From the IMG/VR virus record IMGVR_UViG_3300030376_006242: a stretch of 64,000 nt of DNA. The stretch is one strand, 5' to 3'. Both the position numbers and the translations under genes were made by a program. Each line of letters begins with the position of its first letter. Position 1 is the first letter of the stretch. This document shows, piece after piece, positions 1-64,000 of this stretch. The stretch is from a virus (lineage: Duplodnaviria > Caudoviricetes). The notes under the pieces were generated by a model that saw only the letters and a program-made list of their open reading frames with translations, was not told the DNA's origin and ran no database searches.

Positions 1-1
1 C

Positions 2-3000
2 TTCCCACGTATTGTTGGCAGGATTAATTTTGTAAGTTTCGTAATGAGAACCAACACCAAATTGTGCTTTCACTAAAGGTGTTTGTGGAGTGATTGGCAC
101 TATAGGTTGTTCCAAAGAACTGAAAAATGAATTGGTGTCTCTAACTTCATTTTGTACTTTTATGTCTCTTACAACAACACTTGTTGATATGTCGGAGCCT
201 GCGTTTGTGCTTACATTGGCACCAACGGCTACTTTCCACCATCCGCCTAAGTAGTTGTAATCTTCTGAATTTACTCTTGTGTAATCTCCCACTGGTTGTA
301 AATCTAAAAATAATGTTGCACTTGCTTCAAATACACCGCTCACATCTTTTAAGTATATCAATGACTTAGACGCAACTTTTCTTATGTACGCAACTGTTCC
401 TTCTGCTGTGCCTGTAATTACAGTTTGTCCAACTGCTGGGTCTACAAGTGTGTTAGAAATTTCTAATATTTCATCAATTTTTTCTTGAATTGGTACGTCT
501 GTTCCACTAAAGACATTGTCTTTTATAGTTGGACTTGAAACTCCTCCAAACGGTTGATTAGGTGCTTTAGAATAATTGCTTCTATCTAAAGGATATTCTG
601 AACTGAAATCTAAATAATTTAAAATTAATCTGTCGCCTATTTTAGTTGCTGAATATTGATCAGCAGATGCTCTAATTAGCAAGTGATCAGTTGTCTTGTT
701 TAAGAAAATACTGTCACCAATTAAAAGATTAGTTGTTTGAAAACCTACATTTTCTTTATAAAATGCACTTGAATCAAATGTTGAAAATAAGTCTTGTGCT
801 ACTGCCCCTTCTATTTGATTTACTGCTCTCCATAATTGTTGTTTGTATTGAACAATATTTCCAACATTGTAGTTTGAAGTTGGATTGAATACGCCTTTGT
901 ATTCTGTTTGAAGATTGTCGGCAGTAGGAGCACCTACTAACACAAATTTTCCATCTGGCGAAATATCTACTCCTTTACCAAAACTACTGTTAGGTCCAAA
1001 TATATCTAAGTTTATTAATGGATCAGTAGTTGGTGCTTCTATAATTTGTTTTAAAACTAATGTGCCACTTTCAAAACCTCTGTTGAAAACATATATCTTG
1101 CCATCACCATCTGTTGGTTGGCTTACCAACACTGTTGTGTTTTGTTTGTTAGCCGCAATTACTGTTCCAAAACTTGAATCTCCAGATTCTGTAGTTGTGC
1201 TTAATTCATTGTGTTTCTTGAAAACAAATTTGTTGTTTACAATTTTCCATGTGCCATCATCTGATTGATCAATCCAGAATTTTTCGTTGTCCTTCAATCC
1301 TTTGACATTTATAGTTGTGTTAATATCATTTATAGAACTTAATCTAGATTCAGTAAATCTTTTAATAATGCCCGTAGCAGGATCAATTGAAACAAATCCT
1401 TCTTTGTCTTCACATACAATAGATGTTAAATTCACAGAAGAACATTTTAATACATAATCTGTTCCATTCGCATTTACAACAAAAATTTCACCTGCCTGCA
1501 TATTAGCAGTTGTAAGTGTGTTTACAGTGATCGTGCTACCATCTTTAATCACAGATGTAATCTGTTGATCTGTGTTAGTATATTTCAAGACACTCCACGT
1601 TCCTTGATTGTTTCCAATCCATACATATTGATTTTCCTGTAATGTTGATAGACTTGACGTAGTTAATAAGTCATCATAATCTGCTAAAGTTAAAGTAATA
1701 TCAATTGGATGTACAGGACCTGCAGTTTTGATATATGTGTTTTGATCATACATAACAGGAAACGGTTTATGTGTGTAACCATTTGGAGCAATATATGTCT
1801 GTCCTGATTGTATTCTATAAACTAAATCTGTGGCAACAGGTTGATCATCAGTTAATAGAATAGGTTGTGGATTTAATCTTACTTTCGATTCATCCAGTTT
1901 GTATTCTATTTCGTCAAAAGTATCTACAGCACCATATTGACCTTTACGGATTGCCCACTCTTCAAAAAAGTCTAAACTTTCTTTATCAGCACTTGCTAGT
2001 GCATCAAACAATTTGTTCAAAGCATTTGCTGTGCCTTTTTCTCTTATAAATCCTTGATAAAATTTATACTGACTTACATCGTCGTTTATTATATTGCTCA
2101 AATACTGTCTTGGTTGATAACCAATTAAATGTTGAGCAAGTTTTTGTTGTTGTCTATCAAAATTATCTGTGTCTAAATCATAGAAGTCGCCAAATTGATT
2201 TGTTTGATAATCAAAGTTAGAAAGCAGATTGCTATCTGGCTTGCCATCTAATTTACGCCAATTATTACTATCAAATTCAGCAGTGCCTTTTAATTTTGAA
2301 TTTGCTGTATAATAAAACTGTTTGTGTTTTACTACATCACTCATTGCGTAGTCTGTGTATGGTTGCCAAGATTTTACTTTTGCTTCATCAAAAACAAAAC
2401 CTGGAATGTTTAAACTACCATCCCACTCTGTTAGGTAACCCAACATTTTAATTCTATCTTGTTTGTAACCACTTGCTGGGTCGTAAATTAAATCACTAAA
2501 TGCTGTTGTATTGTCAAGTAAACAAACGTGTTCTTTTTGAACTAGCGGCACTTTAGCAAAATATATTCCATTGATTGTATTTTTTGTTAACAATTCAAAT
2601 GTATTTGACTTACGTACAATTCTTAAATTGATTCTATCTAAAGTGTTTCCGTCTTCTTTCAATACTCCGTAAGAGTAACTGTTTTCTATCACATTGTCTG
2701 TTGTAGCAAATTTTGAATTTACAACTAATTTTTTGCTGGCTGGACTTAAACTTATTACAGCGCCTTCATCCCAGTTTTGTGTTGTCCAAAATAAAAACTC
2801 TTTAGCACTTAATTGCCAATTGGCAACCAATAAACTTTGTGAATCAAATTGGTCAAATTCAAAACCTTGTGATTTTAGATATGATTCGTAACCTAAAATT
2901 ATATCCACTACTGTTTGAATATTATCAATTACTGTGCCATAAGGAGCAGAAATAACTTTATCTGTTACAAAACTTTTTCTTAAAATTGCTGATGCTCCAC

Positions 3001-6000
3001 CTTCAGTAGGAAGTTCAACTATTTTTATAAATTTAGAACTGTCAAATGTTTCAGTTGATAAGTGTGTTTCATCTGTAGCATAAAAATTATCTTCATATTT
3101 TACATAAGAACCGCTATCATATCTTTTGTTTGCGTCCCATTTAACAAATGCGGCACTAACTCCACCTACATTTACTGTTGGATCACTGGCTTGTTCAAAT
3201 GGCATATGATATCTAATGTATGGATCATTTTTGTCATAACCTTTGATAGCAAAACCTGTTTGCTGTTTTTCTATGATTAAACCACTGTATGTTAAAATAT
3301 CTACTGGCGTAGAAACATTGTAAATCAGTTTGTAGTTTTCTTCTGGTACAAATAACGTTGATGAATTTAAAGGTGTTTTGCTATCCAATAATAATTTAAA
3401 TTTGTCTTTATTACTGAAGCCTCTTATTTTAAAACCAACCTGTGTTTGAATACCAGCAAATTGTTCTTTGTAATCTGTATAATTTGTAGTTTGTGAATCT
3501 TCCACTGTTTCATAAACGTAATTTAAAAGTCCTGATGTTAAAATTTCTGTTTCGTCATTTATACTGCTTGGCCACACAATATCAGTAGGTCTTACAGCAG
3601 TGGCTGAATTGTATACAATTTGACCACTAGCATTTCTGCCTACACGACTTGTATCTAAACCTATGCCTATTGCTTTACAAGGTTGGTGTAAAATGTAACT
3701 TTTTAAAAGAGCAAATGGATAATGAACACTTCTTCTCCATGTATTCTCTATTGGAGAGTGATCCCCAAATTTAAATTTTTGTTTTGTCAGTTGTAAAACT
3801 GCCCCTCTGGCATAAGCACTGTCAAATGGACTTCTTATGTTTCCTTCGCTGTCTACTGGTATATGACTTGCTAATCCTGGTCTTTTATAGTTTTCTTTTA
3901 CAACAATTTTTTTATTAGGCTCTCTCACAATACCTTTTTCAAGGTCTTGCCATAAAATTAAATTGTCTTTTGTGTAAGGTGCTGGCCCATACACTGATGA
4001 CCACCAACTAGGTTCAATTGTGTAACCCAACATCTCCCATGGAGTTATATTTGGTCTGTCAGTATCATAAGCATGATTATACACACCTCTCCAGAAACCT
4101 AATATATTTGTGTCATTAGGAGACACCATATTGCTGTAATTCCAAGTAAGACTGTTATCTTCTGCCCAATAAGTGTTTGCTGTGTAATCTTCGTTACCTA
4201 TAAATGTTAACCACTCGTTGAAATCTCCTAATAAAGTTTTGTTGATTGATTCTAAAGTGAATTTATTTTTTGAGTACGCTCTAGGAATAAATGATTTAAT
4301 TTCAAATAATTCTTCATCGTATGTACATTTAATATTGTTAAAAATTCTTTTTTCCATTTCTAAGATTACATCATCTCTGAAATCGTTAAAAGCAACCATA
4401 ACACTACCGTCATGACCTTGAAGCACATTTAATGGAGTTACTGCTGTTGTATCTAAATATTTCTTAGGAGCATATTTCGGATACAATCCTAGTTTTGTAG
4501 GAGTAGCAGGAATATGTGTTCCATTTGTTGTTTCAAATTCGTTTATTACTATTGTGTCATCAAGTGCCACAGTTTTTGTAATTTGTACAAAGCCATCTGA
4601 AAACACATAGTCAATATCATGTGTTAGTTGCGTACCATTGTGGTACACGTACACTGCTTTTGTAGACAATGTTGTTAAATTAAAACTAGATGATAAAGCA
4701 AAAAATTTATTATCTAAATCTAATATAGTATGTGTAGTTGTTTTAAAAGCACCTATACCCATCATGTCTGTTTTGAAGTAAGGTAAATTGTTGTTATTAT
4801 CTTTATTAATTTTACTTAAAATTTTATCAACAGTCTGGCTAGGCGTTCCATCAAAACCCAAGTCATCCATTGCTTTAATAAATGTTCTTTTGAATTTAAA
4901 ATAATCATACTGGCTAGTAGAAATAGAATTAATTAAATCAACTTGTCTGTTATCTAACAAGAATGATGCCAAAGGCATAGGGCCACTGTGTTGTAAAAAC
5001 TTTCTACCATATGCTGAAGCATTTGGAAAATCTCTTAGGTTGCTTACTCCTGGAGTTACACCTTCAATATCTACAAGTTCATTTGTTATTGATTTGACAT
5101 GGTCCGTAACTTGACCCACAGTAAATTTTGTTGTTTTAGCATTTAATGGATTAGACTGTAAATTTGTTGGGAATTCATAATGACCATTAGCATTTTTTGG
5201 TGTAGCACTGTTTGTTCTAATTACAACAACATCATCAACATTTAAGTCTTTTGTAAAATTAATATAAGCAATGCCATCTATTCTTAGAAAAGACCAATCT
5301 GTATTTTCAATCTTTTTAACATTGTTTACAAAAACATTTGCTGTTAAATCATTTAAGTCGCCACTTTGATTGTATACATCAATAGCGAAGTTATTCATTA
5401 GACTTGATGTAGCAACATACTGTCTATTAACTTTTTGAAAACTGTCTGTTGGTGCTTTTGTCCAACCGTTTACAGTTTTAAAATTTCCTGTGGCATCATA
5501 TTTTTTTAAAAATGCTGTTTCTGAGTTAAGAGTTCCACTTAAATTTTGTGACTGATATGTGTAATTTTCATTTAATAGATTAAAATCAAATACTATATCA
5601 CCTATATTTTCAACATTTGAATATGTTAAAGGAAAACCTAATTCTGTGTCTGCTGTTCCCGTGCCTTCAACATAAGTGAAAATTTTATTTCCTAAAAATG
5701 AACTATTAGGATACAATATTGAATCAGTGAAACTTACTCCATTGTCGTCAAATAAATCAAACAAAGGTGTCTGGTTGACTGCTGTTTTTTCTTGCCCTAC
5801 TTTCCAAGTAGTGCCTGTGTACCAATACCATTTACCTTGGTTCTTTTTTCCGTCTGTGGTTAAAACTGTATCACCTTCAACTGGTGAACCACCTGTAACT
5901 TCAACCAAACTGATTTGTTTAGTAGTGGTAGTTCCTTCTGTAAAATCAATAAATTTAACTTCAAAAATTTTGTCTTTTACTAATGGATCTGTATCAGCAG

Positions 6001-7441
6001 AAAAGATGACATTCATTCCGTTAGTCAAAGCAATGCCATCAATGTAAAAACCTTGTGAACCTTCTACGTCACTCATCGCATCAGTGGTTACTGTGTCAAT
6101 TAAGTCAATGTTTGTTTTTGCTTTAAAACCAAAGTTATATAATTTTATACCTGCTTCAAATTCAATAATAGGACGTCTTGCTCTAGTGGCTTGATCAATA
6201 TTGGCTGTTTGACCATTTGCTTTAGCACTTGCTTCTATTACAGATTTATGAATCCATCTGTTGTGTCTTGCCCATGGGTTTCTATCTGGAGATGATCTAT
6301 TGATTACAATGTAGTCTTTATCAACAGCATAAGAAGTAGCAGTACCAAATCCTACTGTATCAAAGTTTTGTGAATCAAATGGAATCGGAGTAACATCTGT
6401 AAAAGCACTTTTAACTTCTAGTTCTTGTGTATCTATTAATTGAATTGCTTCGCCAACTCCTTCAACAAAATAGTCTTTTTCCGCATACTGACTAGGTGTC
6501 ACTGTTCCGGCAAAATTTATTTTCATACCGTTAGAAAGTTCTACGCCGTCAGCCGTTGTGTAATTTTTTTTGCCAATTATTTCATTAGCAACATCAATGC
6601 TAGAGTTTTCTTCAATAGCATATATTTGTATCAGTCCCCAAGCATTAATATCATTATCACTTCCATAGTAAAGTTTTTCAGGTGCTGAATCTTTGACTTG
6701 AAAAGTCATTATTCCTTTTTCTACACTTTGTACATCTATTCCGTCAGTAACATTATATGATGCGTCTAATATTCTTTGTGTTCTAATAACAAAAGGTAAA
6801 CCTTCAGCATTAATATCAAACTTGTATGTTTGGCCTTTGTATAATTTAAGTGTTGGATTTGCTGTTAATCCATCTGGCGTGAAAATGTATGCGTAGTTGT
6901 CTGTTTGATCAGACTTTGTTACTGTATATGTGCTAACAACATTTCTTTGTTGTCCTGTGATTGTAACAGCAGAAGCACCGTATGGCATCCAAAAATATTC
7001 TCTGTAATTAACAAATTTGTCCCAATCAATTCTAGGAGACCAAGCATAATATTCTTGAGCGTTCAATACACTGTGATTGGTTACATCACCGTTAAAATTT
7101 TTAACTTGGTTAACAAAATCTATATAATCAGAATAGAAATTTACATTACCTAAATCATCTTGTTGTACAACACTAGGTTCAAACTTATAATTTTCTCTGT
7201 CTGCATCAACTTCAGGCACATACAAATCAGATGCTTTGTAGGCGTCCGTAATCTTACGTCCATAATAAGCATTTAATTTTTCTAATGTTCCTTGAGATAT
7301 TAATTGATCAAGTGTGCTGTGTAGAAATTTTTGGTTGACTGGTGTTCTAAAATATTTAGGTAAAAATTCTGAAGATTCTCTTTTACCGCTGTCTTTGCCT
7401 GAAGGCAAACTGAAATCTTTCTGATTGTTGTCGTATGCCAT
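2..7441 (-). CDS. Giant baseplate/virion structural protein (gp7-like wedge position), >2480 aa, 3' end outside the window
   Basis: Missing from the ORF track because it runs off the edge. ATG at 7441 overlaps the gp6 stop. Reads MAYDNNQKDFSLPSGKDSGKRESSEFLPKYFRTPVNQKFL..., and the same frame is still open at the window edge (..FGVGSHYETYKINPANNTWE). FG-GAP-like segment near 930-990 (FGKGVDISPDGKFVLVGAP). Lies directly downstream of gp6. Confidence 0.8.
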   Translation of the reverse strand, partial: MAYDNNQKDFSLPSGKDSGKRESSEFLPKYFRTPVNQKFLHSTLDQLISQGTLEKLNAYYGRKITDAYKASDLYVPEVDADRENYKFEPSVVQQDDLGNVNFYSDYIDFVNQVKNFNGDVTNHSVLNAQEYYAWSPRIDWDKFVNYREYFWMPYGASAVTITGQQRNVVSTYTVTKSDQTDNYAYIFTPDGLTANPTLKLYKGQTYKFDINAEGLPFVIRTQRILDASYNVTDGIDVQSVEKGIMTFQVKDSAPEKLYYGSDNDINAWGLIQIYAIEENSSIDVANEIIGKKNYTTADGVELSNGMKINFAGTVTPSQYAEKDYFVEGVGEAIQLIDTQELEVKSAFTDVTPIPFDSQNFDTVGFGTATSYAVDKDYIVINRSSPDRNPWARHNRWIHKSVIEASAKANGQTANIDQATRARRPIIEFEAGIKLYNFGFKAKTNIDLIDTVTTDAMSDVEGSQGFYIDGIALTNGMNVIFSADTDPLVKDKIFEVKFIDFTEGTTTTKQISLVEVTGGSPVEGDTVLTTDGKKNQGKWYWYTGTTWKVGQEKTAVNQTPLFDLFDDNGVSFTDSILYPNSSFLGNKIFTYVEGTGTADTELGFPLTYSNVENIGDIVFDFNLLNENYTYQSQNLSGTLNSETAFLKKYDATGNFKTVNGWTKAPTDSFQKVNRQYVATSSLMNNFAIDVYNQSGDLNDLTANVFVNNVKKIENTDWSFLRIDGIAYINFTKDLNVDDVVVIRTNSATPKNANGHYEFPTNLQSNPLNAKTTKFTVGQVTDHVKSITNELVDIEGVTPGVSNLRDFPNASAYGRKFLQHSGPMPLASFLLDNRQVDLINSISTSQYDYFKFKRTFIKAMDDLGFDGTPSQTVDKILSKINKDNNNNLPYFKTDMMGIGAFKTTTHTILDLDNKFFALSSSFNLTTLSTKAVYVYHNGTQLTHDIDYVFSDGFVQITKTVALDDTIVINEFETTNGTHIPATPTKLGLYPKYAPKKYLDTTAVTPLNVLQGHDGSVMVAFNDFRDDVILEMEKRIFNNIKCTYDEELFEIKSFIPRAYSKNKFTLESINKTLLGDFNEWLTFIGNEDYTANTYWAEDNSLTWNYSNMVSPNDTNILGFWRGVYNHAYDTDRPNITPWEMLGYTIEPSWWSSVYGPAPYTKDNLILWQDLEKGIVREPNKKIVVKENYKRPGLASHIPVDSEGNIRSPFDSAYARGAVLQLTKQKFKFGDHSPIENTWRRSVHYPFALLKSYILHQPCKAIGIGLDTSRVGRNASGQIVYNSATAVRPTDIVWPSSINDETEILTSGLLNYVYETVEDSQTTNYTDYKEQFAGIQTQVGFKIRGFSNKDKFKLLLDSKTPLNSSTLFVPEENYKLIYNVSTPVDILTYSGLIIEKQQTGFAIKGYDKNDPYIRYHMPFEQASDPTVNVGGVSAAFVKWDANKRYDSGSYVKYEDNFYATDETHLSTETFDSSKFIKIVELPTEGGASAILRKSFVTDKVISAPYGTVIDNIQTVVDIILGYESYLKSQGFEFDQFDSQSLLVANWQLSAKEFLFWTTQNWDEGAVISLSPASKKLVVNSKFATTDNVIENSYSYGVLKEDGNTLDRINLRIVRKSNTFELLTKNTINGIYFAKVPLVQKEHVCLLDNTTAFSDLIYDPASGYKQDRIKMLGYLTEWDGSLNIPGFVFDEAKVKSWQPYTDYAMSDVVKHKQFYYTANSKLKGTAEFDSNNWRKLDGKPDSNLLSNFDYQTNQFGDFYDLDTDNFDRQQQKLAQHLIGYQPRQYLSNIINDDVSQYKFYQGFIREKGTANALNKLFDALASADKESLDFFEEWAIRKGQYGAVDTFDEIEYKLDESKVRLNPQPILLTDDQPVATDLVYRIQSGQTYIAPNGYTHKPFPVMYDQNTYIKTAGPVHPIDITLTLADYDDLLTTSSLSTLQENQYVWIGNNQGTWSVLKYTNTDQQITSVIKDGSTITVNTLTTANMQAGEIFVVNANGTDYVLKCSSVNLTSIVCEDKEGFVSIDPATGIIKRFTESRLSSINDINTTINVKGLKDNEKFWIDQSDDGTWKIVNNKFVFKKHNELSTTTESGDSSFGTVIAANKQNTTVLVSQPTDGDGKIYVFNRGFESGTLVLKQIIEAPTTDPLINLDIFGPNSSFGKGVDISPDGKFVLVGAPTADNLQTEYKGVFNPTSNYNVGNIVQYKQQLWRAVNQIEGAVAQDLFSTFDSSAFYKENVGFQTTNLLIGDSIFLNKTTDHLLIRASADQYSATKIGDRLILNYLDFSSEYPLDRSNYSKAPNQPFGGVSSPTIKDNVFSGTDVPIQEKIDEILEISNTLVDPAVGQTVITGTAEGTVAYIRKVASKSLIYLKDVSGVFEASATLFLDLQPVGDYTRVNSEDYNYLGGWWKVAVGANVSTNAGSDISTSVVVRDIKVQNEVRDTNSFFSSLEQPIVPITPQTPLVKAQFGVGSHYETYKINPANNTWE

Positions 7442-10400
7442 TAATATCCACTTCCTCCACTAGAGCCTCCGCTTGAACTTCCACTTGAACTTCCACTGGA
7501 ACTTGAACTTGAACTTCCGCTGTAACTTGGACTTGAACTTGAACTAGTAGGCAATGTGCCACTTAATGTGCTGGTTGTTGATGAACTTGTTGTTATGTTA
7601 CCATCTGCTTTTAATTTTGAGGCTGTTACAGCATCTATAATTTCAACATCAGAAACTTTTGCTCCGCTGATAAAAATTTCATCATTTTCAGATTTTACTT
7701 CAAATAAACTACCAAATGCTTTAGAACCTTCTTTAGGTACAATAACGAAAGTTGCTAGGTCAGGTGCTAATTCATTCATCACATATGTGCTTAATTCTGT
7801 AAAGTAGAAAGTATCTCCGAATTCCCAATTTTCTAAAGCAAAGAATTGATTGATTGCTGTTATAATTCTACTTTTCACATCACTATCGTTTGTGACTTGC
7901 TCTGTGTTTTTAACAATTTTAAATGTTGCTTGTAAACTTGTATCTGCTTGTGACCCAAATAATATTTTGTATTTTACTGGATGATACACTATTGTATCAC
8001 TTATTGATTTAATTTTTGCTAACGGAGTGTTAAAGTTTGTGTACAATGAATCATTGCTTGGTAACAATGGTTTCGTTGCTGTTACACCTGCCAACCACAA
8101 TCTAAAATTAATGTCATAAGTTCTTGTTAGTATGTACATATCAATTATATTAGATGAACTTGGGTCAAGTCTTGTGTTACCGTCCACTGTGTGTACATAT
8201 TGAAACTTAACTTTGTCTCTACCAACATGAGCAACATAATTGGTTACATCAGTTGTTGTGTTCGTTGTTGTATTAACTTGTTTGAAACTGTCGCTGTCTA
8301 TTAGATACACAATAGAACCATTTGGATAATCTCCAATAGCGCCTACAGACGTTTGTCTAGTGTAAATGAATTCTTCTGTAGCATCACAATATTGATATCT
8401 TTCTGTGCCATCTGTATTTTTCACAAGTTTTTGAAAAATGTATTTTGTTGATGCATTTGTGCTAGGATCAACAACAAGGTCAAAAGCATTTGGATTGTCA
8501 ACTATGCCGTCTTGGTCAGAATCAAATTGTGTTAATTCAATTTTAGCACTGTCAACATAACCGTTTTGTGTTCTGTATTCTGTTGAAATAGCAAAATTTA
8601 TATCATTGTTAAACGCATTATTGCTGTCTGGTTTTGTATTAATTGATAATACTGAAATTTTATCTTGAATTGTTGCTCCAGTTTTAGCATTGAAGTTTCT
8701 GTCAGCACTATCATAAAAGAATCTTACTTCTTTTTTACTTTCAAACACATAACGTAATCCTCTAAATGTAATTGTATATGTAGCACCATTGTTTACACAC
8801 TTGATTAACCAACTAGCATCTAATTGCTGATTTGATTCGTCACCTGTTTTACCAACACTGAAAGTGCCAAAAACATTTAAATTGTTTTCATCAATTACAT
8901 TCCATTTTCTAGTTTGAACATCGTAACGTATTCCAAAATTATTATAAGCAAAAGCCTGATCTATAATTAATGTTTTTACATCATCTGAAAATTGTTTTGA
9001 AAATTTAGGTAAAATTTCACTAGCAACAGCACTTGTAGGTATAACATCATTAAACTTAACAGCACCTTCGCCTGTGGATGTGTTTGACACTCCATCATTG
9101 AATACACTCACAACTGAAGTCCAAATATAGTCTTTAGCACCTGGGTGGTCACCTGGTCCTGCCATTAAACTATTGTCTGGCATAAAATGAAAACCAGTTG
9201 GTGCCACAAATTTTACCATAGCACCTGGCTCTATGTATTTTAATTGACTGGCTGTAAAAGAACCTACTTGATAATCAATAACATTTACAGCATCTATAAA
9301 TTTCCCTGTTGATTCATTTGTAGCATTTGTAACTTGTTGCCATACTGGAACAAAATCTGTTAAAATTACTTTTGGAAATTTTTCTATGTAAAAGTTTCTT
9401 GTTTGTTGTTTAGACAATAAAGGTTCCAATTGATTTACAATTACACCTTCTATATCAGTTTGTGTTGCAAAACTAAAAGTATCTAAATTTTCTGTTTCTT
9501 CTTTGTATATTACACCGTCTGCACCAAATACATTTGTGTTACTGTATTTGCCTGTAGCATCAATTAAATCATAATATCTTGATATTCCACTCGCAGTTCT
9601 ATTTGTTGCTTTTACTTTAATAATTTCTTGATTAGTTCCAAGTGGAGCAACATTATAATCTTCACCTGTAATCATTCTGTTTTGAGTATAATAAGTTGCA
9701 GGAGCATTCAATCTAATATTGTCGTTAGTTTCTGATGACGTTGCGTTGTCAACTGTGTATTGTAAACCAAGTGTAAATGTTAAAACTTCTACTTGGTTGT
9801 TACTTGATACATATTGAACATCTACTTGTATGTTCTGCATATCAGCAGGAGTAATTCTTATATTTTGATTTTTACTTCTTCTGTAATAAACTTTAAAATT
9901 ACCTTGCGGTAAATTTCCAAATATACCATCAGCAAACTTTAAACTGATTGAATCATCAGCACCACTTAATACTGTGTAAATATTTCTTATATTTTTTTCT
10001 GTTGAGTTGTATATCACGTTGTTACCAGTGACTGAATCAACTTTAGTCCACAATGTATCTTCTAATCCAGTGTCAGTATCAAGTGTGTATAACCAAACGT
10101 CAGTATTATTGATATTGCTAGATTCTATTGCTACTGATTGATTGTTTGAAGGAACATCTATGTTAAAATCACCATTATCAAGAACTCCTTGTCTAAAGTG
10201 TGCGAAAAATCCTGTGTTGTTACTACTAGCACCTTTGCCATCATCTCTATACAACATACTAAACTTTCTGCCTGTTAAAGGTGCTTCTTCAACAATAGCA
10301 CCATCGTTAAAAGATGTTGAAACAATTTCAAAAGGTAAATTTTGTCCATTTACAGTTTTGTCAAAAGCATAAACTGGAACATCTAAACTGTTAGCATTAA

Positions 10401-10965
10401 TTCTGTATTGATTAGTTGGAATAGCATCTATGTTTTCAGATTTCACTGGATTGCCAAACTTTTCATTTTCAGCCAATGAAGCATTTAAAATTTTTATAAA
10501 CTGTTCGTACCAATTAGTGTTACCTGAATCATTCCAAGTTACTGTTTGACCACTTAGGTTTAAGTTATTACTGTCTACAATATTTTCAGTTGTACTGATT
10601 CCTACTATTTTCAATAAACCATTTGCGGCTTGATTACGTGTTGGATTGTAACTGATCAGTCTTGCTAAACGCAAAATTGATTCTCTTCTGTCTGCTGTTT
10701 CTAAAAAATTTTCTCTAGCATTTAAATCTGTTCTGAATGCCAAATTTTGACCTAGGTAAGCAACCAAATCTATCAATGCTAGGTACTCTGAAGATTCAAT
10801 ATAATCATTGAAATCTTCTGGATAATTTTGTCTAATGTATTGAATCATTGTTCTACGGATAGTGTCAAAGTCGTAACTTTTAAATTCCGCATTTTTATAA
10901 GACTGGTATACTCTTTTCCAGTCTTCTGCCAACAATAATCTGTTTTGTCTATCTGTGGATGACAT
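7441..10965 (-). CDS. gp6: Baseplate wedge subunit (T4 gp6-like)
   Basis: N-terminal YDFDTIR...DFNDYIESSEYLALIDLVAY...NARENFLETA.RRESILRLARLISYNP, plus QNRMITGEDY, typical of the gp6 family. Adjacent to gp25. Confidence 0.9.
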   Translation of the reverse strand: MSSTDRQNRLLLAEDWKRVYQSYKNAEFKSYDFDTIRRTMIQYIRQNYPEDFNDYIESSEYLALIDLVAYLGQNLAFRTDLNARENFLETADRRESILRLARLISYNPTRNQAANGLLKIVGISTTENIVDSNNLNLSGQTVTWNDSGNTNWYEQFIKILNASLAENEKFGNPVKSENIDAIPTNQYRINANSLDVPVYAFDKTVNGQNLPFEIVSTSFNDGAIVEEAPLTGRKFSMLYRDDGKGASSNNTGFFAHFRQGVLDNGDFNIDVPSNNQSVAIESSNINNTDVWLYTLDTDTGLEDTLWTKVDSVTGNNVIYNSTEKNIRNIYTVLSGADDSISLKFADGIFGNLPQGNFKVYYRRSKNQNIRITPADMQNIQVDVQYVSSNNQVEVLTFTLGLQYTVDNATSSETNDNIRLNAPATYYTQNRMITGEDYNVAPLGTNQEIIKVKATNRTASGISRYYDLIDATGKYSNTNVFGADGVIYKEETENLDTFSFATQTDIEGVIVNQLEPLLSKQQTRNFYIEKFPKVILTDFVPVWQQVTNATNESTGKFIDAVNVIDYQVGSFTASQLKYIEPGAMVKFVAPTGFHFMPDNSLMAGPGDHPGAKDYIWTSVVSVFNDGVSNTSTGEGAVKFNDVIPTSAVASEILPKFSKQFSDDVKTLIIDQAFAYNNFGIRYDVQTRKWNVIDENNLNVFGTFSVGKTGDESNQQLDASWLIKCVNNGATYTITFRGLRYVFESKKEVRFFYDSADRNFNAKTGATIQDKISVLSINTKPDSNNAFNNDINFAISTEYRTQNGYVDSAKIELTQFDSDQDGIVDNPNAFDLVVDPSTNASTKYIFQKLVKNTDGTERYQYCDATEEFIYTRQTSVGAIGDYPNGSIVYLIDSDSFKQVNTTTNTTTDVTNYVAHVGRDKVKFQYVHTVDGNTRLDPSSSNIIDMYILTRTYDINFRLWLAGVTATKPLLPSNDSLYTNFNTPLAKIKSISDTIVYHPVKYKILFGSQADTSLQATFKIVKNTEQVTNDSDVKSRIITAINQFFALENWEFGDTFYFTELSTYVMNELAPDLATFVIVPKEGSKAFGSLFEVKSENDEIFISGAKVSDVEIIDAVTASKLKADGNITTSSSTTSTLSGTLPTSSSSSPSYSGSSSSSSSGSSSGSSSGGSSGGSGY
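7445..7550 (-). repeat. Low-complexity Ser/Gly-coding repeat at the gp6 C-terminus
   Basis: Tandem GAACTT / CTTGAACTTCCA units on the plus strand encode SSSSSPSYSGSSSSSSSGSSSGSSSGGSSGGSGY. Confidence 0.7.
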
Positions 10966-11014
10966 TGGTTTCCTTTGTTATAGCATTATTTATTTGTTTG
11001 TATAAAGTGGGCAT

Positions 11015-11455
11015 TTAATTCAGTAATCCATTATTTTCGTCAAACGTCAGTCTAAGTTTCTCTGACACATTATATTTGACATAAGTTAGTTCAACTTCTA
11101 TTTGTAAGCCTGATTCAAATGGTGTTACAATCACTGAATCCGCTTTAATTCTTGGATCTGTCTCAATAATCTTAAGAATATCTTCTTTAATTGCTTCTTC
11201 TAGATCAGGTGTTAATGGATCATGTATCACGTCCCAAATGATTGTGCCAAATTCTGGATTTTCTAATTTTTCTCCTTGTGAAATGTGGAAATGATTCAAT
11301 AAATCTTGTTTGATCAATCCAATGTCATTTAGAGAAAAAGTTGTGTTGTCTGGGTTGACAGTGCTGATTCCTCTGTACATTCTTTGAGTAGCAGGAGTTT
11401 GTGCTGTTTGAGCCGATTTTACTGTAACTTCTTTATATAATTTTTTCTGTGCCAT
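11015..11455 (-). CDS. gp25: Baseplate wedge protein gp25-like
   Basis: D..LIKQDLLNHF....GEKLENPEFG..IWD...DP and DPR motifs of the gp25/GPW family. Confidence 0.9.
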   Translation of the reverse strand: MAQKKLYKEVTVKSAQTAQTPATQRMYRGISTVNPDNTTFSLNDIGLIKQDLLNHFHISQGEKLENPEFGTIIWDVIHDPLTPDLEEAIKEDILKIIETDPRIKADSVIVTPFESGLQIEVELTYVKYNVSEKLRLTFDENNGLLN

Positions 11456-11463
11456 AATGATAT

Positions 11464-11736
11464 TTAACCAGCAAATACTTTGCCACTACCAGTAGCGGTG
11501 TGACCACAAGTTGCCGCATCTCCTTCCCTACATATGAATATTGCGTTTGCTTTTACTTTAGCACTAGACCCGTCCATTACAGCATCACAGTGTGGTGGTA
11601 TAGGACAAGGTGCGTGAGGTTCAACTGCCGCTCCTTTTACAACAATAGGAACTCCTTCGACAATAACTTTTGGTGCTAGATTACCAACTATTGTACCTAC
11701 TGCTGTGTCTACTGTTACTCTACTAACTCCTGGCAT
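11464..11736 (-). CDS. PAAR-repeat spike-tip protein (gp5.4-like)
   Basis: 90 aa with PAAR-like repeats (PGVSR, PIVVKG, ICREGD..TCGH) and His/Cys metal ligands. Directly downstream of gp5. Confidence 0.85.
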   Translation of the reverse strand: MPGVSRVTVDTAVGTIVGNLAPKVIVEGVPIVVKGAAVEPHAPCPIPPHCDAVMDGSSAKVKANAIFICREGDAATCGHTATGSGKVFAG

Positions 11737-13220
11737 TACGTTCTCGCATTTTTAAAAGTATCTGGAATATTAATTGGTTCTGCTACAACTATATTTTCCT
11801 GTTCACTTCTATCTGTTTTAATTAAAGCCACTGCCATTGGATCAAAATTTTCATGATGACTCCAAGGTTCATGTTGTGGCACACGTTTCATGATGGTTGG
11901 ATTTGCTTCGCCTGGAAGGCTCCAAGCCGCCAAAGGCGCCACCGGCGTAGCCACTGCTATTCCGCTAGAAAGATTTATGAGTCCTCCAACGTCTAAATTA
12001 ATGTTACCACCAGCATAATGATTGGTAGTTCCTCCAACTGTGATTGTTTGTGCACCGCCAACTTCCACAGTTTGTGCTCCAGTGGTCAACAAGTTGTGTG
12101 TTGTAGACTCTTGATTGACTGTGGCACTTTTTAAATTTATGTCTCTGCCTGCTTCTAGATTGAAATCTCTATCTGTTTTAAAATTGAAATCACCTTTGCT
12201 GTGAACACTAACACTGTCTTCTGCGTAAAAATCTATTTTGCCGTTGGCAGTCATTTCTATCCATGCTGTACCATTTGCGTTGGCAATGTACACAAGGTCT
12301 TCTGAATTGTGTAAAAGTATTTGGTGTCCTGTACGTGTTCTTATTCTAAACAATTCATTATGCGGAGTGTTCTTTTCTCCTTCAATAACATCTTCGCTAG
12401 TTTCAATATCCACATATTCCATTGGCCCATCTTTGGCTTTTGCTTTTCTAATAAACTTGTCATCGCCATCATCCATTACAAATGAAGTGCCACCTGTTCT
12501 AGCAGATGCTACAGGTTGATTTGAAGTAAACACTTTGTCAATAGGTCCTGGTGTGTTTATGCCAAACACACTTGAAGGCACTTCACGTCTAGCACTAGAC
12601 GTTGTAAGTCCTCTTGTTTCATCTGCTATCAAGCCTTGATTATCCAACACTGCTTTGAACAATCTGTTGATAGGTTTTTTAATCATTAAAGGTTTGTCCG
12701 CAGGACGGTCAGCAAATTTTAATTTGTTGTGTTCGCCTACAGGCATTTTTTTGCCTCTAATGTCTGCGTCAGCAGGATCTTCTTGGTGTTCAGAATCTGT
12801 TGTGTCTGTGTTTGACATGGCAGGTGTTGAGCCTGGAATCATTACATTCATTAATTCTTGTGGAATACAACCAATCCAGTATGCTCTATTGATATTGCCT
12901 TCTATGAACATAACCATTACAGTGTTGCCAACATCAGGTGGAACAAACCACATACCATAACTCTGTTGACTGTCTCTGTGATCTTTGTTTTTAGTTAATC
13001 CTGCCACATTGGTTGTGCCGTAAAATGGACTGAGATATTTTGCTGTGATGAATTGTCCAGTTGTTGCGGCATTGCCTGATTCCAATGTTTTTACCAATTC
13101 AACTTCAATGGCTCCACTGTATTTAGGATCCAACACATTTCTCACAATGGCTTCGAAAGGTCCTGCATTTAATTTAGGATCTATTTTATGCGATTTTCTT
13201 GTGTTTTGATTTGTTGCCAT
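11736..13220 (-). CDS. gp5: Baseplate hub/central spike protein (gp5/VgrG-like), no lysozyme domain seen
   Basis: OB-fold region (DP...G.I.V, SYGMWFVPPDVGN.VMV.F), RTRTGHQILL, beta-helix repeats (VEVGGAQTITVGG) and C-terminal PQHEPW. Confidence 0.8.
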   Translation of the reverse strand: MATNQNTRKSHKIDPKLNAGPFEAIVRNVLDPKYSGAIEVELVKTLESGNAATTGQFITAKYLSPFYGTTNVAGLTKNKDHRDSQQSYGMWFVPPDVGNTVMVMFIEGNINRAYWIGCIPQELMNVMIPGSTPAMSNTDTTDSEHQEDPADADIRGKKMPVGEHNKLKFADRPADKPLMIKKPINRLFKAVLDNQGLIADETRGLTTSSARREVPSSVFGINTPGPIDKVFTSNQPVASARTGGTSFVMDDGDDKFIRKAKAKDGPMEYVDIETSEDVIEGEKNTPHNELFRIRTRTGHQILLHNSEDLVYIANANGTAWIEMTANGKIDFYAEDSVSVHSKGDFNFKTDRDFNLEAGRDINLKSATVNQESTTHNLLTTGAQTVEVGGAQTITVGGTTNHYAGGNINLDVGGLINLSSGIAVATPVAPLAAWSLPGEANPTIMKRVPQHEPWSHHENFDPMAVALIKTDRSEQENIVVAEPINIPDTFKNART

Positions 13221-15691
13221 TAGTTGTTGCTATTGTCCTTTACAATTTTTTTCTTGTTGCCTGAGCCTTCTGTAGCATCCAATGTCATGTTGGACTGTCT
13301 GTTTATTCTCAATGTTTGCTCAAAAATGTTTTGTCTAAAACTGCTTGTGATTGTTTGTACTTGAAATATCCCGCTGAATTCACCCAATCTAATTGTTTCT
13401 CCTGCTCCGTTAGTGTACGCTCCACCTTGAGGGAACATTAAATTATCTGTACCAGGTTGATAGTCTATTGGTGTTTGAAAATTCATTTCTATAAAACAAG
13501 CAGTATCTTGATAGTTAATTTCTCCTCTGCCGTTACCGTTGTTTTTATCACTGGCAGACGTTGTGATGTAAGGTCTAGGATCCACAAAAAATCTTGTAGG
13601 TTCATCTGAATTCATCATTCCACTTGCTGGTAGGAAATAAGGATCACCAATTATCGTTAAATCCATCTGAATTAAATCAGTTGTTCCACCATTGATAATT
13701 CTATCATTCATCGTTCTAGCAATTTTTAATTCTGCACTTTCATTTTCTGTACCTTCATTGGATGTCTTTTGGTCTTGAGCCTTTATGATTTTAGATGCTA
13801 GATGACCTGGTTTATTATTTTCAGAATCTGTAATAGTGTATATTGGTCCACTTGTTGCTACTGCTGATTTTTCTATGCTCTTGTTACCTCCAGCAGATGA
13901 TGTGGCTGAACTTTTTTTCAAATTGGCAGGAGCACTATTGAAAAACGCAAAATTATAAGTGAGATCAAAATCTAGTACATCTTTGTTTAACCCAGTGTAC
14001 AGATAATTGTAACCTTTTACAATGTTTTGTCTAATCACTGTATAACCTGATGGCATTGATGTATCATCGTCAAATATAGTGTCAGGCACTTGATAAGGCA
14101 CAATGCTGAACACATTCAATCTAGGATGATTATTTGCTTTGGCTTTAAAAAAGGAATCCTGCAGTTGAAAACATTTGGTTCTAATTCTAAACCAAGGATG
14201 TTTGCCTGGCTCTTTGTTTTTCATTTCGTCAGGATTTTTTGTTAGATTTTTAGCATATTCGCTCAACAGTATCACAGTTTCAATAATATCTGTAATACGT
14301 GTACCTTTTTTAAAACTTAAAGTCATTTGTTTTAAATCTAAAGTAATACCATCTCTCGTGAAAGTTTTTTTACGTTTATCGTATTTTTCTTCAAAGTCAG
14401 GAAATCTTTTACCCATTATAGCCATGTTGTTTTCATTAATAGCCATTTTTGATGCTCCAATGTCATTTCCTAAAAAAGTAGCATTAGGCCCTTCACCTGA
14501 AGTTTGATCCACTCTTATTCCTTCTCCGCTTGTACCAGTGTATTCATTAGTAACTGATATATTTTTTCCCAGCAGTGTTTCAACAATTCTATCTCTTTTT
14601 ACAGTGTTAAAGAAATAATCACCCTGTTCACCAGTGCCATATTGGTCAGCCGTTGTTGCTCTATCTTGTAAAACTAATTTTCGCTCTGCTTCTGTGTATT
14701 CAATTTCAGAGTTTTTAGGAAAATATATCACATAATCATCTGCAGGTACTGTGGCAAGTTGTTCTTTCTTTTTTGCTTTTTTGTCTAGTTCTGCTCCTTT
14801 AAAATTTAATTGTCCCATCAAACTGTCATCACCCACCTGCATCATTTCGTAAACAGTTTTTCCTGCCAGAGTGATATCAGTGTTGATAGCATTATTCACA
14901 TCCATTGTTGGAGTTTCTACCCAAGGTGCGCCAACACAATCATACACAGCACCCGCCTGGCTGGCTCTTATAGCCGCTTTTGTCATTTGAATAGGCATTA
15001 CTTTACGAAGATTGTTATTTCTAAAAATTTTGCCGTTTACATCAGTGCCAACAAAATCTATTATCAAGGCATAAGGTGCATTTGTAAATTCAACATTGCC
15101 ATCGTCTGATGCTTTGGCGGCTTGTATCGCCATAGTCTGTAAAAATAAACCAATACTGTAAGGTTCAGTTACAGTGAAAGAAATTTCTGATCTTTGTACG
15201 TGTTTGGTTTTTGGATTTGGTGTAATGAAAGATTTTACCTCAACATTGTCTATAAAGTATTCAAGATTGACTCCTGCTTGTTTGTAGAAAGTGACTTCTT
15301 CTATTTTTCCTTTTCCACTGGAATGTGCGATAGGATGCAGAGGCATTCTGTTATAAAGTATGTTAGGAAAATTTACTTCTTCCAGTGTCAATGCCGCTAG
15401 TGTGAACACAGCATTGTATGATTCATAGTCATGCAGAGGATTAGGTATAAATTCTCTAATAAATTCTTTTACTAGTATATTGGGTTTTTTCTTTTCTTTT
15501 TTTTCCGTATCAACGCCTAAGGCATTTAATTTAGCCTTGTCTTTATTAGTAAGTTTTTGTGCGGCTTTAATTTCTTTTCTGCTAGAAAATTTTGTTCCGT
15601 TTGTTACTACTGATGATTTGTTAAGAGCAACTTCATCCACAACATTTATGGCACTGTTTTTACTAAGGGTCTTTGTCTTTATTGCCGACAT
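13220..15691 (-). CDS. Baseplate hub protein (gp27/gpD-like)
   Basis: Lies between gp53 and gp5. C-terminal LTIIGDPYF and FSGIFQV..I.SSF....FEQTL motifs are typical of hub proteins. Confidence 0.6.
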   Translation of the reverse strand: MSAIKTKTLSKNSAINVVDEVALNKSSVVTNGTKFSSRKEIKAAQKLTNKDKAKLNALGVDTEKKEKKKPNILVKEFIREFIPNPLHDYESYNAVFTLAALTLEEVNFPNILYNRMPLHPIAHSSGKGKIEEVTFYKQAGVNLEYFIDNVEVKSFITPNPKTKHVQRSEISFTVTEPYSIGLFLQTMAIQAAKASDDGNVEFTNAPYALIIDFVGTDVNGKIFRNNNLRKVMPIQMTKAAIRASQAGAVYDCVGAPWVETPTMDVNNAINTDITLAGKTVYEMMQVGDDSLMGQLNFKGAELDKKAKKKEQLATVPADDYVIYFPKNSEIEYTEAERKLVLQDRATTADQYGTGEQGDYFFNTVKRDRIVETLLGKNISVTNEYTGTSGEGIRVDQTSGEGPNATFLGNDIGASKMAINENNMAIMGKRFPDFEEKYDKRKKTFTRDGITLDLKQMTLSFKKGTRITDIIETVILLSEYAKNLTKNPDEMKNKEPGKHPWFRIRTKCFQLQDSFFKAKANNHPRLNVFSIVPYQVPDTIFDDDTSMPSGYTVIRQNIVKGYNYLYTGLNKDVLDFDLTYNFAFFNSAPANLKKSSATSSAGGNKSIEKSAVATSGPIYTITDSENNKPGHLASKIIKAQDQKTSNEGTENESAELKIARTMNDRIINGGTTDLIQMDLTIIGDPYFLPASGMMNSDEPTRFFVDPRPYITTSASDKNNGNGRGEINYQDTACFIEMNFQTPIDYQPGTDNLMFPQGGAYTNGAGETIRLGEFSGIFQVQTITSSFRQNIFEQTLRINRQSNMTLDATEGSGNKKKIVKDNSNN

Positions 15692-15692
15692 A

Positions 15693-15995
15693 CTATACTC
15701 CTAGTGTATCTCTAAGAGCAGGTCCTTGTGGAATAAAAATTTCTAAGCCAGGAATAAGATCATACACTGGATCTGAAATTTTATCCATGTTGCGTTGAGC
15801 AAACACCCACCATAGTTTTTCGTTGCCGTAAAGATCATAAGCCAACAAGTCTGGTCTATGATTGTATTGTGGTTCCACTGTGTACAACACATCATCTGGT
15901 TGTGCAGGAATTGGACGTATAGTTAATGTGTCAAGATATTGATCATCAACAATCTGTGTAGACGCATATGGACTTGAATTAGTAAAGAATCCCAT
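15693..15995 (-). CDS. gp53: Baseplate wedge protein gp53-like (LysM-like)
   Basis: RPDLLAYDLYG...LWWVF...N motif. Confidence 0.8.
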   Translation of the reverse strand: MGFFTNSSPYASTQIVDDQYLDTLTIRPIPAQPDDVLYTVEPQYNHRPDLLAYDLYGNEKLWWVFAQRNMDKISDPVYDLIPGLEIFIPQGPALRDTLGV

Positions 15996-16915
15996 TAAAT
16001 AAATCCACTTCCTTTTGTGCCGCCGTTTTTAACAAAATCAGCAAGATCAAATTGTGCTTGTCTTGTTCTGCTGTATTGTGGTACAACACCAATAGTTAAT
16101 AAACTTTCTGTAGGTGCCCAAGCATAAGTGCCACCTTTGGATGTTACTGATGATGGTCCATCTGCTGTTCCAGATTCTTCTGCTGTTAATCTTGTGCTGA
16201 TGTAGTCAACATCTTCTTTTAAGTCAAATGTAAAGTTTTGTATAATAACAGGAACATCTTTGAATGTGTAATCACCGTATCCATTTAAACGTACAACTGG
16301 TGGTGGAGCACCTTTATTAGGTGATAGTCCATAACTCATTTTTGTCATTGATCTTAGATAATGAACAGCGGCTACCCAGTATCTTGCTTCTATTTCATTT
16401 TGTACATAGAAGTGTGCTGTGATTGTCATTTGATCCACACGTGAATTTTCATAAGCATAAAATGGATAATTGGTGTGTACTGGTTGCATTGGATTCCAAC
16501 TTGCTGATTGCCCTACTAAAATCGTTGGAGTATAAGGAAAAACCAATTTATTTCCTGTGGCTTTAAGTGGGTCCAATAAACTTTTTTGGTCTTGAATAAT
16601 GTCTTTAATTTGCTGTGGTATGGACAAACTAACTCTCCAATCCAATTCTTCTCCAGATGATTTACCTGAAGTGTTCAGTGTGATTGCAGGCATTGATTTA
16701 TCAAATTTTAACACTCCGTCAGTGATTTTTTTCAAATCACCTTTCATTCTTTTCAATTTTCCAAAAGCAAAGGAAGATGCTGTATCAAGTGTTTTGCCCA
16801 GGGTATCAATTTTTGTATCTAAAAATCCAGACATATTTTTCTGTATGTCTTGCCCTAGGTCTTTTAGACTATCTACGTTCTTTAATATGTTTTTATTGAA
16901 TTTATCTATGCTCAT
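15995..16915 (-). CDS. Baseplate tail-tube cap/initiator (gp48/gp54-like)
   Basis: LVFPYTP, G.PPPVVRLNGYG...F.DVPV.I..F motifs of tube-fold baseplate proteins. Upstream of gp53. Confidence 0.6.
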   Translation of the reverse strand: MSIDKFNKNILKNVDSLKDLGQDIQKNMSGFLDTKIDTLGKTLDTASSFAFGKLKRMKGDLKKITDGVLKFDKSMPAITLNTSGKSSGEELDWRVSLSIPQQIKDIIQDQKSLLDPLKATGNKLVFPYTPTILVGQSASWNPMQPVHTNYPFYAYENSRVDQMTITAHFYVQNEIEARYWVAAVHYLRSMTKMSYGLSPNKGAPPPVVRLNGYGDYTFKDVPVIIQNFTFDLKEDVDYISTRLTAEESGTADGPSSVTSKGGTYAWAPTESLLTIGVVPQYSRTRQAQFDLADFVKNGGTKGSGFI

Positions 16916-16931
16916 TTTGTGTCCTTACATT

Positions 16932-16938
16932 TATTTAT
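16932..16938 (-). promoter_or_regulatory. T4-type late promoter (ATAAATA) for the baseplate operon
   Basis: Reverse complement ATAAATA just upstream of the 16915 start. Confidence 0.55.
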
Positions 16939-16966
16939 TGACAAAATTAACTGAGTAGTTTATAAT
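16938..16966 (+). promoter_or_regulatory. Sigma70-type promoter for gp55
   Basis: TTGACA-17 nt-TATAAT, perfect consensus. Confidence 0.85.
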
Positions 16967-16992
16967 GAAGAGATATATAACAAGGAATATTA

Positions 16993-17844
16993 ATGAAAAA
17001 AGTCAATTATCTTAACAACAGAGACCTATTAGCCGAAATTCACAAGTCTAAAAGCACTTTTTGTAGTTTTGTGGATGAAGCCTACAGCACATACAATTTG
17101 ATTGTGAACAATGTGGATGCCATAAACATACGAACTGTGGCCCAAGCCAAAAGAAATAAAGCCAAAAAACTTACGCAACAAACGTATGAACAACGTAAAA
17201 AAGTAGACCCAAAAACAAAATTAAGTGACTGCGAAATAGATTATAGGTCAATAGATAAAGATGATGTAGTTTTTAGAGTGATGACTTTTGAGCATATCCC
17301 AGACGAACCTGGCAGAAAAAAGAATCCAAAAACAGTTGCTGATGGCAAAGTAAAAGTTAACTTTCCTCCTTTCCAGCATTGGAAATATGATAAAAAAGGC
17401 AACTTGGTTTGTGTGGGTAAAAGTCATTGGGATGGTGGAATGGAAAACGGTAAATTTAATAAAGATGCCGGCAGAGCCACAAACGAATTAGCAAAGATGT
17501 GGATGAAATTGTGTGAAAGATACGGTACAAGAGGTAACGTGAGAGGTTATACTTACAATGATGAAATGCAGGGTCAGGCCATTTTACAATTAGCACAAAT
17601 TGGTTTACAATTTGATGAAAGTAAATCTAACAATCCGTTTGCTTATTACACAGCGGCAGTGACTAATTCATTTGTGAGAATTATTAATATTGAAAAAAGA
17701 AATCAAAACATTAGAGATGATATTTTAGAACTTAACAATATGATGCCGAGTATGACCAGACAAACTTCCGGTGATAGCAGTGCGCCAAAACCTGCAACAA
17801 AATCGGCTCCAAAAACAAAAGTCAGTAAACGAACAAAAAAGTAG
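16993..17844 (+). CDS. gp55: Late-transcription sigma factor gp55
   Basis: NYLNN.DLL, GYTY.DEM...A, FDE.KS.NPFAYYT....NSF.R....EK motifs. Precedes gp47/gp46 as in T4. Confidence 0.85.
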   Translation: MKKVNYLNNRDLLAEIHKSKSTFCSFVDEAYSTYNLIVNNVDAINIRTVAQAKRNKAKKLTQQTYEQRKKVDPKTKLSDCEIDYRSIDKDDVVFRVMTFEHIPDEPGRKKNPKTVADGKVKVNFPPFQHWKYDKKGNLVCVGKSHWDGGMENGKFNKDAGRATNELAKMWMKLCERYGTRGNVRGYTYNDEMQGQAILQLAQIGLQFDESKSNNPFAYYTAAVTNSFVRIINIEKRNQNIRDDILELNNMMPSMTRQTSGDSSAPKPATKSAPKTKVSKRTKK

Positions 17845-17873
17845 TTGACAAATTTAACATTTTCAGTTATTCT
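17845..17873 (+). promoter_or_regulatory. Sigma70-type promoter for gp47/gp46
   Basis: TTGACA-17 nt-TATTCT. Confidence 0.7.
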
Positions 17874-17894
17874 AAAGAAAAGTAGGAGATTATT

Positions 17895-18914
17895 TTGTTC
17901 AAGAAATTAGCAGTTTTTACCGATATACATTTCGGATTAAAATCCAACTCTAAATTACACAACGATGATTGTGAAGAATTTGTAGATTGGTATATAGATT
18001 TAGCAAAGAAACATGGTTGTGAGACAGGACTCTTTTGTGGTGATTGGCATCACAACAGGAACAGTGTAAACATAACCACAATGGATGCTTCAATCAGATG
18101 TTTGGAAAAATTAGGAAAAGCATTTGATAATTTTTATTTTTTTCCAGGTAATCACGATTTGTATTACAAAGACAGCAGAGACATTCAATCCACAGAGTTT
18201 GGAAGATTTATTCCAGGCATCACAATGGTTAATAAAATTACAAAAATAGATGACACTATATTAGTGCCTTGGTTAATAGGCAATGAATGGAAAAAAGTTG
18301 GCAATATGGAATGCAAATATATGTTTGGTCATTTTGAACTGCCTAACTTCTTTATGAATGCTATGGTAGAAATGCCAGACACAGGAGAATTAAGACCAAG
18401 CGACTTTAAAAAACAAGAGTATGTTTTCTCTGGTCACTTTCATAAAAGACAAGTTAAAAATAATATTCATTACTTAGGTAATCCGTTTCCGCACAATTAC
18501 GCAGATGTTGATGATGATGAGCGTGGTATGATGATACTAGAACATGGCACAGAGCCTGTGTATTTCAATTGGGGCAACTGTCCTAAATATAGAAATGTAA
18601 AATTAAGCACATTGCTGGACAAAACAGATGAAATAATGAAAAGCAAAATGCATCTAAGAGTTACACTAGATATTGATATAAGTTTTGAAGAAGCAAGTTA
18701 TATCAAAGAGACTTTCATGAAAAAATATGATTGTAGAGAAATTACTTTAATTCCTAGCAAAAAAGAAGAAGAGATCAATACAGAACTAGACATAACCAAG
18801 TTTGAAAGTGTTGATCAAATTGTATCAAAAGAAATTGAAACAATCGAATCTGATGCATATGATAAATCTGTTTTGCTAAAAATATTTAGAGATCTAAACA
18901 ATGATACTGATTAA
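17895..18914 (+). CDS. gp47: Recombination endonuclease subunit (Mre11/SbcD-like), TTG start
   Basis: Metallophosphoesterase motifs DIHFG, GDW.H, GNHD, GHFE, SGHFH. AGGAG RBS upstream. Confidence 0.93.
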   Translation: MFKKLAVFTDIHFGLKSNSKLHNDDCEEFVDWYIDLAKKHGCETGLFCGDWHHNRNSVNITTMDASIRCLEKLGKAFDNFYFFPGNHDLYYKDSRDIQSTEFGRFIPGITMVNKITKIDDTILVPWLIGNEWKKVGNMECKYMFGHFELPNFFMNAMVEMPDTGELRPSDFKKQEYVFSGHFHKRQVKNNIHYLGNPFPHNYADVDDDERGMMILEHGTEPVYFNWGNCPKYRNVKLSTLLDKTDEIMKSKMHLRVTLDIDISFEEASYIKETFMKKYDCREITLIPSKKEEEINTELDITKFESVDQIVSKEIETIESDAYDKSVLLKIFRDLNNDTD

Positions 18915-20685
18915 AACACTTACGGTAAAAAATTTTATGAGTGTGGGTAATCAAACCCAGGCTATAGACTTTCAACAAAAACTGTTAACACTGGTACTAG
19001 GTGAAAACTTGGACATGGGCGGTGATGACGCAGGTTCACGTAATGGTACAGGTAAAACAACCATAGTCAACGCATTGTGTTACGCACTATATGGTGAAGC
19101 ACTAACAAAAATTCGTAAAGACAATCTTGTGAATAAAACCAACAGCAAATCAATGTTGGTCACAATAGCATTTGAAAAAGATGGAGTAAACTACAGAGTA
19201 GAACGTGGTAGAAAACCAAATGTAATGAAATATTACATTGACGAACAAGAACAAGAACTTTCAGATGTCAGTCAAGGAGATTCACGTAAAACACAAGAAG
19301 ACTTGAACAGAATGATTGGAATGAATCCAAAAATGTTTAAACACATTGTGGCACTCAACACATACACGCAACCTTTTTTAAGTTTACACAACAATGAACA
19401 ACAGGAAATAATTGAACAACTATTAGGAATTCAACTGTTGTCTGAGAAAGCAGACATCTTAAAGACACATATTAAACGTTCAAAAGAAGATATAGCACTT
19501 GAGACAGCAAGATTAGAAGGTTTAAAAATTAGTAATGAGAAAGTAGAAGAAACAATTCACAGTTTAACTAATAAAAGCAGTGCTTGGCACAATCAAAACA
19601 AAACAGATATTGAAAAATTAGAAAATAATTTAAAAGAATTACAAAGTGTAGACATTGATGCTGAATTAGAAGCACATCAAAAACTTGAAGATTGGACAAA
19701 ACTTAATGATGTATTAAGACAATTACAAAAAGATAGAGCAAGTTTGGAAAGCACAATAGAACAAGCAGACAAAACAGCAAAAAAATTACACAAAGATTTA
19801 GAAAAATTAAATCACAAAGCCACTTGTTATGCTTGTGGACAAGACTTACCGCAAGATAAAATTGAAGAAATGCAGAAAAAATTAGAAATGGAATATGGTG
19901 AATCCAACAGTTATGTAATGGAATTAAGTGAACAACTGGAACAAACAACAAAAGATATTGAAGCAGTTGGGGATTTGGATCAAAGACCAAACACTTATTA
20001 TGACACACTAAAAGAAGCATATGATCACAGACAGTATGTGGAATCAATCAACACAGCACTCAAAAACAAAAAAGAAGAAGCAAATCCATATCTAGATCAA
20101 ATAGATGAATTAAAGAATCAAGCAGTACAAGAAATAAATTGGGACACAGCAAACACTCTACAGAAACTGAAAGAGCACCAAGAGTTTTTATACAAACTGC
20201 TTACAAACAAAGATTCCTTCATAAGGAAAAAAATAATTGATCAAAACTTAACCTTCTTGAACAACAGGTTAACTCACTACTTGGATCAATTGGGTCTTCC
20301 ACACTTGGTCACATTTAAAAATGATTTAAGTGTGGAGATCACTCAACTGGGACAAGAACTAGATTTTGATAATTTAAGTAGAGGAGAACGTAACAGATTG
20401 ATATTAGGATTAAGTTTCGCATTTAGAGATGTATGGGAAAACTTGTATCAAAACATCAACTTGTTGTTCTTAGATGAATTAATAGATTCAGGAATGGATT
20501 CAGCAGGTGTAGAAAGCAGTTTGGCAATCTTGAAGAAAATGAGCAGAGAAGCAGGCAAAAATATATTCTTGATATCGCACAAAGATGAATTAATGGGACG
20601 TGTTAACAATGTGTTGAAAGTTGTGAAAGAGAACGGCTTTACAGCATATGCTAATGACGTGGAAACTTATGACCATTCAAGATGA
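18901..20685 (+). CDS. gp46: Recombination ATPase subunit (Rad50/SbcC-like)
   Basis: KNFMS.GN, Walker A NGTGKTT, coiled coil with zinc-hook CYAC, LSRGE signature, Walker B LLFLDE, ISH. Confidence 0.95.
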   Translation: MILIKTLTVKNFMSVGNQTQAIDFQQKLLTLVLGENLDMGGDDAGSRNGTGKTTIVNALCYALYGEALTKIRKDNLVNKTNSKSMLVTIAFEKDGVNYRVERGRKPNVMKYYIDEQEQELSDVSQGDSRKTQEDLNRMIGMNPKMFKHIVALNTYTQPFLSLHNNEQQEIIEQLLGIQLLSEKADILKTHIKRSKEDIALETARLEGLKISNEKVEETIHSLTNKSSAWHNQNKTDIEKLENNLKELQSVDIDAELEAHQKLEDWTKLNDVLRQLQKDRASLESTIEQADKTAKKLHKDLEKLNHKATCYACGQDLPQDKIEEMQKKLEMEYGESNSYVMELSEQLEQTTKDIEAVGDLDQRPNTYYDTLKEAYDHRQYVESINTALKNKKEEANPYLDQIDELKNQAVQEINWDTANTLQKLKEHQEFLYKLLTNKDSFIRKKIIDQNLTFLNNRLTHYLDQLGLPHLVTFKNDLSVEITQLGQELDFDNLSRGERNRLILGLSFAFRDVWENLYQNINLLFLDELIDSGMDSAGVESSLAILKKMSREAGKNIFLISHKDELMGRVNNVLKVVKENGFTAYANDVETYDHSR

Positions 20686-20887
20686 TACTCACGATAAACT
20701 GACCAAGGCGTACATGGCTTATTTCAAGGCAAACGAGTTGTTTGCTGAGAGGCGAAGCCTCGCTACCAAAGTAGCCGCTAGAAAGGCACTAGCGGAAATT
20801 AGAATTTTGGCACGTCAAAGACGTAAAGAACTTGAAGCACAATATAAAGTGTCCAAGATCCAAAAACAGCAAGAGCGGAAAAAATAA
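20669..20887 (+). CDS. Small basic helical protein, possibly Hc1/histone-H1-like DNA-binding
   Basis: ANELF...ARKALAEI..LARQRRKEL resembles phage Hc1-like proteins. Likely start is the ATG at 20669. Confidence 0.45.
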   Translation: MTIQDDTHDKLTKAYMAYFKANELFAERRSLATKVAARKALAEIRILARQRRKELEAQYKVSKIQKQQERKK

Positions 20888-20904
20888 TCAGTAAGTATGT
20901 CCAT

Positions 20905-21336
20905 ATGCCATGGACTTATCAAGGTAAAACAATAGACTCACTACCAGAAGACTGCGAAGGATTTGTGTATCTCATCACAAACACAACCAACGGTAAACGG
21001 TATGTGGGCAAAAAATTAGCAAAATTCAAGAAGACACGTCCGCCTCTCAAGGGCAGGATAAACAAACGTAGAAGCAAGGTTGAATCGGACTGGAAGGACT
21101 ATTGGGGTTCTTCAGATCATTTACTTGCTGACGTGGCACAATTAGGCGAAGACAAATTTACTAGGGAAATATTATACATCTGTAACACTAGAGGCGTAAT
21201 GAGTTATCTCGAGGCTCGAGAACAGTTCGAAAGGCGAGTATTAGAATCCGATGATTACTACAATGGCATTATCAATGTGAGAGTTGGTGGTTCCAAAATC
21301 CTTAAAGAAGAACTTAAAAATTACAACAAGGCTTAA
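20905..21336 (+). CDS. Stand-alone GIY-YIG (Seg-like) nuclease, catalytic domain only
   Basis: GFVY..TN..NGKRYVG, YWGSS, catalytic Glu (YLEA) and YYN. No C-terminal NUMOD/HTH domain. Confidence 0.85.
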   Translation: MPWTYQGKTIDSLPEDCEGFVYLITNTTNGKRYVGKKLAKFKKTRPPLKGRINKRRSKVESDWKDYWGSSDHLLADVAQLGEDKFTREILYICNTRGVMSYLEAREQFERRVLESDDYYNGIINVRVGGSKILKEELKNYNKA

Positions 21337-30110: not shown

Positions 30111-31199
30111 ATGTTAGAAGCACTGAAATCACTTTTTGAAAACAACGCAATTTCGGAAGAGATCAGAGCAGAAATCGAACAAGCATGGAACCAGAAGGTT
30201 GAAGAAAACAAACTTTCTGCCACTGCTGAACTTCGTTCAGAGTTTGCTGAGAAGTATGAACACGACAAAGCAACTTTAACAGACGCTGTTGACAAAATGG
30301 TATCTGAAAGAATAGAAGCAGAAATGGCAGAGTTCGCAGAAGACAAGAAGCAATTAGCAGAAGAAAAAGTTAAGTATGCTACTCAAATCCGTGAACACTC
30401 AGACAAATTAAAGTCGTTTGTTTTTGAACAACTTAAAGGTGAAGTTGCTGAATTACACGCAGACCAAAAAGTTATGGCAGAAAACTTCCAGAAACTTGAG
30501 GAATTCGTAGTTGATGCTCTATCTAAAGAAATCGCAGAGTTTCAAAAAGACAAACAAGACGTTGCTGAGACAAAAGTACGTCTTATCAGAGAAGCGAAGG
30601 CACATTTTGAAAAAGTTAGAAATAACTTTGTGAAAAAAGGTGCTAGTAAAGTGTCAGAAGTAGTGGGCAAAACTCTACAAAAAGAGATTAGTTCATTAAA
30701 AGATGACATTGAAGCGGCTCGCAAAAATGACTTTGGTCGCAGACTGTTTGAATCTTACGCACAAGAATACACACAATCATTCTTGAACGAAAAAGGTGAA
30801 ACAGCCAAACTTCTAAAAGTAGTGGACATGGCGAAACTACAGGCGGAAGAAGCGAAGAAGACAGCCGAAGAGAACAAAAAGCAGATTGAAGCAAAAGAAA
30901 AAGAAATTGTTACAATCAAAGAAGCGGCTGAGAGAGAAAAAGTAATCAATGAGTTAGTAACTCCATTGAACACTGAACAAAAAGAAATAATGAACAACTT
31001 ACTGGAGAGTGTGCAGACGGGTGCTTTACGAAAGCAATTCGAAAAGTACATTCCGTCCGTACTAAACGGTAGGACTCCAGCGAAAAAACAGGCTATAAAT
31101 GAAGGCACAGAAGTAACAGGCGATAAACAAACAAACATTGTAAACGGCAGTCAGTTCAACAGTAACATTGTTGACATTAGAAGACTGGCGGGTATATAA
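30111..31199 (+). CDS. gp22: Prohead core scaffolding protein
   Basis: Coiled-coil E/K-rich protein between gp21 and gp23. Confidence 0.8.
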   Translation: MLEALKSLFENNAISEEIRAEIEQAWNQKVEENKLSATAELRSEFAEKYEHDKATLTDAVDKMVSERIEAEMAEFAEDKKQLAEEKVKYATQIREHSDKLKSFVFEQLKGEVAELHADQKVMAENFQKLEEFVVDALSKEIAEFQKDKQDVAETKVRLIREAKAHFEKVRNNFVKKGASKVSEVVGKTLQKEISSLKDDIEAARKNDFGRRLFESYAQEYTQSFLNEKGETAKLLKVVDMAKLQAEEAKKTAEENKKQIEAKEKEIVTIKEAAEREKVINELVTPLNTEQKEIMNNLLESVQTGALRKQFEKYIPSVLNGRTPAKKQAINEGTEVTGDKQTNIVNGSQFNSNIVDIRRLAGI

Positions 31200-31215
31200 A
31201 AAGGAGAAAAAAACA

Positions 31216-32394
31216 ATGTCAGAACTAACAGAAACTCGCTGGCAGGACACAAAGAGTGCGTTATTAGAAGGCTTAACTGGAAATAAAAAAGCAGTTATGG
31301 CGGCTACTTTAGAAAATACGAAAGCGTATTTGGCTGAGGCGGCAACAGCAGGTGCTACATCGGCTGGTAACGTTGCTACTTTAAACAGAGTGATCCTACC
31401 GGTGATCAGAAGGGTTATGCCTACTGTGATCGCTAACGAATTGGTTGGAGTTCAACCAATGACTGGCCCAGTTGGTCAAATCCACACATTAAGAGTAAGA
31501 TACGCAGAGACAAACAACGCGACTGGTACAGCAAATGATGTAACAGCAGGCGATGAGGCTCTATCTCCGTTCAAAATAGGTCAAGCCTATTCAGGTGACG
31601 GCACAGGTGGTCTTGGTGACGCGACAGCGGCTAAAGAGGGTACTGGTGGTAGAGCAATGTCAATCCAAATCTTGAAACAAACGGTTGAAGCAAAATCACG
31701 TAAGTTACAAGCAAGATGGACATTTGAATCTGCTCAAGATGCTCAAGCACAACAAGGTATTGATGTAGAGGCTGAAATCATGGCGGCATTAGCACAAGAA
31801 ATTACTGCTGAAATCGACCAAGAGATCATCACTTCATTAAGAACTTTAGCAGGTGCTCAATCATCTGGAACATACAACCAAGCGGCAGTATCAGGTACGG
31901 CAACATTCGTAGGTGATGAACACGCGGCTTTGGCTGTTGTTATAAACAGAGCGGCGAACAAAATCGCACAAAACACAAGACGTGGTGCTGGTAATTTTGC
32001 AGTGGTTTCACCATTAGCATTAACAGTACTTCAGTCAGCAACAACTTCAGCGTTCGCAAGAACAACTGAAGGAACGTTTGAAGCACCAACTAACCAAAAA
32101 ATGGTTGGAACTTTAAACAGTGCGATGAAAATCTACGTAGATACATATGCGGCTGATGATACAGACGTATTAGTAGGTTACAAAGGTTCATCAGAAGCAG
32201 ATGCGGCGGCATTCTATTGCCCATACATTCCGTTAATGTCTTCTGGTGTTGTACTTGATCCAGGTACGTTTGAACCAGTTGTTTCTTTCATGACTAGATA
32301 TGGTTATGTTGAGTTAAACAATACTGCTTCATCACTAGGTAACGCGGCAGATTACGTTGAGACTATTGGTGTGTCTAACACATCTTTCAGTTAA
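31216..32394 (+). CDS. gp23: Major capsid protein
   Basis: RR.MP..IA.E.VGVQPMTGP.G.I, VEAKSRKL.A.WT.E.AQD, EI.AEID.EII, FYCPYIPL, FMTRYG. ATG at 31216 follows an AGGAG RBS. Confidence 0.97.
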   Translation: MSELTETRWQDTKSALLEGLTGNKKAVMAATLENTKAYLAEAATAGATSAGNVATLNRVILPVIRRVMPTVIANELVGVQPMTGPVGQIHTLRVRYAETNNATGTANDVTAGDEALSPFKIGQAYSGDGTGGLGDATAAKEGTGGRAMSIQILKQTVEAKSRKLQARWTFESAQDAQAQQGIDVEAEIMAALAQEITAEIDQEIITSLRTLAGAQSSGTYNQAAVSGTATFVGDEHAALAVVINRAANKIAQNTRRGAGNFAVVSPLALTVLQSATTSAFARTTEGTFEAPTNQKMVGTLNSAMKIYVDTYAADDTDVLVGYKGSSEADAAAFYCPYIPLMSSGVVLDPGTFEPVVSFMTRYGYVELNNTASSLGNAADYVETIGVSNTSFS

Positions 32395-32417
32395 TCCGTA
32401 ACTTGAACGATATATTG

Positions 32418-32441
32418 AAGGGGGCTTCGGCCCCCTTTTTT
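32418..32441 (+). terminator. Rho-independent terminator after the capsid gene
   Basis: AAGGGGGC-TTCG-GCCCCCTT followed by a T-run. Confidence 0.9.
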
Positions 32442-32460
32442 ATTGACTTTTTTATCAGAC

Positions 32461-32489
32461 TTGACAGATTAACCAAAATCTGTTATAAT
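32461..32489 (+). promoter_or_regulatory. Sigma70-type promoter with extended -10
   Basis: TTGACA-17 nt-TATAAT, with TG upstream of the -10. Confidence 0.85.
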
Positions 32490-32517
32490 TATTACGAAAA
32501 CTCTAACAAGGAAACAA

Positions 32518-32724
32518 ATGAAAAAAATAGCATTAATATTAGCAACGTTGTTCATAGTATCTGCTTGTTCAATTCCAAAAAATCCAAAAGTTTCTTTTGG
32601 AAAAAAATGTATGGTAAAAGACGAAAGTGTCAGTTACTCTTACGTTTGGTTATATGATAAGAACACAGGCTTACCTGCATCAGCAGAACAGTGTGAAGCA
32701 CTACCTAACGCAAAAGGCAAATAA
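32518..32724 (+). CDS. Small lipoprotein
   Basis: MKK + hydrophobic stretch + lipobox VSAC. Confidence 0.75.
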   Translation: MKKIALILATLFIVSACSIPKNPKVSFGKKCMVKDESVSYSYVWLYDKNTGLPASAEQCEALPNAKGK

Positions 32725-32729
32725 ACTTC

Positions 32730-33530
32730 ATGGACCTAATTCAGCCATTGTTTTTGAACCAATCAGGTAGAACAGAAACGGCTGAATTAGGCGTAGCCAA
32801 TAGTAGTTGGTCACAAACTTTTATCTTTGATGTAATTCAAAAAGACATAGACAAAGGTGTAGACAGTTTCTTACTGTTTATTAAACCAGAAGAAAAAACA
32901 TGGACTCCTGATTGGAACTACCAAGCAGAGATGGTAGCCAAAATTAAAAAACAATTTCCAAAAATACAATTGATTGTAGATGTTTGTTTGTGTTCTACTT
33001 TGCCAGATGGTCATTGTAGAGTGATGGACAAACCAGACACCAGTGAAGCACTGTTAATCAACTTGGGTAAGAAATTAGAATCAGCAGGTGCAGACATATT
33101 GGCTCCATCAGACATGGGAGACAACACAGTGCAAAATTTAAAAGCAGAAACAGACTGTGAAGTAATGGCGTATGTAAAATATAGAAGTGTGTTTTACAGT
33201 TCATTTAGAAATTTAGCAGACAGCACACCAACAACTGAAAGAACATATCAGTTGCCTATCAATGGTGATTCAGGAATGATTGCCACAGCAAATAAATTTA
33301 GAAGTCAAAAAGCAGATTATCTCCTACTTAAACCAGCACAGCACAGTTTGAATGATTTAGGCATGATATCCATCAGTACATATAATCCAGTAGGATTGTA
33401 TCAAGTGAGTGATGAATATCTAGGATTGCCCACTGTAGAGCATCAAATAGAAATTGCTAAAGTGTATCGCAAAGCAGGTGCTAAATTTTTAGTCACATAC
33501 GGAGCAAGAGATATAATTGGGAAAATTTAA
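32730..33530 (+). CDS. hemB: Porphobilinogen synthase (ALA dehydratase), N-terminal arm missing
   Basis: DVCLC-x7-C zinc triad, AGADILAPSDM, Y.KY, FYSSFR, RTYQL, ADYLLLKPA, YQVS.EY, AGA...VTY.A. Confidence 0.88.
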   Translation: MDLIQPLFLNQSGRTETAELGVANSSWSQTFIFDVIQKDIDKGVDSFLLFIKPEEKTWTPDWNYQAEMVAKIKKQFPKIQLIVDVCLCSTLPDGHCRVMDKPDTSEALLINLGKKLESAGADILAPSDMGDNTVQNLKAETDCEVMAYVKYRSVFYSSFRNLADSTPTTERTYQLPINGDSGMIATANKFRSQKADYLLLKPAQHSLNDLGMISISTYNPVGLYQVSDEYLGLPTVEHQIEIAKVYRKAGAKFLVTYGARDIIGKI

Positions 33531-33802
33531 TGGAACACGAAAAGATACTGATAGAATTTAAAGAATACATGGATAGACTTCAAATATGGAAGAAAAATCA
33601 TGGTATATTCATCAATGACATAAAGAAACTGGAAAACTCAATGAATAAAATGTATGATGAATACACTAATATTTTAGTTGATTACCGTAGAACCAAAAAA
33701 GACAGATACCTAGAAGAAGCCAATAAAGTGCTGTTAGAAGCAATAAATCTAGCAAAAAAATTCTCAAAAGTAGAACTATTGGCATCACTCAGCAAACGAT
33801 AA
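33530..33802 (+). CDS. Hypothetical helical protein
   Basis: 90-aa ORF, translationally coupled to hemB. Confidence 0.6.
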   Translation: MEHEKILIEFKEYMDRLQIWKKNHGIFINDIKKLENSMNKMYDEYTNILVDYRRTKKDRYLEEANKVLLEAINLAKKFSKVELLASLSKR

Positions 33803-33808
33803 ATACCT

Positions 33809-33905
33809 TTAGTTCAAACGAACTTTGGCATAATGTCAAAGTCTTATGCAGTAATAACCCACTGCGTACCGGATAGAACCCGGATTGGACTTCTAAAATA
33901 GGAGA
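33809..33905 (+). promoter_or_regulatory. Structured 5' leader downstream of a late promoter (TAAATA 33800-33805)
   Basis: Three-way junction plus a possible pseudoknot ending just before the AGGAG RBS. Confidence 0.5.
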
Positions 33906-33911
33906 AAACAA

Positions 33912-34370
33912 ATGGGAAGACCACTTAACAAAAGACTGTTCACAACAGCGGCTGGCGGTGCAACTGCGGCGGCAAGTGAAATTAAAGTCAACTTTCACAA
34001 TGGTTCATCAGTTGTTGAAGGTACTATCGTAAGGCAAAAAGGATCTAAAAAATTCGTAGTTGCTGAAACTGGTGCCACTGACACTGAAATCACTTGTACA
34101 TTGGTATCTGGAAAATTACCTGCGGCATTAACTTCAGGCGAAATGACAATATCAGTACAAGGTTCTGACAATGAAACTTACGGCGTAAGCAAAATTTCAG
34201 GACGTACTTTGACAGTTGCTAAACCAAGCAATACTGGATCAAACGCATTAGACGGACAAAAACTCGCATGGGATTTTGCGGCGGCTAGTGCTGGTAAAGT
34301 AAAAGTTGAAGAAGCGGGTGATGACGACGTTGCTAACTCAGACGACGACGACTTCACAGATGACGCATAA
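33912..34370 (+). CDS. Conserved phage protein, probable virion structural
   Basis: 152 aa, MGRPLNK..., I.RQKGSKKF.V. Strong RBS. Confidence 0.6.
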   Translation: MGRPLNKRLFTTAAGGATAAASEIKVNFHNGSSVVEGTIVRQKGSKKFVVAETGATDTEITCTLVSGKLPAALTSGEMTISVQGSDNETYGVSKISGRTLTVAKPSNTGSNALDGQKLAWDFAAASAGKVKVEEAGDDDVANSDDDDFTDDA

Positions 34371-34382
34371 TATAAAATACAG

Positions 34383-34408
34383 TTTAGGGAGTGGCAACAC
34401 TCCCTAAA
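34383..34408. terminator. Intergenic 11-bp hairpin with GCAA tetraloop (terminator or stability element)
   Basis: TTTAGGGAGTG-GCAA-CACTCCCTAAA. No clear U-tract. Confidence 0.6.
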
Positions 34409-34420
34409 TTATAAAAAACT

Positions 34421-35434
34421 ATGGCAAAAACAGTTTATATAGAAACAGGTGATTACAAAATTAAGGTAGCAGATACCAGTAATGAAATTACATTAGATTC
34501 TGCTTTAACTCATATCACAGGTGATTTAAGAGTTGAAGGAAACACAACCACTGTCAACACAACAAACTTAGAAATCGAAGATAACAATATTCTTTTAAAC
34601 AAGAATGAAGCAGGTGCAGGTGTTGGTGAAGGCACAGCAGGTGTTAGTATCGATAGAGGTACATACGCAAACGTACAAATAATTTATGACGAATCAATAG
34701 CATGGAACAATCCAAGCACACAAACAGTTTCACAAGGACCAGGACTACAAGGTCCAGGATATGGTTCTTTCAAAGTTTCATCAACAGATGGAAATGACAT
34801 TTTAGCATTAAGAGTTGCCAACATAAACAACACAAACGCAATTTATTTTGAACCAGGTGGAACGGGCACTTTGAGATTAGGTGGCAGTATTGCTCCAGCA
34901 AACTACATCAGCAGAATGAACGATGACAACGATATTCCAAATAAAAAATATGTTGATGATGAAATTAATGCTGTTGTAATTGGTGCGGCATTTCCTAGAA
35001 TAGTTCAAGATGACACAGAAGTAAAAATAACAGACAACAGTGTATCTGGTAACACATCTAAAATAGAAGTTACTATTGATGGAACATTATTAGGATTATG
35101 GGAGCCTACAAGATTTGAATTATACCAACAAACAACAGATATTGCTAACATAAGAATTGAAGGTGACACAATCAGTGGATTAAATTCAAATCAAGATTTA
35201 GAATTGGTAGCACCGGGTACGGGTTCAGTAAGGGCAAATGACTCGTTCGTTATCAACAATAGACCAAGTGTGCAGGATCCTGCTGTAGACCCGTTATATG
35301 ACGCCAATGGCGTTAAATTGTATGCTAAATCACCATCTGGTGGAGATACAGGATTATATTTTGTAAATACAAACGATACAAGAGGAGAAGTGATCAGCAA
35401 GAACAGAGCACTGCTTTTTGGATTAATTTTTTAA
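34421..35434 (+). CDS. Virion structural/fibre-associated protein
   Basis: ITGDL.VEG.TTTVNTTNL.IEDN.ILLN and IDRG motifs common in phage fibre proteins. Confidence 0.65.
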   Translation: MAKTVYIETGDYKIKVADTSNEITLDSALTHITGDLRVEGNTTTVNTTNLEIEDNNILLNKNEAGAGVGEGTAGVSIDRGTYANVQIIYDESIAWNNPSTQTVSQGPGLQGPGYGSFKVSSTDGNDILALRVANINNTNAIYFEPGGTGTLRLGGSIAPANYISRMNDDNDIPNKKYVDDEINAVVIGAAFPRIVQDDTEVKITDNSVSGNTSKIEVTIDGTLLGLWEPTRFELYQQTTDIANIRIEGDTISGLNSNQDLELVAPGTGSVRANDSFVINNRPSVQDPAVDPLYDANGVKLYAKSPSGGDTGLYFVNTNDTRGEVISKNRALLFGLIF

Positions 35435-35444
35435 AGGAGAAACG

Positions 35445-35771
35445 ATGGCAATAACAAACTCAGAAGTAAACGGAACAGTAGACGTTCTTACAGTACCTGC
35501 AGGCAAAAGTTATGCTGTTACATCTATATTGATCACAAACGTTGGACCAGAAGCCTCAGATGGCAGTGAAGACAGTAACTTCACATTGTACGCTGTTACA
35601 GGTTCTTACAGTTCAAATGCATCAATGATAGTTAACAACGCATTACTTCCTGGAGCAGAAACTTTTACACTAGATACAGAAAAAATAGTGTTGGGTGCTG
35701 GAGACTTTATCAGAGTTGCTCAATCAGGTAATAACAATATTTCAGTTGTGGTTAGTTACTTGGAGGTGTAA
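35445..35771 (+). CDS. Small beta-rich virion protein (paralog of 43687 and 57101)
   Basis: T.PA....V..I...N and EKIVL..GD...V...SY.E pattern. Confidence 0.6.
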   Translation: MAITNSEVNGTVDVLTVPAGKSYAVTSILITNVGPEASDGSEDSNFTLYAVTGSYSSNASMIVNNALLPGAETFTLDTEKIVLGAGDFIRVAQSGNNNISVVVSYLEV

Positions 35772-36568
35772 TGAGATATTTAAAACGTCAATCAACAAAT
35801 AGAAGACTCCTACGAGGTAAAGGTTTAATTTACACTCAGTATGAAGAAATTGAAGCACAATCTACAGGTGCTTTTTTAGTTCCTAAAGGAACTCAAGCAC
35901 AACGTCCTGGATCACCAACAGAAGGACAATTAAGATTCAACACAACATTAAGACAACTAGAAGTTTATGAATCATTAGGTGGTGGTGCACCTGTTTGGAA
36001 ACAGTTTAGATTATCTGAAGCACAAAATATTGTTGTACAAAATTTAAGTAATGGTGATGATGTAGAAGTAAACTTTGGAGGATTAAATGATGGATTTGGA
36101 TCAGGTTTAGGTTATCCAACTTCACCAGAAAATATTTTAGTAATGGTTGAAAACGTTTTACAAATTCCAAACACAAACTACACTTTAACACAAAATCCAT
36201 GTGATGTAAACAGCAATATTATAAGTGCTGTCGCAAATTACAATTCTACAGGAGTTGGTGCTTTTATCAGTGGCAACACTGCTTTGATTGATTGGCAGTC
36301 AAAAGGTTATCATGTTGGACAAACTGTGGTAGTTTCAGGTTCAGCAACAAATGACGGCACGTACACAGTGTCAGCAGTTACTCCACAATATTTGAGCGTG
36401 ACTACATTGTTGAACACAGAAGCAAACAATGGTGGTGGAAACACATTCAACATGGATGGAAAAAGTTCTGTAACAGGATTATCTTACCCAGCAGGACAAT
36501 ATATTACATTTGGAACGGCAGTTCCAACAGGTAAACCAGTCACTGTTTTACACAACTTTGACAAATAA
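35771..36568 (+). CDS. Virion structural/fibre protein
   Basis: LVPKGT.AQRP..P..GQLRFNT....EVY fibre motif, and V.VENVLQIP. Confidence 0.6.
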   Translation: MRYLKRQSTNRRLLRGKGLIYTQYEEIEAQSTGAFLVPKGTQAQRPGSPTEGQLRFNTTLRQLEVYESLGGGAPVWKQFRLSEAQNIVVQNLSNGDDVEVNFGGLNDGFGSGLGYPTSPENILVMVENVLQIPNTNYTLTQNPCDVNSNIISAVANYNSTGVGAFISGNTALIDWQSKGYHVGQTVVVSGSATNDGTYTVSAVTPQYLSVTTLLNTEANNGGGNTFNMDGKSSVTGLSYPAGQYITFGTAVPTGKPVTVLHNFDK

Positions 36569-36609
36569 TACCTTTACCAAATTTCAATAAATACTAAAAA
36601 AGGAGCACT

Positions 36610-39600
36610 ATGGCTGTAACCAATGTAGGTAGAATATCAGGACCATTATTAAAAGCAAATCTTACAAGAACATCTGATTTGGCTTTTGAAACGGATCTTT
36701 TATACATCGGACACACTAACGGCAGAATAGGTGTAAAAAGCGATGCTCCTACAAGAGATTTTCAAGTTAATGGTAATGCTAGATACACAGGCGATTTAAT
36801 TGCCACAAACTCCGCATCATTTGGAAACTTAGAAATTGATGGTTTAACCAGTACATTCTCAACATTTACTGGTCCAATCAATATGAATGCCACTACAAAA
36901 TTCCAAATGACTGAATTACGTACAGGAAATTTAGCATTTACAAACAGTGGTATAAGAGCATACAACGGTCAAAATATTGAAATTGCACCAGGACCGGGAA
37001 CAGGTAAAGTAATAATTCCATCAGACCTTAATACAACAGGAAGTATTCATGCTACTGGAGATATTTCTTTTGACGGAAATATTTTTATAGGTGGTGATGG
37101 TCCAGAAGATACTTTAAGTTTCAAAGGCGATATAGAATCAGATTTAATTCCTGATGTCACAGGCACTTATAATATTGGTTCAACTTCACAACGTTGGGGC
37201 GATGTTCATGTTGGTTCCATGACTGGTTTAAATGATATTGTTGTTGATAATACTATTTCTTTAGCAGGTGTAAGAGTAAACTTAGGTATTGAAAACAAAT
37301 GGTATGTAAGTACAAATGGAACTGATAACCTAGCAGGTAATCACCCTAACTTCGCATTTGGAACAATACGTCATGCACTTCAATACATTGAAGAAAGCAC
37401 AGCAGGACCACATCAATTACATATTTTACCAGGAACTTATATAGAACAATTTCCTTTAGAAGTACCAGCAAACGTAACAGTAAAAGGTGCAGGTATCCGT
37501 TCAGTAACAATTAAACCAAATGTTCCAGGAAGATATCAAGATGCATTTTTAATGAATGATGGTTCTTCTGTAACTGATTTAACAATTAAAAATTTCCATT
37601 ATAGTGCTAGTCTAGACAGAGGTTATGGATTTAGATTTGCTCCTAACGCCGGTATAGTTACCAAGTCACCTTATATACAAAACGTTTCAGTTGTTACTCA
37701 AGGCGACAATCGTACAGCCACTGACCCAAGAGGATTTGATTCAGGTGACGCAGGTAGAGGTGCTTTAGTAGATGGAAATGTTTTAGATACAGCATCTCCA
37801 AGAGCAAGTATGCTTTTCAATGGTGTAACATTTATCACTCCAGGCGCAGATGCTGTTACAGTTAAAAATGGATCAAGAATAGAATTTATAGATTGCTTTA
37901 CGTACTTCGCAAACAGAGGTTTGTATTTAGAACACTCGTTAAATCAATACACGCCAACAGGAGGAAGTTATAATCCTGCGACTGGTGTAATGAGTTTGAC
38001 CGTTGGCAATCACTCGATGAGAGTTGGTGAAACAATCACTATCGCAAATAACAGTTTGACTTTCACGTGTGCTATGGACAATCATCAAACAGATCACACT
38101 TACCCAAGAGCAACAGATCCTTATTCAGGAAAAAAGATTACAATTACAGACACAACCGCAACGTCTATTACTTGTAATGTTGGTATATCCAGCAACACAT
38201 CAGCACACACATTCAAAAGTGCTACTGCCAATGCTGTAACAGAAGGCACAATGAACGAAGCAAGAGTAATTGCTAGTGCCACAGTTTATGGTAATCAAGG
38301 TGTTGTAGCAGACGGTAATGGTTGTTTAGCATATTTGATAAGTCATAACTTTGCTTATGTTGGTGCAGGAAAAAATGTAGAAAATGATGTAGACAGCATT
38401 GATCAAGCAAATGAAGTTGTAACAACAAATAATGCTAAAGTTCATTTTGTTAGTCAAGACCAAGGCGGAGATTTTAGAGTTGGTGATAATTTTATTGTGG
38501 ACCTAGCAAAAGGTACAACATCAATAGCAGTAAATGAAGGTGACCTTGGTGCTTCAACATTAACAATTGGTGTACAAGGTAAACAAACTCTTGTTGATGC
38601 TACTAAAATAGATGTACCTAATTTTAGAATTAAAGATAATAAAATTCAAACTTTAAACAATGGATTTACAATAAGTGCTGTTGGATCAAATAATATAAAT
38701 TTAAATTCAAATGTTTTAATGCCTAATGTAGATGTTACAGGTAATGCTACAATTGGCGGATCAGGAATAAATTTTGGAAATGAAGCAGGTGACACTGTTG
38801 ATTTTGCTATGGAGTTTGAACAAGATTTATTACCAACGAACAACACTCAAAGCAACATTGGTTCACAAACAAAGAATTGGAAATCAACTAATTCATCAAG
38901 AATCGCATTAGATAACATTGATATTCATAACAACATAATACAAACTACAGACACAAATTCACAATTAGAATTAAGAGCAAATGGCACAGGTAAAGTTAAT
39001 TTAGAAGATATTGGTTTTAAAACAACAGTAACTTCAGAACAAGGAGATGTAGCATTTAGTGGTGGAGCAACAAGCACAATTATAGACACAACAAGTCATA
39101 TATTGCTACCATCAGGCACGTCAGCACAAAATCCTAATCAAGGAAATGCTGTAAGATTTGATTCAAGTATAAATGAATTTGAATTATTTTCAACAGGTAA
39201 AATAGCACTAAATGGAATCAAAGATGGTGACCGAGACACTTACATAGATTTAAGCAATAATAAATTTACTTTTTACGCAGATAACACTTCTATTGGTGAA
39301 ATAGATGGTGCTGGAAATTTAATTGTTAATAGGTTTTCAAGTCAGGATCAATTTGCTATAGATGGCAACACAGTTACAGTGGGTACTGCTTCAAATCCTC
39401 AAGCAGGATTTACAGCAAATGGCACAGGTAAAGTTTTACTAGACACTGCTAATCTATCAGTATCTGGCGGTGTTATTGAAAACAGTGTGGTAGACGCAGA
39501 TATCACTTTTACTGGTACAGGTGTAAAACAAAATAGAACAGTAACATTTGACTCAACAAATGGTTATGTAGGACCATTTGGAACAGGTGTACAAAGAGAT

Positions 39601-39771
39601 GCCACAACTCCAAGATTAGGAGCAATATGGTGGAACTCAGACAGTGGTCTTTTAGAAGTGTATGCTGGAGCAGTTGATGGTTGGGTTTCTTCAATTGGTG
39701 TACAATCAGTCACAGTAACAGACGAAATTGCTCAAGATCTCAACGTGGTTTACAACCTCATATTAAACTAG
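36610..39771 (+). CDS. Large tail-fibre/virion structural protein
   Basis: GRISG.LLK.NL.R start, beta-helix region (YVSTNG.D..., PGTY.E..P) and repeated fibre motifs. Paralog of the next gene. Confidence 0.75.
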   Translation: MAVTNVGRISGPLLKANLTRTSDLAFETDLLYIGHTNGRIGVKSDAPTRDFQVNGNARYTGDLIATNSASFGNLEIDGLTSTFSTFTGPINMNATTKFQMTELRTGNLAFTNSGIRAYNGQNIEIAPGPGTGKVIIPSDLNTTGSIHATGDISFDGNIFIGGDGPEDTLSFKGDIESDLIPDVTGTYNIGSTSQRWGDVHVGSMTGLNDIVVDNTISLAGVRVNLGIENKWYVSTNGTDNLAGNHPNFAFGTIRHALQYIEESTAGPHQLHILPGTYIEQFPLEVPANVTVKGAGIRSVTIKPNVPGRYQDAFLMNDGSSVTDLTIKNFHYSASLDRGYGFRFAPNAGIVTKSPYIQNVSVVTQGDNRTATDPRGFDSGDAGRGALVDGNVLDTASPRASMLFNGVTFITPGADAVTVKNGSRIEFIDCFTYFANRGLYLEHSLNQYTPTGGSYNPATGVMSLTVGNHSMRVGETITIANNSLTFTCAMDNHQTDHTYPRATDPYSGKKITITDTTATSITCNVGISSNTSAHTFKSATANAVTEGTMNEARVIASATVYGNQGVVADGNGCLAYLISHNFAYVGAGKNVENDVDSIDQANEVVTTNNAKVHFVSQDQGGDFRVGDNFIVDLAKGTTSIAVNEGDLGASTLTIGVQGKQTLVDATKIDVPNFRIKDNKIQTLNNGFTISAVGSNNINLNSNVLMPNVDVTGNATIGGSGINFGNEAGDTVDFAMEFEQDLLPTNNTQSNIGSQTKNWKSTNSSRIALDNIDIHNNIIQTTDTNSQLELRANGTGKVNLEDIGFKTTVTSEQGDVAFSGGATSTIIDTTSHILLPSGTSAQNPNQGNAVRFDSSINEFELFSTGKIALNGIKDGDRDTYIDLSNNKFTFYADNTSIGEIDGAGNLIVNRFSSQDQFAIDGNTVTVGTASNPQAGFTANGTGKVLLDTANLSVSGGVIENSVVDADITFTGTGVKQNRTVTFDSTNGYVGPFGTGVQRDATTPRLGAIWWNSDSGLLEVYAGAVDGWVSSIGVQSVTVTDEIAQDLNVVYNLILN

Positions 39772-39825
39772 TATAAATTAACCTTGTACACAATATAATA
39801 CCGAAATACCGATAAATAATATTAA

Positions 39826-39942
39826 TGCAGGATCAGACCAGGTCCAGCAGGACAAACCGTGGTACAACCGGCGAAGAACCTATGAATAACGTAGGGTGAA
39901 AACAAGGGTTGGTGGGACAAGATCCCCGTGCTGTAAAAGGAG
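39826..39942 (+). promoter_or_regulatory. Structured 5' leader downstream of a late promoter (TAAATA 39813-39818)
   Basis: GC-rich multi-helix segment closed by CAGCA/TGCTG, ending 4 nt before AGGAG. Confidence 0.5.
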
Positions 39943-39947
39943 AAACA

Positions 39948-42900
39948 ATGGCTGTAGGTCGAATATCAGGTCAACTCTTGAAGTCCAACTTACTGCGTAA
40001 TGGCGCAGATTTGGCTTTCGAGACAAACTTGTTATACATTGATGTTAATAACAATAGGATTGGTGTTAAGACCGCTACTCCGGCATACCCCTTAGATGTA
40101 AATGGAACAGCACGTACAACAAATGCTGAAGTTACTGGACAAGTAGATGTAGGAAATATCACACTTACAGGTAACACAATTTCAACAACACAGTCTCAAT
40201 TAAATTTTAACGCAGTAGATGGCATAATCTACAACAACGAAATTCACGTCGATGACCTTATAATCAGAAACAACAGAATAGAAGCCACAGATACCAATCA
40301 AAATTTTGAAATTGTTACAAGTGGAACTGGTGTTGTAGACATTATAGGTGACACAGAAGTACAAGGAAATATTCACGCAACAGGAAATATTAGAGCAGAC
40401 GGTAACATCACTATTGGTGATAATGATACAGATTCAATCACAATCAATGCTGATATTACATCTGACATTATACCTGATCAATCAAACACATACAAATTAG
40501 GTACAGCGGCAAAACGTTGGAACGAAGCATATGCCAACAACTTGACTGTGGATAACTTGGCACTGTCAGGAAACATTACAGTACAAGGACTAAACTTAAC
40601 AGCACGTCCAGGAAAAGTAATATATGTGGCAACAAACGGTGATGATTCAAAATCAGGAACACACCAAAATGATCCGTATGCTACAATTGAACAAGCCTTA
40701 TCAGTGGCTATTGCTGGAGACCATGTATACATTTATCCAGGCACCTACACAGAAGATTTTCCATTAACTATTCCAACAGGAGTTAGTATTAGAGGTGATG
40801 GACTAAGAGCAGTAAAAATTCAACCAAGTGCTTTAACAAACACAAATGACGCTTTTATATTAAATGGCGAAACAACAATTGAAGATTTAACTATAACAGG
40901 TTTTTATTACAACAGTTCTGCAAACACAGGACACGCATTTAGATTTAATTCAACAGGTGCAGATGATTCGACTGGTTTTCAAGTTACATCAAGATCACCT
41001 TACATTAGAAATATTACAGTAATTACACAAGGTTCAGTTACAACAGCACTAGATCCAAGAGGATTTGGTTCTGGTGATGCTGGTAAAGGTGCTTTACTAG
41101 ATGGTTCAGTGGCAACGCCTGCTTCTAACGAAGCAAGTTGTTTGTTTCAAAACGCAACATTTATTACACCAGGTGTAGATGCGATCACACTGACAAACGG
41201 TGTTAGAATAGAATGGTTAAACTCTTTCACTTATTTTGCGGCAAGAAGTATCTATGCTGTTGACGGCACAACTGGTTTGGCTGAAGATGGTAAAACACAA
41301 TTAAAAGTTTCAGGTTTTTCAGGCACACCTGTGGCGGCAGGACACGTAATATCTTATTATGACACAGATGGAGTAACACAACTAGCATCTGGAACAGTTG
41401 AATCTGTAGACAATGGCAAAATAATTATTGATGGTAAATCTACTGGATTTGCTATGCCACCAGAAACAACAGGAAAACAAATTACAGCCAACGGTGATGC
41501 TAAATTAGATACATCTGTTTACAAATTTGGACAATCAAGTTTACTTCTTGATGGTGTAGGAGACAGTGCGTCAATAGGAACGACAGCAGACTTTGGATTT
41601 GGCACAGGAGATTTTACAATAGAATTTTGGGCATACCCAACAACACTTCAATCAACAACAGTGTTTGATTTTAGAAACAACACATCGATAGAGTATTCAT
41701 TGATGTTGTATATGACAAACAACGGACCTAAACTTTATGTTAACGGTGCTGATGTTATAATAGGAAGTCAAGGCTTTAACTTAAACACTTGGACACACTT
41801 CTCATTAGTAAGAAGCAGTAACACTGTAACAATGTATGTTGCAGGACAAAATGTTGGATCGGCTACTGTTGCTAATGATTTAGGTGCGGCTAAACCACTT
41901 GTAATGGGTAACAATTATGATGCCAACAATGGATTTATTGGAAACATAGATGATTTTATAATTTACAAAGGTTCAGCAATACGTTCAGGAAACTTTACTC
42001 CTCCAACAACTGAAGCAATTGGAAATAACAGCACAGTATTAGTAAGTAGATTTAATGGACAAAATCTATCAACTACAATTTTAGATACAAACATTGCTCT
42101 TCAAGATATTAGATTTTCAACAGGCGCAACAGCAACAAACTTTACACTTGTAGATTATACAGACTTTGGAGCAGAAGTTAGAGCAATAGCATCAGCATCA
42201 ATCTACGGAACATTTGGTGCAGTAGGTGATGGTGTTGGTGTAAAAATGTATTTGATTTCACACAACTTTGCTTACATTGGAAATGATTATGAAGTAGACA
42301 ACGATGCAACAACAGTGATTCAAGCCAATGAAGTTGTAACATCAAATGGTGCTAAAATTTTCTATTCATCAGTTGACCACAAAGGTGATTTTAGAGTTGG
42401 TGATCAATTCCATGTTAATCAAGACACAGGTGAAGTAAACTTTACATCTGCTTCATTGAACATTGATGTGGATCAAGCATTGACATTTACATCAGGACCT
42501 AATGTTACAGTAATAGCAGGTGACAAAGTTGAAACAGGAAATGTACAAATTTCTGGAAATACAATTACAACAACTTCTGGAGATTTAAATTTAGATTCAT
42601 TTAACAATCAAATTAATTTTGTAGATGATGTAAACATAACAGGAAATTTAGATATCACTGGTGACATCACTATTGGTGGTAATGTTACTATTGGTGATGA
42701 GACAACAGATTCAATCAACATAACAGCAGGTATAGGTTCAGACATTATTCCTGCCCAAGATAACACTTACAATGTTGGTTCAGCAACAAAAAGATGGAAT
42801 ACAATTTTTGCCAATGAAGCACAAATTGACAGTATTAATATTACTAATAATGTAATTACATCTAACAACACAAATGCTGATTTAGATTTAAGAGCAAGTG

Positions 42901-43679
42901 GCACAGGTTCTGTGAGAGTTGAAAACTTTACAGTGTCTGGTGACACAATGACAAATGATACAGGAGACTTCATTGTTAATCCTGCTTCAGGTGTGTTCAG
43001 AGTTGACGGGACTGGTTCAGTAAGAATTCCAACAGGAACAAGTGCTCAAAGACCAGGCTCACCTACAGCAGGTATGATGAGATATAACACTGATGATTCA
43101 GTGTTTGAAGGATATAACGGAACGAACTGGTTGGCTTTATCTGGTGTTTATGACTTAGATAAAGACACATACATCACTGCTGAGGCTACACCAGGCGCAG
43201 ATGATGACACATTAAGATTTTATGCTGGCGGAGTTTTGGTAGCAAATGTGAACCCAACTAGATTTGATGTCACATCATTACAGGTTGATGATATCACAAT
43301 CAGTGGAAATACCCTTACAACCACTGGAACTGACCAAGATTTAATCCTAAATGCTCAAGGAAATGGTAGCATTAGAATTGAAGACTACAAATTTGAGGGA
43401 AATGCGATAACTAATATTATATCTAGTCCGATTGTGTTAAAAACAACTGGAACGGGGTATATTGATGTGTCAGACTCGGGCGGTTTTGTGCTTCCAGTGG
43501 GAACAACAGCAAACAGACCGATTACACCTGTAACAGGTATGATACGTTACAACACCGCAGATCAACGTGTTGAATTATATGATGGGAACCAATGGGGTTC
43601 AATCGCAGGTTCATCAGGTGCTGTAAGTATTATTGACGCAACAGAAATAGCAGTGGAATACGCACTGTTTATGGGATAG
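39948..43679 (+). CDS. Large tail-fibre/virion protein with LamG/concanavalin-A-like domain
   Basis: Start MAVGRISG after the RBS. DFTIEFW, WTHF.LVR and GFIGNIDDF LamG motifs. Beta-helix and GT.A.RP...GM.RYNT repeats. Confidence 0.75.
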   Translation: MAVGRISGQLLKSNLLRNGADLAFETNLLYIDVNNNRIGVKTATPAYPLDVNGTARTTNAEVTGQVDVGNITLTGNTISTTQSQLNFNAVDGIIYNNEIHVDDLIIRNNRIEATDTNQNFEIVTSGTGVVDIIGDTEVQGNIHATGNIRADGNITIGDNDTDSITINADITSDIIPDQSNTYKLGTAAKRWNEAYANNLTVDNLALSGNITVQGLNLTARPGKVIYVATNGDDSKSGTHQNDPYATIEQALSVAIAGDHVYIYPGTYTEDFPLTIPTGVSIRGDGLRAVKIQPSALTNTNDAFILNGETTIEDLTITGFYYNSSANTGHAFRFNSTGADDSTGFQVTSRSPYIRNITVITQGSVTTALDPRGFGSGDAGKGALLDGSVATPASNEASCLFQNATFITPGVDAITLTNGVRIEWLNSFTYFAARSIYAVDGTTGLAEDGKTQLKVSGFSGTPVAAGHVISYYDTDGVTQLASGTVESVDNGKIIIDGKSTGFAMPPETTGKQITANGDAKLDTSVYKFGQSSLLLDGVGDSASIGTTADFGFGTGDFTIEFWAYPTTLQSTTVFDFRNNTSIEYSLMLYMTNNGPKLYVNGADVIIGSQGFNLNTWTHFSLVRSSNTVTMYVAGQNVGSATVANDLGAAKPLVMGNNYDANNGFIGNIDDFIIYKGSAIRSGNFTPPTTEAIGNNSTVLVSRFNGQNLSTTILDTNIALQDIRFSTGATATNFTLVDYTDFGAEVRAIASASIYGTFGAVGDGVGVKMYLISHNFAYIGNDYEVDNDATTVIQANEVVTSNGAKIFYSSVDHKGDFRVGDQFHVNQDTGEVNFTSASLNIDVDQALTFTSGPNVTVIAGDKVETGNVQISGNTITTTSGDLNLDSFNNQINFVDDVNITGNLDITGDITIGGNVTIGDETTDSINITAGIGSDIIPAQDNTYNVGSATKRWNTIFANEAQIDSINITNNVITSNNTNADLDLRASGTGSVRVENFTVSGDTMTNDTGDFIVNPASGVFRVDGTGSVRIPTGTSAQRPGSPTAGMMRYNTDDSVFEGYNGTNWLALSGVYDLDKDTYITAEATPGADDDTLRFYAGGVLVANVNPTRFDVTSLQVDDITISGNTLTTTGTDQDLILNAQGNGSIRIEDYKFEGNAITNIISSPIVLKTTGTGYIDVSDSGGFVLPVGTTANRPITPVTGMIRYNTADQRVELYDGNQWGSIAGSSGAVSIIDATEIAVEYALFMG

Positions 43680-43686
43680 GAAAAAT

Positions 43687-44019
43687 ATGGCAACAAATTT
43701 TAGAAACTCTGTAACAAAAAGTATAGGAACTGTAACTACGGCTGTATACGAAGCCGCACCAGGATCATACACAACAATCATTGGAATGGTTTTAGCAAAC
43801 TTGACAGAATCAGTTGTTGAAGCAAGTGTGACACTTACAGCAACTCCAGACTCAGTTACAGGATTTATAGTAAAAGATGTTTTGATTGCACCAAACTCTA
43901 GTTTACGTGTGTTAAACTCAGGAGAAAAATTAATTGTAGCAAGTCAAAACAGTTTAAACGTAAAATGTAATATTAACGACTCATTAGATTGTGTGTTAAG
44001 TTACGTGGAGATAACATAA
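43687..44019 (+). CDS. Small beta-rich virion protein (paralog family)
   Basis: Similar to 35445 and 57101 (GEKLIV...SY.E). Confidence 0.6.
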   Translation: MATNFRNSVTKSIGTVTTAVYEAAPGSYTTIIGMVLANLTESVVEASVTLTATPDSVTGFIVKDVLIAPNSSLRVLNSGEKLIVASQNSLNVKCNINDSLDCVLSYVEIT

Positions 44020-44020
44020 G

Positions 44021-44482
44021 ATGTCAAATACAGTTGGACAGGATACTGGCGTATATCTAGCAAATGGTATCAAAGACAGATACTTTTATGGATTACGAAG
44101 AACAGACGAAGGAACTTTATTCATAGGTAAAGTTGACCAATTGTCTGCAAACGATCCTGTGTCAATTAACAATCCAGGAAACATAGATGACAACTTTAAA
44201 GATTTTGATCAAGGTTATGATTTTTACGAAGGAAGAGATTTGAACCACGCTAAACCTTTTCCAAATTTAAGATACGAACAATTTAGATGGGACGATGTTA
44301 ATCTAAATTATTATATTAATTCAGAAGGCGAACTAGTTGTAAGAATAAACAGTAACGTTGGTGATGGAGAAATAACATATCCACAAACTGATGAATCTGT
44401 AATAGTAGAAACAACTGTGTTTACATTGGATAAAACAAATTACTTAATGGATAGTAATGAAATAACATTCGATAGAGGATAA
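44021..44482 (+). CDS. Virion protein, paralog of 45797
   Basis: RYFYGLRRTD.G.L and YEQ..WD..NL.YY.N.EGELV shared with 45797. Confidence 0.6.
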   Translation: MSNTVGQDTGVYLANGIKDRYFYGLRRTDEGTLFIGKVDQLSANDPVSINNPGNIDDNFKDFDQGYDFYEGRDLNHAKPFPNLRYEQFRWDDVNLNYYINSEGELVVRINSNVGDGEITYPQTDESVIVETTVFTLDKTNYLMDSNEITFDRG

Positions 44483-44500
44483 AGTAGGAGGAAAAAACGA

Positions 44501-45793
44501 ATGACACGACAACTTATAAACACTGGTATTATTCCAAATGACGGTCAAGGTGACTCGTTAAGGACTGCTGGTGGAAAAATGAATAACAATTTCGAGGAGT
44601 TGTATACGGCTCTTGGAAATGGCACAACTTTGACAGTTGTCAATAATAATTTGATTACTGCCACAGGTGCAAACAAAATAACTTTTTTATATAACACTCT
44701 AGCAGAATTACCAGATGCAGGAACGTATCATGGAATGTTTGCTCATGTACACGGTGAGAATGCCTCCTACTACGCTCACGCAGGTGCTTGGGTAAAACTA
44801 GCAGATGCGAATAAATCTATCGGAATGTTTTCAGATGTTGACTTAACAGCAACACCAACGAACGGACAAGCATTAATTTATGATTCAGGTGCACAAACTT
44901 GGAAACCAGGTGATGTACAAGCCGGCGGTGGTGGTGGCGGTGGCTCAGGTGTAACTAATTTCCTTGGCTTAACAGATACTCCAGCATCATACAGCGGACT
45001 AGCAGGTGGCTTTTTACAAGTGAACGGCACAAGCGATGGTTTAGAAATTGTTGCGGCATTTTCAATTGACAAATTATCAGACGTTGATACAACAACATCT
45101 GCTCCAAGTTCAGGACAAGTTTTAAAATGGAATGGTACAAAATGGGTACCTGGAGATGATTCAACATCAGGTGGCGGAGCCGCTGATGCTGGAACATTAG
45201 ATGGTTTAGATAGTACATACTTCTTAAACTACAACAACTTGAACAACAAGCCAACTATTCCAGCGGCGTTCACAGATTTATCAGACACTCCTTCAACACT
45301 AACAGGTGTAGGTGGAAGATTTGTTAAAGTAAACGCAGGTGGTACAGCATTAGAATTTGTTGTTGACGCAGGTGGCGGAGCAAGTGCTCTTAACGATCTA
45401 TCAGATGTAACAGTTTCTAGTCCAGCACAAGGTGATGTGTTGTACTATGATGGCTCAGGTTGGGTAAAACAAAACGGCCCAACAATGAGATGGAGCATTA
45501 GTTCAAATGGTTCATCAGACTACACATTTAGTGGTCCAGGATTTCCAACTACTACAAATGATCCAGTATTATACTTGATGAGAGGACACACTTATGTGTT
45601 TGTGAACAACACTGGTGCTAGTCACCCATTTGAAATTAGAGTTTCTAATGGTGGTTCAGCATACACATCAGGCGTAAGTGGTAGTAAAAACGGAACACAA
45701 TTATTCACAGTACCAATGGATGCACCAAGCACATTGTATTATCAATGTACAATTCATTCTGGTATGGGTAACACAATCAACATAGTGAGTTAA
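44501..45793 (+). CDS. Fibre protein with gp9/gp10-like N-terminus and C-terminal cupredoxin-like domain
   Basis: PNDGQGDSLR.A..K.N.NF.ELY, L.DV....P..GQ.L.W repeats, HPF...LYYQCTIHSGM. Confidence 0.7.
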   Translation: MTRQLINTGIIPNDGQGDSLRTAGGKMNNNFEELYTALGNGTTLTVVNNNLITATGANKITFLYNTLAELPDAGTYHGMFAHVHGENASYYAHAGAWVKLADANKSIGMFSDVDLTATPTNGQALIYDSGAQTWKPGDVQAGGGGGGGSGVTNFLGLTDTPASYSGLAGGFLQVNGTSDGLEIVAAFSIDKLSDVDTTTSAPSSGQVLKWNGTKWVPGDDSTSGGGAADAGTLDGLDSTYFLNYNNLNNKPTIPAAFTDLSDTPSTLTGVGGRFVKVNAGGTALEFVVDAGGGASALNDLSDVTVSSPAQGDVLYYDGSGWVKQNGPTMRWSISSNGSSDYTFSGPGFPTTTNDPVLYLMRGHTYVFVNNTGASHPFEIRVSNGGSAYTSGVSGSKNGTQLFTVPMDAPSTLYYQCTIHSGMGNTINIVS

Positions 45794-45796
45794 TAA

Positions 45797-46171
45797 ATGG
45801 CACAAGTATTTGGCGTAGGCATAGACGAATTACAGAAAACACTGGCAAACAATAGATATTTCTATGGTTTGCGTAGAACAGATGCCGGCGAATTATACAT
45901 GGTGAAATCAGATTTATTAAGACTAGAAGATGGTGTACAATTGAATAGACCAGGAAATATTGATGAAAATTACAATAATTGGAGTAGAGGTGAAGATTTC
46001 TTTGAAGGCAGAGATCAACAACATAGAAAAACTTATCCAAATTTAGTATACGAACAGTATAAATGGGACGGAAGAAACCTGTTTTATTACGTGAACAAAG
46101 AAGGAGAATTAGTATTAAAAGTTAACGAGGCTCACACATATGTAGGATATGTGGAACCTTATAGTAGTTAG
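45797..46171 (+). CDS. Virion protein, paralog of 44021
   Basis: Same conserved motifs as 44021. Confidence 0.6.
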   Translation: MAQVFGVGIDELQKTLANNRYFYGLRRTDAGELYMVKSDLLRLEDGVQLNRPGNIDENYNNWSRGEDFFEGRDQQHRKTYPNLVYEQYKWDGRNLFYYVNKEGELVLKVNEAHTYVGYVEPYSS

Positions 46172-46198
46172 GAAATAAATACATATAGGAATTAATCA

Positions 46199-49100
46199 AT
46201 GGCAGATTTTCGAATAGATAGGATAAGATTTAGATGGAGAGGTGATTGGTCAGCCAACACTCTTTATGTAAAAGATGACGTATTAAGATACGGTGCGAAA
46301 GTTTTTGTTTGTGTTGAAGTACACACTTCTGATACAAACTTTTATAACGACTTAAACAACACAATTCCAAGATGGGTACAAATGATGGACGGTCAAAGTT
46401 GGACCGGCGATTGGGCACCTTCTACTTTTTACAAAATTGGTGAACTAGTAAAAGTTGGTGGTTTAATTTACAAATGTATCGAAGGACATATTTCAAATGC
46501 GGATGCCAACAACGGTGTATTAGGTGATGAATTAAAATGGGTTTACTTTGCTCGTGGAGAAGACTATCAATCTGTTTGGCAACCAAACACACTTTACAAT
46601 GTTGACCAAACTGTAATTTACGGTGGTTCAATTTGGAAATGTAACACAGCACACACGTCTGCTTCAGCAGATGATGGATTACAATTCAATGCGGCTTACT
46701 GGGATCAATATTCAAGATCAGATAACTTTAGAGGTGATTGGACATCAAACACTTTATATTATCCAGATGATATTGTTTACTATGGTGGAACAGTATTTAG
46801 ATGTACAACAGGACACAGATCTGCACCATCAAATAAATTTGTAAATCCAACAACAACATACAACGGTGCATCAGGAAACGGTTTCCAATATTTTATATAT
46901 AAAACTGGAGCAACATACAACATAAAAGTTACAAATGCTGGTAACACTTATCTTGCTTCAGAAACATTTACAGTTTTAGGAACACAACTAGGTGGAGCAA
47001 CTCCAGCCAATGATGCTACAATCGTCATTGACACTGTAAACGCAGGTGCTATCGCAACACTTTCTGTAAACGGAACGGCTAACGATGCCGCTGATGGTTT
47101 AGAAGCAAACAGCGGACAATGGGAAACTGTGTTCACAGGAATTAGATACAGAGGAGATTACACTGTTGGAGAAAGATATTCAGCAGGAGAACTTGTTAGA
47201 TGGTCTCCAGGTATGTGGCAAGTTACAACAGGACACTGGGCAGTAGATCCACAAATGGTTGAAGGTAATTTCAGCCTATGGATACCAGGTTTAGAATTTG
47301 AACAACTATGGAGTATTTCACAATACTACCAACAAGGTGATGTCGTACTTTACGGAGGTTACACTTACGTTGCTTTACAAAGTAACATTGGTGTTCAACC
47401 TGCAGTTACAGACGCAACAAACACTTGGGAATTACAAGTTGTAGGATACACATTCAAAGGTGAATGGCAAGCAACTTACCTTGTTAACAATGCTGTAGAA
47501 AACTATCCATACAAAACTGGTGATGTTGTTAGAGCAGGTGGTGATTTATACATAGCAGTAAAAGATAACGAGAATGTAGATCCATCAACTAGAAGTGTGT
47601 ATGATGAAGGTTCAGACAGTCCATTCCCATGGCAATTACTTGTTGAAGGTTATGCTTTCAAAGGTCCTTGGGCAGAAACAGATTTAAACAACATAACAGG
47701 TGAATCAACTTATTTCCCAGGAGATGTTGTTACAGTAGCAGGTACACTTTATAAATGTATTTTAAAACATGAAGCAAATTCATCAGATGCTAAACCACCG
47801 TTAGATTTTGAATCAGAAAATGTTGGTCCTTATTGGGTTTTATTAGCACAAGGTCATACTCCAAACGTATTGGAATATCCTGGAGATATTAAAACACAAA
47901 ACGAAGATTCAACAAGATTAAGAATAGGAATTGGACAATCAGGACAACTTTTAAAAGTTGGTTCTAATAATATTCCTTTCTGGGAAGATTTTGATGTAAC
48001 ACCAAAAGTTTATTATGTATCACCAGACGGAGTTGACTCAGACACTAGAGGTACTCAATTAGCATCACCATTCAAAACAATCAAGTATGCTTGTGATTAC
48101 ATCAACGGCGATTTAGCCGCAAGAGCACCAGCAACTATTTTTATTAAAACAGGATTATATCAAGAAATACTTCCTATCGTTGTGCCAAGAGATGTTGCAC
48201 TTGTAGGAGATGAATTAAGAAGTACAGAAGTTAAACCAGCGGCAGGTTATGAAACTGGTTACGATATGTTTAGAGTTAACAATGGTACTGGTATTAGAAA
48301 TATGTCTTTAAGTGGACTAACAGGTACATTAGGACCAGTTAATCAATACGGAACAAGAAGACCAACAGGTGGTGCTTTTGTTACATTAAATCCTGGTTCA
48401 GGACCATCAGATGCGGCGGCTTGGATTACAACTAAATCATGTTACGTACAAAACGTATCTACATTTGGAACAGGATGTATAGGTTTAAAAGTAGACGGTG
48501 ATTTACACAACGGTGGTAACAAATCAATTGTTGCCAATGACTTTACACAGGTAATTGATAACGGTATTGGTTTCTGGGTAAATGGAGAAGGTAAAGCAGA
48601 ACTTGTATCTGTGTTCACTTACTACTGTCACATAGGATATCTTGCTACTGACGGTGGTAAAGCGAGAGCAACAAACGGAAACAACTCTTATGGAGATTTT
48701 GGTTCTGTTGCTGAAGGTGTAACACCTACAGAAACACCTATCACAGCAAAATTCAACAACAGAACACAAGAAGCCCAAGTAGATGCTGTATATAATGATG
48801 AAAACGAAATATTTGCTTTCGCTTATGATCACGCAGGACAAAATTATTCATCTGCTAACATAACTATAACAGGTTCAGGTCAAGGTGCGGCGGCAACAAT
48901 TAATTATGAAAATACAAGAGATGGTGCTGTAAACAAAGTAAGAATTTTAGGTCCAGGTGACTCAACACCAGCAGGTGGTGCCGGTTATACTAGTAAATCA
49001 GGACCAGCAATAACAGGTGACACAACATCAATCAAACTAAATGCTCAATTCCAAGGTACAACAGCACAAACAGTTGGACAAAGAATTTATATTTGGGAAG

Positions 49101-51352
49101 GTACAGGAAGAGGACAATACGGAATAATTGATTCTTTCAACGAAGTAACAAAAGTTTGTACAGTCAAAAAAGAATTTGATAACACACCAGGTTGGCAACA
49201 TTTCTTAGGCGGCTTTGCTATTGAAACGGAATTAGATCCGTCAACAAAATATTTTATTGAACCAAGAATATCTTTTAGTGAACCACCTTACAGCAACTCA
49301 ACAGCATCTATTCCATTAAATGGAGAATACTTATTAGGTGCTTCAAGAAGAGTTTCTTCTACAAACGTTACTGTGTTATTAGGAAATGGTAGAGGTTTAA
49401 GATCAGTAGATTCAACAAGTTGGACAGTTTGTAATGGTGTACCAACACAAAACTGGAACAGTTTCGAAGGTGGCGCTAACAACTTTATGGCAACATCTAA
49501 CACAGGTGCGTTAGCAAGATCTCAAGATGGTGCTAACTGGAGTGACATATCAGGTAACATAGGTGCTGATATATTCAGAAGTGTTGTTTGGGAAAATGTT
49601 TCACAACAATGGGTTGTAGTTTCAGAAACAGGTGTTGTATACATATCTGGAGATGAAGGAAACACATGGACTTCACAACAAGTTGAACCATACGATGGAT
49701 CAACACCAGTGTTTACAAAAGCGGCGGCTGGTAATGGATTAATTATTATTGGTAATGACTTTGGACAAACTTGGGAATCAGTTGACGGTGGTACAACATG
49801 GGAACTAGCGGCAGACATAGGCGGTGAAAGATATCTATTACAACACTTAACTTTCACAGGCGATAAATTTATAGCATCAGTACAAGACTCACCATTTGAT
49901 GATTCAACATCAGCAAATAAATTCTTTGTATCAAATGCGAATGCGGCACAAAGTTCTACAAGTGCTATTACAGTTTGGACAGAATCAGAAACACCTCCAC
50001 ATACAGGACCATACACAAAAGTTACAAGTTCACAAGGAACTTTTGTTGCTATAACTGGAAATGGTGAAGTAGCATATTCATATGACGCTGTAAGTTGGAA
50101 ACAATTAACAAACCTTTCAGGCACATACACTGGAATAATAGGTGGCAGATACAACGGTGGTTATTTTGTTCCGTTGAAACAAGGCACAATGTCAGATGCG
50201 ACTGTGTTGAAAAAAGGTGCTCCACCTTTATGTAGAGTAATTACAAATGCTGGAAAAGTTTCAAGAGTACAAATTTTAGAACCAGGCTCAGGTTATGCGA
50301 CTGCACCTACTGTGACAGTTACTGACAATGTGAACACATTAGATGTTGCTTTACAACCAAGAATAGCAGATGGCGTATTAGGACAACCTACATTTACAAA
50401 CAGAGGAACAGGATTTATAAATGTAAGTGCAACAGTAGACGGTGATGGATTCGCAGATGAATTCCAAGTTGGTAAAGTTGTACAAATAAAAGATTTATCT
50501 AGAGAACCAGGACCAGGTGACTTGTTATACATCAATGGTATTGGAGATCAAATTTATAGAGTTACACAGATAACAAATGTTTCAGGTGTTGCTCCTAACT
50601 TAACAGCACAATTTAGAATATCACCAAGTCTAAAAGAAAATGAATCTCCGGCTCATGAAGAGGAAATGACAATTAGACAACAGTACTCACAAGTACGTTT
50701 AACTGGACACGACTTCTTAGATATTGGTACAGGTGGATTTACAACAACAAATTATCCACAAGTTTACACAAACGCAGGATTTACAGAAGGCTATGAAGCA
50801 CAACCTGCCAGAGAAACAGCAAACAACGGTGGTGGTAGAGTATTCTACACTTCAACTGACCAAGATGGTAACTTCCGTGTTGGAGAATTGTTTGAAGTTG
50901 AACAGGCAACTGGTATTGTAACACTAAACGCAGACTTATTCAACCTACAAGGTTTATCAGAATTAGCACTAGGTGGTGTTGTACTAGGTGGTACAGAAGT
51001 TGTAATTAGAGAGTTTTCAACTGATCCAACAATGGCGGCAAATTCAGATAATGTTGTACCAACACAAAAAGCGATTGTAACTTATATTGGTTCAAGAGTT
51101 TCAGGTGGTGGTGCTAACTTGAATGTATCAGGATTTAGAGCAGGACAAATTAAAGTAAGAAACAGAGAAATATTCAATGAAGCATTTCCTGAAACAGGTG
51201 AAATCAAAATTGATAGAATTGCTAATTTAAATGGTGGATTTTCAGGCTCATTACTAGCATTGAACTTTTTCACAGGTGGAGTAGCAAGTACAGAATTGAA
51301 TGAAGGAGATCCGGCTAGTGCTATTGACAGTTCTAACGGATATGGTTCATAA
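46199..51352 (+). CDS. Large tail-fibre/adhesin with CBM5/12-like repeats, beta-helix and BNR (Asp-box) propeller
   Basis: Repeated G.W.....Y..GD.V.YGG units, S.DG..W Asp-boxes, C-terminal YSQVRLTGHDFLDIGTG. Confidence 0.75.
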   Translation: MADFRIDRIRFRWRGDWSANTLYVKDDVLRYGAKVFVCVEVHTSDTNFYNDLNNTIPRWVQMMDGQSWTGDWAPSTFYKIGELVKVGGLIYKCIEGHISNADANNGVLGDELKWVYFARGEDYQSVWQPNTLYNVDQTVIYGGSIWKCNTAHTSASADDGLQFNAAYWDQYSRSDNFRGDWTSNTLYYPDDIVYYGGTVFRCTTGHRSAPSNKFVNPTTTYNGASGNGFQYFIYKTGATYNIKVTNAGNTYLASETFTVLGTQLGGATPANDATIVIDTVNAGAIATLSVNGTANDAADGLEANSGQWETVFTGIRYRGDYTVGERYSAGELVRWSPGMWQVTTGHWAVDPQMVEGNFSLWIPGLEFEQLWSISQYYQQGDVVLYGGYTYVALQSNIGVQPAVTDATNTWELQVVGYTFKGEWQATYLVNNAVENYPYKTGDVVRAGGDLYIAVKDNENVDPSTRSVYDEGSDSPFPWQLLVEGYAFKGPWAETDLNNITGESTYFPGDVVTVAGTLYKCILKHEANSSDAKPPLDFESENVGPYWVLLAQGHTPNVLEYPGDIKTQNEDSTRLRIGIGQSGQLLKVGSNNIPFWEDFDVTPKVYYVSPDGVDSDTRGTQLASPFKTIKYACDYINGDLAARAPATIFIKTGLYQEILPIVVPRDVALVGDELRSTEVKPAAGYETGYDMFRVNNGTGIRNMSLSGLTGTLGPVNQYGTRRPTGGAFVTLNPGSGPSDAAAWITTKSCYVQNVSTFGTGCIGLKVDGDLHNGGNKSIVANDFTQVIDNGIGFWVNGEGKAELVSVFTYYCHIGYLATDGGKARATNGNNSYGDFGSVAEGVTPTETPITAKFNNRTQEAQVDAVYNDENEIFAFAYDHAGQNYSSANITITGSGQGAAATINYENTRDGAVNKVRILGPGDSTPAGGAGYTSKSGPAITGDTTSIKLNAQFQGTTAQTVGQRIYIWEGTGRGQYGIIDSFNEVTKVCTVKKEFDNTPGWQHFLGGFAIETELDPSTKYFIEPRISFSEPPYSNSTASIPLNGEYLLGASRRVSSTNVTVLLGNGRGLRSVDSTSWTVCNGVPTQNWNSFEGGANNFMATSNTGALARSQDGANWSDISGNIGADIFRSVVWENVSQQWVVVSETGVVYISGDEGNTWTSQQVEPYDGSTPVFTKAAAGNGLIIIGNDFGQTWESVDGGTTWELAADIGGERYLLQHLTFTGDKFIASVQDSPFDDSTSANKFFVSNANAAQSSTSAITVWTESETPPHTGPYTKVTSSQGTFVAITGNGEVAYSYDAVSWKQLTNLSGTYTGIIGGRYNGGYFVPLKQGTMSDATVLKKGAPPLCRVITNAGKVSRVQILEPGSGYATAPTVTVTDNVNTLDVALQPRIADGVLGQPTFTNRGTGFINVSATVDGDGFADEFQVGKVVQIKDLSREPGPGDLLYINGIGDQIYRVTQITNVSGVAPNLTAQFRISPSLKENESPAHEEEMTIRQQYSQVRLTGHDFLDIGTGGFTTTNYPQVYTNAGFTEGYEAQPARETANNGGGRVFYTSTDQDGNFRVGELFEVEQATGIVTLNADLFNLQGLSELALGGVVLGGTEVVIREFSTDPTMAANSDNVVPTQKAIVTYIGSRVSGGGANLNVSGFRAGQIKVRNREIFNEAFPETGEIKIDRIANLNGGFSGSLLALNFFTGGVASTELNEGDPASAIDSSNGYGS

Positions 51353-51387
51353 TGATAAATAACTACAATAAGAGGATATATTAACCC

Positions 51388-54300
51388 ATGGCTGAGTTTA
51401 AATTAGGAAGAATACGTTTTGTTTGGAAAGGTGCTTGGTACACAGGCGCACTTTATTCTGTTGATGATGTTGTAAGATATGGTGGTAGAACCTATATTTG
51501 TATAGTAAACCACACGTCTGCGGCGGAATTTCAAAATGATTTAACAGCGGCAAATTGGGCATTGATGTCCGATGGTCAAGAATGGAAAGGTGACTGGGGA
51601 GTTAACACAACATACAAACCAAATGATGTTGTAAAATACGGTGGTTACATTTATATTTGTAACACAGGTCACACATCAAACGTAGATGTTAATGTAGGTT
51701 TAGAAGGCGACTTATCTAAATGGGATCTTTTCATTGAAGGTTTTGATTACAAATCAGATTGGGCAATTTCAACAAGATATAAAGTTAACGATTTAGTTAG
51801 ATATGGTGCAACAGTTTATCTTTGTACTACAGAACACACATCAGCGGCAACAACAGCAGATGGTTTAGAAACAGATATAGCAAAGTGGGAAGTATTTGCT
51901 AAAGGTTTCAATTGGTTAAATGCTTGGGCAATAAACACAAGATACAAACCTAACGACACAGTAAGATATGGTGGACAACTTTATGTTTGTATAACAGGAC
52001 ACGCTTCGGCGGCAACTGCTTCTTTAGGATTAGAAGCCGATCAAGCAAAATGGCAATACTTACACAAAGGTATTGAATATTTAGGTGCATGGGTAACAGC
52101 AACAAGATACAAAGTCAATGACGTTGTAAAATATGGTGCTAACCTTTGGATCGCAACTGCGGCTCACACAGCAGGTGCATCATTGGCGGCAGACGAAGCC
52201 AATTGGGAAATTTTTATTCCAGGATTAGAATTTGAAGATTCATGGAGTTCAGCAACATTATACCAACCAGGTGACATTGTTACTTACGGAGGTTATCAAT
52301 ATGTTGCACTTACAAACAATGACAACAAAGTTCCATCAACAGAAACTACTGATTGGGATTTATTTGTAACAGGTTTCAGTTTAAAAGGTGATTACAACAA
52401 CGGTACGGCTTACAAAACAGGTGACGTTGTTAGAGTTGGTGGTACAACTTACATTGCTATCGCTGACACAACAGGAAACAGACCACCAAGTGTACTACAC
52501 TGGGATAAACTTAACGAAGGTTTATACTGGAAAGGTACTTGGAACAACGCAACTGTTTATGACAAAGGTGACATTGTAAGAGGATCAGTAAACACAGACA
52601 CATCTTACATTTGTGTTACAGCACACACATCAAACAACGTTGGACCTTCAACAATTAATCAACCAGATTATGCACCAGGGGCTGGTGTTGATACATCTGT
52701 TTGGGAATTATTATCAGGTGGTCCAGAAAATGATGTATTATCAGCAGAAGGTGATATTTTAATTTACGGTGCTTCAGGACCAGCAAGATTACCGATTGGT
52801 GCTTCAGGACAAGCACTTGTTGTTAATGCGGCAGGTACTTTACCTGAATGGGGATTTGTTGGACAAGTAGATCAAGTTTACTATGTTGGTCCAAGTGGTG
52901 TAGATACTGCGGCTCCAAATGCAGGTGTTACACTTGATGCTCCATTTAAAACTGTAAGATACGCACTACATCAAATAGATTTAGGACCAAGAAATCCACA
53001 AGGTGTAAACTTATTAACAAGAAACAAAGCATTCATACAAGACGAAGTTATTGCTTGGATCAATGTTCAAATTGCTGGTAATATTTCACCATTCACAAAC
53101 GCATTTACATACAACGCAACAAAATGTAGAAGAGATATAGGTATTCTTATTGATGCTACAATAAATGATTTACGTAAAGGTGGAAATGTTGAATCAAGAA
53201 AAGCGGCTTTACAATATTTCACTCCAGCAGGCGCTTCATACGTTACTGGACAAGAGGCTGAAACTGCGGCGTCAATTGTTAGAGCGGCATACATTGCTCA
53301 ACAAGTAGTTGCTAATTCATCTTCTTACACACCATCACAAGGTACAACTTTACAAGTTTCAGATTTAACTAAAGTGGCAGAATCAACTGTGTCCGCTGAC
53401 ATCGAAACTTTAATGACACTTTCATCAGATGCTATTACAGCCGGCAACGTAAACGGTGTGCCAGCAAAAGCATCACCACAAATTACTTTAAATGTAAAAA
53501 CTGGAATATACAACGAAATACTTCCAATGAGTGTTCCACAAAATTGTGCTGTGGTTGGAGATGAATTAAGATCAACTAACATCAGACCAGCAGGTGCTTT
53601 AACACCAAGCGGTGATGTTCAATATTCATTACAAGGTATACAACGTTTAGAAGCAATTATTTCAGATGTTGTTCAAAACAATGCTGTTACAGTAACACCA
53701 TCAGGTGGTGTTGTTGGAGTTCCAACTGGAAACAGTTTAGGTTATCAAGGTGGTAATTTAATTGAAGGTACTGGTACAGTTAACTCAACAACAACTGGTT
53801 CAGGTACAGGTGCTACTTTCACAATAAGTACAAACTCATTTGGTTTCCTTTTATCATTAGCAGTTGCGGCTCCAGGACAAGGTTATGTTGCTGGTGATTC
53901 AATTACTATTCCTTCAACAGAATTAATTAATAATCCAAGCACTGGTGACACAGCAATTGGTGAAAATGTTACATTTACAATATCTTCAGTAACATCAGGA
54001 AACAACATCGCACAAAACACAGCAGTGCCGGCAGGTAGTGCGGCGGCTGGTACAGCGGCGGCGGCAATTGTTGATAACATTGAAAAATATATTGATTTCA
54101 AAATTAACGCAAATGGTACTGAGCCAACATTAGCAGGAAGTAGAATTCCTAACACAGATGCTGGTTACACAGATGCACGTTTAAGATTATTAGCAAACAG
54201 AGACTTTATGGCAAGAGAAGTAGCAGAATTTGTGAAAAGAGCAAATCCAGGTTACACTTTCAATCAAACTGACTGTGAAGACGATGTTAAAGATTATGTA

Positions 54301-57087
54301 GATTCAATCATTTACGATTTACAATACACAGGAAACTACATGGCACTAAAAGGTGCTAAATGGTATGTAAACTCTGTATCAGGTAGTACAACTTCTGATA
54401 TGTTCTATATGAGAAATGCTACAGGTTTAAGAAATGCCACTGTTCAAGGACTAACAGGTTCATTGGGTGCGGCAAACAGTTATGGTACAAAACGTCCATC
54501 AGCAGGTGCTTTTGTTTCTCTAGATCCAGGATTTGGTCCACTAGATACAAGCACATGGATTGCTAACACAACTGCTGGAACAGGTCAATTTACACCAACA
54601 AATGGTACATATGACCCTGCGACAGGTACAACAGTGTTAACAATTGGTGCACACCAAATATCACCAGGTGATACTGTAAGAATCACAACAGCAAGTTTAC
54701 GTTTCACGTGTGCTCAAGACGGACATGGTTCAAATCATGATTATCCAAGAGCATCGGACCCAGCGGCAGGTAAAGAATTATTAGTTGAAGCAACAACTTT
54801 AACAACAATCACTGTTAATGTTGGAGCAAGTCCAGGAGGACAACAATACGAACACAGATGGGTAAGTGCAACTACAAACGCAGTACAAGAAGAATCAATC
54901 ACTAGATTAGGTGGTAGATCACCTTACATTCAAAACGTTACAACGTTTGGAACTGGTGCTGTAGGACAAAAAATTGATGGTGACTTACACGCAGGTGGTA
55001 ACGATTCTATGGTATCAAATGACTTTACGCAAGTAATATCAGATGGTATTGGTGCTTGGATTACAAACTTAGGTAGAGCAGAACTTGTATCAGTGTTCTC
55101 ATACTACGGACACATTGGATACCTAGCAGAAACAGGTGGAAAAATACGTGCTACAAACGGTAACTCATCTTATGGTGACTTTGGTTGTGTGGCAGAAGGT
55201 GTTGACCCAACTGAAATTCCTGTAACAGGAAAAGTTAATAACAGATCAACAGATGCTCTAGTTGACAGTGTATTCACAGACGGTGATCAAATACTTGCTC
55301 TTGAATTTGGAAATGCTGGTAGAGAATATTCTAACGCAACAATCACAATATCAGGTGATGGTTTTGGATTAAACGGTGTTGCGGCAACTTACAATACAGG
55401 CGGTGTTTACAAAGTAAGATTAATGGAAACTCCTGCTTCTGATCCATCAGATTTAGGTGGTAAAGGTTATGTAACAACAACTAACTCCGCACAAACAGGA
55501 ACAACAACACAAATTACTTTAGCGGCGGCAGATTCTGCGGCAAGTGGTGTGTATCCAGGAATGGCATTATTTGTTACTGAAGGTAAAGGTGCTGGACAAT
55601 ACGGTTACATTGACACTTACAGTTCTTCAAGTAAAATTGCTACAATTAAAAAATTCTCAGATGATTCAGCAGGTTGGGACACATTAGGTGGCAAAGCAGT
55701 TGAGGCAACATTAGATTCAACAACAATTTATGAAATTACTCCAAGAGTAGTAATAGGTGCTCCACAAAACGATGGTTCTACAACTCCAAGACAAGCAGTT
55801 GCTAGAGCAGTTGTAACTGGAGATGTTATTTCTAATGTTAAAATATTAGACTGTGGTGCGTCTTACACATCAGCACCAACAGTATCATTTACAGATCCTA
55901 ACAACACAACAGATGCTCCAGTACAAGCATACATTGGAGATGGTGTATTAGGTCAACCAACTTTTGTTGCTAGAGGTACAGATTATGTAACTGCTTCTGC
56001 TTCAATTACAGAACAAGGTGTACAAGCAACTGTGTCAGGAATTACACAGGCTTCACCGGCAGTAATCACAACGTCAGCGGCACACAACTTTAACACAGGT
56101 GACAAAGTTAAATTTGATGCTATACTAGGAATGGTAGAATTGAATACTGGTGTTTACTATTACGCAAGAGTGTTAACTGTAGATACATTTGAAATTTACG
56201 CAGATAATGATTTAACAACTCCAATTGATTCAACTGGCTACACAGCATATGCAAGTGCCGGCACAGCAGAAACATTTGGTGGATTTAGAGATGATTATCA
56301 ATCAGGCAAATACATTGCTGTTGAAAATTTAACTTCAATTCCAAGAGCAGGTTCAAACATAGAATTTGGTCACTTACCAGGACAATACTTTAAACTTGTT
56401 GCTGTAAACCAACAACTAGGAACACAAACTCCTTTCACAGGACTATTACAAATATCTCCAGACTTGAAAGTTTCTCAATCTCCAGAACACGGACAGACTT
56501 TAGAGATGAGAATAAGATATTCTCAAGTTAGATTGACAGGACATGACTTCTTAGATATTGGTACAGGTAACTTTAGTTCAACTAACTATCCAGGTTTACC
56601 AAACCAAAATCCAATTCCAGCAAATGAAACTGTTGAAGGTGGTGGAGGAAGAGTATTCTTTACTTCTACAGACCAAGACGGTAACTTTAGAGTTGGAGAT
56701 TTATTCTCTGTAGAACAAGCAACTGGTATTGCTTCATTGAATGCTGATGCATTTAACATATCAGGACTACAAGAATTACAGTTGGGTGATTTAGCATTAG
56801 GTGGAACAAGTGCTTCTATCAATGAATTCTCAACTGATGGCACAATGGCGGCTAATTCAGACGCGATTGTACCGACTCAGAGGGCAATTAGAACTTATAT
56901 CGCTTCACAAATTGGTGGTGGTGCTAGTTCGCTCAATGTTAACTTAATTACGGCTGGATTAGTGGTAATTACAGGTAATACGATAAGTACAAGTAACAAC
57001 GTAGGAATCAATTTCCAAAGCGTCACTAACTTCACAAAAGGAGTTACTGGTGTGCCGATTGCGATGAACTACTTAATACATAGTTAA
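51388..57087 (+). CDS. Large tail-fibre/adhesin, paralog of 46199
   Basis: Same N-terminal RIRF.W.G.W, CBM-like repeats and C-terminal TSTDQDGNFRVG.LF.VEQATG. Confidence 0.75.
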   Translation: MAEFKLGRIRFVWKGAWYTGALYSVDDVVRYGGRTYICIVNHTSAAEFQNDLTAANWALMSDGQEWKGDWGVNTTYKPNDVVKYGGYIYICNTGHTSNVDVNVGLEGDLSKWDLFIEGFDYKSDWAISTRYKVNDLVRYGATVYLCTTEHTSAATTADGLETDIAKWEVFAKGFNWLNAWAINTRYKPNDTVRYGGQLYVCITGHASAATASLGLEADQAKWQYLHKGIEYLGAWVTATRYKVNDVVKYGANLWIATAAHTAGASLAADEANWEIFIPGLEFEDSWSSATLYQPGDIVTYGGYQYVALTNNDNKVPSTETTDWDLFVTGFSLKGDYNNGTAYKTGDVVRVGGTTYIAIADTTGNRPPSVLHWDKLNEGLYWKGTWNNATVYDKGDIVRGSVNTDTSYICVTAHTSNNVGPSTINQPDYAPGAGVDTSVWELLSGGPENDVLSAEGDILIYGASGPARLPIGASGQALVVNAAGTLPEWGFVGQVDQVYYVGPSGVDTAAPNAGVTLDAPFKTVRYALHQIDLGPRNPQGVNLLTRNKAFIQDEVIAWINVQIAGNISPFTNAFTYNATKCRRDIGILIDATINDLRKGGNVESRKAALQYFTPAGASYVTGQEAETAASIVRAAYIAQQVVANSSSYTPSQGTTLQVSDLTKVAESTVSADIETLMTLSSDAITAGNVNGVPAKASPQITLNVKTGIYNEILPMSVPQNCAVVGDELRSTNIRPAGALTPSGDVQYSLQGIQRLEAIISDVVQNNAVTVTPSGGVVGVPTGNSLGYQGGNLIEGTGTVNSTTTGSGTGATFTISTNSFGFLLSLAVAAPGQGYVAGDSITIPSTELINNPSTGDTAIGENVTFTISSVTSGNNIAQNTAVPAGSAAAGTAAAAIVDNIEKYIDFKINANGTEPTLAGSRIPNTDAGYTDARLRLLANRDFMAREVAEFVKRANPGYTFNQTDCEDDVKDYVDSIIYDLQYTGNYMALKGAKWYVNSVSGSTTSDMFYMRNATGLRNATVQGLTGSLGAANSYGTKRPSAGAFVSLDPGFGPLDTSTWIANTTAGTGQFTPTNGTYDPATGTTVLTIGAHQISPGDTVRITTASLRFTCAQDGHGSNHDYPRASDPAAGKELLVEATTLTTITVNVGASPGGQQYEHRWVSATTNAVQEESITRLGGRSPYIQNVTTFGTGAVGQKIDGDLHAGGNDSMVSNDFTQVISDGIGAWITNLGRAELVSVFSYYGHIGYLAETGGKIRATNGNSSYGDFGCVAEGVDPTEIPVTGKVNNRSTDALVDSVFTDGDQILALEFGNAGREYSNATITISGDGFGLNGVAATYNTGGVYKVRLMETPASDPSDLGGKGYVTTTNSAQTGTTTQITLAAADSAASGVYPGMALFVTEGKGAGQYGYIDTYSSSSKIATIKKFSDDSAGWDTLGGKAVEATLDSTTIYEITPRVVIGAPQNDGSTTPRQAVARAVVTGDVISNVKILDCGASYTSAPTVSFTDPNNTTDAPVQAYIGDGVLGQPTFVARGTDYVTASASITEQGVQATVSGITQASPAVITTSAAHNFNTGDKVKFDAILGMVELNTGVYYYARVLTVDTFEIYADNDLTTPIDSTGYTAYASAGTAETFGGFRDDYQSGKYIAVENLTSIPRAGSNIEFGHLPGQYFKLVAVNQQLGTQTPFTGLLQISPDLKVSQSPEHGQTLEMRIRYSQVRLTGHDFLDIGTGNFSSTNYPGLPNQNPIPANETVEGGGGRVFFTSTDQDGNFRVGDLFSVEQATGIASLNADAFNISGLQELQLGDLALGGTSASINEFSTDGTMAANSDAIVPTQRAIRTYIASQIGGGASSLNVNLITAGLVVITGNTISTSNNVGINFQSVTNFTKGVTGVPIAMNYLIHS

Positions 57088-57100
57088 AGGAGAAAAAACG

Positions 57101-57421
57101 ATGGCTTCAGGAAGAATAGGAAAAGCAGATCTTTTAGCCGCTACTAATACGACTGTATATACGACACCTGCTGACACTTTTACAGTGGCGACGGTATCGT
57201 TTTGTAACAGAGGTAACCAAGCAGTTACAGTGAGATTAGCGGTAGCAGATTCGGCGACGCCAGATAACTCAGAATATGTTGAATTTGAAACAGAAATTTT
57301 GAGTCATGGTGTGCTGGAAAGAACTGGTTTAGTACTGAATACAGGACAATTATTGGTAGCACGATCAAGTGGTGCTAATGTAAGTTGTGTTGTAAGTGGT
57401 ATTGAAACAAGTACAGCATAA
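57101..57421 (+). CDS. Small beta-rich virion protein (paralog family)
   Basis: VYTTPA...V..V...N and LERTGLVL motifs. Confidence 0.6.
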   Translation: MASGRIGKADLLAATNTTVYTTPADTFTVATVSFCNRGNQAVTVRLAVADSATPDNSEYVEFETEILSHGVLERTGLVLNTGQLLVARSSGANVSCVVSGIETSTA

Positions 57422-57468
57422 TTTTAAGGAAAATTATATAAATAGTAATAACAAAGGAAACAAAAACA

Positions 57469-57801
57469 ATGGGAAGATACATATCAACAACTGGAACTGC
57501 TGGCGTAGTCACTAGAGAAGTGAGTACAACTTACCAAGCAGTTGTAAATGATAGAATCTTAGCAGATAGTGCCGGTGGTACTTTCACAATCACGTTACCT
57601 CTAAACGCTTCTTTGTTGATCAATGACACAATTCAAATCATTGACGCAACATCGAACTTTGGAACTAACGCGGTTACAGTTGCTAGGAATGGTTCACTAA
57701 TACAAGGTTCTGCAGATGATTTAACTGCTGACTTAAATGGTGCGATCATGACTTTAATTTACACTGGTCCAACTTATGGTTGGATAGTAGGTGCTGTATA
57801 A
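57469..57801 (+). CDS. Fibre-attachment-type domain protein (gp9/gp10/gp34-like repeat)
   Basis: D...G.FTITLP, IQIID....F.TN.VTV.RNG..I.G...DL, LIY.G...GW. Confidence 0.6.
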   Translation: MGRYISTTGTAGVVTREVSTTYQAVVNDRILADSAGGTFTITLPLNASLLINDTIQIIDATSNFGTNAVTVARNGSLIQGSADDLTADLNGAIMTLIYTGPTYGWIVGAV

Positions 57802-57859
57802 TTTTTTATAATATTTTTTATACTAAATTTACATTACTTAACTTGGAGAAACAAAGATT

Positions 57860-58822
57860 ATGGCTAGTTTAAAATCATTACTTGGAACAAAACAGGACTC
57901 ATTCGTCTCGGTTGAAGAAAGTAACCTAGAGAAAGGACGTATTTACGTTTACACTCAAGGTGCTAACTACTCGAGATTATGGTGCGGATTTTGTTTTCAT
58001 CCAGAAGTGGCAGGAACAGCAATAGTAGAAATTTGGGGAGCAGGTGGATCAGGCGCAGAAATGTGTTGTTGTGGTTTTGGATTACCTGGAAACTCAGGCG
58101 CTTATGTTAAAAAACAAGTTTCAATGTCTCCAGGAGATTACATCTGCGGATGTACAGGTCAAAGTTGTGGTAACTCAGACTCATTATGTTTCAGAGGTTG
58201 CTCAGAAGCAACTCTAGTAAGATTTTGTATAGCAAGTAACGAAACTTGTGCTTGTTCAGAAGGTGGAAAAGGTGGAGTAACTTATTGTTCTACTAACTCA
58301 TCATTTTATTGTTGTTACAGAGCAAACGGTTTCTGTGTAACAAGAACAAATAACGATAACTGTGGTATAATTTGTAACCAATGTGATGGTTCATGGTGTG
58401 CTAGAGGTTATGGTGGACAAGAAAATAAATGCGGTAAGATGTCATGTGTGTCAGCATTTGGCTGTTACCCATCATGTATTTGTATGTTTAATCATCATAC
58501 ACCAACTCCCCCAGGAATGGGTTCTAAAGAAGGTAGAATGATTACGTACACAAACGATGATTTCAATGGAACACAAAACTGGTCAGGTATGGGCCACTAT
58601 CATCATTTAGCAAACCTAGGTTCAGGCAGATTCCCAACAGGCGGTGTGCCGTGGGCAAGTTGTTGGGACGGTGGTGTTGCTTGTGGTTGTTATCAAAATG
58701 ACGGTTGTATTCCTCAAATGCCAATTGGTACAGGAGGAAGAGGTCCTAACCCATGTCCAGGTGTTAGAGATCACGCAATCAGAGGTGGACACGGAGGAGT
58801 GCGAATTAAATTCGTAAGTTAA
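57860..58822 (+). CDS. Cys/Gly-rich protein 1 (putative fibre tip)
   Basis: About 31 Cys in 320 aa. EIWGAGGSGA.MCCCG ... RGGHG.VRIKF. Confidence 0.7.
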   Translation: MASLKSLLGTKQDSFVSVEESNLEKGRIYVYTQGANYSRLWCGFCFHPEVAGTAIVEIWGAGGSGAEMCCCGFGLPGNSGAYVKKQVSMSPGDYICGCTGQSCGNSDSLCFRGCSEATLVRFCIASNETCACSEGGKGGVTYCSTNSSFYCCYRANGFCVTRTNNDNCGIICNQCDGSWCARGYGGQENKCGKMSCVSAFGCYPSCICMFNHHTPTPPGMGSKEGRMITYTNDDFNGTQNWSGMGHYHHLANLGSGRFPTGGVPWASCWDGGVACGCYQNDGCIPQMPIGTGGRGPNPCPGVRDHAIRGGHGGVRIKFVS

Positions 58823-58828
58823 TTTATT

Positions 58829-59845
58829 ATGGCAAGTTTAACAACATTACTTCAAACCAAATATGATTTTTCAGTAGGAAACGAAACTAACCTTGAAAAA
58901 GGTAGAATCTATCAGTATTATCCAGGTACATCAAGAGGTACAAACTTTAGATGTCACGTATGTTTTGTTGCACCATCAGATGGTACAGCAACAATTGAAG
59001 TTTGGGGTGCTGGCGGTTCAGGCGCAGAGATGTGCTGTTGTGGTGGAGGTATTCCAGGTAACCCAGGTGGTTATGCGAAGAAAACAATCACTATGGTAGA
59101 AGGTTGTTATATTTGTGCTCAAATTGGTTTATCTTGCGGTAACTCAGATGATTTATGTTTTAGAGGCTGTTCAGAGCCAACTCAAGTATGTTGGTTTGGT
59201 GACGGCGGCGGTGACGGATGTATTTGTGCCCAAGGTGGTATTGGTGGAAGAACATGGTGTTCAACTGGTTCTTCAATCTACTGCTGTGCGGTAGCGGCAA
59301 ACTTCTGTAACACACAAGGCGGTGGCACATATTGTGGTATCGTTTGTAACTTTATGGATTCAGCAAACTGTCCTCAGTTCTGTGCTTTTGCTTATGGCGG
59401 AGACGTTAACTGTTATGGCGGTTTCAGTTGTCATTATTTCAGAGGATGTCAACCAAACTGTAACTGTAGACAAGTTCCAGTTAACAAATTTCCTCCAGGA
59501 ATGATTTCAACACTAGGTGGAGAAGTACATTACACAATGGATTCAGACTCAGGAAGATCTCAATGGTCAGGAATGGGCGGATGGATGTATGCTTCACATG
59601 GTTTCAATTTAGCAACACGTAACCCTACAACAGGCGGTCCTTACACTGGTTGTTGGGAAGGTAACAGAAGTTGCGGTTGTTACAATCAACAAGGTTGTAA
59701 CACTTTCTATCCAGCAGGTATTGGCGGACAAGGTCCAACACCTTGTGATGGAGTAAGAGATCACGCACACAGAGGTGGTCATGGTTTAATGAGAATCAAG
59801 TTTGTGTCACCGACAGATGAATACGATCTGCCGTCGGCACCATAG
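58829..59845 (+). CDS. Cys/Gly-rich protein 2
   Basis: About 31 Cys in 338 aa, same motifs. Confidence 0.7.
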   Translation: MASLTTLLQTKYDFSVGNETNLEKGRIYQYYPGTSRGTNFRCHVCFVAPSDGTATIEVWGAGGSGAEMCCCGGGIPGNPGGYAKKTITMVEGCYICAQIGLSCGNSDDLCFRGCSEPTQVCWFGDGGGDGCICAQGGIGGRTWCSTGSSIYCCAVAANFCNTQGGGTYCGIVCNFMDSANCPQFCAFAYGGDVNCYGGFSCHYFRGCQPNCNCRQVPVNKFPPGMISTLGGEVHYTMDSDSGRSQWSGMGGWMYASHGFNLATRNPTTGGPYTGCWEGNRSCGCYNQQGCNTFYPAGIGGQGPTPCDGVRDHAHRGGHGLMRIKFVSPTDEYDLPSAP

Positions 59846-59863
59846 GAAGGAATAAATATTAGT

Positions 59864-60838
59864 ATGGCAAGTTTAAAAGGATTATTAACTACTAGAAACC
59901 CAGCAGAGATGATTGAAAACAATCTCGAAACTGGATACATTTATTCATACACTTCAGGCACGAATTACTCAAAATTTTGTAATGGTATTTGTTGGACTGC
60001 TAGAGTAGACGGCACAGCAACTATTGAAGTTTGGGGTGCAGGTGGTTCAGGTGCTAGAATGTGTTGTTGTGGTGATGGATTACCAGGCAACGCAGGTGCA
60101 TACGTACAGAAAAAAATAACAGTAGAAGCAGGTGATACAATGACTGGTCAAACAGGACACAGTTGTTATGCTCACCCATTATGTCACTCAGGTTGTTCAG
60201 AGCAATCAGAAGTTTGTTGGGTAACATCAGCAAACGGTAATGGTTGTATATGTTCAAGAGGTGGTTATGGTGGTAAAACTATGTGTACTACAGGTTCTTC
60301 ATTGTTCTGTTGTTACAGAGCACAAGGTTTCTGTTACACAAAATGCAACAATGATAACTGTGGACTAGTATGTAACGTTTGTAACGGTCACTGGTGTTCA
60401 TTAGGATACGGCGGTGACGCAGGTAAAAACTGTTGCGGACAGTTTTCATGTGCTAGTTTCTTTGGTTGTTGTCCACACTGTAAGTGTAGATTCCAACAAC
60501 ACGTGGCTACACCGGCTGGTCTATTTTCAGAAGAAGGTTCTTTGATTACTTTCCAAAAAGAATCGGATGGAACTCCGATGTCACAATGGTCAGGTAACCA
60601 ATTATTTCAGTGGTATGCGGCACTTAACTTGGCAACTAAAACGCCAAGACAAGGTAGTCCAGATGCTCACTGTTGGAGATCAACAAGATCTTGCGGATGT
60701 TATGAGATGCAAGGTTGTAACAATTATCTACCTGTTGGAGCAGGCGGACTATCACCAAACCCATGTCCAGATGTAAGAGATCACGGAATTAGAGGTGGAT
60801 TTGGTGGAGTTAGAATCAAGTTTGTTCCGGCAAGTTAA
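59864..60838 (+). CDS. Cys/Gly-rich protein 3
   Basis: About 32 Cys in 324 aa, same motifs. Confidence 0.7.
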   Translation: MASLKGLLTTRNPAEMIENNLETGYIYSYTSGTNYSKFCNGICWTARVDGTATIEVWGAGGSGARMCCCGDGLPGNAGAYVQKKITVEAGDTMTGQTGHSCYAHPLCHSGCSEQSEVCWVTSANGNGCICSRGGYGGKTMCTTGSSLFCCYRAQGFCYTKCNNDNCGLVCNVCNGHWCSLGYGGDAGKNCCGQFSCASFFGCCPHCKCRFQQHVATPAGLFSEEGSLITFQKESDGTPMSQWSGNQLFQWYAALNLATKTPRQGSPDAHCWRSTRSCGCYEMQGCNNYLPVGAGGLSPNPCPDVRDHGIRGGFGGVRIKFVPAS

Positions 60839-60876
60839 TAGTAATTTGATAAATAAAACTGTAAGAGGATAAAAAA

Positions 60877-61533
60877 ATGGCAATAGAAAAAGCATTTAAC
60901 ATTAAAATACCAAATCAACCATACGTTGATGATTTTTCTGACGATAAAGAACAAGCATCAGTATACAACGGCGAAAGATACATTAAATTTCAATATCACG
61001 CTACTACTGGTCATATCGTAAATGTTATCGGTAACGGTGACACAGAAGAAGAAATGGTGGCTAATGAAGGTCCTTTAATGGAAGGTCATCTTCCAGCAGT
61101 AATAGACGCAGATGCGGCTCCATTACACGCGGCATTAATCACAAGACAATACACAACAGGTGATGTTGCTGATTACACAGAAAATTTAGGCACAACAGAT
61201 GCTGAAGGAAACGCAGAAACTTGGGAACACTATTGGAACGATGGTACAGGTCTTCTTTCACAAATTTACAACATTGAAACAATGAAATGGGAAAACAACG
61301 CAATAGTAATGCCAGAATTTAAAACACACGGAATTACAAGAGAATCTTTTTTAGAAGGAATTAATCAACAAATAGCGGCTTGTACAACAGAATTAGCAAG
61401 AAGTGATGTATACAGCGATGGCGAAATAGCAGAGATCACAGCATACAAAACTACTTTAGAAGGTATCGAAGCAAAATATGATGGTGTTGATCATTGGAAA
61501 ATTCCTTTCCCACAATCACCAACATTTAAATAA
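60877..61533 (+). CDS. Putative fibre-assembly chaperone-like protein (paralog of 61994)
   Basis: IP..PY.D.FS, Y.G.RY.KF, C..ELAR and C-terminal HWK..FP..P, reminiscent of Tfa chaperone ends. Confidence 0.5.
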   Translation: MAIEKAFNIKIPNQPYVDDFSDDKEQASVYNGERYIKFQYHATTGHIVNVIGNGDTEEEMVANEGPLMEGHLPAVIDADAAPLHAALITRQYTTGDVADYTENLGTTDAEGNAETWEHYWNDGTGLLSQIYNIETMKWENNAIVMPEFKTHGITRESFLEGINQQIAACTTELARSDVYSDGEIAEITAYKTTLEGIEAKYDGVDHWKIPFPQSPTFK

Positions 61534-61542
61534 TAATTTCTT

Positions 61543-61929
61543 ATGGCAACTTTAACAAGAGTAAGCGGATCCGGACTATCAACAGCAGGAAACGTTTTTT
61601 ACCCAGGTGCATTTGCATTTAAAATTTTAGTAAAAATTGCAAACGGTACAGCAGTTGATTTAAGAGGTGAAGATGATGCTATTGACGAAACAGTAGAAGC
61701 AATTTGCAAAGAAATTAATCCTTTAATTTATCATACTACAGACGACAACAGTGGTACAATGACTGTTGTATGTGATAACAGTGCAACAGCGGCAGACTTA
61801 CAAGCACGTATTAGATTAATTGGTAGAGCGGAAAACTATCCAACAAGCACAGTTACAGCAGTTGGCCCAAATACTATTGATACAAGCGGTACATTAGTAA
61901 CTCTCGCGGCAACATTAATAGCGACATAA
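61543..61929 (+). CDS. Hypothetical, probable small virion protein
   Basis: 128 aa, A/T/G-rich, DLR.EDDA.DETVE.I.KEINPL. Confidence 0.55.
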   Translation: MATLTRVSGSGLSTAGNVFYPGAFAFKILVKIANGTAVDLRGEDDAIDETVEAICKEINPLIYHTTDDNSGTMTVVCDNSATAADLQARIRLIGRAENYPTSTVTAVGPNTIDTSGTLVTLAATLIAT

Positions 61930-61993
61930 TCCAAAAATACAATAATCACTTTTAGTTACAATTCAGAGTTACTGGAAATAAGTATTTCTAGTT

Positions 61994-62659
61994 ATGATAC
62001 TACATAAAGATCAATTAAGTAAATTTCAGTTCGAAATGGAGATTCCTGACGAACCCTATCTTGATAATTTCAGTCAAAACAAAACACACACAGCATATTA
62101 CGTTGGCGATAGATATCTAAAATTCGCAGTTGAAGAAGACACAGGCATTGTAAAAGAATGTATGTGGAGAGCACCAACAATAGAAGACCTAGAAAAAAGA
62201 AAAATTTATCCTGAACCTGGACATTATGTAATCACTATTGATGCCAAAGAATATCCGTGGGAAGCATCTTATTTGACAAACGCATACGAACATGAACCTG
62301 TGCCTTTATATGAAGAAGATGTTGGACAACTAGACAGTGATGGCAATCCAATTATTTGGGATTATGATTGGGGTCATGTTTTAAATCAAATTTACTATAT
62401 CAATGACTTGAAATACATAGACGGAAAATTTGTAAAGCCATCATTTAGATTTCATCAACACAAAGATGAAGACATATGGGAGGATATCGATGACCATATT
62501 GAAATGTGCGAAAGAGAATTGGCAAGATTAGTTTATGAACCTAATGAAAGAGAAAAAATTGAATCATGTAAAGCACAATGGATCAACATAAGAGATAATT
62601 TTAGACACGTAAAACACTGGAAGTTAAAATATCCTGATATGCCATTAATAAAACCATAG
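61994..62659 (+). CDS. Putative fibre-assembly chaperone-like protein (paralog of 60877)
   Basis: Shares the motifs listed for 60877. Confidence 0.5.
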   Translation: MILHKDQLSKFQFEMEIPDEPYLDNFSQNKTHTAYYVGDRYLKFAVEEDTGIVKECMWRAPTIEDLEKRKIYPEPGHYVITIDAKEYPWEASYLTNAYEHEPVPLYEEDVGQLDSDGNPIIWDYDWGHVLNQIYYINDLKYIDGKFVKPSFRFHQHKDEDIWEDIDDHIEMCERELARLVYEPNEREKIESCKAQWINIRDNFRHVKHWKLKYPDMPLIKP

Positions 62660-62708
62660 AATCACTATCGTAATTCTACAAAAAATAAATTTATAAGTAA
62701 TTGTACAA

Positions 62709-63662
62709 ATGAGCACAGAACAAAAAAGACCTAAAGCATTCTTACTTAATGGCGGCATGGGAAGAATTATATCTGCTATTCCAGCCTTAGAAAAATATCA
62801 AGAAGAAGGAAATGATCCAAATTTTATCGTAGTAATAGAAGGAGTGTGTGACATAATGAAAGGTCATCCAACACTGGATTCTAAAACTTACGATATGTAT
62901 CATAAAAATTTATTTCACACAAAATTAGTCAACATGGACATTGTAAGTCCAGAGCCTTATAGAGTACATGAATATTTTAATCAAAAATGTAACATTGCTC
63001 AAGCATTTGATTTATTAATAAACAACAAAGGCTTAAGAGACTTACCTAAGTCAACACTTGTTTTAAGCAAAGAAGAATTAATAGCAGGAAGACAAGCAGT
63101 TGATCAAGTAAAAGAAAAACTTAAAAAAGAAAAAGTTGTTGTGATACAACCTTTTGGCAGAGCAATAGAACAAATTGATGGTTCTTTTGTAGATAAAACA
63201 AACAGAAGTATAGAGTTTTTCAATTTAAAAAGATTAATTAAAAAATTACAGGAAAAAGATTTTGCTGTTATGTTAATGTCAGAGTTTGGAATTGATTTTA
63301 AAGATGCTGGATTTCCAGATGAAGTTGCTATGCCTGAAAAAGTTGAATTAAGACAATGGGCATCAATTATAAAACACGCAGACCATTTTTTAGGATGTGA
63401 TTCATTGGGACAACACCTTGCTTACAGTTTAGATACGCCAGCAAGTGTAGTGTTTGGTGCTACATATCCAGAAAACACATCATATGCAAAATCAGATAAG
63501 TTTAACATCATAGATTTAGGACAAATGGTACGTGAATATGATCCAATTAGAATAACAATGGATGAAAGAATTAGTAGAAAACAAGAACAAATAATGACAA
63601 TGACTCCTGAAATAGAAGATTATGTAGTATCAGCAGTAAACGGTGACCCAATAGAGGATTAA
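62709..63662 (+). CDS. Glycosyltransferase family 9-like (heptosyltransferase fold)
   Basis: GGMGR.I..IPA, IQPFG, II..AD.FLGCDS..QHLA..L..P..V.FG.T.P. Confidence 0.75.
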   Translation: MSTEQKRPKAFLLNGGMGRIISAIPALEKYQEEGNDPNFIVVIEGVCDIMKGHPTLDSKTYDMYHKNLFHTKLVNMDIVSPEPYRVHEYFNQKCNIAQAFDLLINNKGLRDLPKSTLVLSKEELIAGRQAVDQVKEKLKKEKVVVIQPFGRAIEQIDGSFVDKTNRSIEFFNLKRLIKKLQEKDFAVMLMSEFGIDFKDAGFPDEVAMPEKVELRQWASIIKHADHFLGCDSLGQHLAYSLDTPASVVFGATYPENTSYAKSDKFNIIDLGQMVREYDPIRITMDERISRKQEQIMTMTPEIEDYVVSAVNGDPIED

Positions 63663-63664
63663 TT

Positions 63665-64000
63665 ATGGATGACATAGAAAAATATAACAAAACAGGTTAC
63701 ATTGCCGCAATAGCCAGAGGACACAATGCAGGTGTTTGTCTATTAAAAGACGGTGAAGTAGTATTTTCAATTGAAGAAGAAAGATTATCAAGAAGAAAAT
63801 ATGACGGTGGACCATATGCTTCAATGGTAGAAATTTTAAAATACACAGACAAGATTGATTATCTTGTTGTTGCTCACACACAAAGTTTAGAAGACAGATC
63901 AACTGGTAGAGTAGACTATTCAGGAGATGATGTTTACACAGGAATAGCAAGAAAATTAGGATTAATTGATAGACACGTATTTGACACAAAACATCCTCAA
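63665..64000 (+). CDS. Carbamoyltransferase (NodU/CmcH family), N-terminal part, truncated by the window
   Basis: MDDIEKYNKTGYIAAIARGHNAGVCLLKDGEVVFSIEEERLSRRKYDG matches the H(D/N)...L..DG....EEER..R.K signature. Confidence 0.8.
   Translation, partial: MDDIEKYNKTGYIAAIARGHNAGVCLLKDGEVVFSIEEERLSRRKYDGGPYASMVEILKYTDKIDYLVVAHTQSLEDRSTGRVDYSGDDVYTGIARKLGLIDRHVFDTKHPQ

Follow-up and report, generated by a model that had tools for sequence, protein, structure and literature searches.

A phage-encoded protein of the porphobilinogen synthase family without the N-terminal arm and its relatives in aquatic viruses

Introduction

Porphobilinogen synthase (PBGS, or ALAD, encoded by hemB) is the textbook example of an enzyme that is regulated by switching between oligomers. 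In this system, the N-terminal arm and the Mg2+ (or arginine) bound at the interface between arm and barrel decide whether the protein is found as the active octamer or as the low-activity hexamer (PMC7729013). According to Jaffe (2020), the active-site lid closes securely, and Km is therefore low, only with the help of contacts that are found in the octamer alone (PMC7729013). The ligand of the allosteric Mg occurs in about 90% of PBGS, and in the enzyme of R. capsulatus, a metal-independent hexamer, substantial activity remains in the smallest oligomer (PMC535902).

Regarding viruses, the closest described system is a viral ALA synthase (vAlaS), which has been shown to be active, co-occurs with hemO and pcyA/pcyX, and was proposed to have lost its haem-binding site, a regulatory feature (Wegner et al. 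2024, PMC11480375). Neither hemB nor PBGS is mentioned in that work, and the full-text literature searched, the coverage of which is incomplete, yielded no study of a PBGS from a phage. The proteins described below already carry the label 'porphobilinogen synthase' at JGI, so the identity of the gene is not new. We found no account, in the literature searched, of an architecture without the arm, of its confinement to viruses or of its position in the tetrapyrrole gene sets of phages.

The gene studied here lies in a stretch of 64 kb, called the window in the following, which belongs to a 134-kb IMG/VR virus record with an estimated completeness of 37% (CheckV). The source is an uncultured marine T4-like giant phage. 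We examined the family membership, the predicted fold and the active-site residues of the encoded HemB, and then its relatives, its genomic surroundings and its association with other genes of tetrapyrrole synthesis.

Results

Family membership and predicted fold

In the ORF list of the window, hemB is a reading frame of 266 aa at positions 32730-33530 on the plus strand. An earlier sequence-only reading had assigned it to the ALAD family and had proposed a profile search and a structure prediction as checks, and the assignment held in both. The Pfam profile PF00490 (ALAD) matches the protein with 135.1 bits and an E-value of 4e-39, against a cut-off of 24.6 bits, and a six-frame search of the record with the same profile gave 139 bits for hemB. 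The match spans positions 26-314 of the 317 in the profile, which leaves the first 25 positions without a counterpart in the phage protein. Its best solved relative by sequence is E. coli HemB (1b4e, E 1e-17), and with the NCBIfam equivalog model PRK09283 it scores 119 bits, below the cut-off of 297, which marks it as very divergent.

A monomer prediction with AlphaFold2, for which an alignment of 40 sequences was the input, gave a confident PBGS barrel (pLDDT 93.1, pTM 0.92) with strand 1 formed by residues 2-10. When the model was compared with solved structures by Foldseek, at least ten PBGS from seven species (Toxoplasma, E. coli, human, yeast, Pseudomonas, Pyrobaculum and Chlorobium) were matched with TMq of 0.86-0.90 and rmsd of 2.3-3.1 Å, the value of 0.90 being found against 3obk, 1b4e and 5hms. 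By its profile match, its fold and its catalytic residues, the phage HemB belongs to the ALAD/PBGS family.

Catalytic and metal-site residues

In the alignment to E. coli HemB, residues D84, C86, C88 and C96 of the phage protein pair with D118, C120, C122 and C130 of the zinc site, K150 and K201 with the two Schiff-base lysines K195 and K247, and R160, R171 and Q174 with R205, R216 and Q220 (literature numbering, which is the chain index of 1b4e plus one; the Cys triad and the lysines are residues 119, 121, 129, 194 and 246 of that chain). On the plus strand of the window, the zinc triad C86/C88/C96, of the form C-x-C-x7-C, is encoded at 32985-33017, K150 (in VKY) at 33177-33179 and K201 (in LLKPA) at 33330-33332. 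Fifteen of these and further residues, namely D84, C86, C88, C96, S127, D128, K150, R160, R171, Y173, Q174, K201, E229, Y257 and R260, do not vary among 45 distinct viral sequences; R160, R171 and Q174 represent the Arg/Arg/Gln of the lid, and Y257 the Tyr of the P-site pair, of which the Ser, S227, is kept as Ser in 44 of the 45. The earlier statement that both lysine motifs and the zinc triad are intact is thus confirmed and extends to the viral family. The canonical SGEY motif has become SDEY in most marine viral HemBs.

Another motif needs a different interpretation from the one first given. The sequence QKAD, which had been taken as a degenerate form of EGAD, is indeed present, but the corresponding residues of E. 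coli HemB are QGAD, so it is no degenerate functional motif. As the ligand of the allosteric Mg we take the Glu ten residues before the Asp of GAD (E232 in E. coli, E245 in P. aeruginosa), and the alignment places T186 of the phage HemB at this position. In the 45 viral sequences the position is occupied by T, S, R, I, M, H or L, and in none of them by Glu or Asp.

Absence of the N-terminal arm

Cellular ALADs have an R-x-R-R-L-R-type motif within the 24-35 residues that precede the L-I-x-P-x-F strand. The arm is about 29 residues long in E. coli and 24-35 residues long in 71 database representatives, and among the best 80 matches of a search through species genomes, 77 carry one of 24-35 residues, the other three being one arm-less protein (contig L145) and two proteins with 5 and 7 N-terminal residues. 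In the model of the phage HemB, the first barrel strand starts at residue 2 with no arm before it, and this agrees with the profile match from position 26 and with the original claim that the protein starts without the arm. Set against the 324 aa of E. coli HemB, the phage HemB is shorter by some 29 residues at the N-terminus, by a loop of six residues ('daagfk'), by about 9-12 residues (a loop or helix) after the S-G-E-Y motif and by a few single residues. Its active-site lid is of nearly normal length, being 1-2 residues shorter than that of E. coli; a 'shortened lid' was considered as a further difference and was abandoned, since the large alignment gaps at this place exist only relative to P0041-P0044.

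It had been pointed out at the outset that an upstream in-frame start might restore the arm, and such a start was looked for. In the frame of hemB there is a TAA at 32706-32708, no ATG, GTG or TTG lies between it and the ATG at 32730, and the upstream ORF, which encodes a 68-aa lipoprotein, is in a different frame and ends 5 nt before this ATG. An arm encoded upstream is therefore ruled out. In the clade of relatives with 76-86% identity, the frame of hemB remains open for 36 more codons across the lipoprotein gene, giving an alternative of 302 aa; no arm motif was found in this extension, and the protein called by JGI has 266 aa. The arm and the allosteric-Mg ligand are hence two general but non-catalytic features of cellular PBGS that are absent from the phage HemB.

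Distribution, selection and phylogeny of the arm-less form

The arm-less ALADs form a family of proteins of 263-284 aa on more than 70 aquatic viral contigs. A search of 5.8 billion proteins returned 40 near-full-length relatives of 263-278 aa with 42-93% identity, whereas arm-bearing proteins in the same search reached only 31-36%. Scans of IMG/VR gave 72 viral loci of marine and freshwater origin with 36-100% identity. The arm is absent in all 72, the proteins starting either with M-x-LIQPIF or at most 13 residues earlier, and it is the HemBs of a freshwater clade that have 11-13 residues before LIQPIF. An exhaustive search of representatives grouped the short form into about seven clusters at 50% identity.

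The viral set diverges down to 36% identity, and every complete locus retains an uninterrupted reading frame. Pairwise dN/dS by the Nei-Gojobori method has a median of 0.20 and lies between 0.03 and 0.25 in close pairs; hemB is under purifying selection. In a maximum likelihood tree, 24 arm-less or short-N sequences were separated from 50 arm-bearing representatives by a branch with support of 100/96. The 'cell' group of this tree is defined only by having the arm and the tree has no known root; with all arm-less forms on one side of the branch, one loss of the arm is sufficient, so that a single origin of the arm-less form is possible.

With respect to cellular genomes, the best 80 matches in 185,579 species genomes included one confirmed arm-less HemB, that of L145. 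This 9-kb contig was binned with a Polynucleobacter MAG, carries a gene for ALA synthase and resembles the phage locus L073, and it looks like phage DNA. Within these best 80 matches, the arm-less HemB would so far appear to be virus-specific. The closest arm-bearing relatives, at 35-37% identity, come from alphaproteobacterial MAGs, Vicinamibacterales, Leptospira, Bdellovibrionales and Devosiaceae; identity of the phage HemB to any arm-bearing ALAD is at most 38%, and to solved or cellular PBGS it is 24-38%. No short hemB was found in the INPHARED phage collection, where only full-length, host-like hemB occurs in doubtful 'phage' records, and Megablast with the hemB region matched only capsid-gene fragments of jumbo phages.

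Genomic context and expression signals

The gene stands on bona fide phage DNA. Among its neighbours are T4-type head genes, that is, the portal protein gene (25765-27489), the prohead protease gene (29477-30100) and, directly before the hemB cassette, the gene of the major capsid protein gp23 (31168-32394, plus strand; Pfam PF07068, E 5e-99), and the record also encodes gp25-like and Rad50/Mre11-like proteins and a SegE GIY-YIG nuclease. The order protease, orf362, gp23, (lipoprotein), hemB, orf90, orf152 and orf337 is fixed in about 65 related contigs, in which gp23 is found at 78-93% and hemB at 38-98% identity. We also inspected 48 further relatives that were chosen by gp23 (76-88% identity) and had enough sequence downstream of it, and hemB is absent from the slot in 47 of them. 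Where hemB is missing, different cargo occupies the slot from gp23 to orf152/orf337, a radical-SAM/SPASM enzyme and an AdoMet decarboxylase being two examples, so that this is a hot spot for cargo and hemB an accessory cassette within it.

The first gene of the cassette (32518-32724, plus strand) encodes the 68-aa predicted lipoprotein with a signal peptide and the lipobox IVSAC. Its sequence begins MKKIALILATLFIVSAC. It is 63-88% identical in marine relatives and absent in the freshwater clade, and searches of Pfam and PHROG returned no family for it. The gene after hemB, orf90 (33530-33802, plus strand), encodes a small helical protein, and its ATG overlaps the stop codon of hemB (TAATG); no family match was obtained for it in Pfam, PHROG or NCBIfam. 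It is found directly downstream of hemB in all T4-like relatives compared, and we considered whether its product could act as an arm in trans or as a partner of HemB. This idea is weakened by two phages with an orf90-like gene after gp23 and no hemB (L322, L323) and by three with hemB and no adjacent orf90 (L071, L073, L082), and orf90 is probably not a HemB partner.

As to expression, gp23 is followed by an intrinsic-terminator-like hairpin (GGGGGC-TTCG-GCCCCC with a T-run; 32417-32438, plus strand), which is conserved in identical form in the relatives. Between it and the lipoprotein-hemB-orf90 cassette lies a sigma-70-type promoter, TTGACA-17-TATAAT with a TG extension (32461-32489, plus strand), which agrees with the consensus at 12 of 12 positions. 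Nearly all T4-like relatives have a promoter with 10-12 of 12 positions upstream of the cassette, with or without the lipoprotein gene, and the neighbouring structural genes have TAAATA late-type boxes and not a sigma-70 promoter. On these motifs, the hairpin is predicted to insulate the cassette from late read-through, and the cassette is probably transcribed by the host RNA polymerase. Promoter and terminator would together point to early expression, with the reservation that a motif match is no proof of early transcription.

Association with other tetrapyrrole genes

In phages of other types, whose short HemBs are nested inside the viral clade of the tree, hemB is accompanied by further genes of the pathway. 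L071 has, in this order, genes for OMP decarboxylase, HemF (PF01218, 1e-78), HemB and haem oxygenase (PF01126, 6e-17). In L082, HemF is followed by hemB, and an ALA synthase gene (TIGR01821, 581 bits) is found 30 kb away, while in L073 hemB and the ALA synthase gene (558 bits) are 2 kb apart. The arm-less hemB of L145 likewise shares its contig with an ALA synthase gene (558 bits); the cut-off of the model is 338 bits. We looked for ALA synthase, HemC, HemE, HemF, ferrochelatase and haem oxygenase in the 134-kb record of our phage, which is 37% complete, and in four large relatives with records that are 23-37% complete, and found none of them.

A weak candidate for a second tetrapyrrole gene in the window is a 189-aa ORF at 21722-22291 on the minus strand with some likeness to uroporphyrinogen-III synthase (HemD). 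The HEM4 profile gives 19.7 bits, below its cut-off of 27.5, the NCBIfam match has an E-value of 0.0096, the AlphaFold2 model has a pLDDT of 43, and no PDB profile match was found. In the Atlas language-model search, the cluster at rank 12 (score 0.92) has HEM4 on 72% of its members. The ORF is possibly a second tetrapyrrole gene, and with the sub-threshold HEM4 score, the low pLDDT and no PDB profile match we do not count it as established.

Discussion

What the protein probably does

Taking these observations together, we think it likely that the phage HemB is an active, constitutive viral PBGS and as such an auxiliary metabolic gene product. The proposed protein is the catalytic TIM barrel only, which keeps the two lysines, the Cys3 zinc site, the Arg and Gln residues of the lid and the Ser/Tyr of the P-site, and has lost the arm of about 29 residues and the allosteric-Mg Glu of the arm-barrel interface. 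With both of these gone, no canonical arm-dependent octamer and no switching between octamer and hexamer is expected. Inside the infected cell, a minimal Zn-dependent PBGS of this kind would form porphobilinogen from two 5-aminolevulinate molecules, and the activity shown for vAlaS (PMC11480375) is a precedent for an active viral enzyme of the pathway. The terminator-insulated cassette would be expressed from its own sigma-70 promoter, together with the small lipoprotein gene, and the flux from ALA to tetrapyrroles might in this way be kept or raised during infection, independent of host control. These tetrapyrroles may be haem and corrins, and also bilins in those phages that carry haem oxygenase, with a presumed benefit to the phage.

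Several facts speak against this interpretation, i.e. the score of 119 against 297 bits on the equivalog model, SDEY in place of SGEY, and the lack of other haem genes in the 134-kb record. Moreover, if lid closure and a low Km need contacts that only the octamer provides (PMC7729013), an arm-less barrel might be a poor enzyme. We put forward more tentatively, as a possibility to be taken seriously, that a competent minimal constitutive PBGS, a monomer or simple dimer, arose once in viruses and spread among unrelated large phages.

Alternative explanations

The same divergence raises the question whether the barrel, with its Schiff-base chemistry kept, might have taken on a new function, with a different substrate pair or with a different pyrrole or aminoketone as its product, as may be the case for ALAD paralogues in secondary-metabolite clusters. 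The low equivalog score, the identity of at most 38% to arm-bearing ALADs, the consistent change from SGEY to SDEY and the trimmed loops would all agree with it. However, the residues that bind ALA and zinc are conserved (S227 in 44 of 45 sequences, the rest invariant), and in other phages hemB adjoins or accompanies genes for ALA synthase, which makes the canonical substrate, HemF and haem oxygenase, so we regard a new function as unlikely. More doubtful still is a role as a modulator of the host PBGS, which would shift the active and inactive forms through mixed oligomers or a capped assembly, with its own catalysis being secondary. PBGS activity is set by an oligomer equilibrium that depends on arm-barrel contacts (PMC7729013), and an arm-less subunit would in principle disturb such assemblies. 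Yet a poisoning or capping subunit needs no 15 catalytic and substrate residues that stay invariant over deep divergence, the same protein is found in different phage types and habitats with presumably different hosts, and at only 30-38% identity to cellular PBGS, conserved interfaces with the host enzyme are doubtful.

The sequence-only reading had left the choice between such a subunit, remodelling host oligomers, and a minimal, possibly unregulated enzyme. The former gained no positive support and has become less likely given the strict conservation of catalytic residues; the latter fits the invariant residues, the selection on the gene, the barrel model, the loss of the Mg-binding Glu, the sigma-70 promoter and the linkage to hem genes. 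There is also the thought that hemB is a functionless, decaying remnant of a captured host gene, whose 5' end was lost on insertion, as could be suggested by its location in a cargo slot whose content varies among related phages and by the absence of the first ~29 cellular codons. But no complete locus has a broken reading frame, dN/dS stands near 0.2, the fold is predicted with confidence, and relatives that share anything between 98% and 36% identity all start at the same point, whether they come from the marine or the freshwater clades or sit on unrelated phage backbones. The data on selection and conservation effectively refute a remnant, to which we attach next to no probability.

Significance and comparison with known systems

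A large natural family that is under selection, has dispensed with the arm and the Mg switch and keeps the catalytic residues is an experimental handle on the role of the arm. If it is true that the members are competent as monomers or dimers, they would provide a natural dissection of the 'morpheein' model of regulation, in contrast with cells, where PBGS activity is thought to depend on octamer assembly mediated by the arm. They would also supply the missing second step of a phage-borne route from ALA to tetrapyrroles that bypasses host control. The family adds a second pathway step to the published set of viral ALA synthase, haem oxygenase and bilin reductase and marks the supply of tetrapyrroles as a recurrent target of large aquatic phages; in the present case, hemB is carried in a cargo slot beside the capsid gene, with a host-type promoter.

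The resemblance to the vAlaS set is that in both cases a tetrapyrrole enzyme of aquatic phages has lost, or for vAlaS is proposed to have lost, a regulatory feature, and the two are also physically connected, for arm-less hemB shares its contig with a bona fide alaS on three other phage contigs and adjoins hemO on one. Unlike vAlaS, the phage HemB belongs to the next step of the pathway, and in the lineage studied here it occurs without alaS or hemO in the DNA examined. With the cellular Zn-dependent PBGS (1b4e/1i8j, 1e51/5hms and 3obk) it has in common the TIM barrel, the zinc site, the two lysines, the Arg/Arg/Gln of the lid and the Ser/Tyr of the P-site; these enzymes differ in having the arm, the allosteric-Mg ligand and extra loops, and the phage form in being encoded by a virus. 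The PBGS of R. capsulatus is like the phage HemB in its lack of allosteric-Mg determinants, and the activity of its smaller oligomer is a precedent for activity outside the Mg-stabilised octamer (PMC535902). The two proteins are otherwise reduced in opposite ways: the R. capsulatus enzyme keeps the arm and is without the zinc site, whereas the phage HemB keeps the zinc site and is without the arm.

A hypervariable slot downstream of the major capsid gene

In the group of the phage that carries hemB, the interval between gp23, the major capsid protein gene, and orf152/orf337 (window 32395-33911) is a hypervariable cargo slot. Among 48 further relatives (within L254-L332), hemB was not found in the slot 3' of gp23 in 47, and in those 47 the slot is filled by other genes. 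L307, for instance, has a radical-SAM/SPASM enzyme there (4790-5857), and L331 has an AdoMet decarboxylase (4312-4680). As for gp23 itself, its longest open reading frame has a TTG start (window 31168-31215 region) and overlaps the gene before by 32 nt, and an internal ATG at about 31216 (MSELTETRW...) is the likelier start.

Start region of hemB in other clades

In the clade of viral loci at 52% identity (L057-L066), a sigma-70-like promoter, TTGACT-17-TATAAT, lies immediately 5' of hemB (e.g. L059:9960-10000) with 6 nt between the -10 box and the ATG, and the hemB mRNA of this clade may be leaderless. In the clade at 76-86% identity (L003-L017 and relatives, e.g. L003:5893-6000), no stop codon interrupts the frame of hemB over a further 36 codons upstream, a stretch overlapping the lipoprotein gene in a different frame and giving an alternative reading frame of 302 aa; the arm motif was not found in this 36-codon extension, and the longer frame is probably open by chance. 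Among the database relatives, P0032 (332 aa, NCBI source) follows the phage HemB over its first ~165 residues and then continues as unrelated sequence; a frameshift or a chimera in the gene call is the probable cause.

A possible second tetrapyrrole gene in the window, and tetrapyrrole genes in other phages

Elsewhere in the window, a Mre11/Rad50-like pair (gp47/gp46 type) and then a homing endonuclease occupy 17895-21336, the latter being a SegE-type GIY-YIG enzyme (20905-21336; PF19835, E 6e-36) as the 3' neighbour of the pair. A 189-aa ORF on the minus strand (21722-22291), kept at 59-100% identity among relatives, scores 19.7 bits against the uroporphyrinogen-III synthase family HEM4, which is below the threshold. 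Its AF2 model failed (pLDDT 43) and a PDB search with it returned no match; an Atlas search has at rank 12 a cluster of 183 aa in which 72% of the members carry HEM4.

On the 9-kb contig CAYVBV010000075.1 (L145), binned as uncultured Polynucleobacter sp., an arm-less hemB (73-873) is accompanied by a gene for an ALA synthase of 402 aa (2906-4114). The layout is collinear with that of L073, a viral locus. The contig is probably phage DNA inside a MAG, and the binning gives a weak hint of the host of that freshwater phage type. HemF is the oxygen-dependent coproporphyrinogen oxidase. In other large phages, OMP decarboxylase, HemF, arm-less HemB and haem oxygenase form a compact block (L071:8564-11372; L082:9213-10819); phage-borne HemF is without mention in the paper on viral tetrapyrrole genes (Wegner et al. 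2024, PMC11480375).
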